A stretch of 64,000 nucleotides of DNA from an uncultured delta proteobacterium (GTDB taxonomy: Bacteria > Desulfobacterota > RBG-13-43-22), in NCBI GenBank assembly GCA_963802945.1, contig CAWDKY010000033.1, forward strand, positions 1-64,000. Reading direction: 5' to 3'. The position numbers and the translations under genes were made by a program. Below, one piece after another: positions 1 to 64,000 of this stretch (within the stretch, counting starts at the first letter, position 1; each line of letters opens with the position of its first letter). A model generated the notes under the pieces. The model was not told the origin of the DNA and did not search any database. It worked only from the letters and a program-made list of their open reading frames with translations.

Positions 1-2947
1 TTTAAAATCATCAATAAGAGTTTGCAACTTATTTTTCAGGTTCAGTTCCAAAGGAAGAAACTCCATCTTCCTTTGAGTCTCCTCATAAAGGCTGTTGATA
101 AAAGACGGCCTTGCGTTTTCCGTGATCTCTTTTAAAAAGGAATCATCGGCTTTATCCTGTTTTGAAATGATTTCTTTAACCTTTTGACGGAAAAGTAGAT
201 CTATTGGCGGGTCAAGAAGTTTTCCATAAGTGGCCTGGGAATCCCAATGCTTGTTCCATCGTTCCAGGAGCCGGGCCTTTTTGATCATCAATACCGGATC
301 AAGGGGGTCTTCCACCTTCAGCAGACCTTCAATGGTTTTCACAGCCGGTCCATATTCTTTTTCCTGGCTGTAAATCTCAATTAGACGGCGAGAGATCATC
401 TGGTTCCGAGGAAATCTTTTTTGCAGATCTTCCATCATCTCCTGAATTGGTTCGACTTTTTCATTTCCTAACAGGTAATCCGTGACTCGGGCGGCGGACA
501 AAAGGACATCGTCATCTTCATCTCCTTTTTCAATCAGACTCGAGATAAAGGTTAGTAGCCCTTTTGCCCTCTCGGATCTCCCGATAACAATCGGCCAGTT
601 CCAGAAGACCACCTTCCTGCGAGCGAGCCAATGCCAATAAAGCTTCCTCAATTTTCTTTACCTCTCTAACTCCCATTTCCCCCCGGCTGAAAACCCGCCA
701 CAATCCAAAACGAATCCTCACCGAATCAGGAGCCTTCATCAAGGCCTTCCACATTTTCTCTTTAGCCGAATCATACTTCTCCTGGCGGATCAACAGTAAG
801 GCCTGGGCTAAATAAACTTCATCTAAAAGGATTTCCCTTTTCTCCAAATTTTGATAAAAGAGTTCGGCGTCTTCCCATTGTCCCATTTGAAGCAAAAGCC
901 TTCCAATTTTTCTCCGAATCTCAAGATTTTTAGGATTTTTTATCTCGGCGGCCTTAAGAGCGGTTAGAGACAGCCCCAGCTTTTTCTTTTGAAGATAGAA
1001 ATCGGCCCGATCTTGAAAAATAAAATCTTGTTCCTGGGGAAAAGATTTCTCCAATTTTTCCCAGCCGACTTCACATTCATCTCTCCGGTCCAAAGCGGCC
1101 AATAACCGCATCCAAGCCCGTTGCACCTTGAACTGATTAGGATGGCTTTGTAACAGAGGTTCGAGGATTTTTCGAGCTTGAGACCATCCTCCACCGTCTG
1201 TCAAAGCCATGGCCTTTTCAATCAAAATTTCCTGGTCCCCGGGCCTGATGGTCAGGGCCCAATCCAGGTAGCTGATTCCCTTCCAGGGACGCCCCTGCAG
1301 CCGGGCAACCTCCCCCAATCTCAGCAGGGTATTGCCGCCTTGGTCTTCCCCTAATATCATGACTTTTTGGAAGGCCTTCTGGGCCTGAATATAATCCCCT
1401 TGATCCAGGGCGTTGTAGCCGGTCAGGATCCAAATCCCGGCATGATCGGGTTGTTTCTGGACCAAGGTTTCCAACTGTCGGGCCGCCAAGCCGAATTCCT
1501 TCTGGCGATACAAACCGGTAGCCAGCTTGAGGCGGACTTCCCAAAGCTCAGGCTGTTCTTCCAGTATCTGTTGAAAAATCTTAAAGGCCTCTGGAAATTG
1601 CTGGATATCAAATAAAAGATCAGCCATTTCAACTTGCAACTTCCTGTCGTTTCGTTTCGACAGAATAGAACGGTAAAAAGGAAGAGCCTTCTCTTTCTCG
1701 CCGGAAAAATTATAGGCCCTGGCCAAATTCAATTGCGCAAAAATATTTTCAGGTTCGATGGATAGGGCTTTTTGAAAAGGGGGAATGGCCTGGTCGTAAT
1801 TTTTATTTAGAATATGCAGTTCCCCCACTTTTTCTTGGAGTTGATATTCATTGGGAAATTTTTTGGCTAAAGTTTCATATTCAGAAAGGGCTTCTTTGTT
1901 CTTCCCGGTAGAATAATAGGCTTCAGCGATCTCCCGTTGAAGGTCAAGGTTGTTGGGTTCTGCCTTTCTGAGCCTTTGATATATTTCTAAGGCCTGGGAA
2001 AAATTTCCGATATAAAATAATGCTCGGGCTTTTTCTATCAGGGCGCTGCTTTGGTCCGGTTTTTTCTTTAAATAGTCTTCCAGATAAGCCAGGGATTGAT
2101 CATACTGCTTCCCGGCCGACAGGGCTTGGGCCAATAATAATTGAATTTCCGGATCTCCCGGATCCTGCCGAACAAGTTCCTGAAGATGAGGCAGGGCCTC
2201 TCTGTACCTTTGGGCCGAAACCAGGGTTTGGGCCAGCTTTTTCTTCAGTCCCAACTGTTTGGGGAACTGCTTCACCAGGCCTTCCAGAATAAGGATGGAT
2301 TCATCCAATCGCTGGGTGGCCCCTAAAACGTCAGCCAAGTTCGTCCGGGCCTCGACATGCTGGGGGTCTCGAATAAGCACCTGACGCCATTCAATCAAGG
2401 CCTTTTCCAACTCATTGATTTGATAATAGTCGGAGGCTAAGGACAAACGAATGGCCAGGTTGTCCGGATCTTTTTGTAAAAGCCATTGATACCGTTCGAT
2501 GGCCCGTCTGTATTCCTTTTTCTGGGACAGGAGATCGGCCAAATCCTTTTGGACTTTTTGATTGAGCGGCTGGTGCTCCACAACCGTTTCCATCTCAGTG
2601 ATCGCCTCTCCCCATCTCTCCAGGGTAATTAGGACCTGGGCCAGTTCCAAGCGAGCCTCATCCAGATTCGACTTAAGGGCCAAAGCTTTCCGGAATTCTT
2701 GCACCGCCTCGGGGTATTTTTTCAGGAGGACCCGCTGGCGGGCTTTCTCCCAATAAACTTTCCAGAGAGGGGTCGCCGAAGCACCCCCATTAGGCACCTG
2801 TTTGACCTTGGTTTCTACCCCGGGTACATCCTTTTTGACATCAGGATTACTTGATGCGGCCGAAGAATCTAAGGGGTCTAGCCCGAAGGTGAGAACCGAC
2901 ACCGTAAACATCAAGGCAATTTTTTGAAAAAGGCCCATCGGGTTCAC
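1..2947 (-). CDS. Large exported tetratricopeptide-repeat (TPR) protein; frameshifted near 540 and running off the window edge
   Basis: 805-aa ORF with signal-like N-terminus and many TPR helix pairs (e.g. [27 protein letters not shown]). A second frame continues past the stop ([18 protein letters not shown]...) toward base 1. Confidence 0.85.
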
Positions 2948-4369
2948 GGCTCCTTACGATTCAATTTATTATAGAGACTGGAAAGACTGATACCCAAAAG
3001 ACGGGCTGCTGCTTTTTTGTCGCCTTTGGTCTTCAGCAGAGTTTTTTCCAGGACTGACTGCTCGATTTTATCCAGAGAAATCCCTATGGGAATGACTAAA
3101 TAGCTCCCGGCAAAAGGTGTATCAGGCCTTTGATGAGGGACCGTTTCAATTTCAATCGCTTGAGCATGCCCGAGCGAAACCGCACGTTCAATCGTACTTT
3201 CAAATTTAAGCCTTGGGGGAAGATCGGAAAGTTCAATCGTTTGCCCTTGACAAAGAGAAACCGCTCTTTCGACAATATTTTCCAATTCCCGCACATTACC
3301 CGGCCAAGGATAATTGCACAATATTTGAAGAACTTCCGGCGAAAAATCTAAGATTTTTTTTCCGTTTATCTCAGAGTACTTGTTTAAAAAATATCCGGCC
3401 AATAAAGGAATATCCTCTGTCCGTTCCCTGAGAGAAGGGATATCAACGGTAATTACATTCAAGCGATAAAAAAGGTCTTGGCGGAAACGGCCTTCTTTGA
3501 CTTCCTGCTCCAGGTCCTTGTTGGTTGCAGCGATGATCCGCACATCTACCTGAATGGTCCGGCTGCTGCCCACCCGCTCAAAAGACCCATCCTGAAGAAC
3601 CCGAAGGAGTTTGACCTGCATCCCCAGACTCATTTCTCCGACTTCGTCTAGAAAAAGGGTCCCTCCGTTGGCCATCTCAAAACGGCCCATCCTCTGTTGA
3701 TCAGCCCCGGTGAAGGCCCCCTTTTCGTGCCCGAACAATTCGGATTCCAGGAGGGTCTCGGTCAAGGCCCCGCAGTTCATTTTCACCAGAGGACCTTCTC
3801 CCCGTGGACTGGCGAAATGGATGGCTTCGGCAATGATCTCTTTGCCGGTCCCGCTTTCCCCGCATAAAAGCACGGTACTCCGGGTCGAGGCCACTTTGGG
3901 AACCAGGTCCATGATTTGAACAAAGGCCGGGCTTTTCCCAATGATTTTTGAGAAAGAGGCCTTTTCCCGTAAAGCCTGACGCAGGCGAATGTTTTCCTTC
4001 AGCAGGATTTGGGCTTCCAGGGCCTTGGCAATGATTTTTTTAATCTCTCCTAATCGAAAAGGTTTGGTAATGAAGTCGTAGATACCACTTTTAATGGCGC
4101 TTACCGCCACATCCACCGTGGGGCTGTGCGGAAATCATGATCGAGATTACTTCCGGATGTAGAGCTTTCAAGGTTTGAAAAAATTCCAGTCCATTCATAC
4201 CCGGCATCATTAAATCGATGACCGCCAAGTCCACTTCCTGACTGCGTATTTTTTCCAGGGCCTCTTTGCCGGAATGGGCTTCAAAGACTTGGTGACCTTC
4301 TTTGCTCAAGGCTGCGGTCAAGGATTGACAGGTATTTACATCATCGTCGACAATCAATATTCGGGCCAT
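2944..4369 (-). CDS. Sigma-54-dependent response regulator (NtrC/AtoC family); frameshift near 4110
   Basis: Receiver domain (ILIVDDD...DLMMPGMNG) in ORF 4091-4369. AAA+ domain with [14 protein letters not shown] and LFLDEVGE, plus a Fis-type HTH, in ORF 2944-4116. Confidence 0.93.
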
Positions 4370-4385
4370 AACTTAGGCACCTTTT

Positions 4386-6162
4386 TCAGCCATGGGAAAA
4401 ATGCAGACAAAATCGCGCGCCCTCTCCAGGTTTTCCTTCTTCCTGCAGGGTCCCCCCATGGGCCTGGACAATGGTTTGGGCGATATACAAACCCAAACCT
4501 GAATGAGTTCCGGTCAAATCCCCTTTTTCCGTGTTAAAGAACAAAATTGCTTAAATAGATCGGGCTTTTGTTCCGGAGGGATTCCCGGACCGCTGTCGGC
4601 CACTTCCAAAGTAATCCGGTTATGTTCTTCTTCCTTCAGAAAACCCGTCTTTATTTTAACCGTCCCTCCTTGCGGGGTCCAATGGATGGCATTGATCAAC
4701 AGGTTATAAATCAATCGTTCCAGATAAAACTCATCGGCCTGCAGGGCCGGCAGAGCGGGATCAAGATTCTCCTGGACCTGGATCCCCTTGCGGTCGGCCA
4801 TCACCCGGCACTGGGAACCGACATAAGTCACGGAAGCGTTGAGGTCAACCGATTCCAACTGAAGGGTAAACGGTCCCTTTTCAATCTTGGAAATGGTCAA
4901 TATATTATAAAGATGACTCAATAATTCTTCAAGACTTTCCCCCATCCCGGCCAGTCGTTGTTTGACCTCTTCCGAAAGGTTTTCGTCCAATAAGGATTCG
5001 ATCATCAGACTGACCCCGGCCATGGGGGCCTTGATATCATGGACCAGCATGGAGAGAAAATCCACATTGGCCAGGATCTTTTCTTTTTCCTCCTGAAGGA
5101 TACGATTCCGTTCCTGAAGGGTCTGGGCCATCTGATTGAAGGATCGGGCCAGAACACCCAATTCATCCTTGCTGATTTCCGGGATGGGTTTCTGTAAGAT
5201 CACCGGAAGTAGACCTTTTCGGTCCCCAGCGAAAGAAGGGCGATTTGCCGCCTCATTCTTGAGGTCAATAAAATCATTAAAAGGACGCCGAGTAAAGCCC
5301 CTCCGCCCCCAACGCTCAAGATGGTCCATCGCAAGGAATTAACCGTCTGATTCAGTTCGACTCTCGAAAGGCCAATGACTAAAAAACCGATAATGTCGCC
5401 TGTTCGGTCTTTCAAGGGCAGGGATTTCATGGTATAGGATTTTTCTTCAACCACCACCGGCATGGGCTGGCCCATCAGGGCCTTGATGTCATGAAGCACA
5501 TCTTCGGAAAATTCCAATTCATCACCTTCGCCCTCTTTTTTAGTGAAGGTGCTGGCAAGAACCTTTCCTTCCCGGACAATGGCCATAAACAAATCATTGC
5601 CTTTGGCCAAATCACTCAAATACAGGTTATCGATCAAGACACCGGTATAGACCCGGCCGGTTAATTCTTCCTCATTATAAACAGGGGCGCTGCCACTGAT
5701 AAAAATCCCCTGTTCCCATTTGCTTAATCGTACCCCATAGGTCCCGACCATGGTCTTTTTTAAAAGGCCGCTCTCTCCTGAGCTCTCCTTTTGGAAGTCT
5801 TCTGATTCCAGTCGGATCAATTCTTTCCCATTCTTTCCGAAAACCAATAAAGCATCCAGATCGGATTCTTTAAAAACCGGAGAGATCAAGTATCGGATAT
5901 TTCTTTTGTCTTCATTAGCTACCAAGGGCCCCATCCGGCCGAAATTGGCGATGGCCATGGTTAATAACCGGATCTGGTCCTTTTGTTTTTCCAGACTGAA
6001 GAAAATCTTTTCAGTAAGGTTGTCCAGCCTCCTTTGATGCCGTTTATGGACCTGTTGGGTTATAATCGATTCAGCCACTATCAAAACGGCAGATAGGGCC
6101 AGGGCAAGGGAAAACACATAAGTGAGAATCAGTTTAAAGCCGACTTTATGTTGAAAAGCCAT
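4386..6162 (-). CDS. Membrane sensor histidine kinase (TM-periplasmic-HAMP-HisKA-HATPase); frameshifts near 5205 and 4530
   Basis: HAMP (DELGVLARSFNQMA), H-box (LVHDIKAP), N-box (NLLINA) and G1 (DSGPGI). G2 (SGLGLYIAQTIVQAHGG) is in a third frame ending with TGA at 4386. Confidence 0.9.
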
Positions 6163-6205
6163 TTATGAAAAAGTTCCTATCTATTCTATCAAGAATATTA
6201 AAAAA

Positions 6206-6263
6206 GTCGAGGATTCAGGAATCAAGGATGTACCTCCATGCGTTCCCTTGAATCCTTGAACCT
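6206..6263. repeat. 8-nt-period inverted repeat (GGATTCAG/GAATCAAG ... CTTGAATC/CTTGAACC)
   Basis: Tandem octamer-like units followed by their reverse complement, intergenic. Confidence 0.6.
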
Positions 6264-6272
6264 AATTTCTTG

Positions 6273-6656
6273 TTATAAATCATCCCCAAAATCGGACGGA
6301 CTTCCTTCTTCGCCAAAGCCATCCCCTCTTTCCGATTCGGCCATGGCCTCATCCACCATCTGATCAAAATCTTCTCCCCCCATTTCTTCGCCCATTTCTT
6401 TACCCATCTTTTTCATCCATCGGGCTACACTTTTGGGATCATTTTCATCCAGACCCCCAAGCTTGGAGGGGTCAGCCATGCCCTCCAGGACGGGCCTCTT
6501 CGGATTTAACCACATTCACGCGGGAAACAATCCGGTTTCAACCGCGGAGCTATTGCATTTTTTACAGCGTAACTCAGGAATCTCTTTTTCCAGATTCATG
6601 ATTAAGAATGAGGACTTTCTATGACAATCCCGGCATTCGTATTCATAAATCGGCAT
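6273..6656 (-). CDS. FmdB-family zinc-ribbon protein; frameshift near 6530
   Basis: GGAGG RBS, then MPIYEYECRDC...CKKC. The C-terminal part (DENDPKSVARWMKKMGKEMGE) is in ORF 6273-6515. Confidence 0.85.
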
Positions 6657-6810
6657 AGGATTATACCTCCTAAAAAATTTCAGATTTCAGATTTCGGATT
6701 GCCGAATTTAACTACCGGCATTTTATAATTTCTTAATTTAGTGAACTTTGGCCCTTAAACATTGAACTTTGAGTGAACAACTTTCATATCCTGAACCCGG
6801 TTTTTTCCCG

Positions 6811-9716
6811 TCACTTGTCACTTTTTTCACGTATTTTATTGATTCGATCGACACTCCAATCGACCGGACAACGAACCAACTGGCCGGTCTTGCTTTCAAA
6901 CAAGACATGCCCTTTTTTTTGCCCGAATTCAAACAGGGATTTGGTTATTTCCACATCCTGTTGGCAGTATTCGGTCAGGAGATTCAAACTTCTCCTTCCC
7001 GGAACCATTGGACCGCCATAAGGCCGTTCCCGCTTTTTTGAGCCCCTAAGGTTTTTTGCCCCAGGTGATCCAGGCTCAGTCGAAAACCCAGGCAGGCAAA
7101 AACATCTTCCAGCAAATCCAGGGTCGGGAGCGAATTAAAGTCAAAGGAAGAATACCCTGTTAACACCCCGAAGTCAAAGCTTTTGACATTAAACCCGACG
7201 ATCAGATCAAATTTTTTCAAGTGCTCGATCAAAGCATGGATATCCGCTTCCTGATAATGATAAAAGCGATCGTCCTGGCTGTCATAGACCACCCCCACGG
7301 ATAAACGCATCAAGTGTTTATTCCCCCATCCTCCCACCTCCTCAGCCAGGCGTTGGGTTTCCAGATCAAAGAAACCGAGGCGAAGATTTCTGGAATCAGG
7401 AGTTAACGACTTGGAGTCCTTCATGGATGCCACGGCATCTGAAGCCAAAAGGTTGCCTTCCGAAATCCGGATGGGGATTTGCCCGAGAAGCAGCCGGCTT
7501 AAATAAACAGCCCCAAGCTTATCCAAAGGTTTGTTCCCTGAACCGCACTGTGGCGAATGAATACAAGAAGGACAGCCGCTCTCACAAGGACATTCGGAAA
7601 TCAAATGCAGCGTTTTTTGAAGCAGACCTTCAATAATTTCATAACCCCTTTTAGCCAATCCTACACCGCCGGGATAGCCGTCATAAATAAAGATGGCCGC
7701 TTTCCCCACCTGGGGATGATGGGGATAACAGATCCCGCCTATATCTCCCCGGTCACAGAGGGCATAAAGGGGAAAGATGCTGATGGCCCCATGTTCCAGG
7801 GCATGAAGGCCTCCCATAATATGAAAGCCCTGACTTTTGAGTTGGTCCTGGATGCATTCTTCGATTTCAATCCACAATCCCTCGGTTTCAAAGGTCTGAG
7901 AGGGCAAGTCCAAAGGATAGACCCCCAGGAGTTCCTGCCCGTGAATGGCCCGCTTCTCATAACCGGTGAAGGTCTCGGTCACCAGAATCCGGCCGAAGTT
8001 GACCAGGAAGTTTCCTATCGGCCGCACTTTTTCCTGTTGAATAATTTCGGTCTCTTTCTGGGCCACGATCCGGGTGTAGTAGTTGACCTCCTTCCGGGTC
8101 ACATAGACATTTTTTTCTTTAAGCTCCAACCGATCCACCAGGAAAGATTCGGCCTTATGAAGGTAGATAGCCCCGGGGTGGCATTCGCGAAAGGCCCTCA
8201 GACGGTCCAGTGTTCCGACCACCTCCCCTTTTCCTCCTTTGAGTATGGTAAATGCCTCTCCGATGGACCGGATATTGACCTCGCGATGAGGATGTTTCTT
8301 GGCCGCAACCCATTCATCTCCTCGGGCGGTCAACAGCAATCGTCCTTCCTTTTCCAGTTCCTGGATCTCTCGAAGATGATGAGACGGCTGCAGGAAAGGA
8401 TCTCCGGGAGAAAGGGGCAATTCAGCAGCAGCGCAAGTCAGGTGCGCTTTGAGAATAGGACTGTTATCAGGATCCACCACCGCGGTTTCAAAACTGCGCT
8501 CGAAGAAATCCTCCGGATGGCGGATGAAATATTGATCCAGGGCATCGGGTTGGGCGATCAACATAATGGCCGATTCTCTCTGACTCCGTCCGACCCTTCC
8601 TCCCCGCTGCCAGGTATTGATGACGCTTCCCGGATAACCGACCAACAAACACACATCCAGACTGCCTATATCGATGCCCATTTCCAGGGCACTGGTTGAA
8701 ATGACCCCCAATAATTCTCCTGAGGCCAATCTTCGCTCGATAATCCGTCTTTCTTCGGGCAGGAAACCGGCCCGGTAGGAGGAGATTTTCCCTTTCAGTT
8801 GCGGTGCCATCTGTTCCACCCACATATGGATCAATTCCGTAACCCTTCGCCCCTGGGTAAAAAGGATGGTTTTTTTCCCTTTGGAAAGGCAATAGCTAAA
8901 AAGCCGGGCACCGGCAACGGAGGCGCTGATATCCGGATTCAGAAAAAGAAAATGTTTGGCCGGAGAGGGAAAGCCGGATTCCTGAACCACCTGAAAAGAA
9001 AGGCCGGTCAGCGACTCGGAAAAAAGTTCGGGATGGGCAATAGTCGCCGAACACAGGATAAACTGGGGAGAGCTTTGGTAGAGCCGGCAGATCCGGCGCA
9101 GTCTCCGGATGATTTGCACCAGGTGGCTGCCTAAGATTCCTTTGTAAACATGGGCTTCATCGATGACCACTAATTTCAGGTCCTTGAAAAAATCCTTCCA
9201 TTGCTCGTGATAGGGAAGGATACTCATATGCAGCATGTCCGGATTGGAGATTAAAACAGGGGGAGGGTCTTGACGGATTTTTTTTCTTTGTGAAACTGGA
9301 GTATCCCCATCATAAATGGCCGAAAGATGCTTTCCGAAATGCGGCAGGGAAGAAGCCCATTCTTCAAGGATCTTCCGTTGATCCTGTTCCAGGGCCTTGA
9401 TCGGAAAAAGATATAAGGCCTTTGAACAGGGGTCCTGAGTCAGGTGAAGCAGACTGGCCAGAACATAGATCAGGGATTTACCGCTGGCCGTGGGCGTCGA
9501 GATGATGATCGGCTCCCCTGTTTGTATTTTCTCCAAAGCCTCAACCTGATGGGCATACAGGCGCTTAATCCCCTTATCGGTTAAAGCCTGTTGGATCAAA
9601 TCCGGAAAGGGTGTCTCCGGCCGCCCCCAACGGGAAGGTTGGGCCGGTATCCTTTGATGAAAACAGATCATCTCACCCAAAGGGGTTTTTTTAAGTTGTC
9701 TTAGAAAAGATTCCAC
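6811..9716 (-). CDS. DEAD/DEAH helicase with DUF1998 zinc domain (MrfA/YprA/Hrq1-like) fused to a C-terminal RNase H-like DEDD exonuclease (YprB/MrfB-like); frameshift near 6990
   Basis: PTASGKS, DEAH, SAT, QRGGRVGR, C...CPCESGCPSC. Then FFDLETQ, GFNVKSFD and, after the shift, EYCQQDV. Confidence 0.9.
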
Positions 9717-10118
9717 GGCTTTCTTGCTGAAGAATGAAAATGAGGAGTTTCAAGGGTATCATCTGACGAAAAAGGATTCAACCAAAAAGTATTTACAAAC
9801 GGTCTCATTTTAGTATTAAAATTTACAAGAAAAGCTAGTTGGAATTAGATTTGGAGGGTCTATATTATTTTGAGACCCTTAATAGGTTCCAGGTACATCC
9901 GGCCGGGTAATCAAGGGTTCAAATCCCGCCCCAGGCAAGGCTCGAATCCCGGCCATTCCGCTTCCTTTTTTAATAATATCTTAAAATAGACCAAGAATAT
10001 CACGGATTCGGTTGACAGGATAGGAAAAATGGCTATAATTGAAAAGATAATCAAAGCATATTCTTCCTGAATCCCTTTTCCTGCCTTGTGGCAACCGAAA
10101 GGGACAAGAGGTTATATT

Positions 10119-11078
10119 ATGAGCGATAAAGATTATTATAAGACCCTTGGGGTGGACAAAAAGGCTACCGAGGAAGAGATAAAGAAGACCTACCGTAAAC
10201 TGGCCATGAAGTATCATCCCGATCGAAATAAAGGGGACAAAAAGGCTGAAGAAAAGTTCAAAGAGATAAGCGAGGCCTATGCGGTATTGAGTGATAAAGA
10301 GAAGAGAAAACAATATGACACTTTCGGGTCTGAGGGATTTCAACAGCGATACAGCCAGGAGGACATCTTCCGAGGTTTCGATTTCAGCAATCTCTTCAAG
10401 GAATTTGGCTTCGGTGGAGGATTCGAAAATATTTTCGGCCAGAGGACCGGCCATCCGGGCGGGGGGGGCTATAAGACCTATACCTTCAACCGGGGCGGCC
10501 AAGGCTTCGATTATGGAGATCCTTTTGCACAACATACTGGCGCAGGCCGGCCGCAACGGGGGGACGATCAGATGTATGAACTGGCCATCACCCTCAAAGA
10601 ATCGGCCTTTGGAGCAGAAAAACAACTGTCTTTCCCGACGGGAAGAAAGACCGAAAAGGTCGTGGTTAAAATACCCCCGGGTATCTCCACAGGGAAAAAA
10701 CTACGCATCCAGGGAAAGGGGGGCCCCAGTCTAATGGGTGGACCCTCAGGAGACCTTTTTATTCAAATTAAGGTCCTGGAAGACCCGATATTTAAAGTTG
10801 AAGGACAAAACCTGGTGGTGGAGAAAGAAATTAACTTTTCCCAGGCAGGTTTGGGAACCAAAGTGCAAGTTCCCACCTTAGAGGGGAAGTCTCTTCAGGT
10901 CAACATCCCTGCGGGGACACAACCCCAATCCAAGTTACGCTTAAAAGGATATGGGCTTCCTATTCTAGGGAATAAAGGCAAGGGGGACCAGTTGGTCAAG
11001 ATCGCCATCAAAGTTCCCAAGAAATTGTCGGACCGTCAAAAAAAACTCCTGGAAGAATTGGCCCGGGAAGGGCTTTAG
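10119..11078 (+). CDS. Class B DnaJ/CbpA-like chaperone (J domain + G/F region + C-terminal domain, no zinc finger)
   Basis: DYYKTLGV...YHPDRN (HPD motif); no CxxCxGxG repeats. Confidence 0.92.
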
Positions 11079-11093
11079 TTGAAAAAATAAATT

Positions 11094-12099
11094 ATGCCGT
11101 TATTAAATCACCTGGCTATTGATTTAGGGACCACCTACTCCGTTGCCTGTCTTTTCGCCAATGAGGGCTTTTTGATTGAGCCTACCTTTGTAGCCTTAAA
11201 AAACCAGCATAAAACTCCCCTGGCCGTGGGTTGGGAGGCCAAAGAGATGTACGGCCTGGCCCCAAAAAATATCCGGGTGATTCAGCCCTTACAGGACGGG
11301 GTTATTTCCGATTTTGATGTCTGCAGTACCTTCCTGCAGGTCCTGATCAAAAAACTCTTAAAAAACCAAAGAGGAATTGTCCGTAATGTTCTTTTTTGTC
11401 TTCCCTGGGGCGCCACCGATGTTGAGATCAGGGCCTATCGAAAACAACTGGAACTTTTCCCATTTTCACGGATCTTCTCTAATCAGGGAACCCTATGCCG
11501 CAGCCTTGGGGGCAGATATCTCCCTTGAAAACCATTCCGGGAACCTGGTGATAGATTTAGGAGGTGGAACCACTGAAATAACCATCCTGTCCTTTGGTGG
11601 AATCGTAAACTGCATCTCTCTCAAAATCGGCGGTAACGCCTTGGATCAGGCCATTAAGCAGGATATCGAACTTAGACATCAATTTTCTGTTGGTCTGAAA
11701 ACTTCCGAAACTTTGAAAATACTTCATGGCAGCGTAGCCCCGGTCAAAGAGGATTATGTCTTCGACATTAAAGGGGTTCATCGAGTTTGTCGTTTTCCAA
11801 GGCAGGGCCAGCTTAATACCGTCAATCTTCGCTTGGCTTTGGAGATCCCCACCCGAAAGATCCTCAGCGGAATCGGCCTGGCCTTGGAGTCTTTGACTCC
11901 TGAATTGGTCACTGATATTTCAAACAACGGGGTCACGCTGGTAGGGGGCGGGGCCTTGCTACCGGGTTGGCCTGAACGAATAAAAAAAAGATTCAACCTG
12001 CCGGTTCGAATCCCCCCAGAACCCCATCTCTGTGTAATCAAAGGCATGAAAAAAATCTTGACCGATTTAAAAAAATATAGACCCCTCCTGGAAGAATAA
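11094..12099 (+). CDS. Divergent MreB/Mbl-like actin-family ATPase; frameshift near 11480
   Basis: AIDLGT, PLQDGVISDF, EPYAAALGA, IDLGGGTTE, VGGGALL. Confidence 0.85.
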
Positions 12100-12115
12100 T
12101 TAATACTCAGGTAAA

Positions 12116-12263
12116 TAGACTGAAGACCGAAGGCTGAAGGTGAAAGTCTTTAGGTAATCGATAAAGGGAAAGAAAAAGATCCTGTAACCGGGAAGGTTTT
12201 GAAGGACTTAATACAAACAACATTTCATTATATTAAACTTCAGCCTTCAGTCTTCAGCCTAAC
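12116..12263. repeat. 7-nt-period inverted repeat (CTGAAGR ... YCTTCAG)
   Basis: tagactgaagaccgaaggctgaagg pairs with cttcagccttcagtcttcagccta. Confidence 0.75.
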
Positions 12264-12336
12264 CAGCTAAAAAATTTTCATTTTGTAGTTCTTCACCTTA
12301 TCTGGCCAAAGAAAATGGTTAACAACCCAGAGCAAT

Positions 12337-13488
12337 TTGACTCCCAAAGGAGAGAGATGGTTAAGGTCCGGACATCCCTGGATATTTCGAGATGATGTCT
12401 TTTCTGTGGATAAAGTTGAAAACGGCGAAATAACCGCCCTTTATAACCGTCAAAAAAATTTTTTAGGTTGGGCGTTTTATAGCCGGTTTTCACGGATAAC
12501 CTTTCGCATCATTACCTCTCAACCCCAGATCATTGATCAAGCCTACTGGCGCCTTACCCTTCAAAAGGCCATGGATGGCCGAAAGGAATTCATGGATCGA
12601 AACCAGGCCTGTCGGATTGTTTCTTCCGAGGCCGACGGTATCCCAGGACTGATTGCCGATTGGTATGCCGGTCATCTGGTCATCCAGACACTTATTCCAG
12701 GAATAGACAGTATATTAAATCAATTAAACGATATATTTCATGAACTACTTCATCCCATTTCCATCCTGATCCGAAACGATCTCGAGGCCCGGAAACTAGA
12801 GCATCTTTCCCAAGAGGTTCGGATTCTTTCCGGACAAGTCCCGGAAAATATCCGGATTCAAGAAGGCCCTGTTCAATATTGGGTAAATCTGATGGAAGGC
12901 CAAAAAACCGGGGCTTATCTGGACCAAAGAGAAAATCGGCTTCATCTGGGTTCTTATGCCCAGAGTCAGGGAAGGGTTCTGGATTGTTTCTGTTATACCG
13001 GCGGGTTTGCCTTGCAACTGGCCCCGAAGGCCAAAGAGGTTATCGCTGTTGATGATTCGGCCTGGGCCTTGAATTCGGGCCGGAAGAATGCTGACCTGAA
13101 TGGATATTCCAATATTATTTTTCAGAAAAAAAACATCTTTGACTATCTTAAAGAAGCCGATGAACAGGGCGAGCGCTTTGACCTAATCATACTGGATCCT
13201 CCCCCCTTTGCAAAAAAGAAATCGGATGTCCCTGCTGCCCTTCGGGGATATCAGGAGTTGAATCGCCGGGCCTTACGATGCCTCAATCCTGGGGGGATAT
13301 TGAATACCCATTCCTGTTCCTATAACATTACCGAACCCATCTTCCTGGAAATTTTATCTCATTCGGTCCAAAAGGCCGGGGTCAGGGCTCATCTTCTGGA
13401 AAAAAGAATACAGGCCGGGGATCACCCGGTCTTATTGAATTTTCCAGAAAGCCTTTATTTAAAAGGGCTGATTTTAAAAATTGCCTAA
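12337..13488 (+). CDS. RlmI-like SAM-dependent rRNA methyltransferase (PUA + MTase)
   Basis: GHPWIF, SEADGIPGLIAD, GQKTGAYLDQRENR, LDCFCYTGGF, ILDPPPFAK. Confidence 0.88.
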   Translation: MTPKGERWLRSGHPWIFRDDVFSVDKVENGEITALYNRQKNFLGWAFYSRFSRITFRIITSQPQIIDQAYWRLTLQKAMDGRKEFMDRNQACRIVSSEADGIPGLIADWYAGHLVIQTLIPGIDSILNQLNDIFHELLHPISILIRNDLEARKLEHLSQEVRILSGQVPENIRIQEGPVQYWVNLMEGQKTGAYLDQRENRLHLGSYAQSQGRVLDCFCYTGGFALQLAPKAKEVIAVDDSAWALNSGRKNADLNGYSNIIFQKKNIFDYLKEADEQGERFDLIILDPPPFAKKKSDVPAALRGYQELNRRALRCLNPGGILNTHSCSYNITEPIFLEILSHSVQKAGVRAHLLEKRIQAGDHPVLLNFPESLYLKGLILKIA

Positions 13489-13543
13489 ATAAAAGTAGAA
13501 CTGAAAGAAAAGCCCTTGTATACATTTTTCACCTTGACAAGCC

Positions 13544-13725
13544 AACAGGATGCGAAAACTCATTGAGGTTACTAAAAAGTTCGATACAAGGCGCAAAATT
13601 TCAGCGTACTTTAAAGTTCGATCTAACTGCGCCAAAAGGCGGGGAGGGATGATGGCAATCCCAGGGATAGTCCTGTTGCAATCCCATCTGGCTATATAGA
13701 TGGGCCTGTTTCAGCAACCTGTTAA
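13544..13725 (+). mobile_element. MITE-like repeat, family A, degenerate copy
   Basis: Shares GATACAAGGC, AAAGGCGGGGAGGGATGA..GCAATCCC and the terminal TTTCAGCAACCTGTTAA with the 31679 copy. Confidence 0.7.
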
Positions 13726-13755
13726 TCCCTTCAAGATATTAGTTCAGGAGGAATC

Positions 13756-14407
13756 ATGCCCAGCCAAACTGTCGCCTATCCCCGGTCTTCATTACGAACC
13801 GCCGCCTATCTTGATTTTTTACAGATGCTGACCGGTGTTGGATTGATCCTTTTCATGTTGAGTCACATGATCTTAGTGAGCAGTATCAACTTCGGCCCGG
13901 GGGCCATGAATGCCTTGGCCAAATTCCTGGAGGACACCTATCTGGCCCAGATCGGAGGGCCGTTTATCGGGGCCACTTTTTTGCTTCATTTTATCTTAGC
14001 TGCCCGCAAGATTCCTTTTCGAACTCAGGAACAAAAAACCCTCTGGCAGCACAGCCGGAGACTCCATCATCTGGACACCTGGTTGTGGGTCGTTCAGGCC
14101 GGAACAGCCATGATCGTCCTTATTATGGGTTCCATTCATATCTGGACCATCCTGACGGATCTCCCGGTCACCGCGGCCAAAAGTGCGGCCCGTATCCAGG
14201 GAGGATACTGGCTGGTTTTTTATATCATACTTTTGCCTATGATCTGGTTTCATGTCGGGATCGGCTTCTACCGGATCGGGGTAAAATGGGGGATCATCAA
14301 ACGGTCCAACCGGCCCTTTTTATAAACGATTGGAGAATCTCCTGACCCTTATTTTTCTGATCATCGGGGCCGTGACGTTATATACTTTTTATACCTTAGT
14401 TCTTTAA
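13756..14407 (+). CDS. frdC: Fumarate reductase/succinate dehydrogenase cytochrome b subunit; frameshift near 14320
   Basis: Membrane protein with four His in TM segments (SHM, LHF, IHI, FHV) directly upstream of frdA. The final helix (KRLENLLTLIFLIIG...) is in another frame. Confidence 0.88.
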
Positions 14408-14563
14408 AGGCTGATGAAAAGTCAAAAGCCACAGGTGATCAAAAATGTCCAAGATGTAAGGCCCCCGTACTTAATGAGCGCCTATACACTGCAATACCGT
14501 CGCAATAGGCGGAATAAGTAATCCGCCTTGCGGACAGATAGACTTGTATCATCAACCTGTTAA
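14408..14563 (+). mobile_element. MITE-like repeat, family A, degenerate copy between frdC and frdA
   Basis: CAGGTGATCAAAAATGTCC...AATGAGCG...GTCGCAATA...ATCAACCTGTTAA. Confidence 0.65.
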
Positions 14564-14573
14564 GGAGTAGCTC

Positions 14574-16449
14574 TTGGAAACCTATTATACCGATTTATTA
14601 TGCATAGGCGCCGGACTGGCCGGCGAACGAGTGGCTGTGGAAGCGGCCTCACGAGGTTTTAAGGTCCTCTCTTTGAGTATTGTACCTCCCCGGCGTTCCC
14701 ATTCCGCGGCCGCTCAGGGAGGCATGCAGGCCTCTCTGGGGAACAGTTGTATGGGCGAAGGCGATTGTGTGGATATCCATTTCTCCGATACGGTCAAAGG
14801 TTCGGACTGGGGGTGCGACCAGGAAGTGGCCCGGCTCTTTGCCGAAACCGCCCCGATTGCCGTCCGGGAAATGGCCTACTGGGGGATCCCCTGGAACCGG
14901 GTAGTGGCCGGTAAATCCACCTATTTTAAGGCCGGGAAGCAATACGAAAAAACCGAGTCCAAAGAGAGGGAAGGGATGATCACCGCCCGGGATTTCGGGG
15001 GCACGGCCAAATGGCGGACCTGCTATACCTCTGACGGAACCGGGCACACCCTTTTGTTCACCATGGACAATGTGGTGGTTAAACTAGGGGTGACGGTCCA
15101 TGACCGGGTGGAGGTCCTTTCCCTGATCCACGACGGGGTCACCTGCATGGGGGCCGTGGCCCGATGTTTAAAAACCGGGAGTCTGCGGGTCTATCTGGCC
15201 AAGGCCACTTTGATCGCTACCGGAGGTTATGGCCGCCTGTACCGGGAAACCACCAATGCCGTGATTAATGAGGGCTCCGGGGCCGTCATTGCCCTGGATA
15301 CCGGCCTTGTCCCTCTGGGGAATATGGAGGCCGTACAATTTCACCCCACAGGTATCGTGCCCACCAATATCCTGGTCACCGAAGGCTGCCGGGGAGACGG
15401 CGGGACTTTAAAGGATGTCAACGAAGAACGGTTCATGAATATTTATGAGCCGGCCAAACAGGAACTGGCCTCACGGGATGTCGTCTCCCGCTGGATGACC
15501 CACCATATCCGGGAAGGCAAAGGGGTGAAAAGCCCATACGGCGATCATCTGTGGCTGGACATCCGCCACCTGGGGGCCAAGCATATCAAGACCAAACTCA
15601 GGGAAGTGGAAGAGATCTGCAATAAGTTCCTGGGCATTGATCCCATTACCCAGATGATCCCGGTCCGCCCGGCCCAGCATTACAGCATGGGCGGGGTCAG
15701 AACCAATAAAGACGGTGCGGCTTATGGTTTAAAAGGGCTCTTTGCCGCCGGCGAAGCGGCTTGTTGGGATATGCACGGATTTAACCGTCTGGGCGGCAAT
15801 TCCCTGGCTGAAACCATTGTGGCCGGTAAAATCGTGGGCGGAAAAGTGGCCGAGTTCCTGGAAGGATATGATCTCCAGTTTAAGACCGAATGCGGTTCGA
15901 TCAGCCCTAAAGAAAGATGAAGAACGCATTGAACGGCTGATCCAGGGCCGGGACGGCAAAGAAAATGTCTTTGAACTGCGCAAAGCCATGCAGGACGAGC
16001 TGATGGAACGGGTGGCCATTTTCCGCAATGGTCAGGATCTGCAAAAAGCAGTTGACAACTTGCAGATCATTTACGAGCGGGCTAAAAAGATCGGCCTCAA
16101 GTCCAACGGCCTGGGTGCCAATCCGGAATTAAGCCTGGCCATCCGTTTTCAAGGTATGATGCGCCTGGCCTTATGTGTGGCCTATGGGGCACTGGTGCGG
16201 ACCGAAAGCCGGGGCTGCCATGCCCGTGAGGATTATCCGGAACGAAACGACCGGGACTGGTTGAAAAGGACTTTAGCCACCTGGAAGGAAGGAGAAAGTC
16301 TACCCACTCTGAACTATGAGTCCAATTCGCGGGTCTGGGAAATCCCGCCCGGAGATCGGGGATACGGGACCTGTACGATCATCTGTTCCGAAGATCCGGT
16401 GGTCTGTGGCCTGAAACAACCGGAACCGGTTTCTGAATTTAATGAATGA
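14574..16449 (+). CDS. frdA: Fumarate reductase flavoprotein subunit; frameshift near 15895
   Basis: [17 protein letters not shown] (FAD-His motif), [43 protein letters not shown]. Confidence 0.95.
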
Positions 16450-16455
16450 ATTAGA

Positions 16456-16560
16456 GCTCTCAGCATCAGCTATCAGCAGCCAGCCAAAACAAATCCAAAC
16501 ATGATGGCCTGCACCAATTACTGAAAGCTGAACGCTGAGGGCTGATCGCTAATTGCTAAT
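16456..16560. repeat. 7-nt-period inverted repeat (xxTCAGC ... GCTGAxx) between frdA and frdB
   Basis: ctctcagc atcagc tatcagc agccagc ... ctgaaa gctgaac gctgagg gctgatc gctaatt gcta. Confidence 0.75.
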
Positions 16561-16577
16561 AAACGAGGTTTTTTAAT

Positions 16578-17321
16578 ATGTCCAGAAAGTTGACCTTTCA
16601 TATCTTTCGTTATACTCCGCTGGATCCTTCTTCCCAGCCGCATCTGGAGGATTTCCACTTGGAAGAAACCGACAGCCTGACTATTTTTATCGCCTTGAAT
16701 CAAATCCGGGAAGAACAGGACCCCAGCCTTCAATTTGATTTTTGCTGCCGGGCCGGGATCTGCGGGTCCTGCGCCATGCTGATCAATGGGCGTCCTGATC
16801 TGGCCTGCCATACCAAGACCAAGGACCTGCCTGATGAAATCACCTTATTGCCTTTGCCGGTCTTTAAACTGATCGGGGATTTATCGGTGGACACCGGCAA
16901 CTGGTTTCGGGCCATGAATGAGAAGGTGGAATCCTGGGTTCATACGGACAAGGTCTTTGACCCTACGGCCGAAGAAGAGCGCATGGAAAACCAATTGGCC
17001 GAAGAAATCTATGAATTGGAAAGATGCATTGAATGCGGCTGCTGCGTGGCGGCCTGCGGCACGGCCAATATGCGGCCGGATTTCATCGGGGCCGTGGCCT
17101 TAAACCGCATCGCCCGCTTTATGATGGATCCGCGGGATCAAAGGACCGAGAAAGAATATTTTGAAGTGGTCGGGACCGATGAAGGGATATTCGGCTGCAT
17201 GGGCCTGTTGGGCTGTGAAGACGTCTGTCCCAAGAACCTGCCCCTGCAGGATCAGTTGGGGATCCTGCGCCGTAAGATGGGCTGGAGTGCCGTTAAACAA
17301 CTCTTTCAGCGAAGGGCTTGA
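16578..17321 (+). CDS. frdB: Fumarate reductase iron-sulfur subunit
   Basis: CRAGICGSC, CIECGCCVAAC, CMGLLGCEDVCP. Confidence 0.95.
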   Translation: MSRKLTFHIFRYTPLDPSSQPHLEDFHLEETDSLTIFIALNQIREEQDPSLQFDFCCRAGICGSCAMLINGRPDLACHTKTKDLPDEITLLPLPVFKLIGDLSVDTGNWFRAMNEKVESWVHTDKVFDPTAEEERMENQLAEEIYELERCIECGCCVAACGTANMRPDFIGAVALNRIARFMMDPRDQRTEKEYFEVVGTDEGIFGCMGLLGCEDVCPKNLPLQDQLGILRRKMGWSAVKQLFQRRA

Positions 17322-17335
17322 GGACAACAGAAATT

Positions 17336-17448
17336 ATTAGAATTCAGAATCCAGAAGTCAGAATTCAGTAGTTGAATAACAAGCACTAAAGTTAAATAGT
17401 GGAGCTACTCTTTTTATTCTGGATTCTGACTCCTGACTCTTACTTTCT
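17336..17448. repeat. 7-nt-period inverted repeat (AGAATTC ... TTCTGAC) between convergent genes
   Basis: agaattc agaatcc agaagtc agaattc agtag ... attctgg attctga ctcctga ctct. Confidence 0.75.
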
Positions 17449-17456
17449 ATGTTTTT

Positions 17457-18000
17457 CTAAAATTTCCCCTGATGCACAAACTCCGCAATCTCCCGCCTTC
17501 TTGGGAGCGGCCGGTACTTTTTCCGGATACCCTAAGGGGAGCATGCTCACCACTTCGTATCCCTCCGGCACTCCTAAGGCCTCTTTGGCCTTTCCTTGGT
17601 CGAAAAGTCCCACGACCACCGTACCCAGACCGAGCGAATGAGCGGTCAGACAAACCGACTGAGTGGCAATCCCCAGGTCATATAAAAACCAATCCCCTAA
17701 CTTGGTGGCTGCTTGTCCTTTATAAAATCCCGCCCTTTGCAACTGACCGCAAAGGACCAGGACAATGGGGGCCTCCACCATGGCCTTGCCGGCCGGATTG
17801 GTCGGAGTTAGCGTGGCTTGAAGTTTTTGTTTGGTCTCCTGGTCTTTAACCACGACCACTTCCCAGCACTGGGTATTGGCCCAGGAAGGGGACCAGCGCA
17901 GGGCCTCCAATACTTTATTTAAAACATCCTCCGGCACCGCCTTATCTTGATAATTTCGGACGCTTCTTCTGCCTTGTATGATCTCCAACAAATCAGCCAT
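17457..18000 (-). CDS. Nitroreductase family protein; frameshift near the C-terminus
   Basis: RRSVRNY, SPSWANTQCW, DLGIATQ, LPLGYP. Probable true end RREIAEFVHQGKF* at 17457. Confidence 0.9.
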
Positions 18001-18219
18001 GAATTCTACCCCTCCTCATGAAAATTTGATTGAAGCTAATATAACAGTTGCCGGGATGATAATTCAAGTATCTTTTACAGAAATTTACCGCAAGAAATTT
18101 ATTTACAAAATAACAAGTTATCAAATATAATTTTTTATCCTGACCATCCTTGTTCATCAATATCTTCAGGAAATTTATCACTTGGGATGGTATCTTAAGA
18201 AATTCTGGGGGAAAACGAG

Positions 18220-18816
18220 TTGAATATCGTATTCGATCTGGGAGGGGTAATCTTCACCTGGAAGCCCGAAGAGATTATCGCCAGGGCATTCTCCAATCCA
18301 TCCGCTCGGGCCTTAGTCCGACGGAACATCTTTGGACATCACGACTGGACTCTTCTAGACCGCGGAACCCTCCTTTATCCGGAGGCCATCTTGAGGGCAA
18401 CGGCCCGCACCGGATTATCGGCATCATCTATTTCCGAATTCTTTCGTCAGGTTCCTCTTTCCTTAGTGGCCGTGCCGGAGACGGTGGACCTATCGCGTCG
18501 TCTAAAGACCAGGGGTCACAGGCTGTTTTATTTATCCAACATGCATACAGCCGCTATGAATTATGTCGAACAGATCTATACCTTCTGGGATGTTTTTAAA
18601 GGCGGTATTATGTCCTGCCGGGTCCATTGGGTAAAGCCGGAGCCGGAAATTTATACCTGTCTCATAGAGCAGTATGAATTGGAGGTTAGTCAGACCGTAT
18701 TCATTGATGACTTCACCGGCAATCTTGAGCCGGCAGTCCGGCTTGGAATGCAAACCATAAAGTTTAATAATGTGGAGCAATGTGAACGGCAATTGATGGC
18801 CTTGGACTGCCTCTAA
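18220..18816 (+). CDS. HAD-family phosphatase (YihX-like)
   Basis: FDLGGV, LSN, KPEPEIY, FIDD. Confidence 0.9.
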   Translation: MNIVFDLGGVIFTWKPEEIIARAFSNPSARALVRRNIFGHHDWTLLDRGTLLYPEAILRATARTGLSASSISEFFRQVPLSLVAVPETVDLSRRLKTRGHRLFYLSNMHTAAMNYVEQIYTFWDVFKGGIMSCRVHWVKPEPEIYTCLIEQYELEVSQTVFIDDFTGNLEPAVRLGMQTIKFNNVEQCERQLMALDCL

Positions 18817-18858
18817 AGCTACAGACAGCCTTACCATCTATAGACTATGGAAACCCGT

Positions 18859-20393
18859 TTAATCCTCTTCGGCCTCTGATATTTGAACCGGCAATCGGAG
18901 GATAAAGACGGTTCCCTGCCCCTTATTGGGGCGGACTTCAATGCTTCCGCCGTGTTCCCCAATGATTCCATAGACCGTGGAAAGTCCCAACCCGGTTCCC
19001 TTTTCCTTGGTGGTAAAGAAAGGGTCAAAGATCCGGGGGAGATTTTCCGCTGGAATTCCACAGCCGGTGTCTGCAATTTCCACTCCGATCTTGTCTTCTT
19101 CCGGGATGGAATAGGTGCGCACCGTCAGGATGCCTTTCCCATTCATGGCATCGACCGCATTGGTCATCAGGTTGATGAAAACCTGATTCAGTTGTCCCGG
19201 ATCGGCGACAATCGGAGTCAAAAGCGGATCGATTTCTTTGATAATTTGGATGTCATGAAACAGGGCTTGTCTGCCCAGGAGACCGATGATTTGTTCCAAA
19301 GATTGGTTGATGTTGCACTGAACCCAGCGGTGTTTGGTTTCCCGGCTGAAATCAAGCAATTCTTTGACGATATCTTTACATCGTATGGTTTGATCGACAA
19401 TGTGTTTCAGGTTGGCCCATTTGGGATCTCCAGGAGGGGTCTCTTCAAGCAACAGGTTGGAATAAATCAAGATTCCTCCCAAAGGATTGTTGATTTCATG
19501 GGCCACTCCGGCAGCCATTTTTCCCAGAGAACCCATCTTTTCCGAATGCAGAAGTTTAAGCTGGGTTTCCTCCAATTCCTTTTGCATACGAAATCGTTCG
19601 CGCAAATCGGTAAAAATACCGACCGAGGCCATCTCTTTCCCTTCTTCATCATAAATGATAGCGGCTGAAAGACTGGCCGGGAGAATCTCTCCCTTTTTGG
19701 TAACCAAATTGACCTGGGTACTGCTCAATTTACCGGCCGGTCCAAAATCAGGATCTCTGAGCTTTTTCATAATCTCTTTGGCATGGTCGGGGATATACAT
19801 CTGGGTGATATGAACGCCGCCGTTGATGACCTCATCGGCTGAATATCCGAGCATCAACTCGGCCCCCTGGTTAAAAAGAATAACGTTCCCTTTGATGTCG
19901 GCGGCAATGATACCATCCACAGAGCTGATGATGATATTGGTTAAAAAGCTATTGGTTTTCCTCAGTTCATTTTCAATTCGAACACGCTCGGACAAATCCC
20001 GCAGGTAGGCATAGATTTTTAATGACCCTTCGAGGGGTGCCAAAGCCAGACAAACTTCGACTTCCCTTTTGGTTTTGGACTTGGTGATGATCTTAAATTC
20101 GGTGCAAACCTTTGGGTTTTCATTGGATTGAAGACGCATCTGGGTCGGTAAACTCAACAAAAATTCCTGATCTGCGGAGGAGAGCAGGTCCCTAAAATTC
20201 TTGCCGATCAATTGATCTTTGGAAAAACCTGTGATCTCCGAAGCTAGGACATTGGCGAATTCAATCCGATAATCCTGATCAAAGACCAAAATGCCATCGT
20301 TGCTCAACTCAATAATTTTAGGGAAGGGCTTGGGGAAGGTCAAATAAATTGGGTTCCATCGGGGGAGAAACCATAAGGTCTTTTGGGGCCATA
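18859..20393 (-). CDS. Cytoplasmic two-PAS-domain sensor histidine kinase
   Basis: Two PAS domains, GVAHEINNPL, QVFINLMTNA, DTGCGI, GTGLGL. The start probably extends to MAPKDL (~20393) via a frameshift near 20320. Confidence 0.9.
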
Positions 20394-20810
20394 AAATTCC
20401 TTATTCCAACCCGTCGGCTCTTTTTTGATGCCGCACCAATATCGACATCTTGGAGCTCAAGGCCGGAGGTAATGAACTTAATCTTGTTGGATACCTTGAT
20501 TTCATTTCTAAAACTTGAGATTGGGCAAATCTTCATTACTTCCTCTATCTGAAGGCTGAAAAAGAAAAAGGACCGCTTGGCCGACCGTAGAATTAAACCA
20601 GTATTGATTATTTTACTTGGATTTCAAGGTCTGTCAACTCAATAAAAAAGGGGACGGTTTGGCGGTGAACAGAAACAGTAAAGGTAGGGAGACAAGGAAT
20701 GCAAAGGTTAACGTTTCGATAGTTGTAGACGGTGTTTCCTTGGCTCAGAACACGGAATTTTTGATGGACTTAACAAAAATATCCTTGGTCAAGGGCTAGC
20801 CCCCTAGGCA

Positions 20811-20998
20811 CTATAGGAGATTATCTTTTGAGTTATCTATTATTAAATTGACAGTATTCTTAGCCGGTCCAATTCCCTTCAGGGCCAATTTTCTGACTTC
20901 CTCCGATACGAATGCAAAGCCGGCATTCCCACACGGGCTGCTTCCAAAGCCGCGTTCAACGCCAACAGATAAGTCTAAAAGAAGGCTATTTCATCATC
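20811..20998 (-). pseudogene. Remnant of a methyl-accepting chemotaxis protein signalling hairpin
   Basis: Manual translation: DEIAFF*TYLLALNAALEAARVG / NAGFAFVSEEVRKLA...AKNTVNLI, matching the MCP consensus with a stop and a frameshift. Confidence 0.75.
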
Positions 20999-21276
20999 GG
21001 AATAATAAAAATAACTTTAACCGAGATGAAATCACAAAATTGGAGTATAGAAAAAAAGAAAAATTGATCGGTTTGGGAAAGATGGCCCCTCCACTCTCAG
21101 TTCATACCCTGAAGAATAGGCCATCAAGGTTGAAACCATTTCTGAAAAAAAGACGGGGGGTTTCACGATCTTCGAGTAAAAAGAGCAGGGATGGGGAAAT
21201 TCATTGACATCGTCATAGAAATCCTCATATAATAATTTGTAATGATCCAAATGCGGCCTCAGAAGAGAGATTCTCA

Positions 21277-21609
21277 TTGAACAGCTCCGACTCCAAATTC
21301 CCAAGCCAGGGCAAAAGGAGATACTCCCGGATAGCGATGGGTGTTTCCATCCTCATTCCCCATCTTCAAAAAAAATTGATCTGTAACAACCTATCAAAAG
21401 TAGGCTGCTTTTTCCCTGATTCCGACTTGGGTCCTGTAGGGGAAACCATTTCTCTGCTGATAGACCCTCCGGAGATCGGACTTATTCCTGTAGAAGCCCG
21501 TATCGTCCATAAAGGAAAGGATGGAAAAGGAGCCGGTCTTGAATTCATTGATTTAGATCCAGAAATGGAGGTCAAACTTGCTTCTTTTTTGGAGATCTTT
21601 GAGAGTTGA
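21277..21609 (+). CDS. Single PilZ-domain protein (putative c-di-GMP binding)
   Basis: RRYSR (RxxxR) and NLSKVG (D/NxSxxG), plus GAGLEF. Confidence 0.8.
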   Translation: MNSSDSKFPSQGKRRYSRIAMGVSILIPHLQKKLICNNLSKVGCFFPDSDLGPVGETISLLIDPPEIGLIPVEARIVHKGKDGKGAGLEFIDLDPEMEVKLASFLEIFES

Positions 21610-21619
21610 TCAAAAAATA

Positions 21620-23311
21620 TTAGCCTTTCTCCCCTTTCTCGATCTTGGCCCAGGAATCCTTCAAAGGGACGGAGCGGTTGAAGACCGGCTTACCCGACCT
21701 TGAATCAACGGCATCCAGGCAGAAATAGCCCTGCCTCTCGAATTGAAAGAGTATACCTGCTTCGGCCTTGATCAGGCTTGGCTCCAGTCTGCAGCCTTTT
21801 AAAGTGACTAAGGAATCAGGATTCAGCACAGCAGTAAAATCCCCCTCAGCCACTTCTTCCGGGTCTGGTTTCAAAAACAGGTACTCGTACAAACGCACTT
21901 CGGCCTCAATGGACTGTTCAGCCGACACCCAGTGCAGGGTGGCCTTGACCTTGCGCCCATCCGGTGAATCCCCTCCCCGGGTAGCCGGATCATAGGTGCA
22001 ATGGAGTTCCTTGATCTGCCCGGTCTGTTCGTCTTTGATCACTTCTCTGCAGGTAATAAAATATCCGTAGCGCAGCCGGACCTCCCGACCGGGGGCCAGA
22101 CGAAAAAACTTTTTGGGCGGATCTTCCCGAAAATCATCCTGTTCAATATAAAGGACCCTGGAAAAAGGGACAGTTCGGGTTCCCATATTCGGATCTTCAG
22201 GATTGTTAATTGCCGGAAGATCCTCCACCAATGCCTCTGGATAATTATCGATCACCACTTTAAGGGGTTTCAAAACAGCCATGGCCCGCTGGGCACGTTT
22301 ATTGAGGTCTTCCCGCAGACAGTGCTCCAGCAGGGCGATGTCCACCACGCTGTTACTCTTGGCCACCCCAATGCGCTCGCAAAAATTACGGATGGCCTCC
22401 GGGGTGTAACCCCGTCGGCGCAGACCGGAAATGGTTGGCATCCGGGGGTCGTCCCAGCCGGAAACTCGTCCTTCTTGGACCAGCCTTAGCAGTTTTCTTT
22501 TGCTCATCACCGTGTAGGTCAAGTTCAGCCGGGCGAACTCTATCTGCCGGGAGTGATAGATCTCCAGGGCATCCAGGAACCAGTCATAGAGGGGACGGTG
22601 GTCTTCAAATTCCAGGGTGCAGATCGAATGGGTGATACCCTCGATCGAATCACTCTGGCCGTGGGCGAAATCGTAACTAGGATAAATGCACCATTTATCA
22701 CCGGTCCGATGGTGGTTGGCCTTGAGGATACGGTACATCACAGGGTCCCGCATGTTGATATTAGGATGGGCCATATCGATCTTGGCCCGCAGGGTCCGCG
22801 CCCCTTCGGGGAATTCACCGGTCACCATGCGGGAAAAGAGGTCCAGGTTTTCCTCTACACTGCGGTTGCGAAAGGGGCTTTCTTTCCCCGGCTCGGTCAG
22901 GGTGCCCCGATACCGGCGCATCTCTTCGGCGCTCAGGTCGCAGACATAGGCCAGACCCTTTTTGATCAGCTTCAAGGCAAATTCAAGAAGCTTATCGAAG
23001 TAATCCGAGGCGTAAAATTCGCGGCCCTCCCAATCGAAGCCCAGCCAATGGACATCCTCCTTGATGGATTCCACGTACTCCACTTCTTCCTTGGTCGGGT
23101 TAGTGTCGTCAAAACGAAGATTGCACTGGCCCCCGAACTCGGCCGCCAGACCAAAATTGAGGCAGATGGATTTGGCATGGCCGATATGGAGATAGCCGTT
23201 GGGCTCAGGTGGAAAGCGGGTATGGACCCGGCCTTGATATTTACCGGATTTCAAATCTTCCATAATAATTTCTTTGATGAAATGGGAGGAAATGGGAGAA
23301 TCACTGGACAT
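21620..23311 (-). CDS. glnS: Glutaminyl-tRNA synthetase
   Basis: [29 protein letters not shown]; AAGGAG RBS before the ATG at 23311. Confidence 0.97.
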
Positions 23312-23468
23312 ATTCAACACTCCTTAAAGATGTTTCATTCACTGGTTTTTCATGTCGATATTTATATCATGACAAAAAGTTATTAAATTCTCAACTAAAA
23401 TAAACGAAATAATAGCTGGAAAAGGCAATAAGCCGAACCTATTCTCTCGCCTTAAAAAATCATGGACT

Positions 23469-23753
23469 TTAATTCATTTGAATGGAAAAACGGGGAGGAG
23501 TGATGTTCTCGCTACGGCATAAGAAACATTTACTCGGTGGAGTAAGCCGATCCCTTTTTTTAAAGACAAATCCGCACTCCCTGCAGGCCGAAGGGATTAG
23601 GACGAATTTCCCTCCCAGGGAACGGGACTTTGAGATATGAACCAAATGTTCATAGACCTCCTTTTCCCGGATTCCAATAGCCTGAGAAATGGCTTTGGCC
23701 GTCAACTCCTTTTCTTTTAAAACAAAGATTATGGATTGGCGTAAAGTACCCAT
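23469..23753 (-). CDS. Small HTH + zinc-ribbon putative transcriptional regulator
   Basis: N-terminal HTH (EKEVYEHLVHI) then CRECGF...PSKCFLC. Confidence 0.75.
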   Translation of the reverse strand: MGTLRQSIIFVLKEKELTAKAISQAIGIREKEVYEHLVHISKSRSLGGKFVLIPSACRECGFVFKKRDRLTPPSKCFLCRSENITPPRFSIQMN

Positions 23754-24200
23754 TTATCGGTCAGGACGTCGCAGCCATCGGCACGATTCCATCCAGGGCT
23801 GAACGACCAGAAAAAGAGCCGGCAGAATAAAAAGCGTATGCCTGCCCATCGTAAAAATTGAAATCTTTTCGCCTAATCCGAAGCAGCCGCAATCGGCTTC
23901 AATGCCTCGGAGGAAGGTCACCAACATGACAGACACGAAAAAAAGGAGAAGAACCCCAGCAACGCCGGCAGTATATCGGATCAGGATGCCGAGTACCAGA
24001 AGTATCCCCAGAGTGATCTCCAGCCAGGGCAGTATCTTCACCACCCAAATCACCAAATTCGGGGATAGTAATTGGTAAGCCTCAACAGCGGCTGCGAACT
24101 GCAGGGGATTTCCTACTTTGGTGTAACCGGCATAGATAAAGATCCCTCCCAGAAAAAGGCGGCAAGCCCAATGCAAAATGTGTGGAATTATCCTGCTCAT
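23754..24200 (-). CDS. MauE/DoxX-family membrane protein
   Basis: RLFLGGIFIYAG, LPWLE, CGCFG. Confidence 0.85.
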   Translation of the reverse strand: MSRIIPHILHWACRLFLGGIFIYAGYTKVGNPLQFAAAVEAYQLLSPNLVIWVVKILPWLEITLGILLVLGILIRYTAGVAGVLLLFFVSVMLVTFLRGIEADCGCFGLGEKISIFTMGRHTLFILPALFLVVQPWMESCRWLRRPDR

Positions 24201-24817
24201 TTCAATAACCGATCCAGATAATTTTTCAGAACAGGATACGAAATCTTCCCAACAACTTTTTGCTCACGTCCTTGAGCGTAAAGAAAAAAAGTAGGTGTTG
24301 ACACAACCTGACGTTCTTTGGCCGAGGCTATTTTCTGGTCGATGATTTGATTAATAGATGGGCCCTTGAGAAAATTCTTGACTTTGGTCATCTCCTCCGC
24401 TGAAAGTACACCCGCCACTACGGCCTCAATCTTCCCATCCTCCGTCCACTTCAGCTGATCCACATATAGGGCCTCATGCACCCGCAGCCACTGATCCTGA
24501 CCGAGACGGGAAGCGGCCATAGCATACCGGGATGCCTCATAGGCATATTTGTGGACTCGCAGGGGAAAATCGTGATAAAGGACACAGACTTTATTGTCAC
24601 CTCCGTATTCTTTGAGTAACGGCCTAATCGTTTCAAGATAAAACTCCCGGCAAGTCGGACACTGATAATCAGAGAACACCTCGATCCTTATGGGTGCGCT
24701 GGGCTGTCCGCCCAGGTACAGGTCTTTAGACGTATTGGTGCCGGTTTGCGCTGCCAGCGAAGATATCGCAGCCAGCATGAGAAACAGGACCATCAAAAAC
24801 CGCATATAAAAATTCAT
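24197..24817 (-). CDS. Exported DsbA-family thioredoxin
   Basis: Signal peptide, FSDYQCPTC, HDFPL, TPTFF. Confidence 0.88.
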   Translation of the reverse strand: MNFYMRFLMVLFLMLAAISSLAAQTGTNTSKDLYLGGQPSAPIRIEVFSDYQCPTCREFYLETIRPLLKEYGGDNKVCVLYHDFPLRVHKYAYEASRYAMAASRLGQDQWLRVHEALYVDQLKWTEDGKIEAVVAGVLSAEEMTKVKNFLKGPSINQIIDQKIASAKERQVVSTPTFFLYAQGREQKVVGKISYPVLKNYLDRLLK

Positions 24818-25043
24818 TGATCTCCCCTATGCCTCTCGCCCTTGGATATCATTTAATGTTTGTTTGTCGGAAAAATTATAAAACATTTAGGCCCGGAGGG
24901 CAAGGAAGAAAATAGGATCCCTAAGGCAAGTCCCTTTTAGGTTCTTATACTTTTTAATCTAAAAATTTATTTCTAACTTTTTATCTTAGAGAAACCTCCC
25001 GAGACTGAGAGAAAAACTTCAAATATCTTTGGCTAGTATTCGA

Positions 25044-25841
25044 TTAAAACTTTTTCACCCGGTTGGTTCCTACATTCTTCCGGTTCTGTCTTACTATCTC
25101 ATATAAGACCACAGCGCAGGCTACTGAGGCATTAAGGGAAGAAACAGTCCCTTGCATGGGAATAGAAGCCATCCAGTCGGAGCGTTTCCGAACCAAAGGG
25201 CCGACTCCTTTGGATTCCGCTCCCACCACGACTACCAGCGGCACATGAAGCTCCAGGTCAAACAGAGAAACGGTTGATTTGGCCTCCAGTCCGAGGACCC
25301 AGAACCCTTTCTCTTTCAATGAGTCCAATGCCCTGACCAGATTGGTGACTTGAGCCAAAGGCATATATTCCAAGGCCCCGGCAGCGGCCTTACGCACCGT
25401 GCCGGACACCGGACAGGATCGATCCTTGGGAAAAATAATCCCTTGAACACCGGCACAATAAGCGGTCCGTATGATAGCCCCGAAATTCTGCGGATCATGG
25501 ATGTGATCCAAGGCCAGCAGCACCGGATCGGGCCTTTGATCAAAGGCAATCCGAGAGATCAGAGTTTCCAGGGAAATCAAGGACGAATCGGTTTTTAACT
25601 GAGCGGCCACAGCCTGATGAGCAGGGACCGGCAACATACGGTCGATCTTTTTCCTATCCTGTAAAGAAACAGAAATCCCGGCTTGAGCAGACAAAGCCAG
25701 TATTTCCTTCCGCAGCGGATCTTTCTCAGGAGGACTCATAATCACTTGCTTGACGCTCTGGGGATGGACTTTAAGGAGTTCCAGGACGGCTTGTTTTCCC
25801 CAGACCCATTGGGAAAAATCCTTTTGCATGGAATTGGTCAT
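25044..25841 (-). CDS. rlmB: 23S rRNA (guanosine-2'-O)-methyltransferase, RlmB/TrmH family
   Basis: DPQNFGAIIRTA, VVGAESKG, IPMQGTVSSLNASVA. Confidence 0.88.
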   Translation of the reverse strand: MTNSMQKDFSQWVWGKQAVLELLKVHPQSVKQVIMSPPEKDPLRKEILALSAQAGISVSLQDRKKIDRMLPVPAHQAVAAQLKTDSSLISLETLISRIAFDQRPDPVLLALDHIHDPQNFGAIIRTAYCAGVQGIIFPKDRSCPVSGTVRKAAAGALEYMPLAQVTNLVRALDSLKEKGFWVLGLEAKSTVSLFDLELHVPLVVVVGAESKGVGPLVRKRSDWMASIPMQGTVSSLNASVACAVVLYEIVRQNRKNVGTNRVKKF

Positions 25842-25891
25842 AGTTATCTTTACCCTTTCTTTTCCTGAATCAAATAAAAACTCCCTCCACC

Positions 25892-27523
25892 TTACTTCTT
25901 CTGACCTGCAGGCTCGGCAACGAAATGTTGTTTGCGCAGGGGTACTTCTTTAATAAAAAGACTGACGATAAAGGCAAAAAGAATCAAGAAAAAGGCCATG
26001 CTGAAAACCTGTGATATGGCTAAAGCCAGGGCCTGTCGCAAGGATAGCAACAACTGTTGATAAGCAGCCGCCCCTTGACCTCCAAAACCGTCAAACAGGG
26101 CTTTTAATTTCATCTGGGCCTTCGGACTTACCAGTATCTGCGGATTGTGTGTTAATAAAAATATCTGTTTCGGTGTAATGATCCCCTTCAAGGCAGGTGG
26201 CAGATGCAGGATGAAATAAGAATGAAACTGATTATTCAGCACAGCACCAAAGATGGCCAGGCCCAGGGTCCCGCCGATCGATCGGGCAAAGACCACGAGA
26301 GAAGTGGCGACACCGAGAACCTGATAGGGAACCGTATTCTGCACAGCTATCGTATAGCAGGGCATAATCATTCCTATACCCACACCCGTCAAGACAATAT
26401 TAATCACGGCCCCAGTAAAACTGGTTTGAAACGTCATTCTGGAAAGCAACCCCATCCCAAGAGCCATGGTCAGCAAACCGATCATCCCTTGAAGGCGGTA
26501 ATGCCCCCCGGCCCGGGATAAAAACTGCCCTGAGGCAAAACTGCCTAAGACCAGCCCCAGCTGCATCGGGGTCAAGAAGCTTCCGCTGATCGTCGCCGAA
26601 GCCCCCAAGACGCCCTGAAAAAAAAGAGGGATGAAAATCAAGCTGCCGAACATCCCCATACCCATCAAAAATATAATAATCTGAGAATTCTTAAAAATTT
26701 TATTTTTATAAAGCGATAAAGGAATGAGCGGCTCCTCGCTTCTGGTTTCAATGATCAGAAAAAGGATGACCATAACAACTGAGAGAGCCAGGAGTCCCAG
26801 AATCGGAGCTGAAATCCAGGGCTGGTCAACCCCTCCCCAGGACAAGGCCAACATCGCCGGTACGAGGGCCAGTATAAGGGTGACAACCCCTGGAAAGTCC
26901 ACTTGGCGCTTCAGGCCTTCCGTTCGTATATCCGGGAAAAAGAAAAAAATGAGGATAACAACCGAAACCCCCAAAGGAATATTCACCCAAAAAACCCAAT
27001 GCCAGGAAAGAACATCGGTGATAAATCCTCCCAAAGTTGGGCCGATAATGGAAGAGAGGCCCATGATGCCTGTCATGAGCCCGGAATATTTTCCCCGTTC
27101 GGCAGGAGGGAAGATATCGGCCACGATGGCCACGGTATTGGACATCATCATGCCGGCCCCGATTCCCTGAAAACCCCGAAACAAAATGAGCTGGGTCATG
27201 GTTTGGCTCAAACCGGAAAGCAGGGATCCGAAGATAAAAATCCCCTGGCCCAGGAGATATAATCGCTTTCGGCCGAAGATATCGGAAAGTTTGCCGGCAA
27301 TAGGCACGGTGACGGTGGAAGTGATTAAAAAGGCCGTGGCCACCCAGGTATAATGGGCGAATCCACCCAACTCCATAATAATACGCGGCATGGCCGTGCC
27401 TATGACCGTCTGGTTTAGGGAGCTCATGAACATGGAAAGCATGGCCCCGGCCAAGGTAACCATCTTCTGCTGTCTGGTCAATGCCGTTGGGGACGTGGGG
27501 GCGTTAAAAACTTCGGCGGTCAT
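25892..27523 (-). CDS. DHA2 (EmrB/QacA-like) MFS drug:H+ antiporter
   Basis: 14-TM pattern, GKLSDIFGRK, WHWVFWVNIP. Confidence 0.92.
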   Translation of the reverse strand: MTAEVFNAPTSPTALTRQQKMVTLAGAMLSMFMSSLNQTVIGTAMPRIIMELGGFAHYTWVATAFLITSTVTVPIAGKLSDIFGRKRLYLLGQGIFIFGSLLSGLSQTMTQLILFRGFQGIGAGMMMSNTVAIVADIFPPAERGKYSGLMTGIMGLSSIIGPTLGGFITDVLSWHWVFWVNIPLGVSVVILIFFFFPDIRTEGLKRQVDFPGVVTLILALVPAMLALSWGGVDQPWISAPILGLLALSVVMVILFLIIETRSEEPLIPLSLYKNKIFKNSQIIIFLMGMGMFGSLIFIPLFFQGVLGASATISGSFLTPMQLGLVLGSFASGQFLSRAGGHYRLQGMIGLLTMALGMGLLSRMTFQTSFTGAVINIVLTGVGIGMIMPCYTIAVQNTVPYQVLGVATSLVVFARSIGGTLGLAIFGAVLNNQFHSYFILHLPPALKGIITPKQIFLLTHNPQILVSPKAQMKLKALFDGFGGQGAAAYQQLLLSLRQALALAISQVFSMAFFLILFAFIVSLFIKEVPLRKQHFVAEPAGQKK

Positions 27524-27705
27524 AGGTTCGGTCCAGGCGAAAAGAAATTCGATTTTTAGGAAGGCGGTGATTAACTATGGAAATAGGGTTCCAAGACTCG
27601 AGGGTTCGATCCCGTCTTAGGCGAAATTTAAGTCCTTCTAAATAATTTCTTGGGTCCGCTCCAGGCATGAGAACTTAGATTGAAAAACTAAAGATGATAT
27701 GAGGT

Positions 27706-27747
27706 CTCTTGAAGCTCCCTGCACAAAAAGCAGGAAGCCTCAAGAGA
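27706..27747 (-). terminator. Hairpin downstream of the thiolase gene
   Basis: ctcttgaagctccctgc / gcaggaagcctcaagag imperfect stem. Confidence 0.5.
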
Positions 27748-27779
27748 ATTTAGGGTGAAAACCGAATACTGAATTACAA

Positions 27780-28958
27780 TTATTTTATTTTTTCAATGAC
27801 CACGGCGTTGGAATTTCCAAAACCGCCACAAAGTGAAGCCAAGCCATATTTTTCATTGGGATAATCCGTCTTCATCCGGTTCAGGAGGGTAACCAGGATA
27901 CGGGCCCCGGATTCCCCAAGCGGGTGACCCAAGGCAATGGCGCCGCCCCAGGTATTGACTTTTTTGAAGGGGGCGTTGTCGTTATCCAATTTTAATTCCC
28001 TGATGCAGACAAGGGCTTGGCTGGCAAAGGCCTCATTAAGTTCAACCGCACCAATGTCGCTGGCCTTTAATCCCGTTTTTTCAAAGAGCTTTCTGACGGA
28101 ATAAATCGGACCGAGGCCCATAACAGTCGGATCATTGCCGGCCTGGGCACCGAATTTATATTTATAATTATAGGAAAGGCCCAATTGGTCGGCCTTGTCA
28201 CGACTCATCATCAGCAGAAGGGCCGCCCCGGCAGTCAACGGCGATGACAAGGCGGCCGTAATCTTACCGTTTTCCTTGAAGGGGGTCTTCATGGCCTTCA
28301 TGTCGTCCGCACTCCATTTATCCCGGATCCATTGATCACGGTCCACCATAAATTCGGTCCCGTCTTCTTTCAAACCCTTCACCGGGATAAGCTCGTTCTT
28401 AAATCTTCCGGTATCTCTGGCCATCTTGGCGCCCTGCAGGGAAAAAATGGCGAAGTTAATCATGTCATCCACGGAAAGATTGTATAGGTCAGCCACTTTT
28501 TCGGCAGTGTTCCCCATGGGAAGCTCTGCCGGATTGTATCGGTTATAGAGCCTGGGAGACAAATCCATATTAGCCATCATAGGCACTTTCTCCATGTCCT
28601 CTGCCCCACCGGAGATCATGATATCCGTCTCGCCGGTCATGATGGCCCGGGCGGCATCCATGGTCGCCGACATGCCTGAAGGACATTGATTACAGATGGT
28701 CTGTGATGGAACGCTTTCCGGGAGTCCTGAAGCCAACCAGGAAGCCCTGGCAATATCATTTTGCACGCCGGAAGGATTGGCAGATCCGATAAATACACCC
28801 TCCACCATCTCCGGTTTTATCTTGGGATTCCTTTCAAAAAGAGCATTGTAAAGAACAGTGAGCAATTCATCCGGCCTGACATTTCTAAACCATCCTTTTT
28901 CATTATGAGCCCGGGCATTGGATGTCCGGACACCATCGATAAATACACATTCTTTCAT
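27780..28958 (-). CDS. Thiolase (acetyl-CoA C-acyltransferase)
   Basis: NQCPSGM, NEAFA, GHPLG, CGGFG. Confidence 0.93.
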   Translation of the reverse strand: MKECVFIDGVRTSNARAHNEKGWFRNVRPDELLTVLYNALFERNPKIKPEMVEGVFIGSANPSGVQNDIARASWLASGLPESVPSQTICNQCPSGMSATMDAARAIMTGETDIMISGGAEDMEKVPMMANMDLSPRLYNRYNPAELPMGNTAEKVADLYNLSVDDMINFAIFSLQGAKMARDTGRFKNELIPVKGLKEDGTEFMVDRDQWIRDKWSADDMKAMKTPFKENGKITAALSSPLTAGAALLLMMSRDKADQLGLSYNYKYKFGAQAGNDPTVMGLGPIYSVRKLFEKTGLKASDIGAVELNEAFASQALVCIRELKLDNDNAPFKKVNTWGGAIALGHPLGESGARILVTLLNRMKTDYPNEKYGLASLCGGFGNSNAVVIEKIK

Positions 28959-28979
28959 TTTTTCCTCCTCCTTAAATCA

Positions 28980-29744
28980 TTATTCCCCTTTAAAATTGGG
29001 TTTCCGTTTTTCCATGAAAGCCGAGAAACCTTCCATGGCATCTTTTGATCCGGCCACAAAATTGAGGCCTTCTAATTCCGCCTTGGTTCCCTCATCCAGC
29101 CCCTTTTCCATACCTACTTTGACGGCGTTAAGTACGGCCTTGACAGCCAGCGGCGGACGAGCGGCCAAAAATTCGGCCATTTCCATCACGTCTTTCATCA
29201 ATTCACCGACTTTGGAAACCTTGTCCACCAGGCCGATTTCCAGTGCCTCCGGACCGGTGAGGCGTTTGCTGAAGAGGATCAATTCCAAGGCCTTGGACTT
29301 TCCAAGTATCCTGGGCATACGCTGGGTTCCGCCCCATCCCGGGATGATACCCAGGTTAAGCTCGGTCAGGCCGATTCTGGCGTTTTCCTGCATAACTCTG
29401 AAGGTAGAGGCCATAGCCAGTTCGCAACCGCCGCCGAAGGCATAGCCATTGATGGCGGCAATTACCGGTTTCGAAAACCGATCGATCCTTGTCCAGACGA
29501 TCTGCCCTTTGGGACCGGTCTGCCCTGCGCCGGCCGGATCGGAGACATCAAAACCGGCTGAGAACCCCTTTTCGCCGGCCCCCGTGATAATAAGCACCCG
29601 GACTTCCTTGTCGGCCTCAACATCATCGAGGGCTTTATCAATGTCCAGTAAGGTTGCCAGATTCACTGCATTGGCCGGCGGACGATTCAGGGTCAGGGTA
29701 GCGATATGCCCCTGTTTGCTGTAAAGTATGTTCTGAAATTCCAT
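28980..29744 (-). CDS. Enoyl-CoA hydratase (crotonase family)
   Basis: FSAGFD, GGGCELA, PGWGGTQR. Confidence 0.93.
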   Translation of the reverse strand: MEFQNILYSKQGHIATLTLNRPPANAVNLATLLDIDKALDDVEADKEVRVLIITGAGEKGFSAGFDVSDPAGAGQTGPKGQIVWTRIDRFSKPVIAAINGYAFGGGCELAMASTFRVMQENARIGLTELNLGIIPGWGGTQRMPRILGKSKALELILFSKRLTGPEALEIGLVDKVSKVGELMKDVMEMAEFLAARPPLAVKAVLNAVKVGMEKGLDEGTKAELEGLNFVAGSKDAMEGFSAFMEKRKPNFKGE

Positions 29745-29853
29745 CTATTCCTCCTCCTTTTTATATTTAATCAATCTACCTTTATGCTCTATATAAAATT
29801 ACGCCGATTTTATACGCAGAAACCATTAAATAACAGGCAACCTGCTCTAACTT

Positions 29854-29906
29854 CCGAACGCTCGTTCACTTTTAAATAATTAACATAGCCCCGAATGAAA
29901 AGTCAA
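29854..29906 (-). promoter_or_regulatory. Sigma70-like promoter with a downstream palindromic operator for the crotonase-thiolase operon
   Basis: Minus strand TTGACT-N17-TTAATT, followed by TGAACGAGCGTTCGG (GAACG-N2-CGTTC dyad). Confidence 0.55.
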
Positions 29907-30026
29907 GGCAAATAAAGGGCTTTCATTCTCTTTCTTTTTAAGAAAAAATGTGACATAGTTTATGAGAAAATAAACCCGCATTGTTGAGAAAAGGCGGGCA
30001 AAATGAACAAGGTGAGCAAACGTTAA

Positions 30027-30113
30027 AAGGTTCAAGGCTTAAGGTCCAAGATAAAACCGTATACCTTACACCTTAGACTTTATACCGTGAAATCATTTGA
30101 ATCCTTGAACCCT
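30027..30113. repeat. 7/8-nt-period inverted repeat (AAGGTTC ... GAACCCT)
   Basis: aaggttc aaggctt aaggtcc aag ... taccttacaccttagacttta ... ttgaatccttgaaccct. Confidence 0.6.
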
Positions 30114-30149
30114 ATTCTCTAACTAAAAAATGACAAGGACAGACAGTTC

Positions 30150-31580
30150 ATGAAAGCTTTGGATCTTGATTTTTTATTCCATCCCCAATCGATCGCCATC
30201 GCCGGGGTGAAGGACATTAATGTTCAATTTAATACCGGCCTGATGTTTTTAAAAGCGCTGACCAAGTTTGGTTATCCAGGCAAGATATATCCCCTCAACC
30301 CCAGTGGCGGAGAAGTAATGGGTCTGAAGATTTACAAAACGGTTAAGGATATTCCCGACCACGTGGATTATCTCATATCCGCGGTCCCTTCAAAAAATAC
30401 ACCTCAACTGGTAGCCGACGCAGCCGTCAAGGGTGTAAAGGCCATACATTTTTTCACCTCCGGCTTCGGCGAAATTGAGAATGCTGAAGGGCAAAGATTA
30501 CAGGAAGAAATACTTGGGATAGCCCGCCGGGGAGGTATCCGGATTATCGGCCCCAACTGCCTGGGACTTTATTGCCCTAAGGGAGGGTTGACCTTTAATC
30601 CGGATGTGTCCAAGGAAAGCGGGCCGGTGGGCATGATTTCTCAAAGCGGAGGAAATGCTTCGCATGCTATCGCCGAAGGAAATTCCAGAGGGGTTTGTTT
30701 CAGCAAAATCATCAGTATGGGTAACGGCGCTGATCTCAATGAGTCGGATTATCTGGAGTATTTAACGCACGACCCGGACACAAAAATAATCACCGCCTAT
30801 ATTGAAGGGATCAAAGACGGCCCCCGTTTTTTGAAGGCCATTAAAGCCGCTGCAAAAATAAAACCGGTAATCATTTTTAAAGTCGGGACTTCCGAATCCG
30901 GGGCGGAGGCCGCCGTCTCTCACACCACGGCTCTGGCCGGCGCAAGTCAAGTCTGGGAAGGGCTATTAAAACAGGCCGGTGCCATTCAGGTGGACAGCAT
31001 CGAGGAAATGATCGATGTGGCCGTGGCTTTTCTTTATTTGCCTCCACCCAAAGGAAGAAATACGGTGATCGTGGGCATTGGGGGAGGGGCCAGCGTTATT
31101 GCCGCCGATGAGTTTTCCCAGGCGGGCCTGACCTTGCCCAGATTCTCCAAGAAATCTCGTCAGAAATTACTCGGTTTTTATTCTTCAGAAGCCGGCCGGA
31201 TTTTTAAAAATCCCGTGGATATGAATAATCTTGAAAGCCAGGAAGCCTTTCTTGAAACCATGAAGGTTATTGAGAATGACGGCCATGTGGATTTGATGGT
31301 CTTGCATGTCGCTTTCGACCATTTTGGCCTGGCCAGTGAAGAAGATAAAGCTCTTATGATCGGGGTTTACCATGCCCTTATGCTCGATTTAAAAAATAAA
31401 ATCAAAAAACCTCTGGCCATTATTTTGCACTCCTTTGTCAGTGAATCGGCCAGGAAGCTGGCCTTCGAACTGCAGGACTCATTTACTAAAGCGGGATTTG
31501 CCGTTTTCCCTTCGATCCGGCGAGCAGCCATCACCTTGAGTAAATTCATCCGCTATCAGGAACGGCTGACTACCTTGTAA
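30150..31580 (+). CDS. ADP-forming acyl-CoA synthetase alpha subunit (CoA-binding protein)
   Basis: FHPQSIAIAG, GPNCLG, SQSGG, SHT phospho-His motif, NPVD. Confidence 0.88.
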   Translation: MKALDLDFLFHPQSIAIAGVKDINVQFNTGLMFLKALTKFGYPGKIYPLNPSGGEVMGLKIYKTVKDIPDHVDYLISAVPSKNTPQLVADAAVKGVKAIHFFTSGFGEIENAEGQRLQEEILGIARRGGIRIIGPNCLGLYCPKGGLTFNPDVSKESGPVGMISQSGGNASHAIAEGNSRGVCFSKIISMGNGADLNESDYLEYLTHDPDTKIITAYIEGIKDGPRFLKAIKAAAKIKPVIIFKVGTSESGAEAAVSHTTALAGASQVWEGLLKQAGAIQVDSIEEMIDVAVAFLYLPPPKGRNTVIVGIGGGASVIAADEFSQAGLTLPRFSKKSRQKLLGFYSSEAGRIFKNPVDMNNLESQEAFLETMKVIENDGHVDLMVLHVAFDHFGLASEEDKALMIGVYHALMLDLKNKIKKPLAIILHSFVSESARKLAFELQDSFTKAGFAVFPSIRRAAITLSKFIRYQERLTTL

Positions 31581-31678
31581 TCATGGCGTTAAAAACATCT
31601 TGACCTCCTTTCCGGGACTATTTTATACTTTCCACATCCAATCCGAACTTTAATAAGGATAAAGTAAAACTCTTTTTC

Positions 31679-31893
31679 CAGGTTGCTCAAAAAGGTCCAG
31701 ATACAAGGCACCCGAAACCGGGAACCCGCCCCGAAGGGGTGGGACTGAGCGTTGCCCTTTACGCGAAGAAATCCCGAGGAATGAGTCGTACATAGAAGTA
31801 CGTCGCATAAGCCTGCCCCGCTGAAAGGCGGGGAGGGATGAGGGCAATCCCGCCGTTGGCGGGATTGATAGGCTTTTTTCAGCAACCTGTTAA
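31679..31893 (+). mobile_element. MITE-like repeat, family A, best-preserved copy
   Basis: Terminal inverted repeats CAGGTTGCTCAAAAAG / CTTTTTTCAGCAACCTG; internal nested palindromes; no credible ORF. Confidence 0.8.
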
Positions 31894-31904
31894 TAGGATA
31901 ATTT

Positions 31905-33278
31905 ATGATCCCTTCTCCTTTACTCGCCGAATTAAAAACCATCTTTCCTCAGGAGCGCTGTTCTACGGGTGAATCGAATAGGAATCTTCACGGTTGCGAT
32001 GAATCCTTTCACACCCCTTGTCCGCCGGACGTGGTCCTCTGGCCCACCAGTACGGAAGAAGTGCAGAAGGTTCTTACCCTGGCCAACGAACATAAAAGCC
32101 CGGTTACCGCCTGGGGGGCCGGCACCAGTTTGGAAGGCAATCCCATTCCGGTCCAGGCAGGGATCGTTTTGAATTTCAATCAAATGAATCACATCTTAAA
32201 CCTTCGTTTAGCGGATCTACAAGTGGATCTGGAGCCGGGTGTGATTTATCAGGATCTGAATGAACACTGCCGTCCACACGGTCTTTTTTTTCCTCCTGAT
32301 CCCGGGGCCAGGGCGACGATCGGAGGCATGATAGGCAACAACGCCAGCGGAATCCGCACGGTTCGCTATGGTGCGACCAGGGATTATGTTCAGGCCCTGG
32401 AGGTAGTCCTGGTCGATGGATCTTTAATCCGAGTTGGCACCCAGGCCATAAAGAGTTCTTCAGGTTATGACCTTTGCCGCCTTTTTGTCGGCTCGGAAGG
32501 AACCCTGGGGATCGTGACCCAGGCAACCCTCCGACTGGTGGGTTTTCCCGAACATTTCTTATCGGCCGTGGCCACCTTTTCAACCACGCGCCAGGCCACA
32601 GAAACCGTTCATCAGATCATGATCGGCGGGCTTTCTCCGGCTGCCTTGGAACTCCTTACTCCCGAAGTCATTGCCCTTTTAAATAGGGAAAGGAACTTGG
32701 GGCTGGTTGAAGCACCGACCCTGTTTATGGAATTCCATGGGGCCGGTGAACAAGCCTTGAGCTATACCCTTGACCTAGTCCAGGACCTATGCCTGGAAAA
32801 CGGCGGGACAGGTTTTCAAGCAGGCCTGGGGCTTTCCGAGCGCAACCGCCTCTGGGAAGCCCGATATCAGACCTTTGAAACCATCAAACGGGCTCATCCC
32901 GGCTTTTCTTTTTTGATTGTGGATACGGCTGTCCCTATTTCCCGTTATCCGGAAATGGTGGAATTTGCCAGGGAGCTTTTAATCACCAAAGGGCAGTTGG
33001 GCTATGTCTTCGGCCACGCCGGTGATGGAAATCTCCATATGGCTCTGGCAGGCAAGAGAACGGAAACCAGAAATTGGGAAACCACGCAGGAGGTTAATCA
33101 GGCAGTGGTGTCTCAAGCCCTTCTTTTAAAAGGCACCGCTACCGGGGAACACGGCATTGGAATCGGCAAAAGGGTTTTTATGGAAGCCGAACACGGTCCT
33201 TCCCTGACTCTCATGCGCAGGATCAAAGAACTGTTCGATCCCAATCACATCTTGAATCCGGGCAAAATACTTCCTTAA
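31905..33278 (+). CDS. FAD-linked oxidase (D-lactate dehydrogenase/GlcD-like)
   Basis: GAGTSLEG, PPDPG, GSEGTLG, GHAGDGNLH, GEHGIG, LNPGK. Confidence 0.92.
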   Translation: MIPSPLLAELKTIFPQERCSTGESNRNLHGCDESFHTPCPPDVVLWPTSTEEVQKVLTLANEHKSPVTAWGAGTSLEGNPIPVQAGIVLNFNQMNHILNLRLADLQVDLEPGVIYQDLNEHCRPHGLFFPPDPGARATIGGMIGNNASGIRTVRYGATRDYVQALEVVLVDGSLIRVGTQAIKSSSGYDLCRLFVGSEGTLGIVTQATLRLVGFPEHFLSAVATFSTTRQATETVHQIMIGGLSPAALELLTPEVIALLNRERNLGLVEAPTLFMEFHGAGEQALSYTLDLVQDLCLENGGTGFQAGLGLSERNRLWEARYQTFETIKRAHPGFSFLIVDTAVPISRYPEMVEFARELLITKGQLGYVFGHAGDGNLHMALAGKRTETRNWETTQEVNQAVVSQALLLKGTATGEHGIGIGKRVFMEAEHGPSLTLMRRIKELFDPNHILNPGKILP

Positions 33279-33333
33279 AGAAAGAATAACATTAACCGTC
33301 TCATTGCGATATGGACACGGGGAAAACCTATTC

Positions 33334-34158
33334 ATGAATACTGAAAAAATCCCCGGCCCATCGATTTATCAGGAAGCGGCTAAGTGGTATCAATCCGAAT
33401 CCCTACAAACCCTGCGGGATAACTTTATCGAACTCATCCACCAGCATGACGTTCCCTATGCGGAAAATATCTTAAAAACCAACGATTGGGTCAATTATTG
33501 TTATTATTGCAGTCTGGTCCATTCTTTTGTGGCCGATCCGTCGGCCTTGATCATCGATTGAGGCGGGCTCTATGGCCATATCACGATGATGCTTCGGACC
33601 ATAGGTTATCAGAATGTCTTTAATTACCTCCTTCACCAAACGCCCCATTATTCCTTATTTGAAGAAGAGTTGAAGATTCCTACTTTGTGGGGCCGGGATC
33701 CGAACCGACTTGTCTTGGACACTAATTCCGTGGATGGTTTTATCTCTTCCGGGGTGCTGGAGCATGTTCGAGAGGACGGCCTTGGGAAGGAGGAAATGAT
33801 CCTCCAGGAAATCCATCGGATCTTAAAAGAAGGCGGTTTATTTTTTATCTGGAATCTGCCGGCCAAACTGGGGACATCAGAGCTACTGGCCATGATAACC
33901 GGAAAATGGCATCATCAATACCAGTATTGGAGAAAGGATATTGTTCGATTGCTTCGAAAAGCAAATTTCGACATCCTTTATTTCGACAAGCATAAATTTT
34001 TCCCCGGGGCGGTTATGGCTTTTTTGGAAAAAGGCATAGATCCCATCCGGGTCCTGCATTTTGACAACCGTCTTTCCCGCACGATTCCTTTTAACATTTT
34101 TGCCCGAGGTTTCGCCCTCGTTGCTCGAAAAAAGCCGGCTCATCATAATAACAAATAA
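33334..34158 (+). pseudogene. Class I SAM methyltransferase interrupted by an in-frame TGA at 33559
   Basis: Both ORFs share a frame and read LIID*GGLYG (motif I), SSGVLEHV, EIHRILKEGG. Confidence 0.7.
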
Positions 34159-34298
34159 GAAATCTTTATTTTTAAGAGAGGCCCCATGATCACAAAAGCT
34201 GGGGATATCGCTTTCTTCTGTCAGTGAATCCGGGACTGGTGGACAGAGGATTATTGAGGCAAAAGGTTATCTTTCGTCAAAAACCTAAAACCTTAACA

Positions 34299-34335
34299 GT
34301 GTCCCCATTTCCAAATTATTAGGGAGGGGTTAGGC
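34299..34335 (-). other. Truncated attC (R'' GCCTAAC only) running into a GGGGACAC motif
   Basis: Minus strand GCCTAAC-ccctccctaataatttggaaat-GGGGACAC; the R'' is exactly complementary to this cassette's 5' core GTTAGGC. Confidence 0.6.
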
Positions 34336-34366
34336 GAACGATTTCGTTTTGCCAAAACTTCGGTTT

Positions 34367-34537
34367 TTAACGAGATGAGCGTCGTATGAGTATCAAAACA
34401 CCGACTAAAATAATAATTAACGGCCACCACTGGGCCACGAGTGGACCAAGGTGCGGCAGCCAACCAAAATTGGACAGAAGAAAAATGAGCCCCAACACAA
34501 TTAAAATGTATGCCCCAAACTGAGATCTTGCCCTCAT
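34367..34537 (-). CDS. 56-aa membrane protein (LiaF/DUF5668-like), gene cassette
   Basis: Below the ORF-track length cutoff. AGGAGG RBS, then MRARSQFGAYILIVLGLIFLLSNFGWLPHLGPLVAQWWPLIIILVGVLILIRRSSR*. Confidence 0.8.
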   Translation of the reverse strand: MRARSQFGAYILIVLGLIFLLSNFGWLPHLGPLVAQWWPLIIILVGVLILIRRSSR

Positions 34538-34569
34538 AAAGCCTCCTAAGTAAGATAGCCTTCCTAAGT

Positions 34570-34678
34570 GCCTAACCCTCGTGGCAGCAGCGGCCGAATG
34601 GTTTGCTGGAAATTTTACACTTTCATCGGTTTATATATCACCGCAGCCATTATTCCGCAAATGATATATTTATTCGGC
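34570..34678 (-). other. Degenerate attC site
   Basis: R''-like GCCGAAT overlapping the upstream stop, partial stem GCGG..AATGG/CCATT..CCGC, R' GTTAGGC; 109 bp. Confidence 0.6.
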
Positions 34679-35359
34679 AATTCTTTTATCGGTTACACGT
34701 GGCACTGGTTGTTTTCCCTTCGGACAAATCCAAACACATCGTAAGCAGTAGGGCAAGAGGCCATCAGGACCATGCGGATCATATTCCCCTCTGGCTTTGC
34801 GGTACGATCGACACTGCAGACCTTCAAACGAATTGTCCGAGATCGCCTGCGCCGGACATTCTGAAATGCAGAGACCGCATTCGTCGCAGAATTGATCGCC
34901 TGACAACTTCGAGTGCAGGTCGAGTTCGGCAGTCGTGCCCATAACCCTCAGATGAACCCACGGTCCCCATTCTGGATGAAATAGAAAGGCATTTTGGCCA
35001 ATTTGACCCAGGCCAGCCGCTTGAGCCACGTATCGGAATTGCAGTCCACTCTGCCTCGGATAATCGACGAGTTTCACTTCACGCCCCTCTTGTACCATCC
35101 TCGCCTCGATTGTTCGGCAGACCTCAAGGAGGTGATCATCCGCTGCACAGTGTTCGCTGCCGCTATCTGTTGCATACCACGTCCATTCTTCTTCCGTGGT
35201 TACGTGATGGCCAAGCACGATTGCCGTACTCGCTTGCGGCATGAAACCCGAGAAAAATAATCCCTCGTTTTCTCGCAGGTGCTCGATAGGTACTATGGCC
35301 AAGTCACAGCAAGACCAGGAGTCGATGATTTGAAAAATGTTGTCAGAGTCCTTCATCAT
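34670..35359 (-). CDS. QueG/reductive-dehalogenase-like Fe-S protein, gene cassette
   Basis: AQAAGLGQIG, PEWGPWVHLR, CDECGLCISECP, CLRCVWICP. The ATG follows the core GTTCGAC immediately. Confidence 0.78.
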   Translation of the reverse strand: MMKDSDNIFQIIDSWSCCDLAIVPIEHLRENEGLFFSGFMPQASTAIVLGHHVTTEEEWTWYATDSGSEHCAADDHLLEVCRTIEARMVQEGREVKLVDYPRQSGLQFRYVAQAAGLGQIGQNAFLFHPEWGPWVHLRVMGTTAELDLHSKLSGDQFCDECGLCISECPAQAISDNSFEGLQCRSYRKARGEYDPHGPDGLLPYCLRCVWICPKGKQPVPRVTDKRIAE

Positions 35360-35388
35360 GTCGAACAAGCTATTCTAAAGTCTTCCGG
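35360..35388 (-). other. attI-like site, copy 2
   Basis: CCGGAAGACTTTAGAATAGCTT-GTTCGAC; about 22/26 identical to 37470-37495, with identity ending at the GTT. Confidence 0.65.
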
Positions 35389-35402
35389 TCAGTGGGGTCA
35401 GG

Positions 35403-36337
35403 GGGTCAGGTCTATTTTTTCAACATTATTTATTTTACCTGTGTCCGTATAATACGGCTTATTGAAGAAAAATGTAATCCTAAATACGCAGAAACTTGCT
35501 TCTGGGTGTAACCGTGTCTCTCCACTGCCTTCAATATCCGTTTATTTCTTGCTTCCTTTTTTCGAATCAATTCGGGGGATAATATTTTTTCCAGACTGGG
35601 TCTGTTAATAAAACGTTGGCTTTTTGATATGTCGGGAATTGCCTCTTTCCCCTTCAGATGATCTTTTAAACGTTCCACAAAAGAATCCTCCCCTAGGATG
35701 CTCTGAGCTCTCAAATCCTTCCAAATAGATTCCGATCTTATTCCAGCCCTAACAAACTGGCGATAGATTCCTTCCGCCTTCATTCTTTTGGGTGAAAGTT
35801 GCCCTAAGATCCCATCAACGGTAAGGCAGGAGGGCTTACTTCGCTGCCCTGCTGTAGCCGCATAGCTGCTCCATTTCCACTGGTTCGGGTTTTTTATGAG
35901 TTTTGCCCTTACCGGATTCAGTACGATATAACGGGAAACTTCAAGAAGATGGCTATCTTTTTGCACCAGAATACCCTTGAATCTCCCCTGGAATAAATGA
36001 CCAACGGTTCCATGTCGCTTATTGAACAACTGGGTAAACACCCCATTTAATTGTCTCATCCCAATGGAAAGGTTTCCATCAGGTGTTTCGATAAGCAAAT
36101 GATAATGATTATTCATCAGACAATAGGCATGGCAGAGCCAGTTATAGCGCGTGTTAACCTGGTAAAGGATTTTGAGGAAATCCTCACGGTCGTGATCATC
36201 CTTAAAAATCTCATTTTTGTTATTTCCTCGGCTGGTCACATGATAAAAAGCCCCGGGAAATACTATGCGTAGAGGACGTGCCATGAGTATCCTATATCAT
36301 TACTATATCTTCAATGTCAAGAAAATAGACCTGACCC
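35403..36337 (-). mobile_element. Y1/RAYT-like HUH transposase element bounded by 25-bp inverted repeats
   Basis: 35403-35427 GGGTCAGGTCTATTTTTTCAACATT versus the reverse complement of 36313-36337, GGGTCAGGTCTATTTTCTTGACATT (22/25). Confidence 0.85.
35430..36284 (-). CDS. REP-associated tyrosine transposase-like protein (Y1_Tnp HUH domain + C-terminal HTH)
   Basis: MARPLRI..PGAFYHVTSRGN, CLMNNHYHLL (HUH), GHLFQGRF, YIVLNPVRA, WKWSSY. Confidence 0.93.
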   Translation of the reverse strand: MARPLRIVFPGAFYHVTSRGNNKNEIFKDDHDREDFLKILYQVNTRYNWLCHAYCLMNNHYHLLIETPDGNLSIGMRQLNGVFTQLFNKRHGTVGHLFQGRFKGILVQKDSHLLEVSRYIVLNPVRAKLIKNPNQWKWSSYAATAGQRSKPSCLTVDGILGQLSPKRMKAEGIYRQFVRAGIRSESIWKDLRAQSILGEDSFVERLKDHLKGKEAIPDISKSQRFINRPSLEKILSPELIRKKEARNKRILKAVERHGYTQKQVSAYLGLHFSSISRIIRTQVK

Positions 36338-36398
36338 TAATTTTTCAAACCGGTTTTTCAGGCAAACTGTTCTCCATGGGGTTCTCCTTAATATGCTT

Positions 36399-36511
36399 TG
36401 CTAACGACTGGGTATCAGCGGCGGCGCCGAATTGTCACCGGATCAGGTTTTGCGCCGATTTCCATGCCTCAACACCTGGCTACGCCATCCGCCTGAATGC
36501 CCTGGTTGGGC
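36399..36511 (-). other. Integron attC recombination site
   Basis: R'' GCCCAAC, arm CAGGGCATTCAGGCGGATGGCG pairing with CGCCGCCGCTGATACCCAGTC, R'-like GTTAGCA; 113 bp. Confidence 0.85.
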
Positions 36512-36588
36512 AAATCAGTCTTGCCTTTTGTGTCCTGCTCACAGCGCCTTGACAGAATTTGATAATTTAATGACCGCCCCTCACTCTC

Positions 36589-37449
36589 TTATCCTAAGCC
36601 CTTCCTCCAATTTTCGTTCTTTATCGCATAATCAACAGCTTCGGGAACCATTCTTGTCCCGAAGACAACAGAATACCCGTCAGGAATCATCACGTCAAAG
36701 CGACCAGATTCCGTTTGTATCTGTTTCGGCATGAAAGGTGTGGCCGAAACTGCTCCGATGACCTTGCCAGTCTTGAGCCTCAAAACGGGTGCCCCGCTGA
36801 TGCCTGGAAAAGATGGCCGGTCGAGCCAATAATAATATTCTACTACTGGGGGAAGCCCGTATCCTACGGAAAAAGAGACTATAGCCTTGCTCAAAAGAGG
36901 AAGGGGGTGGAAATCTTCATAATACGTTTCAAACTCAACACCACCACGGGGGTAACCAATAAAAAGCACGTCCTCCCCCATTCTTGCCGGTTCGGTGTCA
37001 AACTCAAGTGGCGAGATGTTGTTGAAGGGCTCCGTCAAATGCATGATGCTTATGTCAATCTTCCAAAGGGGTTCAGTTCCGCTGGTCGGAACTTCGATCA
37101 GAATCGACCCCTCAGTCATAACGGGTTCAGTCGCGTCTTTCTTCTGCCCGACCAGGTACGCTCCCTTTGTCCAAGAGTCAACCACGATTACACGAGGATA
37201 ATTTGCGGCATTGACCTCATCGAAACCTTTAACCGCATGGTATCTTATAACCTTAACCTCATCGGCGCCTTCGACCACATGAAACGCCGTTACCGCGAAA
37301 TTTCCATTCCCTACGATGAATCCAGTTCCGATGCTACTTTTTTCGCCCGTTTTTCTACACTCAACCCTGACGATTGCTGACATCAGCTTGGAAATATAGT
37401 CAGCTTGCGTCTCGGGATTCTTACCCTTAATTTTTTTCCTTTTAGCCAT
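36589..37449 (-). CDS. Trypsin-like serine protease, gene cassette
   Basis: GTGFIV, VTAFHVV (His), DISIM (Asp), PGISGAPV (Ser). Confidence 0.85.
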   Translation of the reverse strand: MAKRKKIKGKNPETQADYISKLMSAIVRVECRKTGEKSSIGTGFIVGNGNFAVTAFHVVEGADEVKVIRYHAVKGFDEVNAANYPRVIVVDSWTKGAYLVGQKKDATEPVMTEGSILIEVPTSGTEPLWKIDISIMHLTEPFNNISPLEFDTEPARMGEDVLFIGYPRGGVEFETYYEDFHPLPLLSKAIVSFSVGYGLPPVVEYYYWLDRPSFPGISGAPVLRLKTGKVIGAVSATPFMPKQIQTESGRFDVMIPDGYSVVFGTRMVPEAVDYAIKNENWRKGLG

Positions 37450-37465
37450 ACGTTCTTACCTTTTG

Positions 37466-37495
37466 CCCCAACAAGTTATTCTAAAGTTTTTCTGG
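37466..37495 (-). other. attI-like site, copy 1
   Basis: CCAGAAAAACTTTAGAATAACTT-GTTGGGG; the core matches the R'' GCCCAAC of the same cassette's attC. Confidence 0.65.
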
Positions 37496-37599
37496 ATAAC
37501 TAAACAAATAAAAGAATCCCATCGGGGATCCCAACGATGGCCTTTGGCTGCTGTGGAGCAGTCAATAAGACGCCAACCCTTTCTAGTTCCAGGTAACCT

Positions 37600-37628
37600 A
37601 TTATAAATGATAAATATTATCTTGACAA
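37600..37628 (-). promoter_or_regulatory. Pc-like sigma70 promoter reading into the cassette array
   Basis: Minus strand TTGTCA-N17-TATAAT, about 130 bp upstream of the attI-like GTT. Confidence 0.65.
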
Positions 37629-37747
37629 TTTATTTCAAACAGTTAACAAAATATATAAGGAGGTCGAGCCCAATGCCTTCGACCTAAGTCCATCTGCCCT
37701 GATGTGGACGTACCTGTCCTCAGCCTAAACCCTGCCTTTAAAGTTTT

Positions 37748-37774
37748 CTGGACCCCGGCTTTCGCCGGGGTGAC
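37748..37774. repeat. Single REP-like palindrome, family B
   Basis: CTGGACCCCGGCTTTCGCCGGGGTGAC. Confidence 0.75.
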
Positions 37775-37882
37775 GGTGTGGGCAACGGAGCTCTTATTTA
37801 GTTAACGTAATTACAGTATTGGGAAAGACCGGACCACCGAATTAAAATAAATTCTGTTTCTCTAATTTTAAGGGAATGACTG

Positions 37883-38404
37883 ATGAACATATTGGATATC
37901 GGTTGCGGGAATCGGAAGATTAAAGGGGCCATCGGTCTGGACAGGAACCCGAGATCCCAGGCCGATGTTTTTCATGACCTGGATGTTCTCCCCTACCCTT
38001 TCGAGGACGATCACTTCGACCGAATCTACGGGATCGATGTGCTGGAACATGTAACCGATGTCCTTCGAACCCTGGAAGAGATTCATCGGATTGGAAAGAA
38101 GGATGCTCAGGTCTTTCTCAGGGTCCCTCATTTTACCAGCACCCTGGCTTACGGAGACCCGACCCATAAACATTTTTTCAATACACAGTCTCTGGATTAT
38201 GTTTGCGGGGGCTTTTCTGAGTATTCGTATAACCCTTCGGTGGTTTTTAAAAAGTTGGGGGTTCGATTAAATTTTTGGAAACTGCATCGTTGGGATGGAG
38301 TGTCCTTCCTGGCTAATCAATTTCCAGGTTATTACGAGAAACTCTTCGCCTTTATGTTTCCGGCCATGAATATCGAGTTTCAGTTGGAAATCATTAAACC
38401 TTGA
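37883..38404 (+). CDS. Class I SAM methyltransferase (Methyltransf_11-like)
   Basis: ILDIGCG, VLEHV, EEIHRI, DPTH. Confidence 0.88.
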   Translation: MNILDIGCGNRKIKGAIGLDRNPRSQADVFHDLDVLPYPFEDDHFDRIYGIDVLEHVTDVLRTLEEIHRIGKKDAQVFLRVPHFTSTLAYGDPTHKHFFNTQSLDYVCGGFSEYSYNPSVVFKKLGVRLNFWKLHRWDGVSFLANQFPGYYEKLFAFMFPAMNIEFQLEIIKP

Positions 38405-38426
38405 AGAGATATTGGTCCGAAAATAA

Positions 38427-38458
38427 AAAAGGGCAAGTCCATTAAGACTTGCCCTTTT
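38427..38458. terminator. Bidirectional intrinsic terminator between the methyltransferase gene and tRNA-Leu
   Basis: AAAAGGGCAAGTC-loop-GACTTGCCCTTTT. Confidence 0.85.
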
Positions 38459-38466
38459 ATTAGCTT

Positions 38467-38552
38467 TGGTGCCGAAGACGGGACTCGAACCCGTACGGAG
38501 TTACCCGCCACCCCCTCAAGATGGTGTGTCTACCAGGTTCCACCACTTCGGC
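38467..38552 (-). tRNA. tRNA-Leu(GAG)
   Basis: GCCGAAG acceptor stem, anticodon loop TT-GAG-GG, long variable arm, GGTTCGAGTCC, encoded CCA; conserved tpiA-secG-tRNA-Leu order. Confidence 0.97.
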
Positions 38553-38564
38553 ACGAGGTATTTC

Positions 38565-38936
38565 CTACTTGCTGATCGGGTTGGCCGGACTCGCGGGAAC
38601 AGTCGGAGCCGCCGGTAACGGAGTTGCGGGAGAACCTGTCGGAATCTTTGTCGGCATTGATTGCTTTTGGCTGGCCTCGGAAGGAGTTCTAATCACCGAG
38701 GAACTGGACCCGGGGCCGTACATAAAAGCCAGGAGCAGAGAAGTGATCATAAAAACCGCAGCAGCGACGGTAGTCAGCTTGGTCAGAAAGGTCGCAGCCC
38801 CGCTGCTTCCAAAGATAGTCTGGCTTGATCCACCAAAGGCCGCTCCCATACTGGCCCCTTTCCCGGTCTGAAGTAAAACAATCAAGATCAGGGCTATACA
38901 AACTATGATATGAATGATTATTGTCACAGTTGCCAT
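38565..38936 (-). CDS. secG: Preprotein translocase subunit SecG
   Basis: VLLQTGKGASMGAAFGG, FLTKLT. Confidence 0.95.
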   Translation of the reverse strand: MATVTIIIHIIVCIALILIVLLQTGKGASMGAAFGGSSQTIFGSSGAATFLTKLTTVAAAVFMITSLLLAFMYGPGSSSSVIRTPSEASQKQSMPTKIPTGSPATPLPAAPTVPASPANPISK

Positions 38937-38942
38937 AACGAC

Positions 38943-39713
38943 TTATTGATTAACCTCCTTGATCAAGGCCAGAAATTTTTCTGCGTTCAGGCTGGCCCCT
39001 CCTACTAATGCCCCGTCAATATCCGGCTCAGCGCATAATGCCCGAATATTTTCCGGGGTGACGCTTCCACCATACACAATCCTTTTCCCCTTTGCAAGGG
39101 GTTTATTAAAACGATCCGCCAGCAATCCTCGAATGAAAGCATGGACTTCCTGGGCCATGGCCGGGGTTGCCGACCTTCCGGTACCGATGGCCCAGACCGG
39201 TTCGTAGGCAATCACCCCCTGGGCAATCGCTTCCATAGACAGCCCCTGGACCGCTTCCAAGACCTGCCGGGTGATGACTTCCTGAATCCTCTCCCCTTCC
39301 CGTTCCTCTAAGGTCTCTCCCACACACAGGACCGGTTTCAAACCGGCCTTCAAACAGGCCGCAAGTTTTTGATGGACCTGGGCATCGGTTTCTCCAAATA
39401 CATGCCTTCGTTCAGAATGTCCTATAAGGCAATAGGAACAACCCACATCTGTCAACATCCGTGTTGAAATTTCTCCGGTAAAGGCCCCGTCCTCAGCCCA
39501 GTGGACATTCTGGGCCGCCACTTGAACGGAGCTGTTCTGGATTGCCCGGCCGAGGGCCTGCAGGGCCGTGAAAGGCGGGGCAATGACCACCTCGATTTGG
39601 ATAGGACTTGGCATCCCAGCCATCAGCGCCCGAAAAAAATCCAGCGTCTCCGGGATGGTTTTAAACATCTTCCAGTTCCCCCCTATCCAGGGGCGACGGA
39701 GATTTTTTTCCAA
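38943..39713 (-). CDS. tpiA: Triosephosphate isomerase
   Basis: GNWKM, IGHSERR, AYEPVWAIGTG, YGGSV, LVGGASL. Confidence 0.97.
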   Translation of the reverse strand: MEKNLRRPWIGGNWKMFKTIPETLDFFRALMAGMPSPIQIEVVIAPPFTALQALGRAIQNSSVQVAAQNVHWAEDGAFTGEISTRMLTDVGCSYCLIGHSERRHVFGETDAQVHQKLAACLKAGLKPVLCVGETLEEREGERIQEVITRQVLEAVQGLSMEAIAQGVIAYEPVWAIGTGRSATPAMAQEVHAFIRGLLADRFNKPLAKGKRIVYGGSVTPENIRALCAEPDIDGALVGGASLNAEKFLALIKEVNQ

Positions 39714-39737
39714 TTTAATTCCTCTCTCAAAGAAAAA

Positions 39738-39764
39738 AGGGAACGGGGAATGTCCCCGTTCCCT
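39738..39764. terminator. GC-rich hairpin between hppA and tpiA
   Basis: AGGGAACGGGGA-atg-TCCCCGTTCCCT; T-run on the minus strand. Confidence 0.6.
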
Positions 39765-39803
39765 ATCTTTATTAGATTAATGATGATTCATTCCTATCAC
39801 ATC

Positions 39804-39880
39804 GTCACCCCGGTGAAAACCGGGGTCCAGAAGAAAAAATTTCTTTTACCTTACTGGATTCCGGCTTTCGCCGGAATGAC
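39804..39880. repeat. REP-like inverted doublet, family B
   Basis: GTCACCCCGGTGAAAACCGGGGTCCAG ... CTGGATTCCGGCTTTCGCCGGAATGAC. Confidence 0.85.
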
Positions 39881-39932
39881 GGAAACAAACCATTTGAAAC
39901 TTTTATAAATCCATCATTTTTTGTCCCGAATA

Positions 39933-41982
39933 TTATCCCCAAAGAGAAATAATAATCGGCACGATCAACAAGGCCACGATGTTGATAACCTTGATCATCG
40001 GGTTAATGGCCGGACCGGCGGTGTCTTTATAAGGATCGCCGACTGTGTCACCGGTTACGGCTGCTTTATGGGCATCGGATCCTTTTCCGCCGTAAAGGCC
40101 GTCTTCAATGGCCTTTTTGGCATTGTCCCAGGCCCCGCCGCCGGAAGTCATGGAAATGGCCAGGAACAGCCCGGTGATGATCGAACCGATCAGCACCCCG
40201 CCCAAGGCCTTGGGTCCAAGGATAAGTCCGACCAGCACGGGAGTCACAACCGGGATCAGGGCTGGAACCATCATCTGTTTGATGGCACTCTTGGTCACAA
40301 TGTCCACGCATTTGGCGTATTCGGGTTTGGCCTTGCCTTCCATAATCCCCTTGATTTCCCGGAATTGCCGTCGGACTTCTTCGACCACGCCTCCGGCTGC
40401 CGTACCAACGGCTTCCATCAGCAGGGAACCAAAGTAATAGGGTAGCAAACCGCCGATAAACAGGCCGACAATCACAAACGGATCGGCCAATGAAAAGGTG
40501 ACCTTCATGGCTTCGGGGAATGACTTGGAAAATTCGGCAAAAAGCACCAGGGCGGCCAGACCGGCGGAACCGATGGCATAGCCCTTGGTCACTGCCTTAG
40601 TGGTGTTTCCAACTGCATCCAAGGGATCGGTGATCTTGCGGATCTTTTCATCCAGTTCGGCCATTTCGGCAATCCCGCCGGCATTGTCGGTAATCGGGCC
40701 GTAGGAGTCGATGGCCACGACGATACCGGTCATGGAGAGCATGGAAACCGCCGCCAGGGCAATGGCAAAAAGACCGCTGCCGGGATTGGCAAATCCGTTT
40801 CCCAGGGCATAGGCGGCCAGGATAGCCGCACTGATTACCAGACACCGGCCAGCTTGAAGACTTCATGGAGACTGCCAGTCCGGCAATGATATTGGTGGCA
40901 TGTCCGGTCTGAGAGGCTGCGGCAATATGTTTGACCGGTTTAAAGGATTTGGAGGTAAAATATTCGGTGATCACCACCAATAACCCGGTGACCAACAGGC
41001 CGACAACCGCTATCAGGAAGATATTCAGGGTGCTGAACTGGCTGGCTATTTCAGGATGCTTGCCGGCGAATTGATCGGTAGCGAAATAGAAGACGATGGC
41101 CGCCAGGATACCGGCCACAGCCAACCCTTTATACAAGGCGCCCATGATGTACTGACTCTTGCCCAAGCGGACAAAAAAAGTGCCGATGATTGAGGCAATA
41201 ATGGAAATACCACCAATCAGTAGGGGGAATTTTATCCAGGGGGTCCCGTCTCCAAAAACCGTTTTGGCCAAGAGCATGGCCGCCACCAGGGTGACGGTGT
41301 AAGTTTCATAAAGGTCAGCGGCCATACCGGCGCAGTCGCCTACGTTGTCGCCCACGTTATCGGCAATAACCGCCGGGTTCCGGGGATCATCTTCCGGGAT
41401 GCCGGCTTCCACCTTACCGACCAGGTCAGCCCCCACGTCGGCGGCCTTGGTATAAATACCACCGGCAATACGGGCAAAGACGCTCATCAGAGAGCAGCCG
41501 AACCCCAATCCGATCAGCGCATGGGTTTCTTTGGTAATGGCATAAAAAAGGGTGATTCCCAAAAGTCCCAAACCAACGACCATGATCCCGGTAACCGACC
41601 CGCCCTTGAAGGCCACGCCAAGGGCCTTGTTCAGACCGCCGTAAGCGGCTTGAGCGGTACGCACATTAGCCCGCACGGTGACCATCATACCGATATATCC
41701 GGCCAGGGCCGAACCGATGGTCCCGATCAGGAAACCGATAGCCGTCGTCCAGCCTAGGGCTGGAATAAAGCCGATAATCAGAAACAAGACAACGGCCACA
41801 ATGGCTACTGTTCTATATTCCCGGTTTAAAAAAGCCGTTGCTCCTTCCTGAACAGCTGCTGAAATCTCTTGCATCCGGGCACTGCCGGCATCCTGTTTAA
41901 GAATCCAGATGGCGGTAATTATGGAATACAGTACCCCGATAGCGCCGCAAATAATGGCAAAGGTAAAAATATTAAGATCCAT
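39933..41982 (-). CDS. hppA: Membrane H+-translocating pyrophosphatase, predicted K+-independent; frameshift near 40845
   Basis: [36 protein letters not shown]. Confidence 0.95.
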
Positions 41983-42277
41983 AAGTTTTCTCCTCCTCAG
42001 ATTAAAATAATGAAAAATAAAAATAATTTTTTATCAGTCAGGATTACTATCCCACCTCCCTATTAAAAAAACTTTTCAAGTAATTGTTATTAAACTTAAG
42101 ATATTACTTGTGAATTTTACAATAGAGTCCTCCCGCTTCTATCATACCCCCAGGGGGATGTCAAGATTTTTTCCGGAGATTTCTACTCTATCTCTTGACC
42201 TTAACCTTTTTTTCTTGACAGAATAGTAACCTTGGAAATAAGAGAGACTATATCTTCATTCAGAAGAGGAGGGCCTT

Positions 42278-42514
42278 ATGGATAAAGAGCAAGGGGAAAT
42301 TGGCCGCATGCAAATCAATGCTACGGACTATCTCCTTTTTTCGATCAAGGAATATAAAGGGAAACACTATGTTGATCTGAGGAAATATGTGGTCTCTGAC
42401 AGCTACACCGGCTTTACCAAACAAGGGGTCCGGTTTGGCTCCGAACTGTTCAATGAGTTTGAAGAAAAAATAGCCTTGGTGAAAGAAGCGCTGTTGAAAA
42501 ACGACGCCTTATAA
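42278..42514 (+). CDS. PC4/YdbC-like ssDNA-binding protein
   Basis: EYKGKHYVDLRKY...TKQGV signature; GGAGG RBS. Confidence 0.75.
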   Translation: MDKEQGEIGRMQINATDYLLFSIKEYKGKHYVDLRKYVVSDSYTGFTKQGVRFGSELFNEFEEKIALVKEALLKNDAL

Positions 42515-42644
42515 ATTCTCATGTCCGTTTATGGCGGGCTCCACGAGATATTAAAAAAAGGGATTCAAGTCCGGCCAACGGCGGGATTGATCTCTATTTT
42601 CGGAATAAGCCCTCTTGCCCCTATGGGGCACTACGAGGCAGGAA

Positions 42645-42740
42645 AATGTCGAATATCGAATAATGAAAACTGAATGTTGAAGTTAAACAGAAACCCAGAC
42701 ATTCATGATTCGAAATTCGATCTTCGAAATTCAATATTCT
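42645..42740. repeat. 7-nt-period inverted repeat (TCGAATA ... ATTCGAA)
   Basis: aatgtcg aatatcg aataatg aaaactg aatgttg aa ... attcatg attcgaa attcgat cttcgaa attcaat attc. Confidence 0.75.
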
Positions 42741-42767
42741 TATGGTCTAAATATAAGGAGAGGACCT

Positions 42768-44068
42768 ATGTACTGGGATAAAAAATTTGAGACTATGTCC
42801 TTGGACGAGATGCAGGCTTTTCAATTAAAACAACTCCGGGAAACCGTAGCCTGGGTTTATGAAAAAGTTCCTTTTTATAAAAATAAACTGGATGACCTGG
42901 GGATAAATCCCAATGACATAAAGGAATTGAACGATCTGGGCAAACTTCCCTTTTCCGTCAAAAATGACCTGAGGGATAATTATCCTTTTGGTTTGTGTGC
43001 CGTGCCCATGCAGGATGTCGTTCGAGTCCATGCCTCCTCCGGAACCACAGGCAAACCGATCACCGGTCCTTATACTGCTGACGACCTGGATCAATGGTCC
43101 AATTGCATGGCCCGGAATTTATACGCTGCCGGAGTCCGTTCCAACGACATCCTTCAAAATTCCTACGGTATAGGCTTGTTTACCGGTGGTCTGGGTTTTG
43201 TACAGGGGGCGGAAAAAATCGGGGCCACCCTCATTCCCACTTCTTCCGGTCAAACCGAGCGGCAGATCCTCATTATGCAGGATTTTGGAACCACGGTCCT
43301 CGGCTGTACCCCCTCTTATGCCCTGACTATTGCTGAAAAAGGCCAACAAATGGGGATCAACTTCAAGGATCTTCGTTTACGGATCGGGGTTTTTGGCGCC
43401 GAGCCATGGACCGTGGAGATGCGTAAAGAAATCGAAGAGCGCCTGGGTATCAAAGCCCATGAGGCCTATGGTTTGACCGAACTGATGGGCCCCGGAGTGG
43501 CCTTTGATTGCCAGGCTCAGGACGGTTTTTACATATCAATGAGGATCATATTCTGGCTGAAATCATCGATCCCGTAACCGGAGAAGTTCTGCCCCAGGGA
43601 ACCAAGGGAGAGCTGGTTTTTACTGCCATCCAACGCCGGGCCATGCCCATGCTTCGTTATCGGACCCGTGATATCACCATGCTCAAAAGGGAAAAATGCG
43701 CCTGCGGCCGGACCTTAATCAAGATGGAAAAGGTCTATGGGCGAAGCGACGACATGCTGATTATCGGCGGAGTCAATATCTTTCCCTCCCAGATCGAGAG
43801 CCTCCTTTTGGATCAAAAAGGGATTGAACCTCAATATGTCATTATCGTCCGGAAAAAAGGATATCTGGATAGTTTGGAAGTCAATGTGGAGGCTAAACCC
43901 GAAATTTATCAGGCCGGGGATGAAAAAATCAAAGAGGTGGAAAAAAGGATCGAGTCCCACATGAGAGGGGTAATCGGTATCGGCATCAAGATCCGTCTGG
44001 TTTCTCCAGGGACCATTGCCCGGAGTGAAGGCAAGGCCAAGCGGGTTATTGATGAAAGGAAGTTGTAA
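42768..44068 (+). CDS. paaK: Phenylacetate-CoA ligase family protein; frameshift near 43525
   Basis: HASSGTTGKP, GLFTGGLG, YGLTELMGPGV, RYRTRD, GRSDDM. Confidence 0.9.
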
Positions 44069-44229
44069 TTGACGGCTTCGTAAAAAGTCCATCAGTCCCG
44101 GTTTCGAGGGATTGCTCTGCACCCTTCCCCGCTTTTCAGCGGGGCAAGCTTATTGCGGCGTACTTATTGTACAGCCTCATTCCTCAGGGCTTGAGCGCCT
44201 TGCATCTGAAGCTTTTTACTGTGCCGTCC
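44069..44229 (-). mobile_element. MITE-like repeat with a family A core and GACGGC..GTAAAAAG ends
   Basis: Reverse strand AGATGCAAGGCG...GAGGAATGAGGCTGTAC...GTACGCCGCAATAAG..TGCCCCGCTGAAA aligns with the 31679 copy; ends GACGGCTTCGTAAAAAG / CTTTTTACTGTGCCGTC. Confidence 0.78.
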
Positions 44230-44342
44230 CATAATGGCTTTTTTCGATTCCATATTGATTTCCTGAGAAGTGATTTTTACGGGTGAAAGATCGCCTTCTG
44301 AGCGGAAGTAAAAAAGTTTGCCCAAAGGGAGAAAGAACACCA

Positions 44343-45512
44343 ATGAAGATCCATGAATACCAGGCCAAAACACTCTTTGCCCGATATGGGATACCGGTTC
44401 CTAAAGGAAACGTGGCCTTTTCCGTGGAAGGAGCGGCTCAAGTTTCCCGGGAAATCGGCCCTCCTCCCTATATCATTAAAGCCCAGATCCATGCCGGCGG
44501 CCGGGGAAAAGGCGGCGGGGTTAAAAAAGCCCAAGGCATTAACGAAGTGGAAAAGGTTTCTAAAGAAATCCTGGGCATGACCCTGATAACCCACCAAACC
44601 GGACCGGAAGGGAAAAAAGTCAGAAAGGTACTGGTTGAAGAAGGGTTGGAAATCGAAAAAGAATTTTATATGGGCATTGTCATGGACCGGGCCAAAGCCT
44701 GTCCGGTGATTATGGTCAGCTCGGCCGGAGGTATGGATATCGAAGAAGTGGCTGAAAAAACCCCTCACTTGATCAAAAGGGAATGGATCGAGCCGACGAT
44801 CGGATTTCAGTCTTTTCAAGCCCGCAACCTCATCTACAGTCTCCCTCTTTCCGCCCCGCTGATCAAATCAGGCTTAACGATATTAAACCAATCCTTCAAG
44901 CTCTTTGAAAACTACGATTGTTCTCTTCTGGAAATCAACCCGCTGGTGGCCACGAAGGACGGGCGTCTCATCGCCCTGGATGCCAAGATTACTTTTGATG
45001 ACAATGCCCTCTTCCGCCATAAAGACCTGCAGGAACTCCTTGATCCCGATGAACAGGACCCTCTGGAACTGGAGGCCGACCGCTACAACCTGAATTATAT
45101 CCGCTTAAACGGCAACATCGGGGTTATGGTCAACGGGGCCGGGTTGGCCATGGCCACTATGGATATCATTAAATTATACGGGGGAGAACCGGCTAACTTC
45201 CTGGATGTCGGCGGCGGGGCAAATGCCGAGATGATCGCCAAAGGGTCGCGGATCATTCTATCCGATGAACGGGTCCAGGCCATCCTGATCAATATTTTTG
45301 GAGGGATTTTACGCTGCGACGTTTTGGCCGAAGGTCTCATCGAAGCGACCCACAAGATGAAGATAAAAGTGCCATTGATTATTCGCCTGGAAGGCACCAA
45401 TGTGGAAAAAGGGCGGGAGATGTTGAATCAATCAGGTCTCAATTTTTTAGTGGCCCATACCATGGGGGAAGCGGCGCAAAAAATCAGTCAGTTGGTAAGT
45501 AAAAAGTTATAG
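44343..45512 (+). CDS. sucC: Succinyl-CoA synthetase beta subunit
   Basis: [42 protein letters not shown]. Confidence 0.96.
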
Positions 45513-45522
45513 GAAATCATTT

Positions 45523-46395
45523 ATGAGCATTTTAGTTGGAAAAGACAGTCGGATTCTAGTTCAGGGAATCACCGGAAGGGAAGGCAGTTTTCATGCCCGG
45601 CAGATGCTCGACTATGGGACCAAGGTCGTTGCCGGAATGACCCCGGGAAAGGCAGGACAAACCGTAGAAGGGGTGCCGGTCTATCATACAGTGGAAGATG
45701 CCGTCCGAGAACAGAAGGCGAACTGCTCGATCATCTTTGTGCCTCCGGCCTCGGCCGCCGATTCCATTATGGAGGCGGCAGCAGCCGGGATTGAGGTCAT
45801 TGTCTGCATCACCGAGGGGATCCCCACATTGGATATGGTCCGCGTCAAACATTACCTGAAAGACAAACCTTCGGTCCTGATCGGCCCCAACTGCCCGGGT
45901 ATTATCAGCCCGGGGACTTGCAAGGTGGGCATCATGCCGGGATATATTTTTCAGCCCGGGTCGGTTGGTGTAATTTCCCGCAGCGGCACGTTGACCTATG
46001 AGGTGGTGGATCAGATCAGCAAACAGGGCCTGGGCCAGTCCACGTGTGTCGGCATCGGGGGAGACCCGATTATAGGTCTCTCTTTTATTGAGCTCTTAAC
46101 CCATTTCGCCCAGGACGAGCAAACCCAAGGAGTGGTCCTGATCGGCGAGATTGGTGGAAACGCAGAAGAAGAAGCCGCCCGGTTTATTCAGGACCATTTT
46201 CCTAAACCGGTTATCACCTTCATTGCCGGCCAGACTGCTCCGCCGGGGCGCAGGATGGGCCATGCCGGGGCCATCATTTCCGGTAAATCCGGGACAGCCC
46301 AGGAAAAAACGGCTGTTCTTCAGGCCGCCGGTATCCGGGTAATTCTGGATCTGACCAAGGTGGGGGAAGTGGTCGCGGAAGTGATGAAAAAATAA
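45523..46395 (+). CDS. sucD: Succinyl-CoA synthetase alpha subunit
   Basis: [26 protein letters not shown]. Confidence 0.96.
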
Positions 46396-46478
46396 CAAAG
46401 GAAGATATTGGATAGCGGATAAAAGAAACCATCAAGCATCCAGTATCAGCTTTTGCCTTTATCCAGCATCCAGCATCA

Positions 46479-47033
46479 ATGAAGCTTTTATTACACATCT
46501 GTTGTGCCCCCTGTACGATCTTCCCGCTTACCGTCTTGCGGAATCAGGGTATTCAGATCAGCGGCTATTTCTATAATCCCAATATCCACCCTTTCAGGGA
46601 ACATGAAAAACGCAAAAATACGTTACAAGAATATGCCCGGATTTGTGGTCTTGAGGTCGTTTATAACGATCAATACGATCTTGAGCTTTTTTTAAATCGT
46701 ACCCGGCCCTGGGGACCGGAGCGTTGTCGGATCTGTTATGAGATCCGTCTTGAGTCGGCGGCCAAACAGGCCAAGGTGCAAGGTTTTGATGCCTTCAGCA
46801 CTACACTACTCTATAGTCGTTATCAAAAACATGATTGGATCAAAGAGGTCGGGACTCAAGTCGGGAAACGCCTTGAAATCCCTTTTCACTATCAGGATTT
46901 CCGGCCGGGTTGGAAGGAAGGGGTTTTAAAATCAAAAGAGCTTGGTTTATACCGCCAGCCCTATTGCGGCTGTATCTTCAGTGAAAAGGAACGCTTCTCG
47001 CCCAAGCCGGATAGGTCGAAGGAAAAATATTAG
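46479..47033 (+). CDS. queH: Epoxyqueuosine reductase QueH
   Basis: LLHICCAPC, NPNIHP, CRICY, YRQPYCGCIFS. Confidence 0.9.
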   Translation: MKLLLHICCAPCTIFPLTVLRNQGIQISGYFYNPNIHPFREHEKRKNTLQEYARICGLEVVYNDQYDLELFLNRTRPWGPERCRICYEIRLESAAKQAKVQGFDAFSTTLLYSRYQKHDWIKEVGTQVGKRLEIPFHYQDFRPGWKEGVLKSKELGLYRQPYCGCIFSEKERFSPKPDRSKEKY

Positions 47034-47182
47034 CCGCAGACGCCTACGGACCCCAATAGATAATATCAAAACCTTGGGCAGAAGACCCTGCTTTGTAAGG
47101 CGTGATTGAATGCCTCCAGACAATGAGTTTGAGGGCCTGAAGCCTTCAATCAAATAGATTAAATAGAAAGGAAAAATAAACC

Positions 47183-47899
47183 ATGGCTTTTTACGATTAT
47201 AAACTGGAAGAGCATGTAGCCGTGTTGACCATGAACAACGGGGAAAACCGTTTCACCCTTCCCTCTCTGGATGCCTTTTTAACAATTTTGGATGAAATCG
47301 AAAACCAACCTGCAGCCACCGTGCTGGTGGTTAAGAGTGCGGACACAAAAATCTGGTCCAACGGCATCGACCTAGACTGGTTGATGTCCGCCACGGCTGA
47401 AAACCCGGAAAAGGGCATGCAGTTTTCCATGCGGCTTATGCTACTCCTACGGCGCATTTTAACCTATCCTTTGATCACCATCGCCGCCATCAACGGCCAT
47501 GCCTTTGCCGGCGGGGCCATCATGGCCTGCGCCTTCGACTTTCGATTCATGCGGACCGATCGCGGTTATTTCTGCTTCCCGGAAGTAGACATCCAGATCC
47601 CTTTTATGCCGGGCATGGATGCCCTCATCAAGAAGGCCCTGCCCGGCCATCTTTCTCTGGAGGCCCAGTTGACCGGAAAACGTTACACGGCCGTGGAATT
47701 GGAGGCTCAAAAGGCTGTATTCAAGGCCTGCCACCTCGATGACCTGATGAATGAAGTCATGACCTTTGCCAAAACCATGAACAAGGGCCGGTCGATCCTA
47801 AAAACCATTAAGGAGGTAGGCTTTAAACACATCCTGCGGGTCATGGAAATCGATGATCCGATCTACATCGAAGAAAGAAAGGCCCAAGGCAGACTATAA
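47183..47899 (+). CDS. Enoyl-CoA hydratase/isomerase family protein
   Basis: WSNGID, INGHAFAGG, FPEVD. Confidence 0.88.
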   Translation: MAFYDYKLEEHVAVLTMNNGENRFTLPSLDAFLTILDEIENQPAATVLVVKSADTKIWSNGIDLDWLMSATAENPEKGMQFSMRLMLLLRRILTYPLITIAAINGHAFAGGAIMACAFDFRFMRTDRGYFCFPEVDIQIPFMPGMDALIKKALPGHLSLEAQLTGKRYTAVELEAQKAVFKACHLDDLMNEVMTFAKTMNKGRSILKTIKEVGFKHILRVMEIDDPIYIEERKAQGRL

Positions 47900-48038
47900 G
47901 CGGGCACGAATAAAAGGATACCAATTCACATCCTGAAAACAAGGTCAAGATCGTCCTCAAAAAAGGCTTTTGGACACTAGCCTAGCCTGAAAGAAACCGA
48001 GGCTTTCTTCAAGAAACTAAACGAAAGGAGAATTTGAT

Positions 48039-48848
48039 ATGTCTGAGCGTGTAGTTTATACAATGAATAACGGCGTGGCCGATGTTCGAATGAATCGTGT
48101 GGATAAAATGAATGCCTTAGACCCGGCCATGTTCGAAGCATTGACCGCAACGGGGAAGAAGCTGGCTACCGACAAATCACTCCGGGTTGTCGTCTTGTCG
48201 GGCAATGGGAAGGCCTTTAGCGCCGGCTTGGATTTTATGAGTTTTCAAGCCATGACCGATTCCAACCGGGAGGGTCTGAGTCGCCAAATATTTGAATTGG
48301 AAAAAGATAGTCCGGCTAATTTCGCCCAGCAAGTCGCCTTTGTCTGGCATATGCTGCCGGTCCCGGTCATTGCCGCCGTGCATGGGGTGGCCTTTGGTGG
48401 CGGACTCCAGGTGGCCCTGGGGGCCGATATTCGCATCGTCGCTCCGGATGTCCGGCTGTCGATCATGGAGATTAAATGGGGCCTGGTTCCGGATATGAGC
48501 GGAACACAGCTCTTGCGCCACCTGGTCAGATTGGACGTGGTTAAAGAACTGACTTATACCGGCCGCATTGTTTCTGCCAAGGAGGCCCTCGAAATCGGTC
48601 TGGTCACCCGGATCAGTGAAAACCCGCATGAGGAGGCCATGAAATTGGCCCGTGAAATCGCTTCCAAATCTCCGGATGCCATCAGGGCCGGGAAGAAGCT
48701 TTTAAACGCCTCCAGACTGGTCAGTGTTGCCGAAGGGCTAAAACTCGAAGCCGAACTTCAACATTCTATTATCGGCCAACCGAACCAGGTGGAAGCTGTC
48801 ATGGCCAACATGGAAAAAAGGGATCCTAAATTCAGGGATGTAGGTTGA
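48039..48848 (+). CDS. Crotonase/enoyl-CoA hydratase family protein
   Basis: FSAGLD, GGGLQVALGAD, EIKWGLVPDM. Confidence 0.92.
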   Translation: MSERVVYTMNNGVADVRMNRVDKMNALDPAMFEALTATGKKLATDKSLRVVVLSGNGKAFSAGLDFMSFQAMTDSNREGLSRQIFELEKDSPANFAQQVAFVWHMLPVPVIAAVHGVAFGGGLQVALGADIRIVAPDVRLSIMEIKWGLVPDMSGTQLLRHLVRLDVVKELTYTGRIVSAKEALEIGLVTRISENPHEEAMKLAREIASKSPDAIRAGKKLLNASRLVSVAEGLKLEAELQHSIIGQPNQVEAVMANMEKRDPKFRDVG

Positions 48849-49385
48849 TCTTGGGTTAAAATTCCTAAGAATCTCCTGCCTTCCAGGAAGAAGGTTTTCG
48901 CATGTCTAAAGGACTCTTGAAACCACAAACGGTAAGATCTGGTAATATATGCGAAGGTGTTCCATAGGGGTTTTACAGATTATATACGAAAGGAGCAATG
49001 GTGATGGATCGCAGGACTTTCATCAAGTCCGCTATGGTTCCGGAAGCGCCGTTAACCTGCTGATCGTTCCCTTAGACTATAACATCGACATCCATCACTC
49101 TTCCATCTTTACCATCGGCGGGCAGACCGGTAAGAACGACACCATAAAATTAGACAGCGGGTGTGTGAATTTTGATCCCCTGGCCGGGCCACAATTGTTC
49201 CTATTATAGCCAGATCCCTTGGGTGGGTCAGCGGCCGCGTCTGAGCCTGAGCCAACTGACAGGAATAATCTTTAATCCCTGCCCCTCTTTTCCGGCTAAC
49301 CACTTTCGCCAGGTCTCGGCGCCCTTCAAAAACCCCCTTTTTTGAACTGCGAATTTTATCAGCCAAACAAAAGGACGGAATGTTT

Positions 49386-51552
49386 TTATCGAAGTATGGA
49401 ACAGGATTTCAATTGAAAAACAGGAGGATGCTGGAATAGGTATCGGTCAGAAGGACGTATCTCTTTATTCGGGTGGGCCGAGAACAATTTTCTCCAGCCG
49501 GATTTGGAGGGTAAGGCGTTCGTTGGTTCTTCATTCCAGGTCAGCAGACACCATTTTGAAGAAAGCAGGTTAGGTCCCCTTTCCGGGTTAACGGAGGCCA
49601 GGCTATTGGCATTGATTGTCCGGGAGATACTGGCCACTACGGGGATGAGATCCAGATAGTTATTGTTCCACATGGACCAGGATAACCCCTCTTGGGTTTC
49701 AAGTGTCGGTCTATATTCCTTAAAGGCCTCCGTGGTAATGAGATGAACCGGTATGGAATCGCCGTTGAAGGCATCGATGATGATCACATCATAATCGGTC
49801 ATCCATTTTGGAGAGGTTAATTCGTCCGTCTCCAAAGATGTAGCGGATTTGAGCCGGTGAATTTTTTAGATAAGTGAAGTATCTCTCGGGCAATGCACAG
49901 AACATCAGGATGAGCTCATAGAAATCGATGACCTGCCCCAGCCGCCCGTAAGCGGCAATCGTTCCCACCCCTAACCCGACAGCGGCGATCTTTCCCGGGA
50001 ACGGCCTGATCGGGCTATCCAGAATTCTCCGACCAGGGTATCCCGGTGATAGTACGACAGGGGTTCATTGGCCCGGTCTTGGTTCAAATACTGAACGCCA
50101 TGCAGGGTTGTGCCGTTATAAAGCTTGAGAAAGACGCCGTCTTCTTCCATAAGTCGATAAAGGCCATAGTAGTTTCTATGGGTGTAAATCGTTTTGGACC
50201 ATAGCTTTTCCAGGGGATTCCCGGCAATCAGGAGAACGGCGATAAATACCAGAAGGGCCTGGGGCTTTGCCTTTATCTGCCGGGAAACGGCCCCAAAAAT
50301 GAACAGTAGCAAAAGGATGTCCAGTAAATGATAGGTTTTGAACTTCAGGGGCCAGACGATCATAAGGGCCGTAGGTAAGCGACCAGGCGGAAATCACGGA
50401 AGTTAGGGAAATCTCCCCGGTTTTTAGTAACAAGGCCCCTGTAATCAGGAGGAGTCCGAAAAGGTATTCAAAGTAAGGGTTGGGGATCAGCGGCAGGCGG
50501 GATCCAGGTGACCGCTATTCCCCCCAAGGCCCCGCCCAGGGCAATGATCAGATAAAAGGTCGTCAGTTGATCATTGTCCTGGGGCCGGCTGGTGTACAGT
50601 TCATACTGACAGAAGAGGCATAGGGCAAAGAGGAAGACAAAATAAAATAAAATGGTCAGCAGGAGGGGCAGGAAGGCACCGAGGTAGAGAAAGGCGATAA
50701 TGAAACTAATAGATAGGGCAGTCCTGGCTTCAGCCTCTTGGGGTAGAAGGGTTTATCCTTGAACGTGAGGACGAAAGAGAGAAGGTAAATGGCCAGCGGA
50801 ATGACCCAGAGCAGGGGGCATGGTGTTATGGTATAGGTTATAAAATTGGTGGTGGAAAGAAACAAGATCGAACCGGCTGCGGCCAGGAGAAGCCAGTAGG
50901 CCCTTTCTTTTTTTGAAGGGACTGAGCCTGGCAGGGATTTTTGGAGGTCTGCCCTGTCCCGGCTGGCGATCAGTTTAAAAGACAGCAGATAAAAAAGAGG
51001 AAAGGACCCATAGCCTATTCTCCAGATGGTCAATTGAGTGGGGATATCGGAATAATATTCAAAAATAAATGGATAACTTAAGAGCCGCAGAAGGAGCCGG
51101 CATTGGAAAAGGCATATAACAGGGCCGGGTTGCTATGCCGGGGCAGGTCGCTGGAGGCCAACCACATTTGCGTAATGACGCTCATGGTGGACAGGACAAA
51201 GAAGACCAGGCCGATACTCAAGGAAAGCTTTAGGAATATGTCCAGGATCATGGGAAGCATTTGACCCCTGGGCCATAACCGACAGGGATCTGCCGGGAAA
51301 GAATAACAAAGGGAGAAAAATCAGGAGCAGATGAAAACATCGGTATTTGAAAAAGCCGAATTTCCGGATAACCCAATGGGCGTACCAGTACCCGAAGAGC
51401 AGGGTGCATTGAAAAAAAACCACGCACCCGCCCCAGACCAAATAGGTCCCCCCGTATTTAGGCAGGAAAATCTTGGCCATAATCGACTCAATTTGAAAGA
51501 TTAGGAAGGCGGCCAGGAAGCTGAGGATATAAAGTAAGTAGGCTTTTTTCAT
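49386..51552 (-). pseudogene. Fragmented membrane spermidine-synthase-like (TM domain + SAM MTase) gene
   Basis: Collinear fragments: FFQCTLLFGYWYAH, LYAFSNAGS, PLLWVIPLAIYLLSF, RNYYG, GTTLHGVQ, YDVIIIDAFNGDSIPVHLITTEAF. At least five frame breaks. Confidence 0.78.
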
Positions 51553-51605
51553 GATTTGTATGGAAATATACTAATCTTTTCCGGTGAATCCGTCAAAAAA
51601 AACAG

Positions 51606-51729
51606 GGGCCCTTCAGTAGGCCCTTTAAAAAATAATTTGTCTTTAACTGCAAAATACAAAGGCAGGGGCAGAAAGGGGTCTCTGCCTTTTTTTGTGCAAA
51701 TTTCAAATAGTAATCCTTAATTTTCGGAA
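51606..51729 (+). repeat. PEP-CTERM-tail/terminator repeat, copy 1
   Basis: Aligns over about 120 bp with 62459-62578, including the AAAGGCAG...CTGCCTTTTTTT terminator. Confidence 0.75.
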
Positions 51730-51940
51730 TGATTTCTTTAGAAGAGTTGGGTATACTTCATCCTGCCTATTTTGACACTATCCGTCAAATCAAATACTGG
51801 ATAAAACATTTTACATTATCGGCTGTAAGGTGACTACAAAGAAAGGGATAAAGAAAAAATAATTTTAAAGCTCCCTGCTTCAAGGTGCAGTCCCGTCTTG
51901 GCGGGATTCCCTGCGGGGATTGACAAAATAAATTCCCGGT

Positions 51941-52738
51941 TTATCCTTTGTGAAAATGCATGTACCAGAGATACCGGGTGAATTCCTTAAATCCCAAGCG
52001 TCGATAGATCGGTTCCCCGAATGGACTGGCTTGAAGGATAACAGAGGATGCGCCTCTGCGGAAGGCCTCATTGGTCACGGTGGCCGTACAGACTTCGGCC
52101 AATCCTTTTTTCCGAAACGACTCCATGGTGCCTACCCAGTAAATACCGGCAATGGAGTGTGAAAAAATAATCATGGCGCAGGAAACCGGCTGTTCATCTA
52201 CATAAATGACAACCAGATAATTATAAGGTCGAATCATCCTTTCCGGATTTTCAAAAATTTTTTTCCCGATTTCTACGTCCATTCCCAGGCTCTGAAAACT
52301 ATTGATGGCCACTGCGGCGAAATCGGCGGCCCCGTCTTCATCCTCTATCGACTTGATTTTAAAGTCAGTCGGGAGGTCCTTTGCAGGAATCGGCTTATGG
52401 ACGGCCATCCCCGGAGTTTCGAATATTTTCGTCAGTTTAGCAATGACCGGCAGAGGTCCTCAAGATCGGAATCCAGATGCCGACGCACATAGAGGCTGTA
52501 GCCGCGTTTCCTGTTGCCGAAGAAGCTCTTGACCTTTTCCATGCACCTCCTCAGCCGGCGGCCAGGCATGGTTGCCGAGGCGAATGGCCGAATTGGTTTT
52601 CGGGGTTAAACCTCCTCCGGCGATCAGCAGAAGGTCATCCTGTTCCAGGATCTCACAATGGTTTGCCCAGCGGGCGGTTTCCCGTATGGATTCAGCATAA
52701 TTTAAATCAGCAAGATATATTAGATCGTGGTTGGTCAC
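51941..52738 (-). CDS. GNAT-family acetyltransferase; frameshifted
   Basis: AGIYWVGT..FRKKGLA, LQASPFGEPIYRRLGF; the N-terminus is in ORF 52460-52738. Confidence 0.8.
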
Positions 52739-52795
52739 GGGTGCTCCTTAACTAAACCCTCATACCCCTATGGGCACTAAAATTAATTTTAGGAT

Positions 52796-53174
52796 TCAAG
52801 TGAAAGGCGTGGAATTTAACTCTTGAATCTTAACTTTGTATTCCAAGATTTCAATTATCTTAGTTTGTATTTTCTCCACAATGACCTCGGCCATCTTCTC
52901 TTCCGGCATTGCTTCCAAATCCACCATCGTCCCGGAGATTACAATCCATCTTTTGGCCAAACGTCTGAGGGCTGGTTTATCCGCACAAGCCGTCGGGCAT
53001 CCGCAAACCAAAACGGCCTTTTCGTATGGGACGGCCGAATTGCTCCGTCACCAGTTTGCATTCCGGCGGCAGCAATTTTCTGATTTCTTGAACCAGGACC
53101 GATCGGTCAATAACGGGATTGCACCCTCCGCAATATTTTAAGCCTATCTCCTTAACCTTCTCTGCCAAGATCAT
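52796..53174 (-). CDS. Small Cys-rich hypothetical protein; frameshift near 53040
   Basis: IGLKYCGGCNPVIDR and VCGCPTACAD in adjacent frames. Confidence 0.7.
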
Positions 53175-53196
53175 TACCGGTTAAAGCTTTTTAAAG

Positions 53197-53328
53197 ATGA
53201 AATCGCAAAAAGTCGTCACCCCGGCGAAAGCTGGGGTCCAGGGGTTTGTTAACTTATTCAAGTTTCTGGATTCCGGGTCAAGCCCGGAATGACGAAAAAA
53301 GGTTCTTGCGACTTTTTGCGAGGCCATC
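53197..53328. repeat. REP-like doublet (family B) inside TCGCAAAAAGTC / GACTTTTTGCGA terminal repeats
   Basis: GTCACCCCGGCGAAAGCTGGGGTCCAG ... CTGGATTCCGGGTCAAGCCCGGAATGAC. Confidence 0.85.
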
Positions 53329-53433
53329 TTTAAACATTCATTCTTATACTGGATACTGGATTCGGAAAATCAAATTATTTAGATTACCCTAGCGATGTTT
53401 TCAGATTCGTAACCTCTCCCCTCCTAGAGCCAT

Positions 53434-54885
53434 TCATTCCTTGATCCCGGCAATATTTTTAGCCAGCTTTTTCTTGTACTCCAGGTTGCCCTGACGGGCG
53501 ATCATCACCCGCTGGGCCTGGGGTGATCCGGCCCCGTGCATGGACTCGGTCCGGTAGCCGACTGCAGCAGTTCCCAGGGTGATATTCTCGATGAGCCTCA
53601 ACATGCGGCACCGGTCTTCGGAGGAAACGGAGGCCACGCCCTTGATATATTTTTCCACCACCTTCCCAATTTCCGGATGACGCAGATCTTTTTCCGAGGC
53701 CATGGTAACCATGAGTCCGCCGGCAATATCTTCAGCCAATCTGGCGATCTCGTATGGAAAGCGGGTGACATTCTGCTTGCAGACATTGGCCAGCAACAGG
53801 TTGATCAAATAAGTCCCGGAGGCGGTTTTATGGCCTTCCGCCGAACAGGCAATGCCGCAGGCATACAGCGTTTCATTGAGATGCATCATCTCAATCAGTT
53901 TGTCCTTGATGTGGGAGGCCTTGGCCGCACCGTTGTAATCAGCCGCCACAGCCGCCGCCCCGATGAGCACGTCACCCACACCGACCTTGCATCCCCCATA
54001 ACTTTGACGATGATACCCGGCGAACCGTTCCACCAGCAGACCGCTGTATTCATATTCGCCGCACATCAAAACGTTTTCCCAGGGGACAAAAAGATTATCA
54101 AAGACCATGAGCGCTTCATGGCCGCCGAAGCGGGCGTTGCCTACATCGATTTCCCCACCCTCCAGCTTGCGCGTGTCGCAGGACTGACGGCCGTAGATAT
54201 AGAAGATACCTTGGGCATCCGCCGGCGCCACGAAAGAAACGGCATAGTCGGCATCCTCTTTTCTCATGGCCATGGTCGGCATCACCAGGATCCAATGGGA
54301 ATTTATGGCTCCGGTCTGGTGCGCTTTGGCCCCGCGGACCACGATACCTTTATCGTTTTTCTCGACCACATGCACATACAAATCCGGATCGGCCTGTTGG
54401 CTGGGTGGCAGGCTGCGGTCTCCTTTCGGATCGGTCATGGCGCCGTCAACGGTCCAGTCCTCCTCCTGCATCCTTTCAAGGAAGTGGGTAAATCGTTCAT
54501 GGTAATGGGTGCCCAGTTTCTGATCCATTTCAAAGGTGACGCTGTCCACGGCATTGATGGCATCCATGCCGACGCAGCGCTGAAAGCAGGCTGCGGTTTG
54601 CTGTCCCAGAAGCCGCTGCATCTTGACTTTCTTGACCAGGTCTTCGGTGCTTTGATGCAGGTGACAGAAGCGGTTGATCTTCTTGCCCGTCAGATGGGAT
54701 TGGGCGGTCATCAGATCCTCGTGTCCCGGATCCTGGGCCAGGGTATAAGTCATTTTTACCGAATTCATCGACGGTCTGATGATGGGATGATCCACCGGAT
54801 TTTTCACCAGTTCACCCATCAAGTAGATTTTAAAATTAAGCTTACGTAAACTTGCTTCATATTCTTCCGGCGTTTTAAGTGCCAT
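53434..54885 (-). CDS. abfD: 4-hydroxybutyryl-CoA dehydratase / vinylacetyl-CoA isomerase
   Basis: CFQRCVGMDA and HRQSYGGCKVG (3 Cys + His Fe-S ligands), MTDPKGDR, ESMHGAGSP. Confidence 0.88.
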   Translation of the reverse strand: MALKTPEEYEASLRKLNFKIYLMGELVKNPVDHPIIRPSMNSVKMTYTLAQDPGHEDLMTAQSHLTGKKINRFCHLHQSTEDLVKKVKMQRLLGQQTAACFQRCVGMDAINAVDSVTFEMDQKLGTHYHERFTHFLERMQEEDWTVDGAMTDPKGDRSLPPSQQADPDLYVHVVEKNDKGIVVRGAKAHQTGAINSHWILVMPTMAMRKEDADYAVSFVAPADAQGIFYIYGRQSCDTRKLEGGEIDVGNARFGGHEALMVFDNLFVPWENVLMCGEYEYSGLLVERFAGYHRQSYGGCKVGVGDVLIGAAAVAADYNGAAKASHIKDKLIEMMHLNETLYACGIACSAEGHKTASGTYLINLLLANVCKQNVTRFPYEIARLAEDIAGGLMVTMASEKDLRHPEIGKVVEKYIKGVASVSSEDRCRMLRLIENITLGTAAVGYRTESMHGAGSPQAQRVMIARQGNLEYKKKLAKNIAGIKE

Positions 54886-55072
54886 TAGCTTTCCTCCTTA
54901 GAAATGAATTCAAGGGGTCAAGGAAGCTAAAACCCTCGACCCCTGTTTTTGTATTTAATCTATTTTATTGTCTATGCCCCGATCTGCAATGAGGCACTTC
55001 GAAACATAAAAACCGTCGTTCTCCGAATTCCAAACTTCCTGCCTGTCCGCAGGCTCCGAACTATTTTTTGTA

Positions 55073-56254
55073 CTAAATCGACTCGACGATAAAGGCATGG
55101 GCAGGGCCGCCGCTGGCGCAAAGGGCGGCACAACCGTAGCGGACCCCGCGCCGTTTCATCTCGTTGATCAGGGTCATGATGAGCCTGGCGCCTGTTGCCC
55201 CGACAGGATGCCCCAGGGCGATCCCTGAACCGACGGCATTCAACCGGTCCAAAGGGACCTTTAATTCCCGATTGACTCCCAAGACCTGGGCCGCAAAGGC
55301 TTCATTGAATTCGAAATAATCTATATCGTCTTGTTTGAGACCGGCAAATCGCAAGGCATTTCGAACCGCTGGAACGACACCCATACCCATAATCCTGGGT
55401 TCCACCGAGCCGGGGGCCGAAGCCACTACCCTGGCTATAGGCTTGATCTTCATTTTTTTTGCCGTGTCTGAATCCATCATAATCAGAGCCGAGCCTCCAT
55501 CATTGAGACCGGAGGCATTGCCCGCCGTCACTGTTCCGTCTTTCTTGAAAGCCGGTCTTAATTTAGCCAGGGCTTCCATACTGGTATTCGGCAGAGGATG
55601 CTCATCCGTATCAATGACGACCGTTCCTTTTTTGGTCTTGACCTCAACGGGGATGATTTCATCCTTAAACCAGCCTTCTTTAATGGCCCTACAGGCCCGC
55701 TGGTGGCTCATCAAAGCGAATTCATCCTGTTCTTCACGGGTGATCCCATATTGGTCGGCAATATTGTCGGCGGTGATGCCCATATGGTAACCGACGAAAT
55801 CACAGATGAGGCCTCCCTTCATGAGACTGTCAATAACCTGTTCGGCATTTCCCAAACGATAGCCTTTACGGACACCGAACAGGAGATAAGGGGCATTGGA
55901 CATGCTTTCCACGCCCACGGCAGCGCCGATATCGATTTTCCCGAGCATGATTTCCTGGGACAGGAGCTCGGAAGCCCGCATGGAAGATGCACATTGCTGA
56001 TGGACGGTGAAGGCGGCTGATTCTACAGAACAACCGGCTTTCAAGGCGACATATCTGGCGGTGTTTCCCGGAGATCCGGCCTGATTGCATTGACCGGCAA
56101 TAACTTCCTGGATCGCTCCCGCATCCACGCCCGCCTTCCCCAAGGCGCCTTTCAAGGCGATTACACCCAAGTCAATAGCACTGTAACTCTCCAAAGAACC
56201 TTGGTAATTCCCAATAGCGGTCCTTGCCCCGCTTACGATAACCACTTCTCTCAT
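55073..56254 (-). CDS. Thiolase (acetyl-CoA C-acetyltransferase)
   Basis: QQCASSM, TAGNASGLNDG, NEAFAAQ, GHPVGATG, CASGG. Confidence 0.94.
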   Translation of the reverse strand: MREVVIVSGARTAIGNYQGSLESYSAIDLGVIALKGALGKAGVDAGAIQEVIAGQCNQAGSPGNTARYVALKAGCSVESAAFTVHQQCASSMRASELLSQEIMLGKIDIGAAVGVESMSNAPYLLFGVRKGYRLGNAEQVIDSLMKGGLICDFVGYHMGITADNIADQYGITREEQDEFALMSHQRACRAIKEGWFKDEIIPVEVKTKKGTVVIDTDEHPLPNTSMEALAKLRPAFKKDGTVTAGNASGLNDGGSALIMMDSDTAKKMKIKPIARVVASAPGSVEPRIMGMGVVPAVRNALRFAGLKQDDIDYFEFNEAFAAQVLGVNRELKVPLDRLNAVGSGIALGHPVGATGARLIMTLINEMKRRGVRYGCAALCASGGPAHAFIVESI

Positions 56255-56431
56255 AGCCGTTCCTTTCTTTAGGCAATATATTGTAACACAAACTTTTTTA
56301 AAAAATCTGATCTTTGATGGTCCAAGTAGCCAATTTGAAAGATTTCGTTTATACCATGTAATTGATTGCAGATCAACCGGCGAGAGGAATTTTTCCTATT
56401 CCTTAGGGGAATAAATAGAAAAAGATAGGAT

Positions 56432-58270
56432 CTATGGTTTAACGGCCCGTTTAAATCGTTCTTCCTGGTCCTGGTAATAGGATCGGTTGGGTGGATTTTT
56501 AGTCAGCACCTGTCGGATGATCTCCAGGGCCATATCAGGGCGACCGTTGACCAGATAGGCCTCGGCCAAGGTATCCAGGATTATGGGATCGGGCTTCAGA
56601 TCGGCTGCTTCCTTGGCCAAAGACAAGGCCTTTATCGGCTGAAAAAGGCCTGGGTCTTTGCTGGTGGCTAAAAGCCAAGCCAAGTTATTTAAAGCCAGAT
56701 AATTTTTCGGCTCCTTTTGCAATATCTTTTCATAATGGGTCTCGGCCTGCTGATATTTTTTCTCATCATGATAGATCATGGCCAGGGCCATCAAGATCTT
56801 GGTATCTCCCGGCCGGGAGCGAAGCTCCTGGGTTAAGAAGGATTCCAAGACCCGGGAGTCGCCGTCAGTGCCAGGAGAAAGCCATATCCGCTCCTTGATC
56901 CCATAAAAACCCAGACCGACCAGCAGGAAAAAAAACAGGCCTATGGACCAATATATTTTTTTATCATGCCTTCGGACCAGATCAGGACGGCGACCGGCAC
57001 TCTCTAAAAACGCCACCCGCTGGGCAATACTGAAATGGTGCCAACTGGGGAGATTACGGCTTTGTCCGGAAGAATAACCGATCTTTTCCAGGGATCGGAT
57101 CAAAGGTTCGGGTGACCCCATGGTCTTCAGGGCGAACAGGTCGGCCTGCCGTTCAAAATTACGCATGAAAAAACCGAAGAGGAAACGAAAATAGAGGATC
57201 AATCCCAAGGCCACGGGCAGAACCATGAAGACCGAAGTTAGATCTTCAAAATAGTCTCTCCAGGAATAAAGAAAATCAAGGATGGCCGGGTATTGAAAGA
57301 GCTGGCGCGTAAGCCACTGCGAAAAAAAGACCGCCAGCAAGATATAGCCGGCGAAAAAACCAAGATAGAACAGGAGGTGCTTTTTCCGAATGTGACCTAT
57401 TTCATGGGCCACGACCCCCATTAATTCCTCCGGCTCCAAAAGATCCAGCAAAGACGGGGTAATCAGCAGATAGCGGAAGCGTTTGACCAGGCCCATGACC
57501 CCGGCGGTCAGCATGCTGCCCCCGAAGGCCGGCCAGAGGAAAATCTGCTGAAAGGGGGCTCCCAATTTCCGACAAAAATCAAAAAGGATTTCTTTTTTGG
57601 GCCCTTCAGGAATGGGCCGGCATTGCCACCAGGTTTTAATCAGAAAGGGGAAAAAAATCGACAAAACCGTTAAAAAGATCAAGACATAGATCATTTCTCC
57701 TAAGGGTTGATTCAAAAAGGATCGCAGACCCGGACTGGAAACCAGTTCAATAAGGTCCGACAGGAGTGTGATCAAAAACCAGGGGAATAAAATAGGTAAA
57801 TTAAACTGGAGCTGGGACCTTAGATAGGAACCCCTGGTCTGGAAGGATCTGAAGATCGTCGCCTGGGCCGGATAGCCCAAAATCCAGATCAAGGCCACAT
57901 GAATAAGATACAGGGTGATGCCCAAGGCCCCCTCCAGGGAAGCAAAACGGCCGGCCCCCGGGATTACGGCCACTAAGGATTTAAAGTTCAGGAGGTAAAT
58001 TTCGGAGGCAAAAAAGATCAGAGCCAGGATCATCAGGTATTGGGTAGTCTGCTGATACCCTCGCTGTAAGGAATAAGAACCTTGCCGGTTATCAAGGGCC
58101 AGGAGATAAAGGCGGTGAAATCGTCTCCAGGTTTCTAGTCCAAAGACGGCCAGAAAAAGGCAAAGGGTTCCGGCATTGACCCAGAGATCGACGAACGGCA
58201 GCCTCGGGCCCAACGATCGGGTATAATAAATCAATAGGGCTAAGATAAAAAAGATAATATTGGTAAACAT
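56432..58270 (-). CDS. M48-family membrane zinc metalloprotease with C-terminal TPR
   Basis: VAHEIGH, FERQADLFA, ALNNLAWLLAT, LDTLAEAY. Start moved to ATG 58270 because a promoter lies just upstream. Confidence 0.9.
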   Translation of the reverse strand: MFTNIIFFILALLIYYTRSLGPRLPFVDLWVNAGTLCLFLAVFGLETWRRFHRLYLLALDNRQGSYSLQRGYQQTTQYLMILALIFFASEIYLLNFKSLVAVIPGAGRFASLEGALGITLYLIHVALIWILGYPAQATIFRSFQTRGSYLRSQLQFNLPILFPWFLITLLSDLIELVSSPGLRSFLNQPLGEMIYVLIFLTVLSIFFPFLIKTWWQCRPIPEGPKKEILFDFCRKLGAPFQQIFLWPAFGGSMLTAGVMGLVKRFRYLLITPSLLDLLEPEELMGVVAHEIGHIRKKHLLFYLGFFAGYILLAVFFSQWLTRQLFQYPAILDFLYSWRDYFEDLTSVFMVLPVALGLILYFRFLFGFFMRNFERQADLFALKTMGSPEPLIRSLEKIGYSSGQSRNLPSWHHFSIAQRVAFLESAGRRPDLVRRHDKKIYWSIGLFFFLLVGLGFYGIKERIWLSPGTDGDSRVLESFLTQELRSRPGDTKILMALAMIYHDEKKYQQAETHYEKILQKEPKNYLALNNLAWLLATSKDPGLFQPIKALSLAKEAADLKPDPIILDTLAEAYLVNGRPDMALEIIRQVLTKNPPNRSYYQDQEERFKRAVKP

Positions 58271-58280
58271 AGGCACAGGA

Positions 58281-58359
58281 AGATTACCGATAATGCGGAA
58301 GGATGTCAAGATAAGGGCTGAGGAGAGGCCTTGACAAAATATACAGGACTGTTTATAAT
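58281..58359. promoter_or_regulatory. Back-to-back sigma70 promoters
   Basis: Plus: TTGACA(58331)-N17-TATAAT. Minus: TTGACA(58309)-N17-TAATCT. Confidence 0.75.
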
Positions 58360-58404
58360 AAATTATCAAAAAGGTTAAAAAATTCCATACGATATTCAAC
58401 GGCT

Positions 58405-58644
58405 ATGATGAATAATCCTTATCGAGTCCCGACACGAAAAAATAAAAGACCCGCCCAGTACGATCAATTTGAAGCCACCGAGCTTTATTGTCCAAGATGC
58501 CGTCGGGCCATGCCGGTCCGTAAAAGGCTCTTATTGGTTTTGCCGGAAGGGGACAAGTATGAATATCTTTGTGCCGCTTGTTTAACCGCTGTGGGCGACA
58601 AGATCGAGAAAAATACCGAAGGGATTAGACTGGTCCTGCCTTAA
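58405..58644 (+). CDS. Small zinc-ribbon cytoplasmic protein
   Basis: LYCPRC...YLCAAC; consensus promoter upstream. Confidence 0.75.
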   Translation: MMNNPYRVPTRKNKRPAQYDQFEATELYCPRCRRAMPVRKRLLLVLPEGDKYEYLCAACLTAVGDKIEKNTEGIRLVLP

Positions 58645-58931
58645 TTCTGTGAAAGTCAGGATTTGACTATACAGGCATTGTCAAGCTTGATGATGACTTC
58701 TTCCTGTACTCTTATAACTTCCTTTTTTGCAAAAATAAAAGACTTCAAACAAAAAATTCTGGAAATTCTCGATGATGATCTTAACGAATGGATGACTTAA
58801 TGATTAAATCTTGACCGTTTGGCTCTGTCTCATTTTAATTTTCGGAGGGATGCGCCTGGAAAAGCAATATATGGTTTAACAAAATAAGGACCTGCCCCCG
58901 CCGAAGCGGGGACAGGCCATCCCAAAAACTT

Positions 58932-59321
58932 CTATCGCTTTTCTCCGGTGAAGGTGCCCGTAACAGAGCGGCCCCTACCACGAGATCCGGCGTATGTGTA
59001 CTCGACTGAACCGCTGACCTTATTGCCCTCAACCTTTCCTTTATAGGTTATATCAATCTCGTTATTTTTGAATGTGTATTCGAAATCGCTGCCTTGGATT
59101 TTTCCTGTAACTTTACTTTTTCTGCCTACATCTTGGTAGGTTCCGGTAATTTTCTCACCGTCCTGTTGCAAAACGAAAGTTGGAGTCGCTTTATCGACGG
59201 AGGTATCAACCGATATATTCCAGGTTCCCGTCAAACTATCCGCAGCCTGAGTAACCGCGGCTCCCGCAGCTAAACCTAAAACCACAAATAACATCACGAT
59301 AAAAATGAACGATTTTTTCAT
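58932..59321 (-). CDS. Exported beta-rich hypothetical protein
   Basis: Signal peptide, LTGTWNISV...LQQDGEKITGTY; GAGGA RBS. Confidence 0.75.
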   Translation of the reverse strand: MKKSFIFIVMLFVVLGLAAGAAVTQAADSLTGTWNISVDTSVDKATPTFVLQQDGEKITGTYQDVGRKSKVTGKIQGSDFEYTFKNNEIDITYKGKVEGNKVSGSVEYTYAGSRGRGRSVTGTFTGEKR

Positions 59322-59792
59322 ACCTTCCTCCTTTTTCTATTCTTATTTTTATTTTTATCTTTATTTCGATCTTTTTTCAAGTGTTTTTGTTTCTATTGGA
59401 GAGCTTGACATAGCCTCGGATTTTCCTTTGGATGTTTTTTGAGGTAATTTTTTCGATTTCAATAGGCGATGAGGATGTTGGTTCTAAAACGACATATTAT
59501 CGTAACATTTCCAGGGAACTTCGTCCAAAAAAAAATAAGGATATCCTCATTCCCTTACAATTACAATCTATGATAATACTTCTACGAGACGCCTCATCTG
59601 ACCTTGGGGCAGCCTGTTGCGTTCTTTCTAAAGTCGCCAAATTCAGCCCCCCTGTTCTTAGCTGAAGATTAAACCGACTATCTTTAGTATCGGCCCCAAA
59701 AGCTCGAAATAAGCGGCCCCCATAATAGCTTTTCTTGCCTCAACCATCGGATTGTATTCTTGTACGTGATTTAATGAGCACCATTTTTTTGC

Positions 59793-59821
59793 TTGACAAA
59801 TTATGAGCATATGCTTATAAT
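59793..59821 (+). promoter_or_regulatory. Consensus sigma70 promoter overlapped by a 20-bp palindromic operator
   Basis: TTGACA-N17-TATAAT containing TTATGAGCATATGCTTATAA (59801-59820). Confidence 0.85.
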
Positions 59822-59842
59822 TAGTTTTAAGAGGTGTCCATT

Positions 59843-60322
59843 ATGGCCAGACCGAGAAATTGCAGGAGAGTGGGGTGTCTCCCTGGGAGCCAGTATTTTA
59901 AACCCAGAGGAATCCCCCTTTCAGGACTTGAGGAAATAAAGTTGACCGTTGATGAATTTGAGGCCCTTCGGTTAGCTGACTTGGAAGGTTTATACCAAGA
60001 TCAGGCTGCCGGAAGAATGAATGTCTCCCGACAAACCTTTGGAAGAATTATAGGATCAGGACACAAAAAAGTTGCCGAGGCTTTGGTTAAAGGTAAGGCT
60101 TTGAAGATTGAAGGAGGTGATTTTGATATGGCTTCTATGAGAAAATTTGGATGTTATGATTGCCAATATTCTTGGGATTTGCCTTACGGAACGGGTAGAC
60201 CAAAGAACTGCCCTTCCTGCAAAAGCGGCAACATTCACAGAACAGAGGAAGGCAGAGGATACGATAGAGGATTTGGGAAAGGGCAAGGCAGGTGTTGTCG
60301 TGTGAATCAACAAAAACAATAA
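59843..60322 (+). CDS. DUF134 (UPF0251) HTH protein with a C-terminal zinc ribbon
   Basis: MARPR, FKPRGIP, DEFEALRLAD, MNVSRQTF, CYDC...CPSC. Confidence 0.9.
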   Translation: MARPRNCRRVGCLPGSQYFKPRGIPLSGLEEIKLTVDEFEALRLADLEGLYQDQAAGRMNVSRQTFGRIIGSGHKKVAEALVKGKALKIEGGDFDMASMRKFGCYDCQYSWDLPYGTGRPKNCPSCKSGNIHRTEEGRGYDRGFGKGQGRCCRVNQQKQ

Positions 60323-60448
60323 CGAAGGAAAAATTTAATTAAATCATTGCGAAAAGGCGGGAAGGATTAAATGAAAGGCTTGCCGATTCTATGATTAACC
60401 GGGAAGCCTTAAGAATAGAGACCGCTATCGCCAAAAAAGGAGAAAGTC

Positions 60449-60835
60449 ATGAAGGTAGGTTTTGCAGTACAGGGTAATGAAGGAGTTGAGAGCAAGGTTT
60501 ATGGTCATTTTGGTTCGGCACCGGCGTTTATCATCGTCGATACCGAGGGGAAAGAGGTTGTAACAGTAAACAATAGAGACTTAGACCATGTCCATGGTGC
60601 CTGTAACCCAATTAAGGCCCTTGATGGTAAGAGTGTGGAGGCCATGGTTGTTGGAGGTATAGGTGCAGGAGCCATATCCGGGCTCAATGCACAGGGTATC
60701 AAGGTCTACCAATCCATCGCCGAAACAGTTAGACAGAACCTGGATCTCCTGAAAGACGGGAAGCTCCCCTTGCTTTCCTTGCAAAACGCCTGCCAGGGCC
60801 ACCAGAGCGGGGAATGCGGACACCACGGTTCATAG
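60449..60835 (+). CDS. NifB/NifX-family metal-cluster-binding protein
   Basis: HFGSAPAF, HVHGAC, VGGIGAGA. Confidence 0.88.
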   Translation: MKVGFAVQGNEGVESKVYGHFGSAPAFIIVDTEGKEVVTVNNRDLDHVHGACNPIKALDGKSVEAMVVGGIGAGAISGLNAQGIKVYQSIAETVRQNLDLLKDGKLPLLSLQNACQGHQSGECGHHGS

Positions 60836-60850
60836 AAGGAGGAGAGGGAA

Positions 60851-61084
60851 ATGCCGATTTACGAATATCGTTGCGAAAAATGCGGGGAGGTGAGTGAGAT
60901 TCTCGTATTGGGGAAGCAGGAGGTCATTGCCTGCCAACAATGTGGAAGCAAAGATTTGGTGAAATTGATGTCAGCTCACAGCGTTTCCGTAAGCTCTCAG
61001 TCTTTCGCCATACCCGAACCCTCGAGCGGTTGCTGTGGATCACCCAACTCTTGCGGGGCTCCAGGAAGCTGCTGCTCAAAGTAG
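60851..61084 (+). CDS. FmdB-family zinc-ribbon protein
   Basis: MPIYEYRCEKCG...CQQCGS, Cys-rich tail. Confidence 0.88.
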   Translation: MPIYEYRCEKCGEVSEILVLGKQEVIACQQCGSKDLVKLMSAHSVSVSSQSFAIPEPSSGCCGSPNSCGAPGSCCSK

Positions 61085-61640
61085 GGTAATGGATATGGGG
61101 ACATCCATTCATTGCGTTTCGATCGACTCCGCTCCCCCATCCAGCCTTCCCCCTCCAAGGAGGAGGGATAGGGTGAGATTGATGTGAGCTTATTCCGATA
61201 TTTAAATTAACTTTAAAGATGCAGCAGGAAAGATCAGGAAAGTTCACCTGAATCGATAGTCCTGCTCATTTGGAAGAAAAGGAGGTGCCTTGTTCATTTT
61301 AATTGTCCGGCTTAAAGAACCGGAAGAAACCTGGCTGGACAAGATATGGTCTGATGAAAAAAACAACTTCTTCCTTCAAAACTCTATTTTGAATAAAACC
61401 GAAGAGTTCAACGGTAATCAATAAAAGCTATTTTGCCAAAATATTTGGATATTGCGAACTTCGTATTTCTTGCTAATATTCAGTAATTATGAATAATAAT
61501 AAATTAAGATTCTTTATATTTTAACTATTTTTATTGAACTGAAAAACAATCTATGCTATATTCCATTATAAATATCCGGCAAAAACAAAGTTCGTATATT
61601 AATTGTTAAATAACCCGGTGTTCAAAACACCCTCACAACA

Positions 61641-62135
61641 ATGAAAGGAGAACAAAATATGAACAGAGTCAGATTAATTTCTCGAACATTTACCTTGGTA
61701 ATTGTCGCTGCCGTCTGCTGCTTAGTCATCAGCAGCTGCAAATATCAGGTTCCCATCACTTCCAAATCCACTCGCAAGGTTGATACCAGACTCCTTGGCA
61801 ACTGGACCTCCAAGGACGGGAAGACCAAGATAAAGGTGATGAAGCTGGATGACTCTAATTATAAGGTCTTTTCCAAGAAGGATTATCTCGCCTATCATTC
61901 GGACGTGGCCGGGACGCCTTTTGTCAGCGTGAAGAACCTTAAATCGAACAAACCTGAGTATTATTATTGGACCTGGAAATTGTCTGAGGATGGCACGCTG
62001 ATTTTGCGTAATGTCAACGACAAGGTCGTTCCAGATAACACCAAGGACTCGGCCAGCGTGCAAGAGCTCTTGAAAAAGAACCTAAAAAATCCGGCGCTCT
62101 TTAGGGGCGAATTCCGATTGACCAAAAACAAGTAG
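61641..62135 (+). CDS. Putative lipoprotein, probable gene cassette
   Basis: Lipobox-like ISSC after a hydrophobic stretch; attC 6 bp after the stop. The start may be the second Met after the AAGGAG RBS. Confidence 0.75.
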   Translation: MKGEQNMNRVRLISRTFTLVIVAAVCCLVISSCKYQVPITSKSTRKVDTRLLGNWTSKDGKTKIKVMKLDDSNYKVFSKKDYLAYHSDVAGTPFVSVKNLKSNKPEYYYWTWKLSEDGTLILRNVNDKVVPDNTKDSASVQELLKKNLKNPALFRGEFRLTKNK

Positions 62136-62141
62136 TCGGCC

Positions 62142-62240
62142 GTCTATCAAAACACTGGAGCCAACGCCGGTTGTCTGTCTTCGTTCCGCATTCACAATTG
62201 ACAGCATCCATCCGGCGTGGCTCAGTTCTGGACGTTGGAG
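62142..62240 (+). other. attC-like site
   Basis: Degenerate R'' GTCTATC, arm ACTGGAGCCAACGCCGG pairing with CCGGCGTGGCTCAGT (two unpaired bases), R'-like GTTGGAG. Confidence 0.75.
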
Positions 62241-62404
62241 TCAACCCATATTAGAGAAATAGAAATGATTGTAATTGATTCCGCCCTCCGCATCATAAAT
62301 TACTTGATCAAGTTGGACGATGTTTAGAGGCTTCTCACAGCGGAGTTTAAAGGGTTGCGAGAAATAGACGCCTCCGGTGCAATCTCAAATTACACTTCCG
62401 CCTC

Positions 62405-62578
62405 TTTCCCCGAATCCACCACCATGCTCCTGCTGGGTTCTGGCCTGAGAGGGACTCGAGGCCCGTCAGTAAACGCTTTAAAAATAATTTACCCTTATCT
62501 TCAAAATACAAAGGCAGGGTCAGAAATGGCTCTGCCTTTTTTTATGCACATTTCAAACGATAATCGTTAATTTTCTGG
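62405..62578 (+). pseudogene. PEP-CTERM sorting-signal remnant plus terminator (repeat copy 2)
   Basis: FPESTTMLLLGSGL resembles VPEPxTxLLLGxGL; followed by the repeat shared with 51606. Confidence 0.65.
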
Positions 62579-62704
62579 TCTATCTTCTTAAACCATTTTT
62601 AGTTGAAATCACTGGTACGAGTTATCTTGAGATCGCCTTTCAAGGTTTGAGTTGGAAGTCTCGGATTAAAGAGGATGATGACAGACGTGAAGTTTATTCG
62701 TCCA

Positions 62705-62890
62705 TCATCCCCTGTCCCTCTTATGGTCAAACTGAAAACCTTTCTTCCTGAACAGTTTCAGACAGACATCCACCACCTCCTGATCATAGAGAAGGCCTTT
62801 GTTCTTTTTTATTTCTCCGAGAGCCGCCTCGATTCCAAGTGCAGGCCGGTAGGGCTGATAAAAAGCCATGGCTTCAACCGCGTCGGCCAC
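62705..62890 (-). pseudogene. C-terminal fragment of an HD-GYP domain gene
   Basis: ADAVEAMA..PYRPALG..AALGEI..NKGLLYDQEVVDVC. Confidence 0.75.
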
Positions 62891-63087
62891 AACGTCTGCG
62901 TTTGGTCATAGAGGGGCATACCTTTGAGTTGGAAAGCCAGGTATTCCCTTTGAGTCTGAGTATCGGACTGATCGAAATCGAGGAGGGAACCTTGACCACC
63001 GGAGAACTTTTGTCTCAGGCCGCCGCAGTCATCTACCAGGCCAAAGCGCAGGAAAAGAACCGTGTGGTGGTTTATGGCTCTAAGTAA
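62885..63087 (+). pseudogene. C-terminal fragment of a GGDEF domain gene
   Basis: LSLSIGL...ELLSQAAAVIYQAKAQEKNRV; no GGDEF motif and no start. Confidence 0.7.
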
Positions 63088-63368
63088 ATTGCTCGGAACT
63101 AAACCATTTCGGATTTCATATTGGGGATGGCGGAATACATTTTTATGAAGCCGATTCAATACCCATTTCCTTACTTTTTTGTTGACTTACTCCATCAAGA
63201 CCTTACAATATAAGTCAGTTCATTCACAATAGATCCGATATTTAGGCCCAGTTACTCGGCGGTTAACCTCTATTAGGGAACAACCGTTATGGAAAACACC
63301 TGTCGGCCAAGTTCTTTTTATCTATTCCTCTATCTGTCTAACCTTCAATTCCTGTTCCCTCTATATTT

Positions 63369-63508
63369 TGAACTCGTAAAAATTCGCCGAATGCCCATTT
63401 TCGTCATTCCGGACTTGATCCGGAATCCAGTAAAGTCAATATGTTCTGGATACTGGATACCGGCTTTCGCCGGTATGACCTCATAAGGACTTTTTACAAA
63501 ACCCTCAT
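63369..63508. repeat. REP-like doublet (family B) with degenerate outer terminal repeats
   Basis: GTCATTCCGGACTTGATCCGGAATCCAG ... CTGGATACCGGCTTTCGCCGGTATGAC, flanked by CTCGTAAAAATTC / GACTTTTTAC. Confidence 0.82.
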
Positions 63509-63796
63509 ATGAAGGATCAAAACAGTTTCAGGTCAAAATGATGCCGATACTCAAAACCAATATCCAAATAAGTAGCTGCCACTGAATTCCCCTCAATCCT
63601 CTTTTTCAAAGGGGGAAGTTCCTTCTCCCATGTTAAAAGAGAGATCGGGAGGGAGTCAAACAACTTATTTTTGTTTGCAATCAGGCCCTTTTGATGGGCC
63701 GGCAAATAATCAAGTCTCCGGCTTTGCCGGAGGTCAGGTGACTTGGGGAGAAGAACCATAATAATTTATGGCGGGCATCAAACGGAGACTTCAAAA

Positions 63797-64000
63797 ATGA
63801 AAGATGAAAAAAAGACCAAGGCGCAGCTTATCAAGGAGTTGGAGGAACTGCGCCGGCAGGTTGCCGAACGGAAAAAGTCTGAAACTGAACGCCTGTTTGC
63901 CAAACAGGCGGGCAAGCGGGCGGAGGAGGCCCTGCGGGAGAGCGAAAAGACCTTTAGGACTTTAGCCGAGAACGCCAATGATGGCATTTTTATAACCGTG
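63797..64000 (+). CDS. N-terminus of a PAS-domain signalling protein (partial)
   Basis: MKDEKKTKAQLIKELEELRRQVAE...AEEALRESEKTFRTLAENANDGIF; open to the window end. Confidence 0.85.
   Translation, partial: MKDEKKTKAQLIKELEELRRQVAERKKSETERLFAKQAGKRAEEALRESEKTFRTLAENANDGIFITV

Follow-up and report, generated by a model that had tools for sequence, protein, structure and literature searches.

The locus is best read as a sedentary chromosomal integron minus its integrase gene, the array of which is interrupted by an ordinary small transposon; we put the probability of this reading at roughly 80%. It is one of about 20 orphan attI-promoter platforms dispersed over the genome, and intI is absent at all of them. 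Of the integron there would survive a promoter-plus-attI module, one complete cassette (protease gene and attC) and the opening 67 nt of a second. Further along come a truncated second attI, with the genes for an Fe-S protein and a small membrane peptide behind it, and perhaps a degenerate attC at the end of the array. Into this array a mobile unit of 935 bp would have inserted, as is common for insertion sequences (IS); it encodes a Y1 HUH transposase of the REP-associated type and is bounded by inverted repeats of 25 nt. An initial annotation of the window (the whole 64-kb stretch of DNA that was analysed) had seen here attI-headed segments shuffled by the HUH transposase; its attI/attC reading was retained and the shuffling was not. 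As for its anatomy, the promoter, both 18-mers, the ORFs, the inverted repeats and the attC of the protease cassette were found, the attC after the Fe-S gene was not, and the half attC is weak. The features are as follows (R1, our attC model, is described below).

37600-37628, minus: Pc-like predicted promoter (TTGTCA-17-TATAAT), read from the sequence, aimed into the cassettes
37470-37640, minus: attI platform, an intI-attI intergenic module with the intI side gone (promoter, variable hairpin region of about 110 nt, attI core)
37470-37487, minus: attI core ACTTTAGAATAACTTGTT, inferred crossover between G37472 and T37471
36405-37471, minus: cassette 1 (trypsin-like serine protease ORF plus attC), its limits being the attI crossover and the G of the attC R'
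37449-36589, minus: trypsin-like protease ORF (Pfam Trypsin_2, 53.5 bits)
36399-36511, minus: attC of cassette 1 (GCCCAAC ... GTTAGCA, 113 nt; R1, 24.4 bits)
36338-36404, minus: start of the second cassette, cut by the IS (ribosome-binding site and 10-codon ORF)
35403-36337, minus: IS-like unit of 935 bp (Y1 HUH transposase with C-terminal HTH, within terminal inverted repeats)
36337-36313 and 35427-35403, minus: 25-nt inverted repeats, 88% complementary
36284-35430, minus: Y1_Tnp ORF, 284 aa (Pfam PF01797, 48.4 bits against 23)
35364-35381, minus: truncated second attI (delta-attI) ACTTTAGAATAGCTTGTT, core alone kept, heading the Fe-S gene
34670-35359, minus: Fe-S protein gene, 229 aa from ATG (Pfam Fer4, 25 bits)
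34568-34578, minus: GGGTTAGGCAC, R'-like end of the attC claimed after the Fe-S gene, unsupported as attC
34367-34537, minus: 56-aa membrane peptide (Pfam LiaF-TM, 39.9 bits)
34291-34335, minus: weak attC-like hairpin (GCCTAAC ... GTTAAGG; R1, 11.0 bits), inner helix absent

The attI platform and its cassettes

The 18-mer that had been called attI-like occurs twice on the minus strand, at 37487-37470 and, in a copy differing by one change, at 35381-35364. Integron integrases (TIGR02249 over the cut-off of 265 bits) were found in six of the 21 family genomes (296-386 bits), and seven full-length matches scored 354-386 bits. In four relatives (G002:C47, G007:C174, G004:C14 and G001:C166) an intact intI is followed divergently by the promoter block and then by the motif (ACTTTAGAATAACTTG in G007 and G004; a close variant in G002 and G001), which faces away from intI at about 230-250 nt from its start and so holds the attI place; in G014:C53, intI fragments adjoin the motif in the same arrangement. 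Because this is the canonical divergent position next to intI, the 18-mer ACTTTAGAATARCTTGTT is, on positional grounds, evidently the true attI of the integrons of this bacterial family. In L066, L079, L081 and L082 the sequence that separates intI from the first cassette aligns to the platform (37470..37640), as do paralogous copies; no Rfam family matched the platform. The annotated promoter is present at 37628-37600, 128 nt upstream of the attI crossover, and is conserved along with the platform; the same block heads the intI-attI spacer beside intact intI in the relatives and at least seven other platforms of the present genome. It would transcribe the first cassette.

At two or fewer mismatches, 19 copies of the 18-mer were found in the present genome (0 for the reversed control pattern), a count far above chance, yet one which shows that the motif is not confined to the locus. 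The motif was found in 12 of the 13 genus genomes and 16 of the 20 family genomes. The first genes behind the 18 other attI copies are mixed (11 with Pfam domains of differing kinds, seven without any), which is what cassettes would be expected to show.

The attC sites, imperfect palindromes of the form RYYYAAC ... GTTRRRY, were scored with R1, a home-made model built from 12 sites, none of them inside the window; the training sites were chosen by eye from a crude scan that showed no enrichment, with 122 hits against 221 in its control. The attC annotated after the protease gene is the top R1 match in the window, at 24.4 bits and E 0.0022 (E 0.149 on the genome-wide search); it was not among the R1 training sites. 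Between the Fe-S gene and the peptide, where a further attC had been claimed, R1 gave at most 4.2 bits anywhere in 34540-34680 and no RYYYAAC partner was seen. The claimed half attC corresponds to the weak hairpin (34335-34291; E of 2 for the window and 0.018 for a 571-nt stretch), which is possibly a degenerate attC ending the array. The span of the finding thus contains one attC that passes R1, one that is weak and a claimed one that fails, and because a single attC passes, the array is borderline by the rule for CALINs (integrase-less cassette clusters; at least two attC within 4 kb). In the genome-wide R1 search, nine of 24 non-training hits lay within 10 kb downstream of a same-strand attI (random mean 0.57, maximum 4, in 2000 trials); on 97 kb flanking attI in two relatives, 24 hits were obtained, ten of them non-training at E<0.03. 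R1 missed a junction palindrome (C17:197288-197415) that is taken here for an attC.

Behind cassette 1, the annotated cassette stub was read as described (ribosome-binding site and MENSLPEKPV-stop at 36377-36345, minus strand), ending 8 nt before the IS end; for this second-cassette start (36338..36404), no homologue was found in the 20 other family genomes searched. On the other side of the IS, the Fe-S gene with its delta-attI is 95% conserved in the closest relative, where the second attI is present without a full IS; about 57 nt of attI-proximal sequence survive there, preceded by a remnant of the IS left end. The Fe-S protein has a weak, below-cut-off likeness to the QueG and reductive dehalogenase families.

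Cassette exchange and the absence of intI

The locus was compared across related genomes, as the initial annotation had suggested, and the cargo was found to be swapped at the 3' end of attI between close relatives. At three platforms (C27:189056, C26:1483 and C33:37470) orthologous to platforms of the closest relative (G005, flanks 90-95% identical), homology spans the platform and stops within 4 nt of AACTTGTT, and the genes downstream are unrelated between the two genomes; the position of cassette 1 is occupied by other genes in G005. This pattern indicates that cassettes were exchanged at the attI 3' end since the two genomes split. Among the right-hand ends of variable segments, three of the six examined have a GTT junction preceded by RYYYAAC-type palindromes. 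An IntI-type tyrosine recombinase that acts on G|TT in attI and in the folded attC would have made the exchange.

No such enzyme is encoded nearby. In agreement with the initial annotation, which had noted no tyrosine recombinase, the PF00589 search of the contig was empty, all four matches in the genome being on other contigs. The best TIGR02249 match of the genome had 79.6 bits (cut-off, 265) with the IntI-specific middle unmatched, and tblastn with the IntI of the relatives gave just Xer-like genes and three short intI fragments, located elsewhere. The intI of a complete integron was thus found neither at the locus nor in the assembly, and the same holds for G005 and for G008 (20 contigs, 10 motif copies). 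Because the present genome is a metagenome bin (72 contigs, 6.7% contamination, 100% marker completeness), the missing intI is to be understood as absence from the assembly, so that the platform is either frozen or served in trans from lost or unbinned DNA.

The latter would mean that the platforms are in use, with an integrase on an unbinned contig, plasmid or mobile element loading all orphan attI sites in trans; we regard this as possible but doubtful. The cassettes differ at orthologous attI sites of two genomes that both lack intI, the attI core is identical across genera (18/18), which suggests continuing constraint, and in metagenome contigs of two further runs the attI core continues into different sequence, the point of divergence being 37470; moreover, half of CALINs are reportedly in genomes with IntI elsewhere (as given in the consulted part of PMC4889954). 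Against this, neither the present assembly, in spite of its marker completeness, nor G005 or G008 has intI, only intI fragments are left, and the exchange could be older than the intI loss. Unlikely, taken as a whole, is a wider proposal, namely that this Thermodesulfobacteriota family has 14 to 24 orphan attI-promoter platforms per genome, many at conserved positions on the chromosome, which are recombinationally active without an encoded integrase, acquire cassettes through the action in trans of an integrase borne on transient mobile DNA or of a different recombinase, and offer single-strand-prone cassette starts behind attC that are preferred by a REP-type Y1 transposon.

That the 18-mer and the upstream block are instead a portable promoter or 5' leader of a regulon, copied before differing genes and not a recombination site, would suit the finding that the motif is in every case 3-223 nt upstream of a same-strand ORF start, the good sigma-70-type promoter heading the long form and the pre-core hairpin that varies in sequence with its pairing kept, but is very improbable in view of the attI position of the motif by intI in four relatives, the conservation of orthologous elements at flank-level identity with cargo replaced at their end, the attC-model hits that come after the motif on the same strand, and the remnants of an intI start and ribosome-binding site on its far side.

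Under the reading as an integron without its integrase gene, the many orphan platforms with cassette turnover in integrase-free genomes are the remaining unusual feature; simple decay does not account for about 20 platforms, all without intI, in one genome. To our knowledge, attI sites have been described for very few integron classes and escape generic detection by programs, which leaves room for debate on how integrase-less cassette clusters arise and whether they are active. The present lineage supplies a recognisable attI with its promoter, and its integrase-less clusters are probably descendants of integrons that lost intI. With a recognisable attI, many platforms per genome and cassette turnover between close relatives that are both enzyme-free, service of orphan platforms in trans becomes directly testable.

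The Y1 transposase unit

The transposase had been annotated as HUH and RAYT-like, and its score with NCBIfam NF047646 (REP-associated tyrosine transposase) is 84.9 bits against a cut-off of 80; HYH and RYIVLNP are legible in the translation, and we take HYH to be the HUH motif and the tyrosine of RYIVLNP to be catalytic. The annotated 25-bp inverted repeats flank the gene, and by these terminal repeats the unit falls outside IS200/IS605, Y1 elements that have subterminal hairpins and neither terminal inverted repeats nor target duplication. Across the genus, seven units, 928-941 bp long, share these ends, and no target duplication was seen in the seven. A second copy in the present genome (C16:245750-246683) is identical except for a 1-bp deletion (one alignment gap; 98% protein identity over residues 1-244), and the identity stops at the inverted repeats, only the 935 bp being common; no attI or cassette therefore moved with the IS. 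The IS tip AGGGTCAGG has 14 exact copies in the genome, and the repeat also forms short inverted doublets elsewhere (pairs 55-137 bp), with about 42 tip-like sites in total. Next to the unit, 21 nt (35382..35402, minus strand) carry partial reiterations of the tip (CTGACCCC, ACTGACC), with no counterpart in the closest relative.

The initial annotation had proposed, in essence, that single-stranded DNA at attI- and attC-linked sites is cut and joined by the HUH transposase or by its end motifs, so that attI-headed segments, which an integrase elsewhere then loads, are excised, duplicated or shuffled. We give this very little credence. All three full-length IS copies of the genome (C33, C16:246683 and C30:107810) do follow an attC end in cassette orientation, the distances being, from shortest to longest, 21, 61 and 154 nt; since this proximity exceeds chance, the IS may to some extent target cassette starts. 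Two IS remnants (C17:200064-200318 and C37:32067) are within variable arrays, the second attI abuts the right end of the IS here and a left-end remnant in the closest relative, and TIR-like sites are less than 4 kb from five of 24 attI copies (random mean 1.4, P about 0.01); a comparable speculation was published for an IS200/605 element beside a CALIN (consulted part of PMC7923331). However, two of the three IS copies sit in a repeated module that starts many cassettes, and this shared module alone is enough to put two copies near an attC. The lack of association with attC and attI-like sites that the initial annotation had named as refuting its proposal is seen outside the present genome, although inside it the IS copies do sit in cassette arrays: none of 24 Y1 loci scanned in other genus genomes has an attC hit (R1, E<0.1), where R1 finds many attC beside attI, and one of 25 such loci has an attI-like site. 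The GGGGWCA end that was thought to be shared consists of two unrelated things, AGGGTCAGG being the tip of the IS inverted repeat and GGGGACAC belonging to the weak hairpin as its 3' arm. Cassettes join at G|TT of attI and attC, which is the IntI signature, and not at IS ends, and near-identical IS copies have nothing in common past their inverted repeats. With copies that carry only their 935 bp, homologues elsewhere that are not array-linked and a second attI that exists without a full IS, the evidence to date does not bear out a new shuffling system driven by the transposase. The IS would move independently, as a passenger of the array and not its engine.

Comparison with known systems

RAYTs are single-copy and vertically inherited, with hundreds of REPINs. 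The Y1 protein resembles them in its NF047646 score and in the inverted copies of a short repeat that flank its gene, whereas the two or three recent copies of the whole unit and the approximately 42 repeat-tip sites in the present genome are IS-like behaviour. IS1111-attC elements and group IIC-attC introns are found preferentially in cassette arrays and insert into attC itself, via DEDD transposases or retrohoming. The present unit is likewise a mobile element in a cassette array, but it lies 21-154 nt behind attC and its relatives elsewhere are not array-linked.

Group IIC-attC introns are also named in PMC7923331, in which, as far as the consulted part goes, ISHahl1 (IS200/605) lies by a CALIN of Halorhodospira halochloris and the authors speculate on CALIN mobilisation by an element of this type. 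In both cases an HUH Y1 element adjoins an integrase-less array; ISHahl1 carries tnpB besides tnpA, and its ends are hairpins and lack inverted repeats, whereas the present unit contains one gene only, for a Y1 protein with an HTH tail, is bounded by terminal inverted repeats of 25 nt and is inside the array. The occurrence of IS elements inside integrons and CALINs, and of an IS200/605 element by a CALIN with like speculation, is already published (PMC4889954, PMC7923331, both consulted in part).

The second attI (35364-35381) recalls the delta-attI-type gene cassettes of mobile integrons (PMC12901181, in the part consulted), in that a truncated attI replaces attC within the array; those cassettes are from class 1 and 2 resistance integrons with IntI1 activity shown, whereas the present case is from an environmental lineage with no integrase and was recognised by sequence. 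For CALINs and decayed sedentary chromosomal integrons, intI loss and IS-linked rearrangement were proposed as origins, and 12% of CALINs and 23% of complete integrons were reported to contain IS elements (Cury et al. 2016, PMC4889954, in its consulted part). The present locus is like a CALIN as described there in having cassettes with attC and no intI nearby or in the genome; it differs in that one attC in the span passes R1, that attI and the predicted cassette promoter are still recognisable, with short intI remnants at some copies, and that about 20 platforms, mostly with one to few cassettes, are present per genome.

Locus anatomy and flanking genes

The span on the minus strand of the window (contig C33 of the genome G000) is a chromosomal integron whose intI has been lost, and it is one of about 20 orphan platforms (promoter and attI module without intI) in the genome. 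It retains Pc and attI, a complete first cassette with the beginning of another, and a truncated attI before an Fe-S protein gene.

Features of the span (window coordinates)
37628-37600, minus: sigma-70-type promoter TTGTCA-17-TATAAT, read in the sequence
37487-37470, minus: 18-mer ACTTTAGAATAACTTGTT
37449-36589, minus: trypsin-like protease gene, 286 aa (Trypsin_2, 53.5 bits)
36377-36345, minus: 10-codon ORF (the stub) behind a ribosome-binding site, after a 190-nt spacer that follows the protease gene
36337-36313 and 35427-35403, minus: 25-nt inverted ends (88% complementary) of a 935-bp unit
between these inverted ends, minus: 284-aa Y1_Tnp protein with a C-terminal helix-turn-helix
between the 935-bp unit and the second 18-mer, minus: 21 nt, a partial repeat of the tip of the unit
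35381-35364, minus: 18-mer again (one change)
35359-34670, minus: Fe-S protein gene, 229 aa
34537-34367, minus: LiaF-TM peptide gene, 56 aa
34335-34291, minus: small hairpin
33304-34158 and 37883-38404, plus: methyltransferase-like ORFs on either side of the platform

The array is flanked by the two methyltransferase-like genes, on the opposite strand, and by a tRNA gene (38470-38552); the left methyltransferase-like ORF, as read in the sequence, may be split in two (85 aa and 190 aa). The feature inventory of the initial annotation was essentially correct, since the features were re-found on the minus strand in the same order and since no PF00589 recombinase gene lies on the contig. The latter bears out the earlier remark that the window has no tyrosine recombinase; the four PF00589 genes of the genome are all on other contigs. 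Outside the array, a short palindromic repeat, caccccggcgaaagccggggtccag, is present at 37744-37776 and 39787-39902 and has many copies in the genome; its Rfam matches were below the threshold (e.g., WsnRNA46, 36.7 bits versus 65.3). A membrane pyrophosphatase-like gene (named by eye from the translation) is represented by overlapping ORFs of 444 aa and 269 aa (39933-41982, minus strand), perhaps owing to a frameshift or to misassembly.

The attI motif and the missing integrase

Sites of the 18-mer with up to two mismatches numbered 19 in the genome versus 0 for the reversed pattern, and those with up to three mismatches numbered 29, of which 24 were kept as one family on the basis of the common upstream context and five were dropped. 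A same-strand ORF starts 3-223 nt downstream of every copy, mostly within about 145 nt. About seven copies have in common a module of about 185 nt, which starts TTGTCAAGATAAT...TATAAT promoter and ends with AACTTGTT; others retain just its final 45-60 nt, and four pairs of same-orientation copies lie less than 5 kb apart. The 18-mer was also found in 12 of the 13 other genomes of the genus, 16 of the 20 family genomes and two other families of the phylum, and a narrow scan of genome contigs with a 25-mer gave five stretches, all in Thermodesulfobacteriota/Deltaproteobacteria bins. An Rfam scan of 32000-40000 (E up to 10) gave no match on the platform and its module or on the attC, and no publication containing the 18-mer string was found. 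The 11-mer ATATACAGAAA, considered as an enriched motif, showed no enrichment (117 versus 106) and belongs to the intI leader region.

The 18-mer is attI. The module was assigned as the spacer that separates intI from attI and contains the cassette promoter, because of the intI neighborhood in relatives and the intI remnants in G000. No integron integrase was found in G000, where the best TIGR02249 score (79.6 bits; cut-off, 265) was on Xer-like genes. TIGR02249 integrases are present in six of the 21 family genomes, one or two in each, at 296-386 bits (354-386 bits if full-length). In four of these relatives (G002:C47, G007:C174, G004:C14, and G001:C166), intI is followed, all on the opposite strand, by its leader (...cctcctatttctgtatatc...), then by the promoter block seen in G000, and then by the motif, which is exactly ACTTTAGAATAACTTG in G007 and G004 and a close variant in G002 and G001, and which lies about 230-250 nt from the intI start codon; one contig stops exactly at the motif. 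In the relative G014 (C53), the motif is flanked likewise, by fragments of intI. G000 itself retains the intI leader and start at the far end of several platforms, and tblastn with the IntI of the relatives gave three short fragments only (C30:105897-106073, which adjoins an array; C29:23961-24143; C41:19294-19371). A second intI type (370-377 bits with TIGR02249; G009:C5:101074-102009, G004:C29:177825-178760, and G007:C210:6298-7233) differs in its upstream region, where the 18-mer is missing; thus, the family has two integron lineages. The possibilities that the 18-mer is a promoter or leader alone, or the right end of an IS200-like element, were dropped after the comparison with the closest relative, G005 (see below), and in view of the intI context. 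The crossover would lie at G37472|T37471, and the promoter would drive the first cassette.

The genomes richest in attI copies were G000 (14), G005 (13), and G008 (10), which have no full intI, and G011 (8), which has a cut intI; genomes with an intact type-1 intI have 1-3 copies. This is a hint that many attI copies go with a missing or cut intI, the genomes being few and related.

Candidate attC sites and exchange of cargo

A crude scan for attC (RYYYAAC ... hairpin ... GTT) gave 122 matches in the genome versus 221 in the reversed-sequence control; since matches were fewer than in the control, the scan was useless as a test, and it was used merely to choose candidate sites by eye. A model of our own (R1) was then built from 12 sites picked in this way (11 from G000, one from G007, and none from the window), which were aligned and given a three-helix structure by hand, because RNAalifold gave just four pairs on the 12 sites. 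Pairing at the training sites was 81% of cells versus 28-43% when slid, a circular figure since the sites had been selected for being hairpins. Genome-wide, R1 gave 35 matches at E up to 1, of which 24 were not training sites; nine of the 24 lay within 10 kb downstream of a same-strand attI (random mean, 0.57; maximum, 4; 2,000 trials). Same-strand runs of matches were present at C27:137942-140615 and at C30:106837-111968, the latter adjoining an intI fragment. R1 also gave 24 matches in the 97 kb surrounding attI copies of G005 and G007, with ten non-training matches at E<0.03; it missed a 128-nt junction palindrome (C17:197288-197415).

The best R1 match in the window (filters off) scored 24.4 bits (E 0.0022) and lay at 36399-36511, minus strand, exactly the attC that the initial annotation had placed after the protease gene, and by this model the span has one attC. 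The attC claimed after the Fe-S gene found no support, since R1 reached at most 4.2 bits between that gene and the peptide gene. As for the "half attC" at 34291-34335, a weak hairpin is indeed present, but R1 gave 11.0 bits only and the inner helix is missing; the array end is perhaps a degenerate terminal attC. None of the three claimed regions has a second copy in the genome, which is uninformative on their attC status.

First genes behind attI were searched with Pfam for 18 of the 22 copies outside the window (the first ORF of the other four was 60-104 aa). They were mixed: 11 had Pfam domains (patatin, SPFH, pentapeptide and Mrr nuclease, HMA, transglycosylase, radical SAM/B12, flavin reductase, short-chain dehydrogenase, two methyltransferases, and TIR) and seven had none. 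This is cassette-like content. A non-coding repeated module of about 170-200 nt, starting with TTGGCGCCGCCTGCGGCG exactly at the cassette junction (after attI or attC), was seen in at least five arrays (G000 C53:153204, C30:107651, C29:199036, C37:12511, and C16:246710).

Cargo has been exchanged at the attI end between close relatives. When the 13 motif loci of G005 were compared with G000 (flanks 90-95% identical), at least three were clear orthologous platforms (C27:189056, C26:1483, and window 37470), and at these three the homology crosses the module and ends within 4 nt of AACTTGTT, the genes beyond being unrelated. At one locus (L063), the sequence on either side of the motif was conserved; the remaining G005 loci had no attI at the syntenic place in G000, were rearranged, or were not resolved. 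Where the window has the protease, the stub, and the IS (the 935-bp unit), G005 has four different genes, coding for 255 aa, 240 aa (an HNH protein), 272 aa, and 156 aa; conservation is 95% for the second motif with the Fe-S gene. Six right-hand ends of variable segments were examined: three, in G000, were at GTT after palindromes starting with GCCTAAC or GTCGAAC, one was at the second motif, one at an IS-tip-type repeat, and one had nothing recognizable. A search of the 20 other family genomes gave no homologue of the stub cassette from which to reconstruct the locus before insertion. IntI would have made the cassette exchanges, and the platform would now be frozen or served in trans.

Junction reads had been suggested as a check, and the public sequencing runs (X1-X3) gave loose ends only, at sparse coverage: the share of sampled words present in any public run was at most 0.16, and uncovered parts are uninformative. 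One X2 contig and two X3 contigs matched the attI core and then diverged exactly at 37470, one X2 contig diverged at the IS end 36337, and one X1 contig covered 35295-35445 with no difference. No joint at attI, attC, or IS ends was present among the run contigs compared, the sole joint (37501 to 37588, one X3 contig) being inside the variable part of the platform.

The transposase unit and comparison with described integrons

The Y1 protein exceeds the NCBIfam cut-off for REP-associated tyrosine transposases (84.9 bits versus 80), and a REP-type Y1 transposon has inserted into the array. A second unit (C16:245750-246683) is the same but for a frame-breaking 1-bp deletion (protein 98% identical, residues 1-244), and a degenerate third copy is at C30:107810. 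Identity between the C33 and C16 units begins and ends at the inverted repeats; thus, nothing travelled with the IS, which is a self-contained unit. Its homologues in the genus (284-291 aa, 59-76% identical) all have the same flanking ends, and no target duplication was found in seven units of 928-941 bp. The 16-nt IS tip, GGGTCAGGTCTATTTT, has 14 exact copies in the genome, including short inverted doublets of 55-137 bp and the left end at C37:32067 described below.

In G000, the unit is tied to integrons by position: each of the three full-length copies follows an attC end, at distances of 61, 21, and 154 nt, and has the cassette orientation, two remnants are within variable arrays, and IS-tip-like sites occur within 4 kb of five of the 24 attI copies (1.4 expected). 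Two of the three IS copies occupy one repeated module that opens many cassettes, the TTGGCGCCGCCTGCGGCG module. The proposed association of Y1 homologues with attC and attI thus held by position in G000, but not in other genomes, where R1, which works well there, gave no match at E<0.1 near any of 24 Y1 loci (the 25th, L120, was omitted for its size) and an attI-like motif was present at one of the 25. The second attI is present in G005 too, where it is fronted by a remnant of the IS left end and by no full unit.

Further arrangements of IS ends were observed. At C37:32067 (minus strand), an unrelated ORF starting with MARLGKILIVGAG is fused to the IS left end with its promoter and the initial 10 nt of the transposase ORF; this may be an IS-derived promoter capture. 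Locus L042 (G005:C94; 3240-3060 and 1150-990, minus strand) has two repeats of about 170 nt that start with the IS-tip-like GGGTCAGCCCTTGACATT and finish like the first transposase codons, and one of them is fused to the truncated attI before the Fe-S gene. A start resembling that of this repeat occurs immediately upstream of an attC run, at G000:C27:140686.

The initial annotation was partly confirmed. Its integron part (attI, attC, and no intI) is supported by attI next to the intI of relatives, by the R1 attC, and by the cargo exchange. Shuffling of attI-headed segments by the transposase is not supported, since the copies share only the span between the repeats and the association is absent in other genomes; the two "GGGGWCA ends" taken as a shared motif are unrelated, one being the IS tip and the other an arm of the weak hairpin.

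In a limited search, we found no published description of many dispersed orphan attI-promoter platforms in one genome with cassette turnover without intI, and no relevant-looking publication on an integron with a REP-associated tyrosine transposase was found. Integrase-less cassette clusters (CALINs) have been described, with intI loss or IS-linked rearrangement as the proposed origin, and 12% of CALINs and 23% of integrons contain IS elements (PMC4889954). An IS200/605 element next to a CALIN, with the same speculation on HUH-driven movement, is described (PMC7923331), and a truncated attI within arrays, as before the Fe-S gene here, is described for mobile integrons (PMC12901181).

Follow-up and report, generated by a model that had tools for sequence, protein, structure and literature searches.

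Why should a short motif ending in GTT occur twice on one strand, 2 kb apart, each time shortly ahead of a start codon? The question is raised by a stretch of 64,000 nucleotides from an uncultured bacterium of the Syntrophales (the window), for which a preliminary description proposed two attI sites, neither next to an integron-integrase gene (intI). Comparison with the rest of this genome and with its relatives makes it probable that both copies are attI-type sites of Syntrophales chromosomal integrons, orphan here, whose cassettes came in through an integrase that worked in trans or was later lost.

Results

Two copies of the motif in the window

A pattern search of the 64,000-nt window places the minus-strand motif ACTTTAGAATA(A/G)CTTGTT at 37487-37470 and 35381-35364. 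With up to three mismatches allowed, exactly these two sites are found; shuffled sequences contain 0.06 on average, and none of 100 reaches two. The longer motif of about 26 bp noted earlier is indeed present twice on the minus strand, as CCAGAAAAACTTTAGAATAACTTGTT (37495 to 37470) and CCGGAAGACTTTAGAATAGCTTGTT (35388 to 35364). Direct comparison of the two copies confirms that 17 of the 18 nt up to and including GTT are identical, and past the triplet they diverge as described (GGGGCAAAAGG versus CGACATGATG). A start codon lies 20 nt beyond GTT in the upper copy and 4 nt beyond it in the lower.

The count of two holds for the window, not for the genome, in which 19 copies occur at two or fewer mismatches on 12 contigs, eight of them matching the degenerate pattern exactly. 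Rather than the local duplication that had been supposed, the two copies belong to a family of some 22 attI-type copies, spread over those 12 contigs. Nor are they equal. The upper copy (37470..37495, minus strand) is an attI-type core with the R-box triplet GTT. The lower copy (35364..35388, minus strand) is a 5′-truncated core of the delta-attI type inside an array; its nhmmer match is restricted to positions 18-45 of the 45-nt profile, and it keeps just 25-28 nt or so of the module described below. The proposal of two attI sites 2 kb apart gains support for the attI identity, and the status of a full platform belongs to the 37470 copy only. Not counting an insertion element, the lower copy follows the R′ box GTTAGCA of the first cassette's putative attC by about 80 nt, so that a partial attI-type core stands behind an attC within the array. 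The same layout, a partial core within an array, is seen at C41:21396-21462. The junction TTGTT|CGACATG of the lower copy is shared with a related genome, G005; the sequence upstream of the 18-mer differs.

The motif beside intI in related genomes

The preliminary description had proposed looking for copies at the 5′ end of an intI gene and at the head of cassettes, and the relatives provide both. In five related Syntrophales genomes the motif points away from an integron-integrase gene, whole or remnant, in divergent orientation and at a distance of 118-220 nt. The gene is full-length and exceeds the TIGR02249 cut-off in G007:C174, G002:C47 and G001:C166 (354-386 bits against 265), and the motif adjoins intI fragments in G021:C31 and G014:C53. 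The first cassette of G007 begins at the GTT of the motif. G009 (L047), with a full-length intI of the same genus, has no motif in the 8.5 kb searched, even when 5 mismatches in 20 are allowed.

At one mismatch or fewer, the highest copy numbers in the sample searched belong to genomes without intI: 14 in the present genome (G000), 13 in G005 and 10 in G008. In six genomes the intI match exceeds the cut-off, and five of these have 1-3 copies; the sixth, G010, has six, and its intI match is cut at the contig end.

The 195-nt platform module

The upper copy closes a module of 195 nt (37470..37664, minus strand; nhmmer profile match C33:37664-37470, E 3e-46), which ends in the crossover triplet GTT (37472-37470). 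The whole module aligns with the intI-attI intergenic regions of G007, G002, G001, G021 and G014, and for all six long modules of this genome the alignment with such regions of the relatives runs from TTTGTCAAG to GTT. Relatives can still be aligned with the upstream flank (37665..37722, minus strand), G005 at 83% and G002 loosely, in the region where its intI starts. The flank may be what is left of the ribosome-binding site and opening codons of intI (AAGGAGG, then ATG CCT TCG ACC TAA).

A candidate Pc promoter, TTGTCA-17-TATAAT (37600..37628, minus strand), faces the cassettes, agrees with the consensus at 11 of 12 positions and is conserved in all aligned modules. The palindrome GATAATATTTATC sits in its spacer; the palindrome before lexA, CATACAAATGTATG, is unlike it and shows no link to the SOS response. 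A second promoter-like pattern, TTGnnn-N18-TAGAAT, stops 7 nt short of GTT. The module has no R″ partner and so lacks the symmetry of an attC. A structured RNA leader was considered and dropped, the consensus fold of seven modules being weak (-7.2 kcal/mol) and its covariation term of the wrong sign. Neither the module nor the GC-rich element has a family in Rfam, whose sole match is the tRNA-Leu.

Could the module be a conserved terminus, left in several places, of a transposable element such as one of the IS91 type? IS91-family elements insert next to CTTG or GTTC, and the motif contains CTTG. About 170 nt after a motif copy at G004:C38 there begin an integrase of 285 aa and a Y2 transposase of the IS91 type (215.8 bits), so that another mobile element also uses or carries the site. 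In the present genome no long module has a fixed position beside a Y2/HUH transposase gene: Y2 matches occur at C25:40675-41169, C53:112512-112883 and C29:68871-68966, with none of the six long modules within 40 kb. The homology of the module to intI-proximal sequence, integrase ribosome-binding site included, also speaks against an element end, as does the sequence past GTT, which no two copies share and which ends in attC-type sites. We regard such an origin as exceedingly improbable.

Copies across the genome and the missing integrase

No intI was found in the assembly, in which XerC/D-like genes give the highest TIGR02249 score, 79.6 bits against the cut-off of 265. Neither the window nor the assembly as a whole therefore contains a complete integron, that is, intI with at least one attC. 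The earlier statement that the two window copies do not adjoin intI is correct and extends to every copy in this genome. What is left of intI are an N-terminal piece of 59 aa on C30, another of about 53 aa on C29, and a C-terminal piece of 26 aa on C41 (81% identity) directly against a module. Since there are some 22 sites and the assembly has no intI beyond such short remnants, the sites are orphans here, and for the same reason no activity is claimed in this genome.

GTT is invariant in most copies, three having ATT or GAT; in 15 of 19 a purine follows, as in the R box GTTRRRY. Behind the copies lie accessory genes with no relation to one another, such as Mrr, TIR, patatin, SPFH and methyltransferase genes; 16 of 30 have no Pfam family.

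The remnants bring up the possibility that every copy is a fossil, left where an integron was formerly complete and its intI then decayed on the spot; all would be long inert, with neither service in trans nor recent turnover. Remnants do adjoin modules at C41, C30 and C29. A genome scan across species yields 52 family copies, of which one has a full-length integrase gene upstream and ten have short IntI-like pieces only, four of these being possible artefacts of the module itself. Simple decay in place does not fit the truncated cores within arrays, in the window and on C41. Nor does it fit the window locus in other species. In G005 and G010 an attI-type site occupies the corresponding position, with methyltransferase, tRNA-Leu and TIM genes as neighbours. 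At this locus intI is absent from all three species (G000, G005 and G010), the cassettes differ in all three, and the flanks are 91-95% identical between G000 and G005. Different cassettes at a locus without intI point to cassette exchange after the integrase was lost there, and we think it rather unlikely that all copies are inert fossils.

GTT as the cassette boundary

If cassettes joined these sites at G|TT, the first bases of a cassette would complement the R″ box of its own attC. G007 has three canonical attC sites, and R″ CTCGCTAAC of the first one matches the sequence GTT|AGCGAG at 9/9. In this genome a perfect 8-nt footprint occurs at five of the 22 copies and is absent at the other 17; four more copies reach 7/8. 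At three of the 22 the perfect footprint stands beside a hairpin scoring at least 14, against a rate of 1.5% among 456 mismatched control pairs (P 0.0045).

Both cassettes of the window had been said to show approximate complementarity to their R″ boxes, which applies to the first cassette and fails for the second. At the 37470 copy, GTTGGGGCAAA and the reverse complement of TTTGCCCAAC (36514 to 36505) agree at 6 of 7 core bases, and leaving out a single G from the G-run raises the agreement to 10 of 11; by a stricter count only 3 of the 5 bases past the triplet agree. The sequence GCCGAAT (34678 to 34672), proposed as the partner of the 35364 copy, lacks AAC, overlaps a stop codon and matches at 5 of 7 bases, and no attC-type structure was found there.

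The boundary is also visible from the cassette side. One cassette start without an ORF, TTGGCGCCGCC, has more than one kind of partner: at C53:153203 it follows an attI-type module, with the joint at G|TT, and at C37:12509, C29:199038, C30:107652 and on C16 it follows GTT-ending sequence. We read these other partners as attC ends, those of C29 and C16 by eye only; the one on C37 is a match of the attC model and that on C30 a weak one (20.3 bits, E 0.34).

This covariance model, R1, was built on 6 seed sequences, 150 of 458 candidates were scored with it, and it gives 28 attC-type sites genome-wide. Eleven of them lie within 4 kb downstream of an attI-type copy on the same strand, where 0.28 would be expected. 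For 16 of the 22 copies the model detects no attC within 4 kb. Clear attC clusters are present elsewhere in the genome, at C28:182936-185754 and on C37 and C41. Other search tools were less useful: a first, energy-based attC finder was noisy; a second, based on stem alignment, was not specific genome-wide (80 matches against 101 in the reversed genome) and was applied locally only, with matched controls; and nhmmer, iterated with six attC sequences as seeds, did not get beyond 10-12 matches.

The copies without a detected downstream attC, 16 of 22, would also suit a module that is a shared promoter or regulator-binding unit, for a sigma factor or a repressor, whose conservation ends at GTT as the transcription start and which involves no recombination. 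Such a unit would agree with the strong promoter-like site (11/12) in the module, with the pattern 7 nt before GTT, and with a start codon 4-120 nt downstream in most copies. It leaves unexplained the 8-9-nt footprints to attC, the occurrence of one cassette start at both attI-type and attC-type ends, and the roughly 39-fold enrichment of attC-type matches downstream; the genes behind the copies, moreover, have no common pathway. As the integron model itself includes a promoter inside attI, a promoter is more an addition to the attI-type site than a rival of it. A promoter unit in place of such a site is, in our judgement, very unlikely.

The array in the window

Cassette 1 carries the gene of a trypsin-like serine peptidase of 286 aa (36589..37449, minus strand; Pfam Trypsin_2, E 5.6e-14). 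In a DNA search of 20 other family genomes, the peptidase cassette was matched in its attI part alone. Its probable attC, 113 nt long (36399..36511, minus strand), has R″ GCCCAAC at 36511-36505 and R′ GTTAGCA at 36405-36399, and its arms resemble the attC at C37:12505-12568, itself scoring 47.3 bits. Model R1 lends this segment no support (9.1 bits, E 1.1), its folding on either strand is no better than that of shuffles (z -1.4 and -1.0), and blastn against the genome returns no relatives.

Between this attC and the lower core sits an IS200/IS605-type element (35403..36337, minus strand) with a Y1 transposase gene (36284-35430; Pfam Y1_Tnp, E 1.3e-12), flanked by 25-nt inverted repeats (I2). 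Two more near-full copies, on C16 and C30, are both within cassette or attC-type sequence.

The gene behind the lower copy encodes a 4Fe-4S cluster domain protein (34670..35359, minus strand; Pfam Fer4, E 1.6e-5, over the cut-off) and likely starts at the ATG at 35359; its DNA is 95% identical in G005. No recognisable attC belongs to this second cassette. Further on, CCGCTGCTGCCACGAGGGTTAGGC (34570..34600, minus strand), with an R′-like GTTAGGC at 34576-34570, resembles the L′-R′ arm of the attC sites of this group and has no model match; it is possibly the 3′ half of a decayed attC. Behind an ORF for a membrane protein of 55 aa stands a weak attC-type site (34291..34335, minus strand), whose R″ GCCTAAC (34335-34329) complements the GTTAGGC at 34576 exactly; the R1 match at 34283-34335 is weak (7.6 bits, E 2.8). 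On the other side, the tRNA-Leu(GAG) (38467..38552, minus strand) and a methyltransferase gene (37883-38404) form the conserved border of the array.

Taken as attI-type sites, the copies suggest how the locus was assembled. The 18-nt core would end in the G|TT crossover at which IntI would bind and join incoming circular cassettes. The upper copy would close a platform that was formerly an intI-attI intergenic region, its strong promoter-like site directed at the cassettes, and would head a small array: the peptidase cassette and its attC, a stretch without an ORF that holds the truncated core and is split by the IS200-type insertion, and after it the Fe-S gene and one or two decayed cassettes. 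An integrase acting in trans, or one since lost, would have installed them.

Discussion

The sites share several properties with attI1 of class 1 integrons. In relatives they lie between intI and the first cassette; they end at the G|TT crossover of an R box GTTRRRY, with a predicted promoter close by reading into the cassettes; and, as read from sequence, they are double-stranded sites without the hairpin symmetry of attC. Unlike attI1, they are of unrelated sequence, and an L box and direct repeats are not defined for them. The divergent position at the 5′ end of intI is held by the homologous site in five relatives, not in G009 and not here. A textbook integron has one attI beside its integrase, whereas about 22 copies are present here without intI.

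Cassette arrays with no nearby intI recall CALINs, for which integrase loss in one of several integrons has been named as a possible origin (PMC4889954). CALINs are defined by attC sites alone, at least two without a nearby intI; the present arrays are still headed by a recognisable attI-type site and candidate promoter. The window itself might not be called a CALIN because it has at most one good attC, its sites being one 113-nt candidate known by likeness only and two weak or decayed ones.

The lower window copy and C41:21396-21462 sit where an attC is expected, as do the partial attI sites inside arrays that PMC12901181 reports to be functional for IntI1. The sites described there are pieces of attI1 and attI2 from mobile elements that carry resistance integrons of class 1 and class 2; those reported here are on the chromosome of an environmental anaerobe, in many copies and with no integrase. 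Dispersal of cassettes on the chromosome, remote from the integrase, is also a feature of attG sites (bioRxiv 10.1101/2022.09.11.507474). According to PMC12901181, attG sites differ markedly from classical att sites in sequence and structure; in contrast, the present sites are copies homologous to the attI of the group itself, several with the whole module. Searches of an open-access literature library yielded no paper on multi-copy or orphan attI in Syntrophales.

A wider proposal, tentative and less likely than not, is that this Syntrophales group has a distributed integron: dozens of pads of attI and promoter around the chromosome would be served by one integrase, encoded elsewhere and acting in trans or visiting on a mobile element, cassettes would be expressed at once at many places, and truncated cores would multiply the pads. 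If so, pads that lack their own integrase would persist at matching loci in different species, and cassettes would not queue in a single array.

To our knowledge, attI is known for just a few integron classes, and for this reason arrays without intI usually enter catalogues as anonymous clusters of attC. The attI of the present group is specific to it and recognisable from its sequence. Arrays without an integrase can thus retain a docking site and a predicted promoter, orphan attI sites can number about twenty per genome, and the cassettes at one orphan site vary among close species. The motif offers a simple sequence handle on cassette entry points in Syntrophales metagenomes, and with it a standing question becomes testable, namely whether arrays without intI are dead or are served in trans.

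Copies of the motif in the window and in the source genome

The upper copy of the motif, CCAGAAAAACTTTAGAATAACTTGTT, runs from nt 37495 to 37470, and the lower copy, CCGGAAGACTTTAGAATAGCTTGTT, from nt 35388 to 35364, both on the minus strand. They display 17/18 identity over the 18 nucleotides ending in GTT; the likeness ends at GTT, and a start codon comes soon after in each. A pattern search with up to three mismatches found only these two sites in the 64 kb. The expectation was 0.06, and two sites were reached in none of 100 shuffles. The observation of a repeated motif, matching at 17 of 18 positions and then diverging, is confirmed.

The source assembly (4.37 Mb, 72 contigs), in which the window is nt 1–64000 of contig C33, harbors 19 copies with no more than two mismatches, over 12 contigs, and a 45-nt profile finds 22 at E below 1. 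GTT ends the conservation in all copies, and a purine lies directly 3′ of it in 15 of 19 copies. Six copies, including the upper window copy (nt 37664–37470), have in common a 195-nt module upstream of GTT that starts with TTTGTCAAGATAATATTTATCATTTATAAT. About 18 additional module matches are 5′-truncated to differing degrees, and some 25–28 nt of the module are left in the lower window copy. Accessory genes of unrelated kinds lie behind the copies, 16 of 30 without a Pfam family. Neither an Rfam search nor a consensus fold supports a structured RNA.

The motif beside integrase genes of relatives

The source genome lacks an integron integrase (best TIGR02249 score 79.6 bits, cut-off 265), in keeping with the preliminary description that neither window copy adjoins intI. 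TIGR02249 matches above the cut-off occur in 13 of 41 genomes (40 relatives and the source), six of them in the source's genus. Outside the source genome, the 18-mer, the putative attI core ending in GTT, is present with at most one mismatch in 12 of 13 genus members and 16 of 20 family members, and its reversed pattern matches in no genome.

In five relatives the motif adjoins an integrase gene divergently. The integrase is full-length in G007 (contig C174), G002 (C47) and G001 (C166, motif with two mismatches), where 118, 217 and 218 nt separate the intI start from the motif; G021 (C31) and G014 (C53) retain integrase fragments at about 220 and about 160 nt. The long modules of the source genome align over their full length to these intI–motif intergenic regions, and some reach into the integrase ribosome-binding site. 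The first cassette of G007 starts at the motif, GTT/AGCGAG, and its attC starts CTCGCTAAC, a 9/9 footprint; two further canonical attC sites come after it. The position beside intI and the cassette junction thus mark the motif as the predicted attI of the relatives' integrons. Another genome of the genus with full-length intI, G009, has no motif in the 8.5 kb searched.

The integron integrase ORFs of the genus (L042 of G002, L043 of G007, L048 of G004 and L049 of G001) are 471–524 residues, with about 150–210 residues N-terminal to the SAM-like domain. In G007 and G004 the longest ORF has its first codons within the attI module, and therefore the true integrase starts are uncertain.

Of 100 loci with the exact 18-mer in species-representative genomes, 52 are members of the motif family, distributed by their labels over Syntrophales and related Thermodesulfobacteriota MAGs. 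A full-length integrase lies upstream at one of the 52, and short N-terminal IntI-like pieces at ten; in four of the ten cases, reading of the module itself may have produced the piece as an artefact. In a MAG labelled uncultured Bacteroidales bacterium, 11 or more contigs carry the exact 18-mer (loci L056, L059, L064, L073, L078, L082, L088, L105, L123, L124 and L129), and the 195-nt module profile matches none of these loci; this may be a repeat of another kind, or the bin may be mislabelled.

A tblastn search of the source genome with five integrases from relatives yielded only XerC/D-like genes and three intI remnants. The N-terminal remnants on contigs C30 (59 residues) and C29 (about 53 residues) adjoin a third lineage of attI, whose end reads …AAACTATTCAATATATTGTT. 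The C-terminal remnant on C41 (26 residues, 81% identity) lies directly against a module.

That the module is instead the end of an IS91-type element is unlikely. In G004 (contig C38, L046 nt 2825–5054) a 285-residue tyrosine recombinase and an IS91-type transposase (Zn_Tnp_IS91 and Y2_Tnp) come directly after a motif copy, yet the three Y2 transposase matches of the source genome are nowhere near its six long modules. The G004 element may, in addition, use the attI-type site as its target.

The array in the window

The array reads on the minus strand, beginning with the platform module (nt 37664–37470), inside which lies a promoter-like site, TTGTCA-17-TATAAT, with 11 of 12 consensus bases. 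Between it and the attI core is a terminator-like hairpin with a T-run (nt 37513–37537), seen in the alignment also at C37:35331 and absent from the other four long copies. Next comes the peptidase cassette, with a trypsin-like peptidase gene (nt 37449–36589), followed by a 113-nt attC candidate (nt 36511–36399) whose arms resemble a good attC on contig C37; it scores only 9.1 bits with the covariance model and folds no better than shuffled sequence. After an ORF-less stretch of about 65 nt comes an IS200/IS605-type element (nt 36337–35403; Y1 transposase with C-terminal HTH, 25-nt inverted repeats), then the truncated attI core (nt 35388–35364) and the gene of a 4Fe-4S domain protein (nt 35359–34670). 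A possible attC 3′ half ending GTTAGGC (nt 34576–34570), a 55-residue ORF and a weak attC-type site complete the array; the R″ of the last, GCCTAAC, complements GTTAGGC.

The genome has three near-full copies of the IS200/IS605-type element (window nt 35403–36337, C16:245749–246688 and C30:107809–108731), all within integron cassette or attC-type sequence, and a fourth Y1 gene interrupts an attC-like site at C17:146878 +907. A REP-like hairpin repeat, CACACCGTCACCCCGGCGAAAGCCGGGGTCCAGAA, lies at nt 37746–37780, 39798–39832 and 39851–39882, and occurs dozens of times per genome throughout the genus. The H+-pyrophosphatase gene (nt 39933–41982, minus strand) reads as a pair of overlapping ORFs (profile positions 2–363 and 389–645), which a frameshift, sequencing error or split gene could explain.

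Footprints and attC sites behind the copies

The footprint claimed for the upper copy and its peptidase cassette is approximate: 6 of 7 core bases match, and 10 of 11 do if the G-run is allowed to slip by one base; that for the lower copy (GCCGAAT) found no confirmation. Genome-wide, footprints and attC-type sites speak for past use of the orphan copies. With a local hairpin measure within 4 kb, a perfect 8-nt footprint is found for 5 of 22 copies; three of the five adjoin a hairpin scoring at least 14, against 1.5% for 456 pairs with mismatched heads (P 0.0045). Four additional copies match at 7 of 8.

A covariance model from six attC seeds (150 of 458 candidates scored, E up to 1) finds at least 28 sites in the source genome. 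Of the 28, 11 are found downstream of an attI-type copy, on its strand and no more than 4 kb away, where 0.28 were expected; these belong to just 6 of the 22 copies.

A GC-rich, ORF-less cassette start, TTGGCGCCGCC, is joined at G/TT to an attI-type module at C53:153203, and also to GTT-ending sequences at C37:12509, C29:199038, C30:107652 and on C16. The latter we read as putative attC ends, from a model match on C37, a weak one on C30, and by eye only on C29 and C16. The element, about 170 nt, occurs at C53:153028–153202, C29:199038–199200, C30:107652–107802, C37:13698–13804 and other places. It starts directly 3′ of GTT and includes CGCCAAC. Conservation ceases at GCCGCATT, after which come RRRY-like bases, and the element looks like a cassette with R′ ATT in place of GTT; another attC, at C41:22772–22831, likewise has ATT in its end, ATTGAGC.

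A module serving purely as a promoter or regulator site would leave the footprints and the attC clustering unexplained; a promoter inside attI is compatible with the attI reading. The palindrome CATACAAATGTATG, upstream of lexA (C28:129100–129181) between its start and a TTGACA, is a candidate for the organism's LexA box and resembles nothing in the module.

The preliminary reading of an attI-like site is supported, but the pair is not a local duplication; its two members are part of a genome-wide set of about 22 orphan attI-type sites with predicted recombination, binding and transcription.

The same locus in related genomes

In G005 (contig C94, locus L165) the flanks of the window locus are conserved: L165 nt 1–958 is 95% identical to window nt 34422–35379, and nt 4982–6897 is 91% identical to nt 37810–39724. 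The modules are 83% identical, and 3.8 kb with four other ORFs extend from module to Fe-S gene in G005. Its first cassette is joined to attI at AATAAC/TT (L165 nt 4730–4745) with an 8/8 footprint to its attC; the R″, CCATATAAC, is compatible with the junction AATAAC/TTATATGG, which lies three bases 5′ of the usual crossover TTG/TT. The junction points to another position in attI at which crossover may take place. At this locus G010 has a shorter attI (…GAAAACTACTTAATAACTTGTT) and then still different cassettes. The Fe-S junction TTGTT/CGACATG is common to the source and G005, and the sequence upstream of the 18-mer is not alike.

Cury et al. (2016, PMC4889954) give attI as unknown for most integrons, and state that CALINs may arise by integrase loss from one of several integrons. 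Delta-attI-type cassettes in mobile integrons figure in Gonzales Machuca et al. (2026, PMC12901181), and attG sites count among the known relatives of the idea of dispersed sites. Our search of open-access literature found no multi-copy orphan attI sites in the Syntrophales group.

The locus has no intI in the source genome, G005 or G010. Conserved flanks with differing cassettes in these three species indicate an old orphan attI whose cassettes have come to differ since these species diverged. The orphan sites may be fossils, or may still be served in trans.
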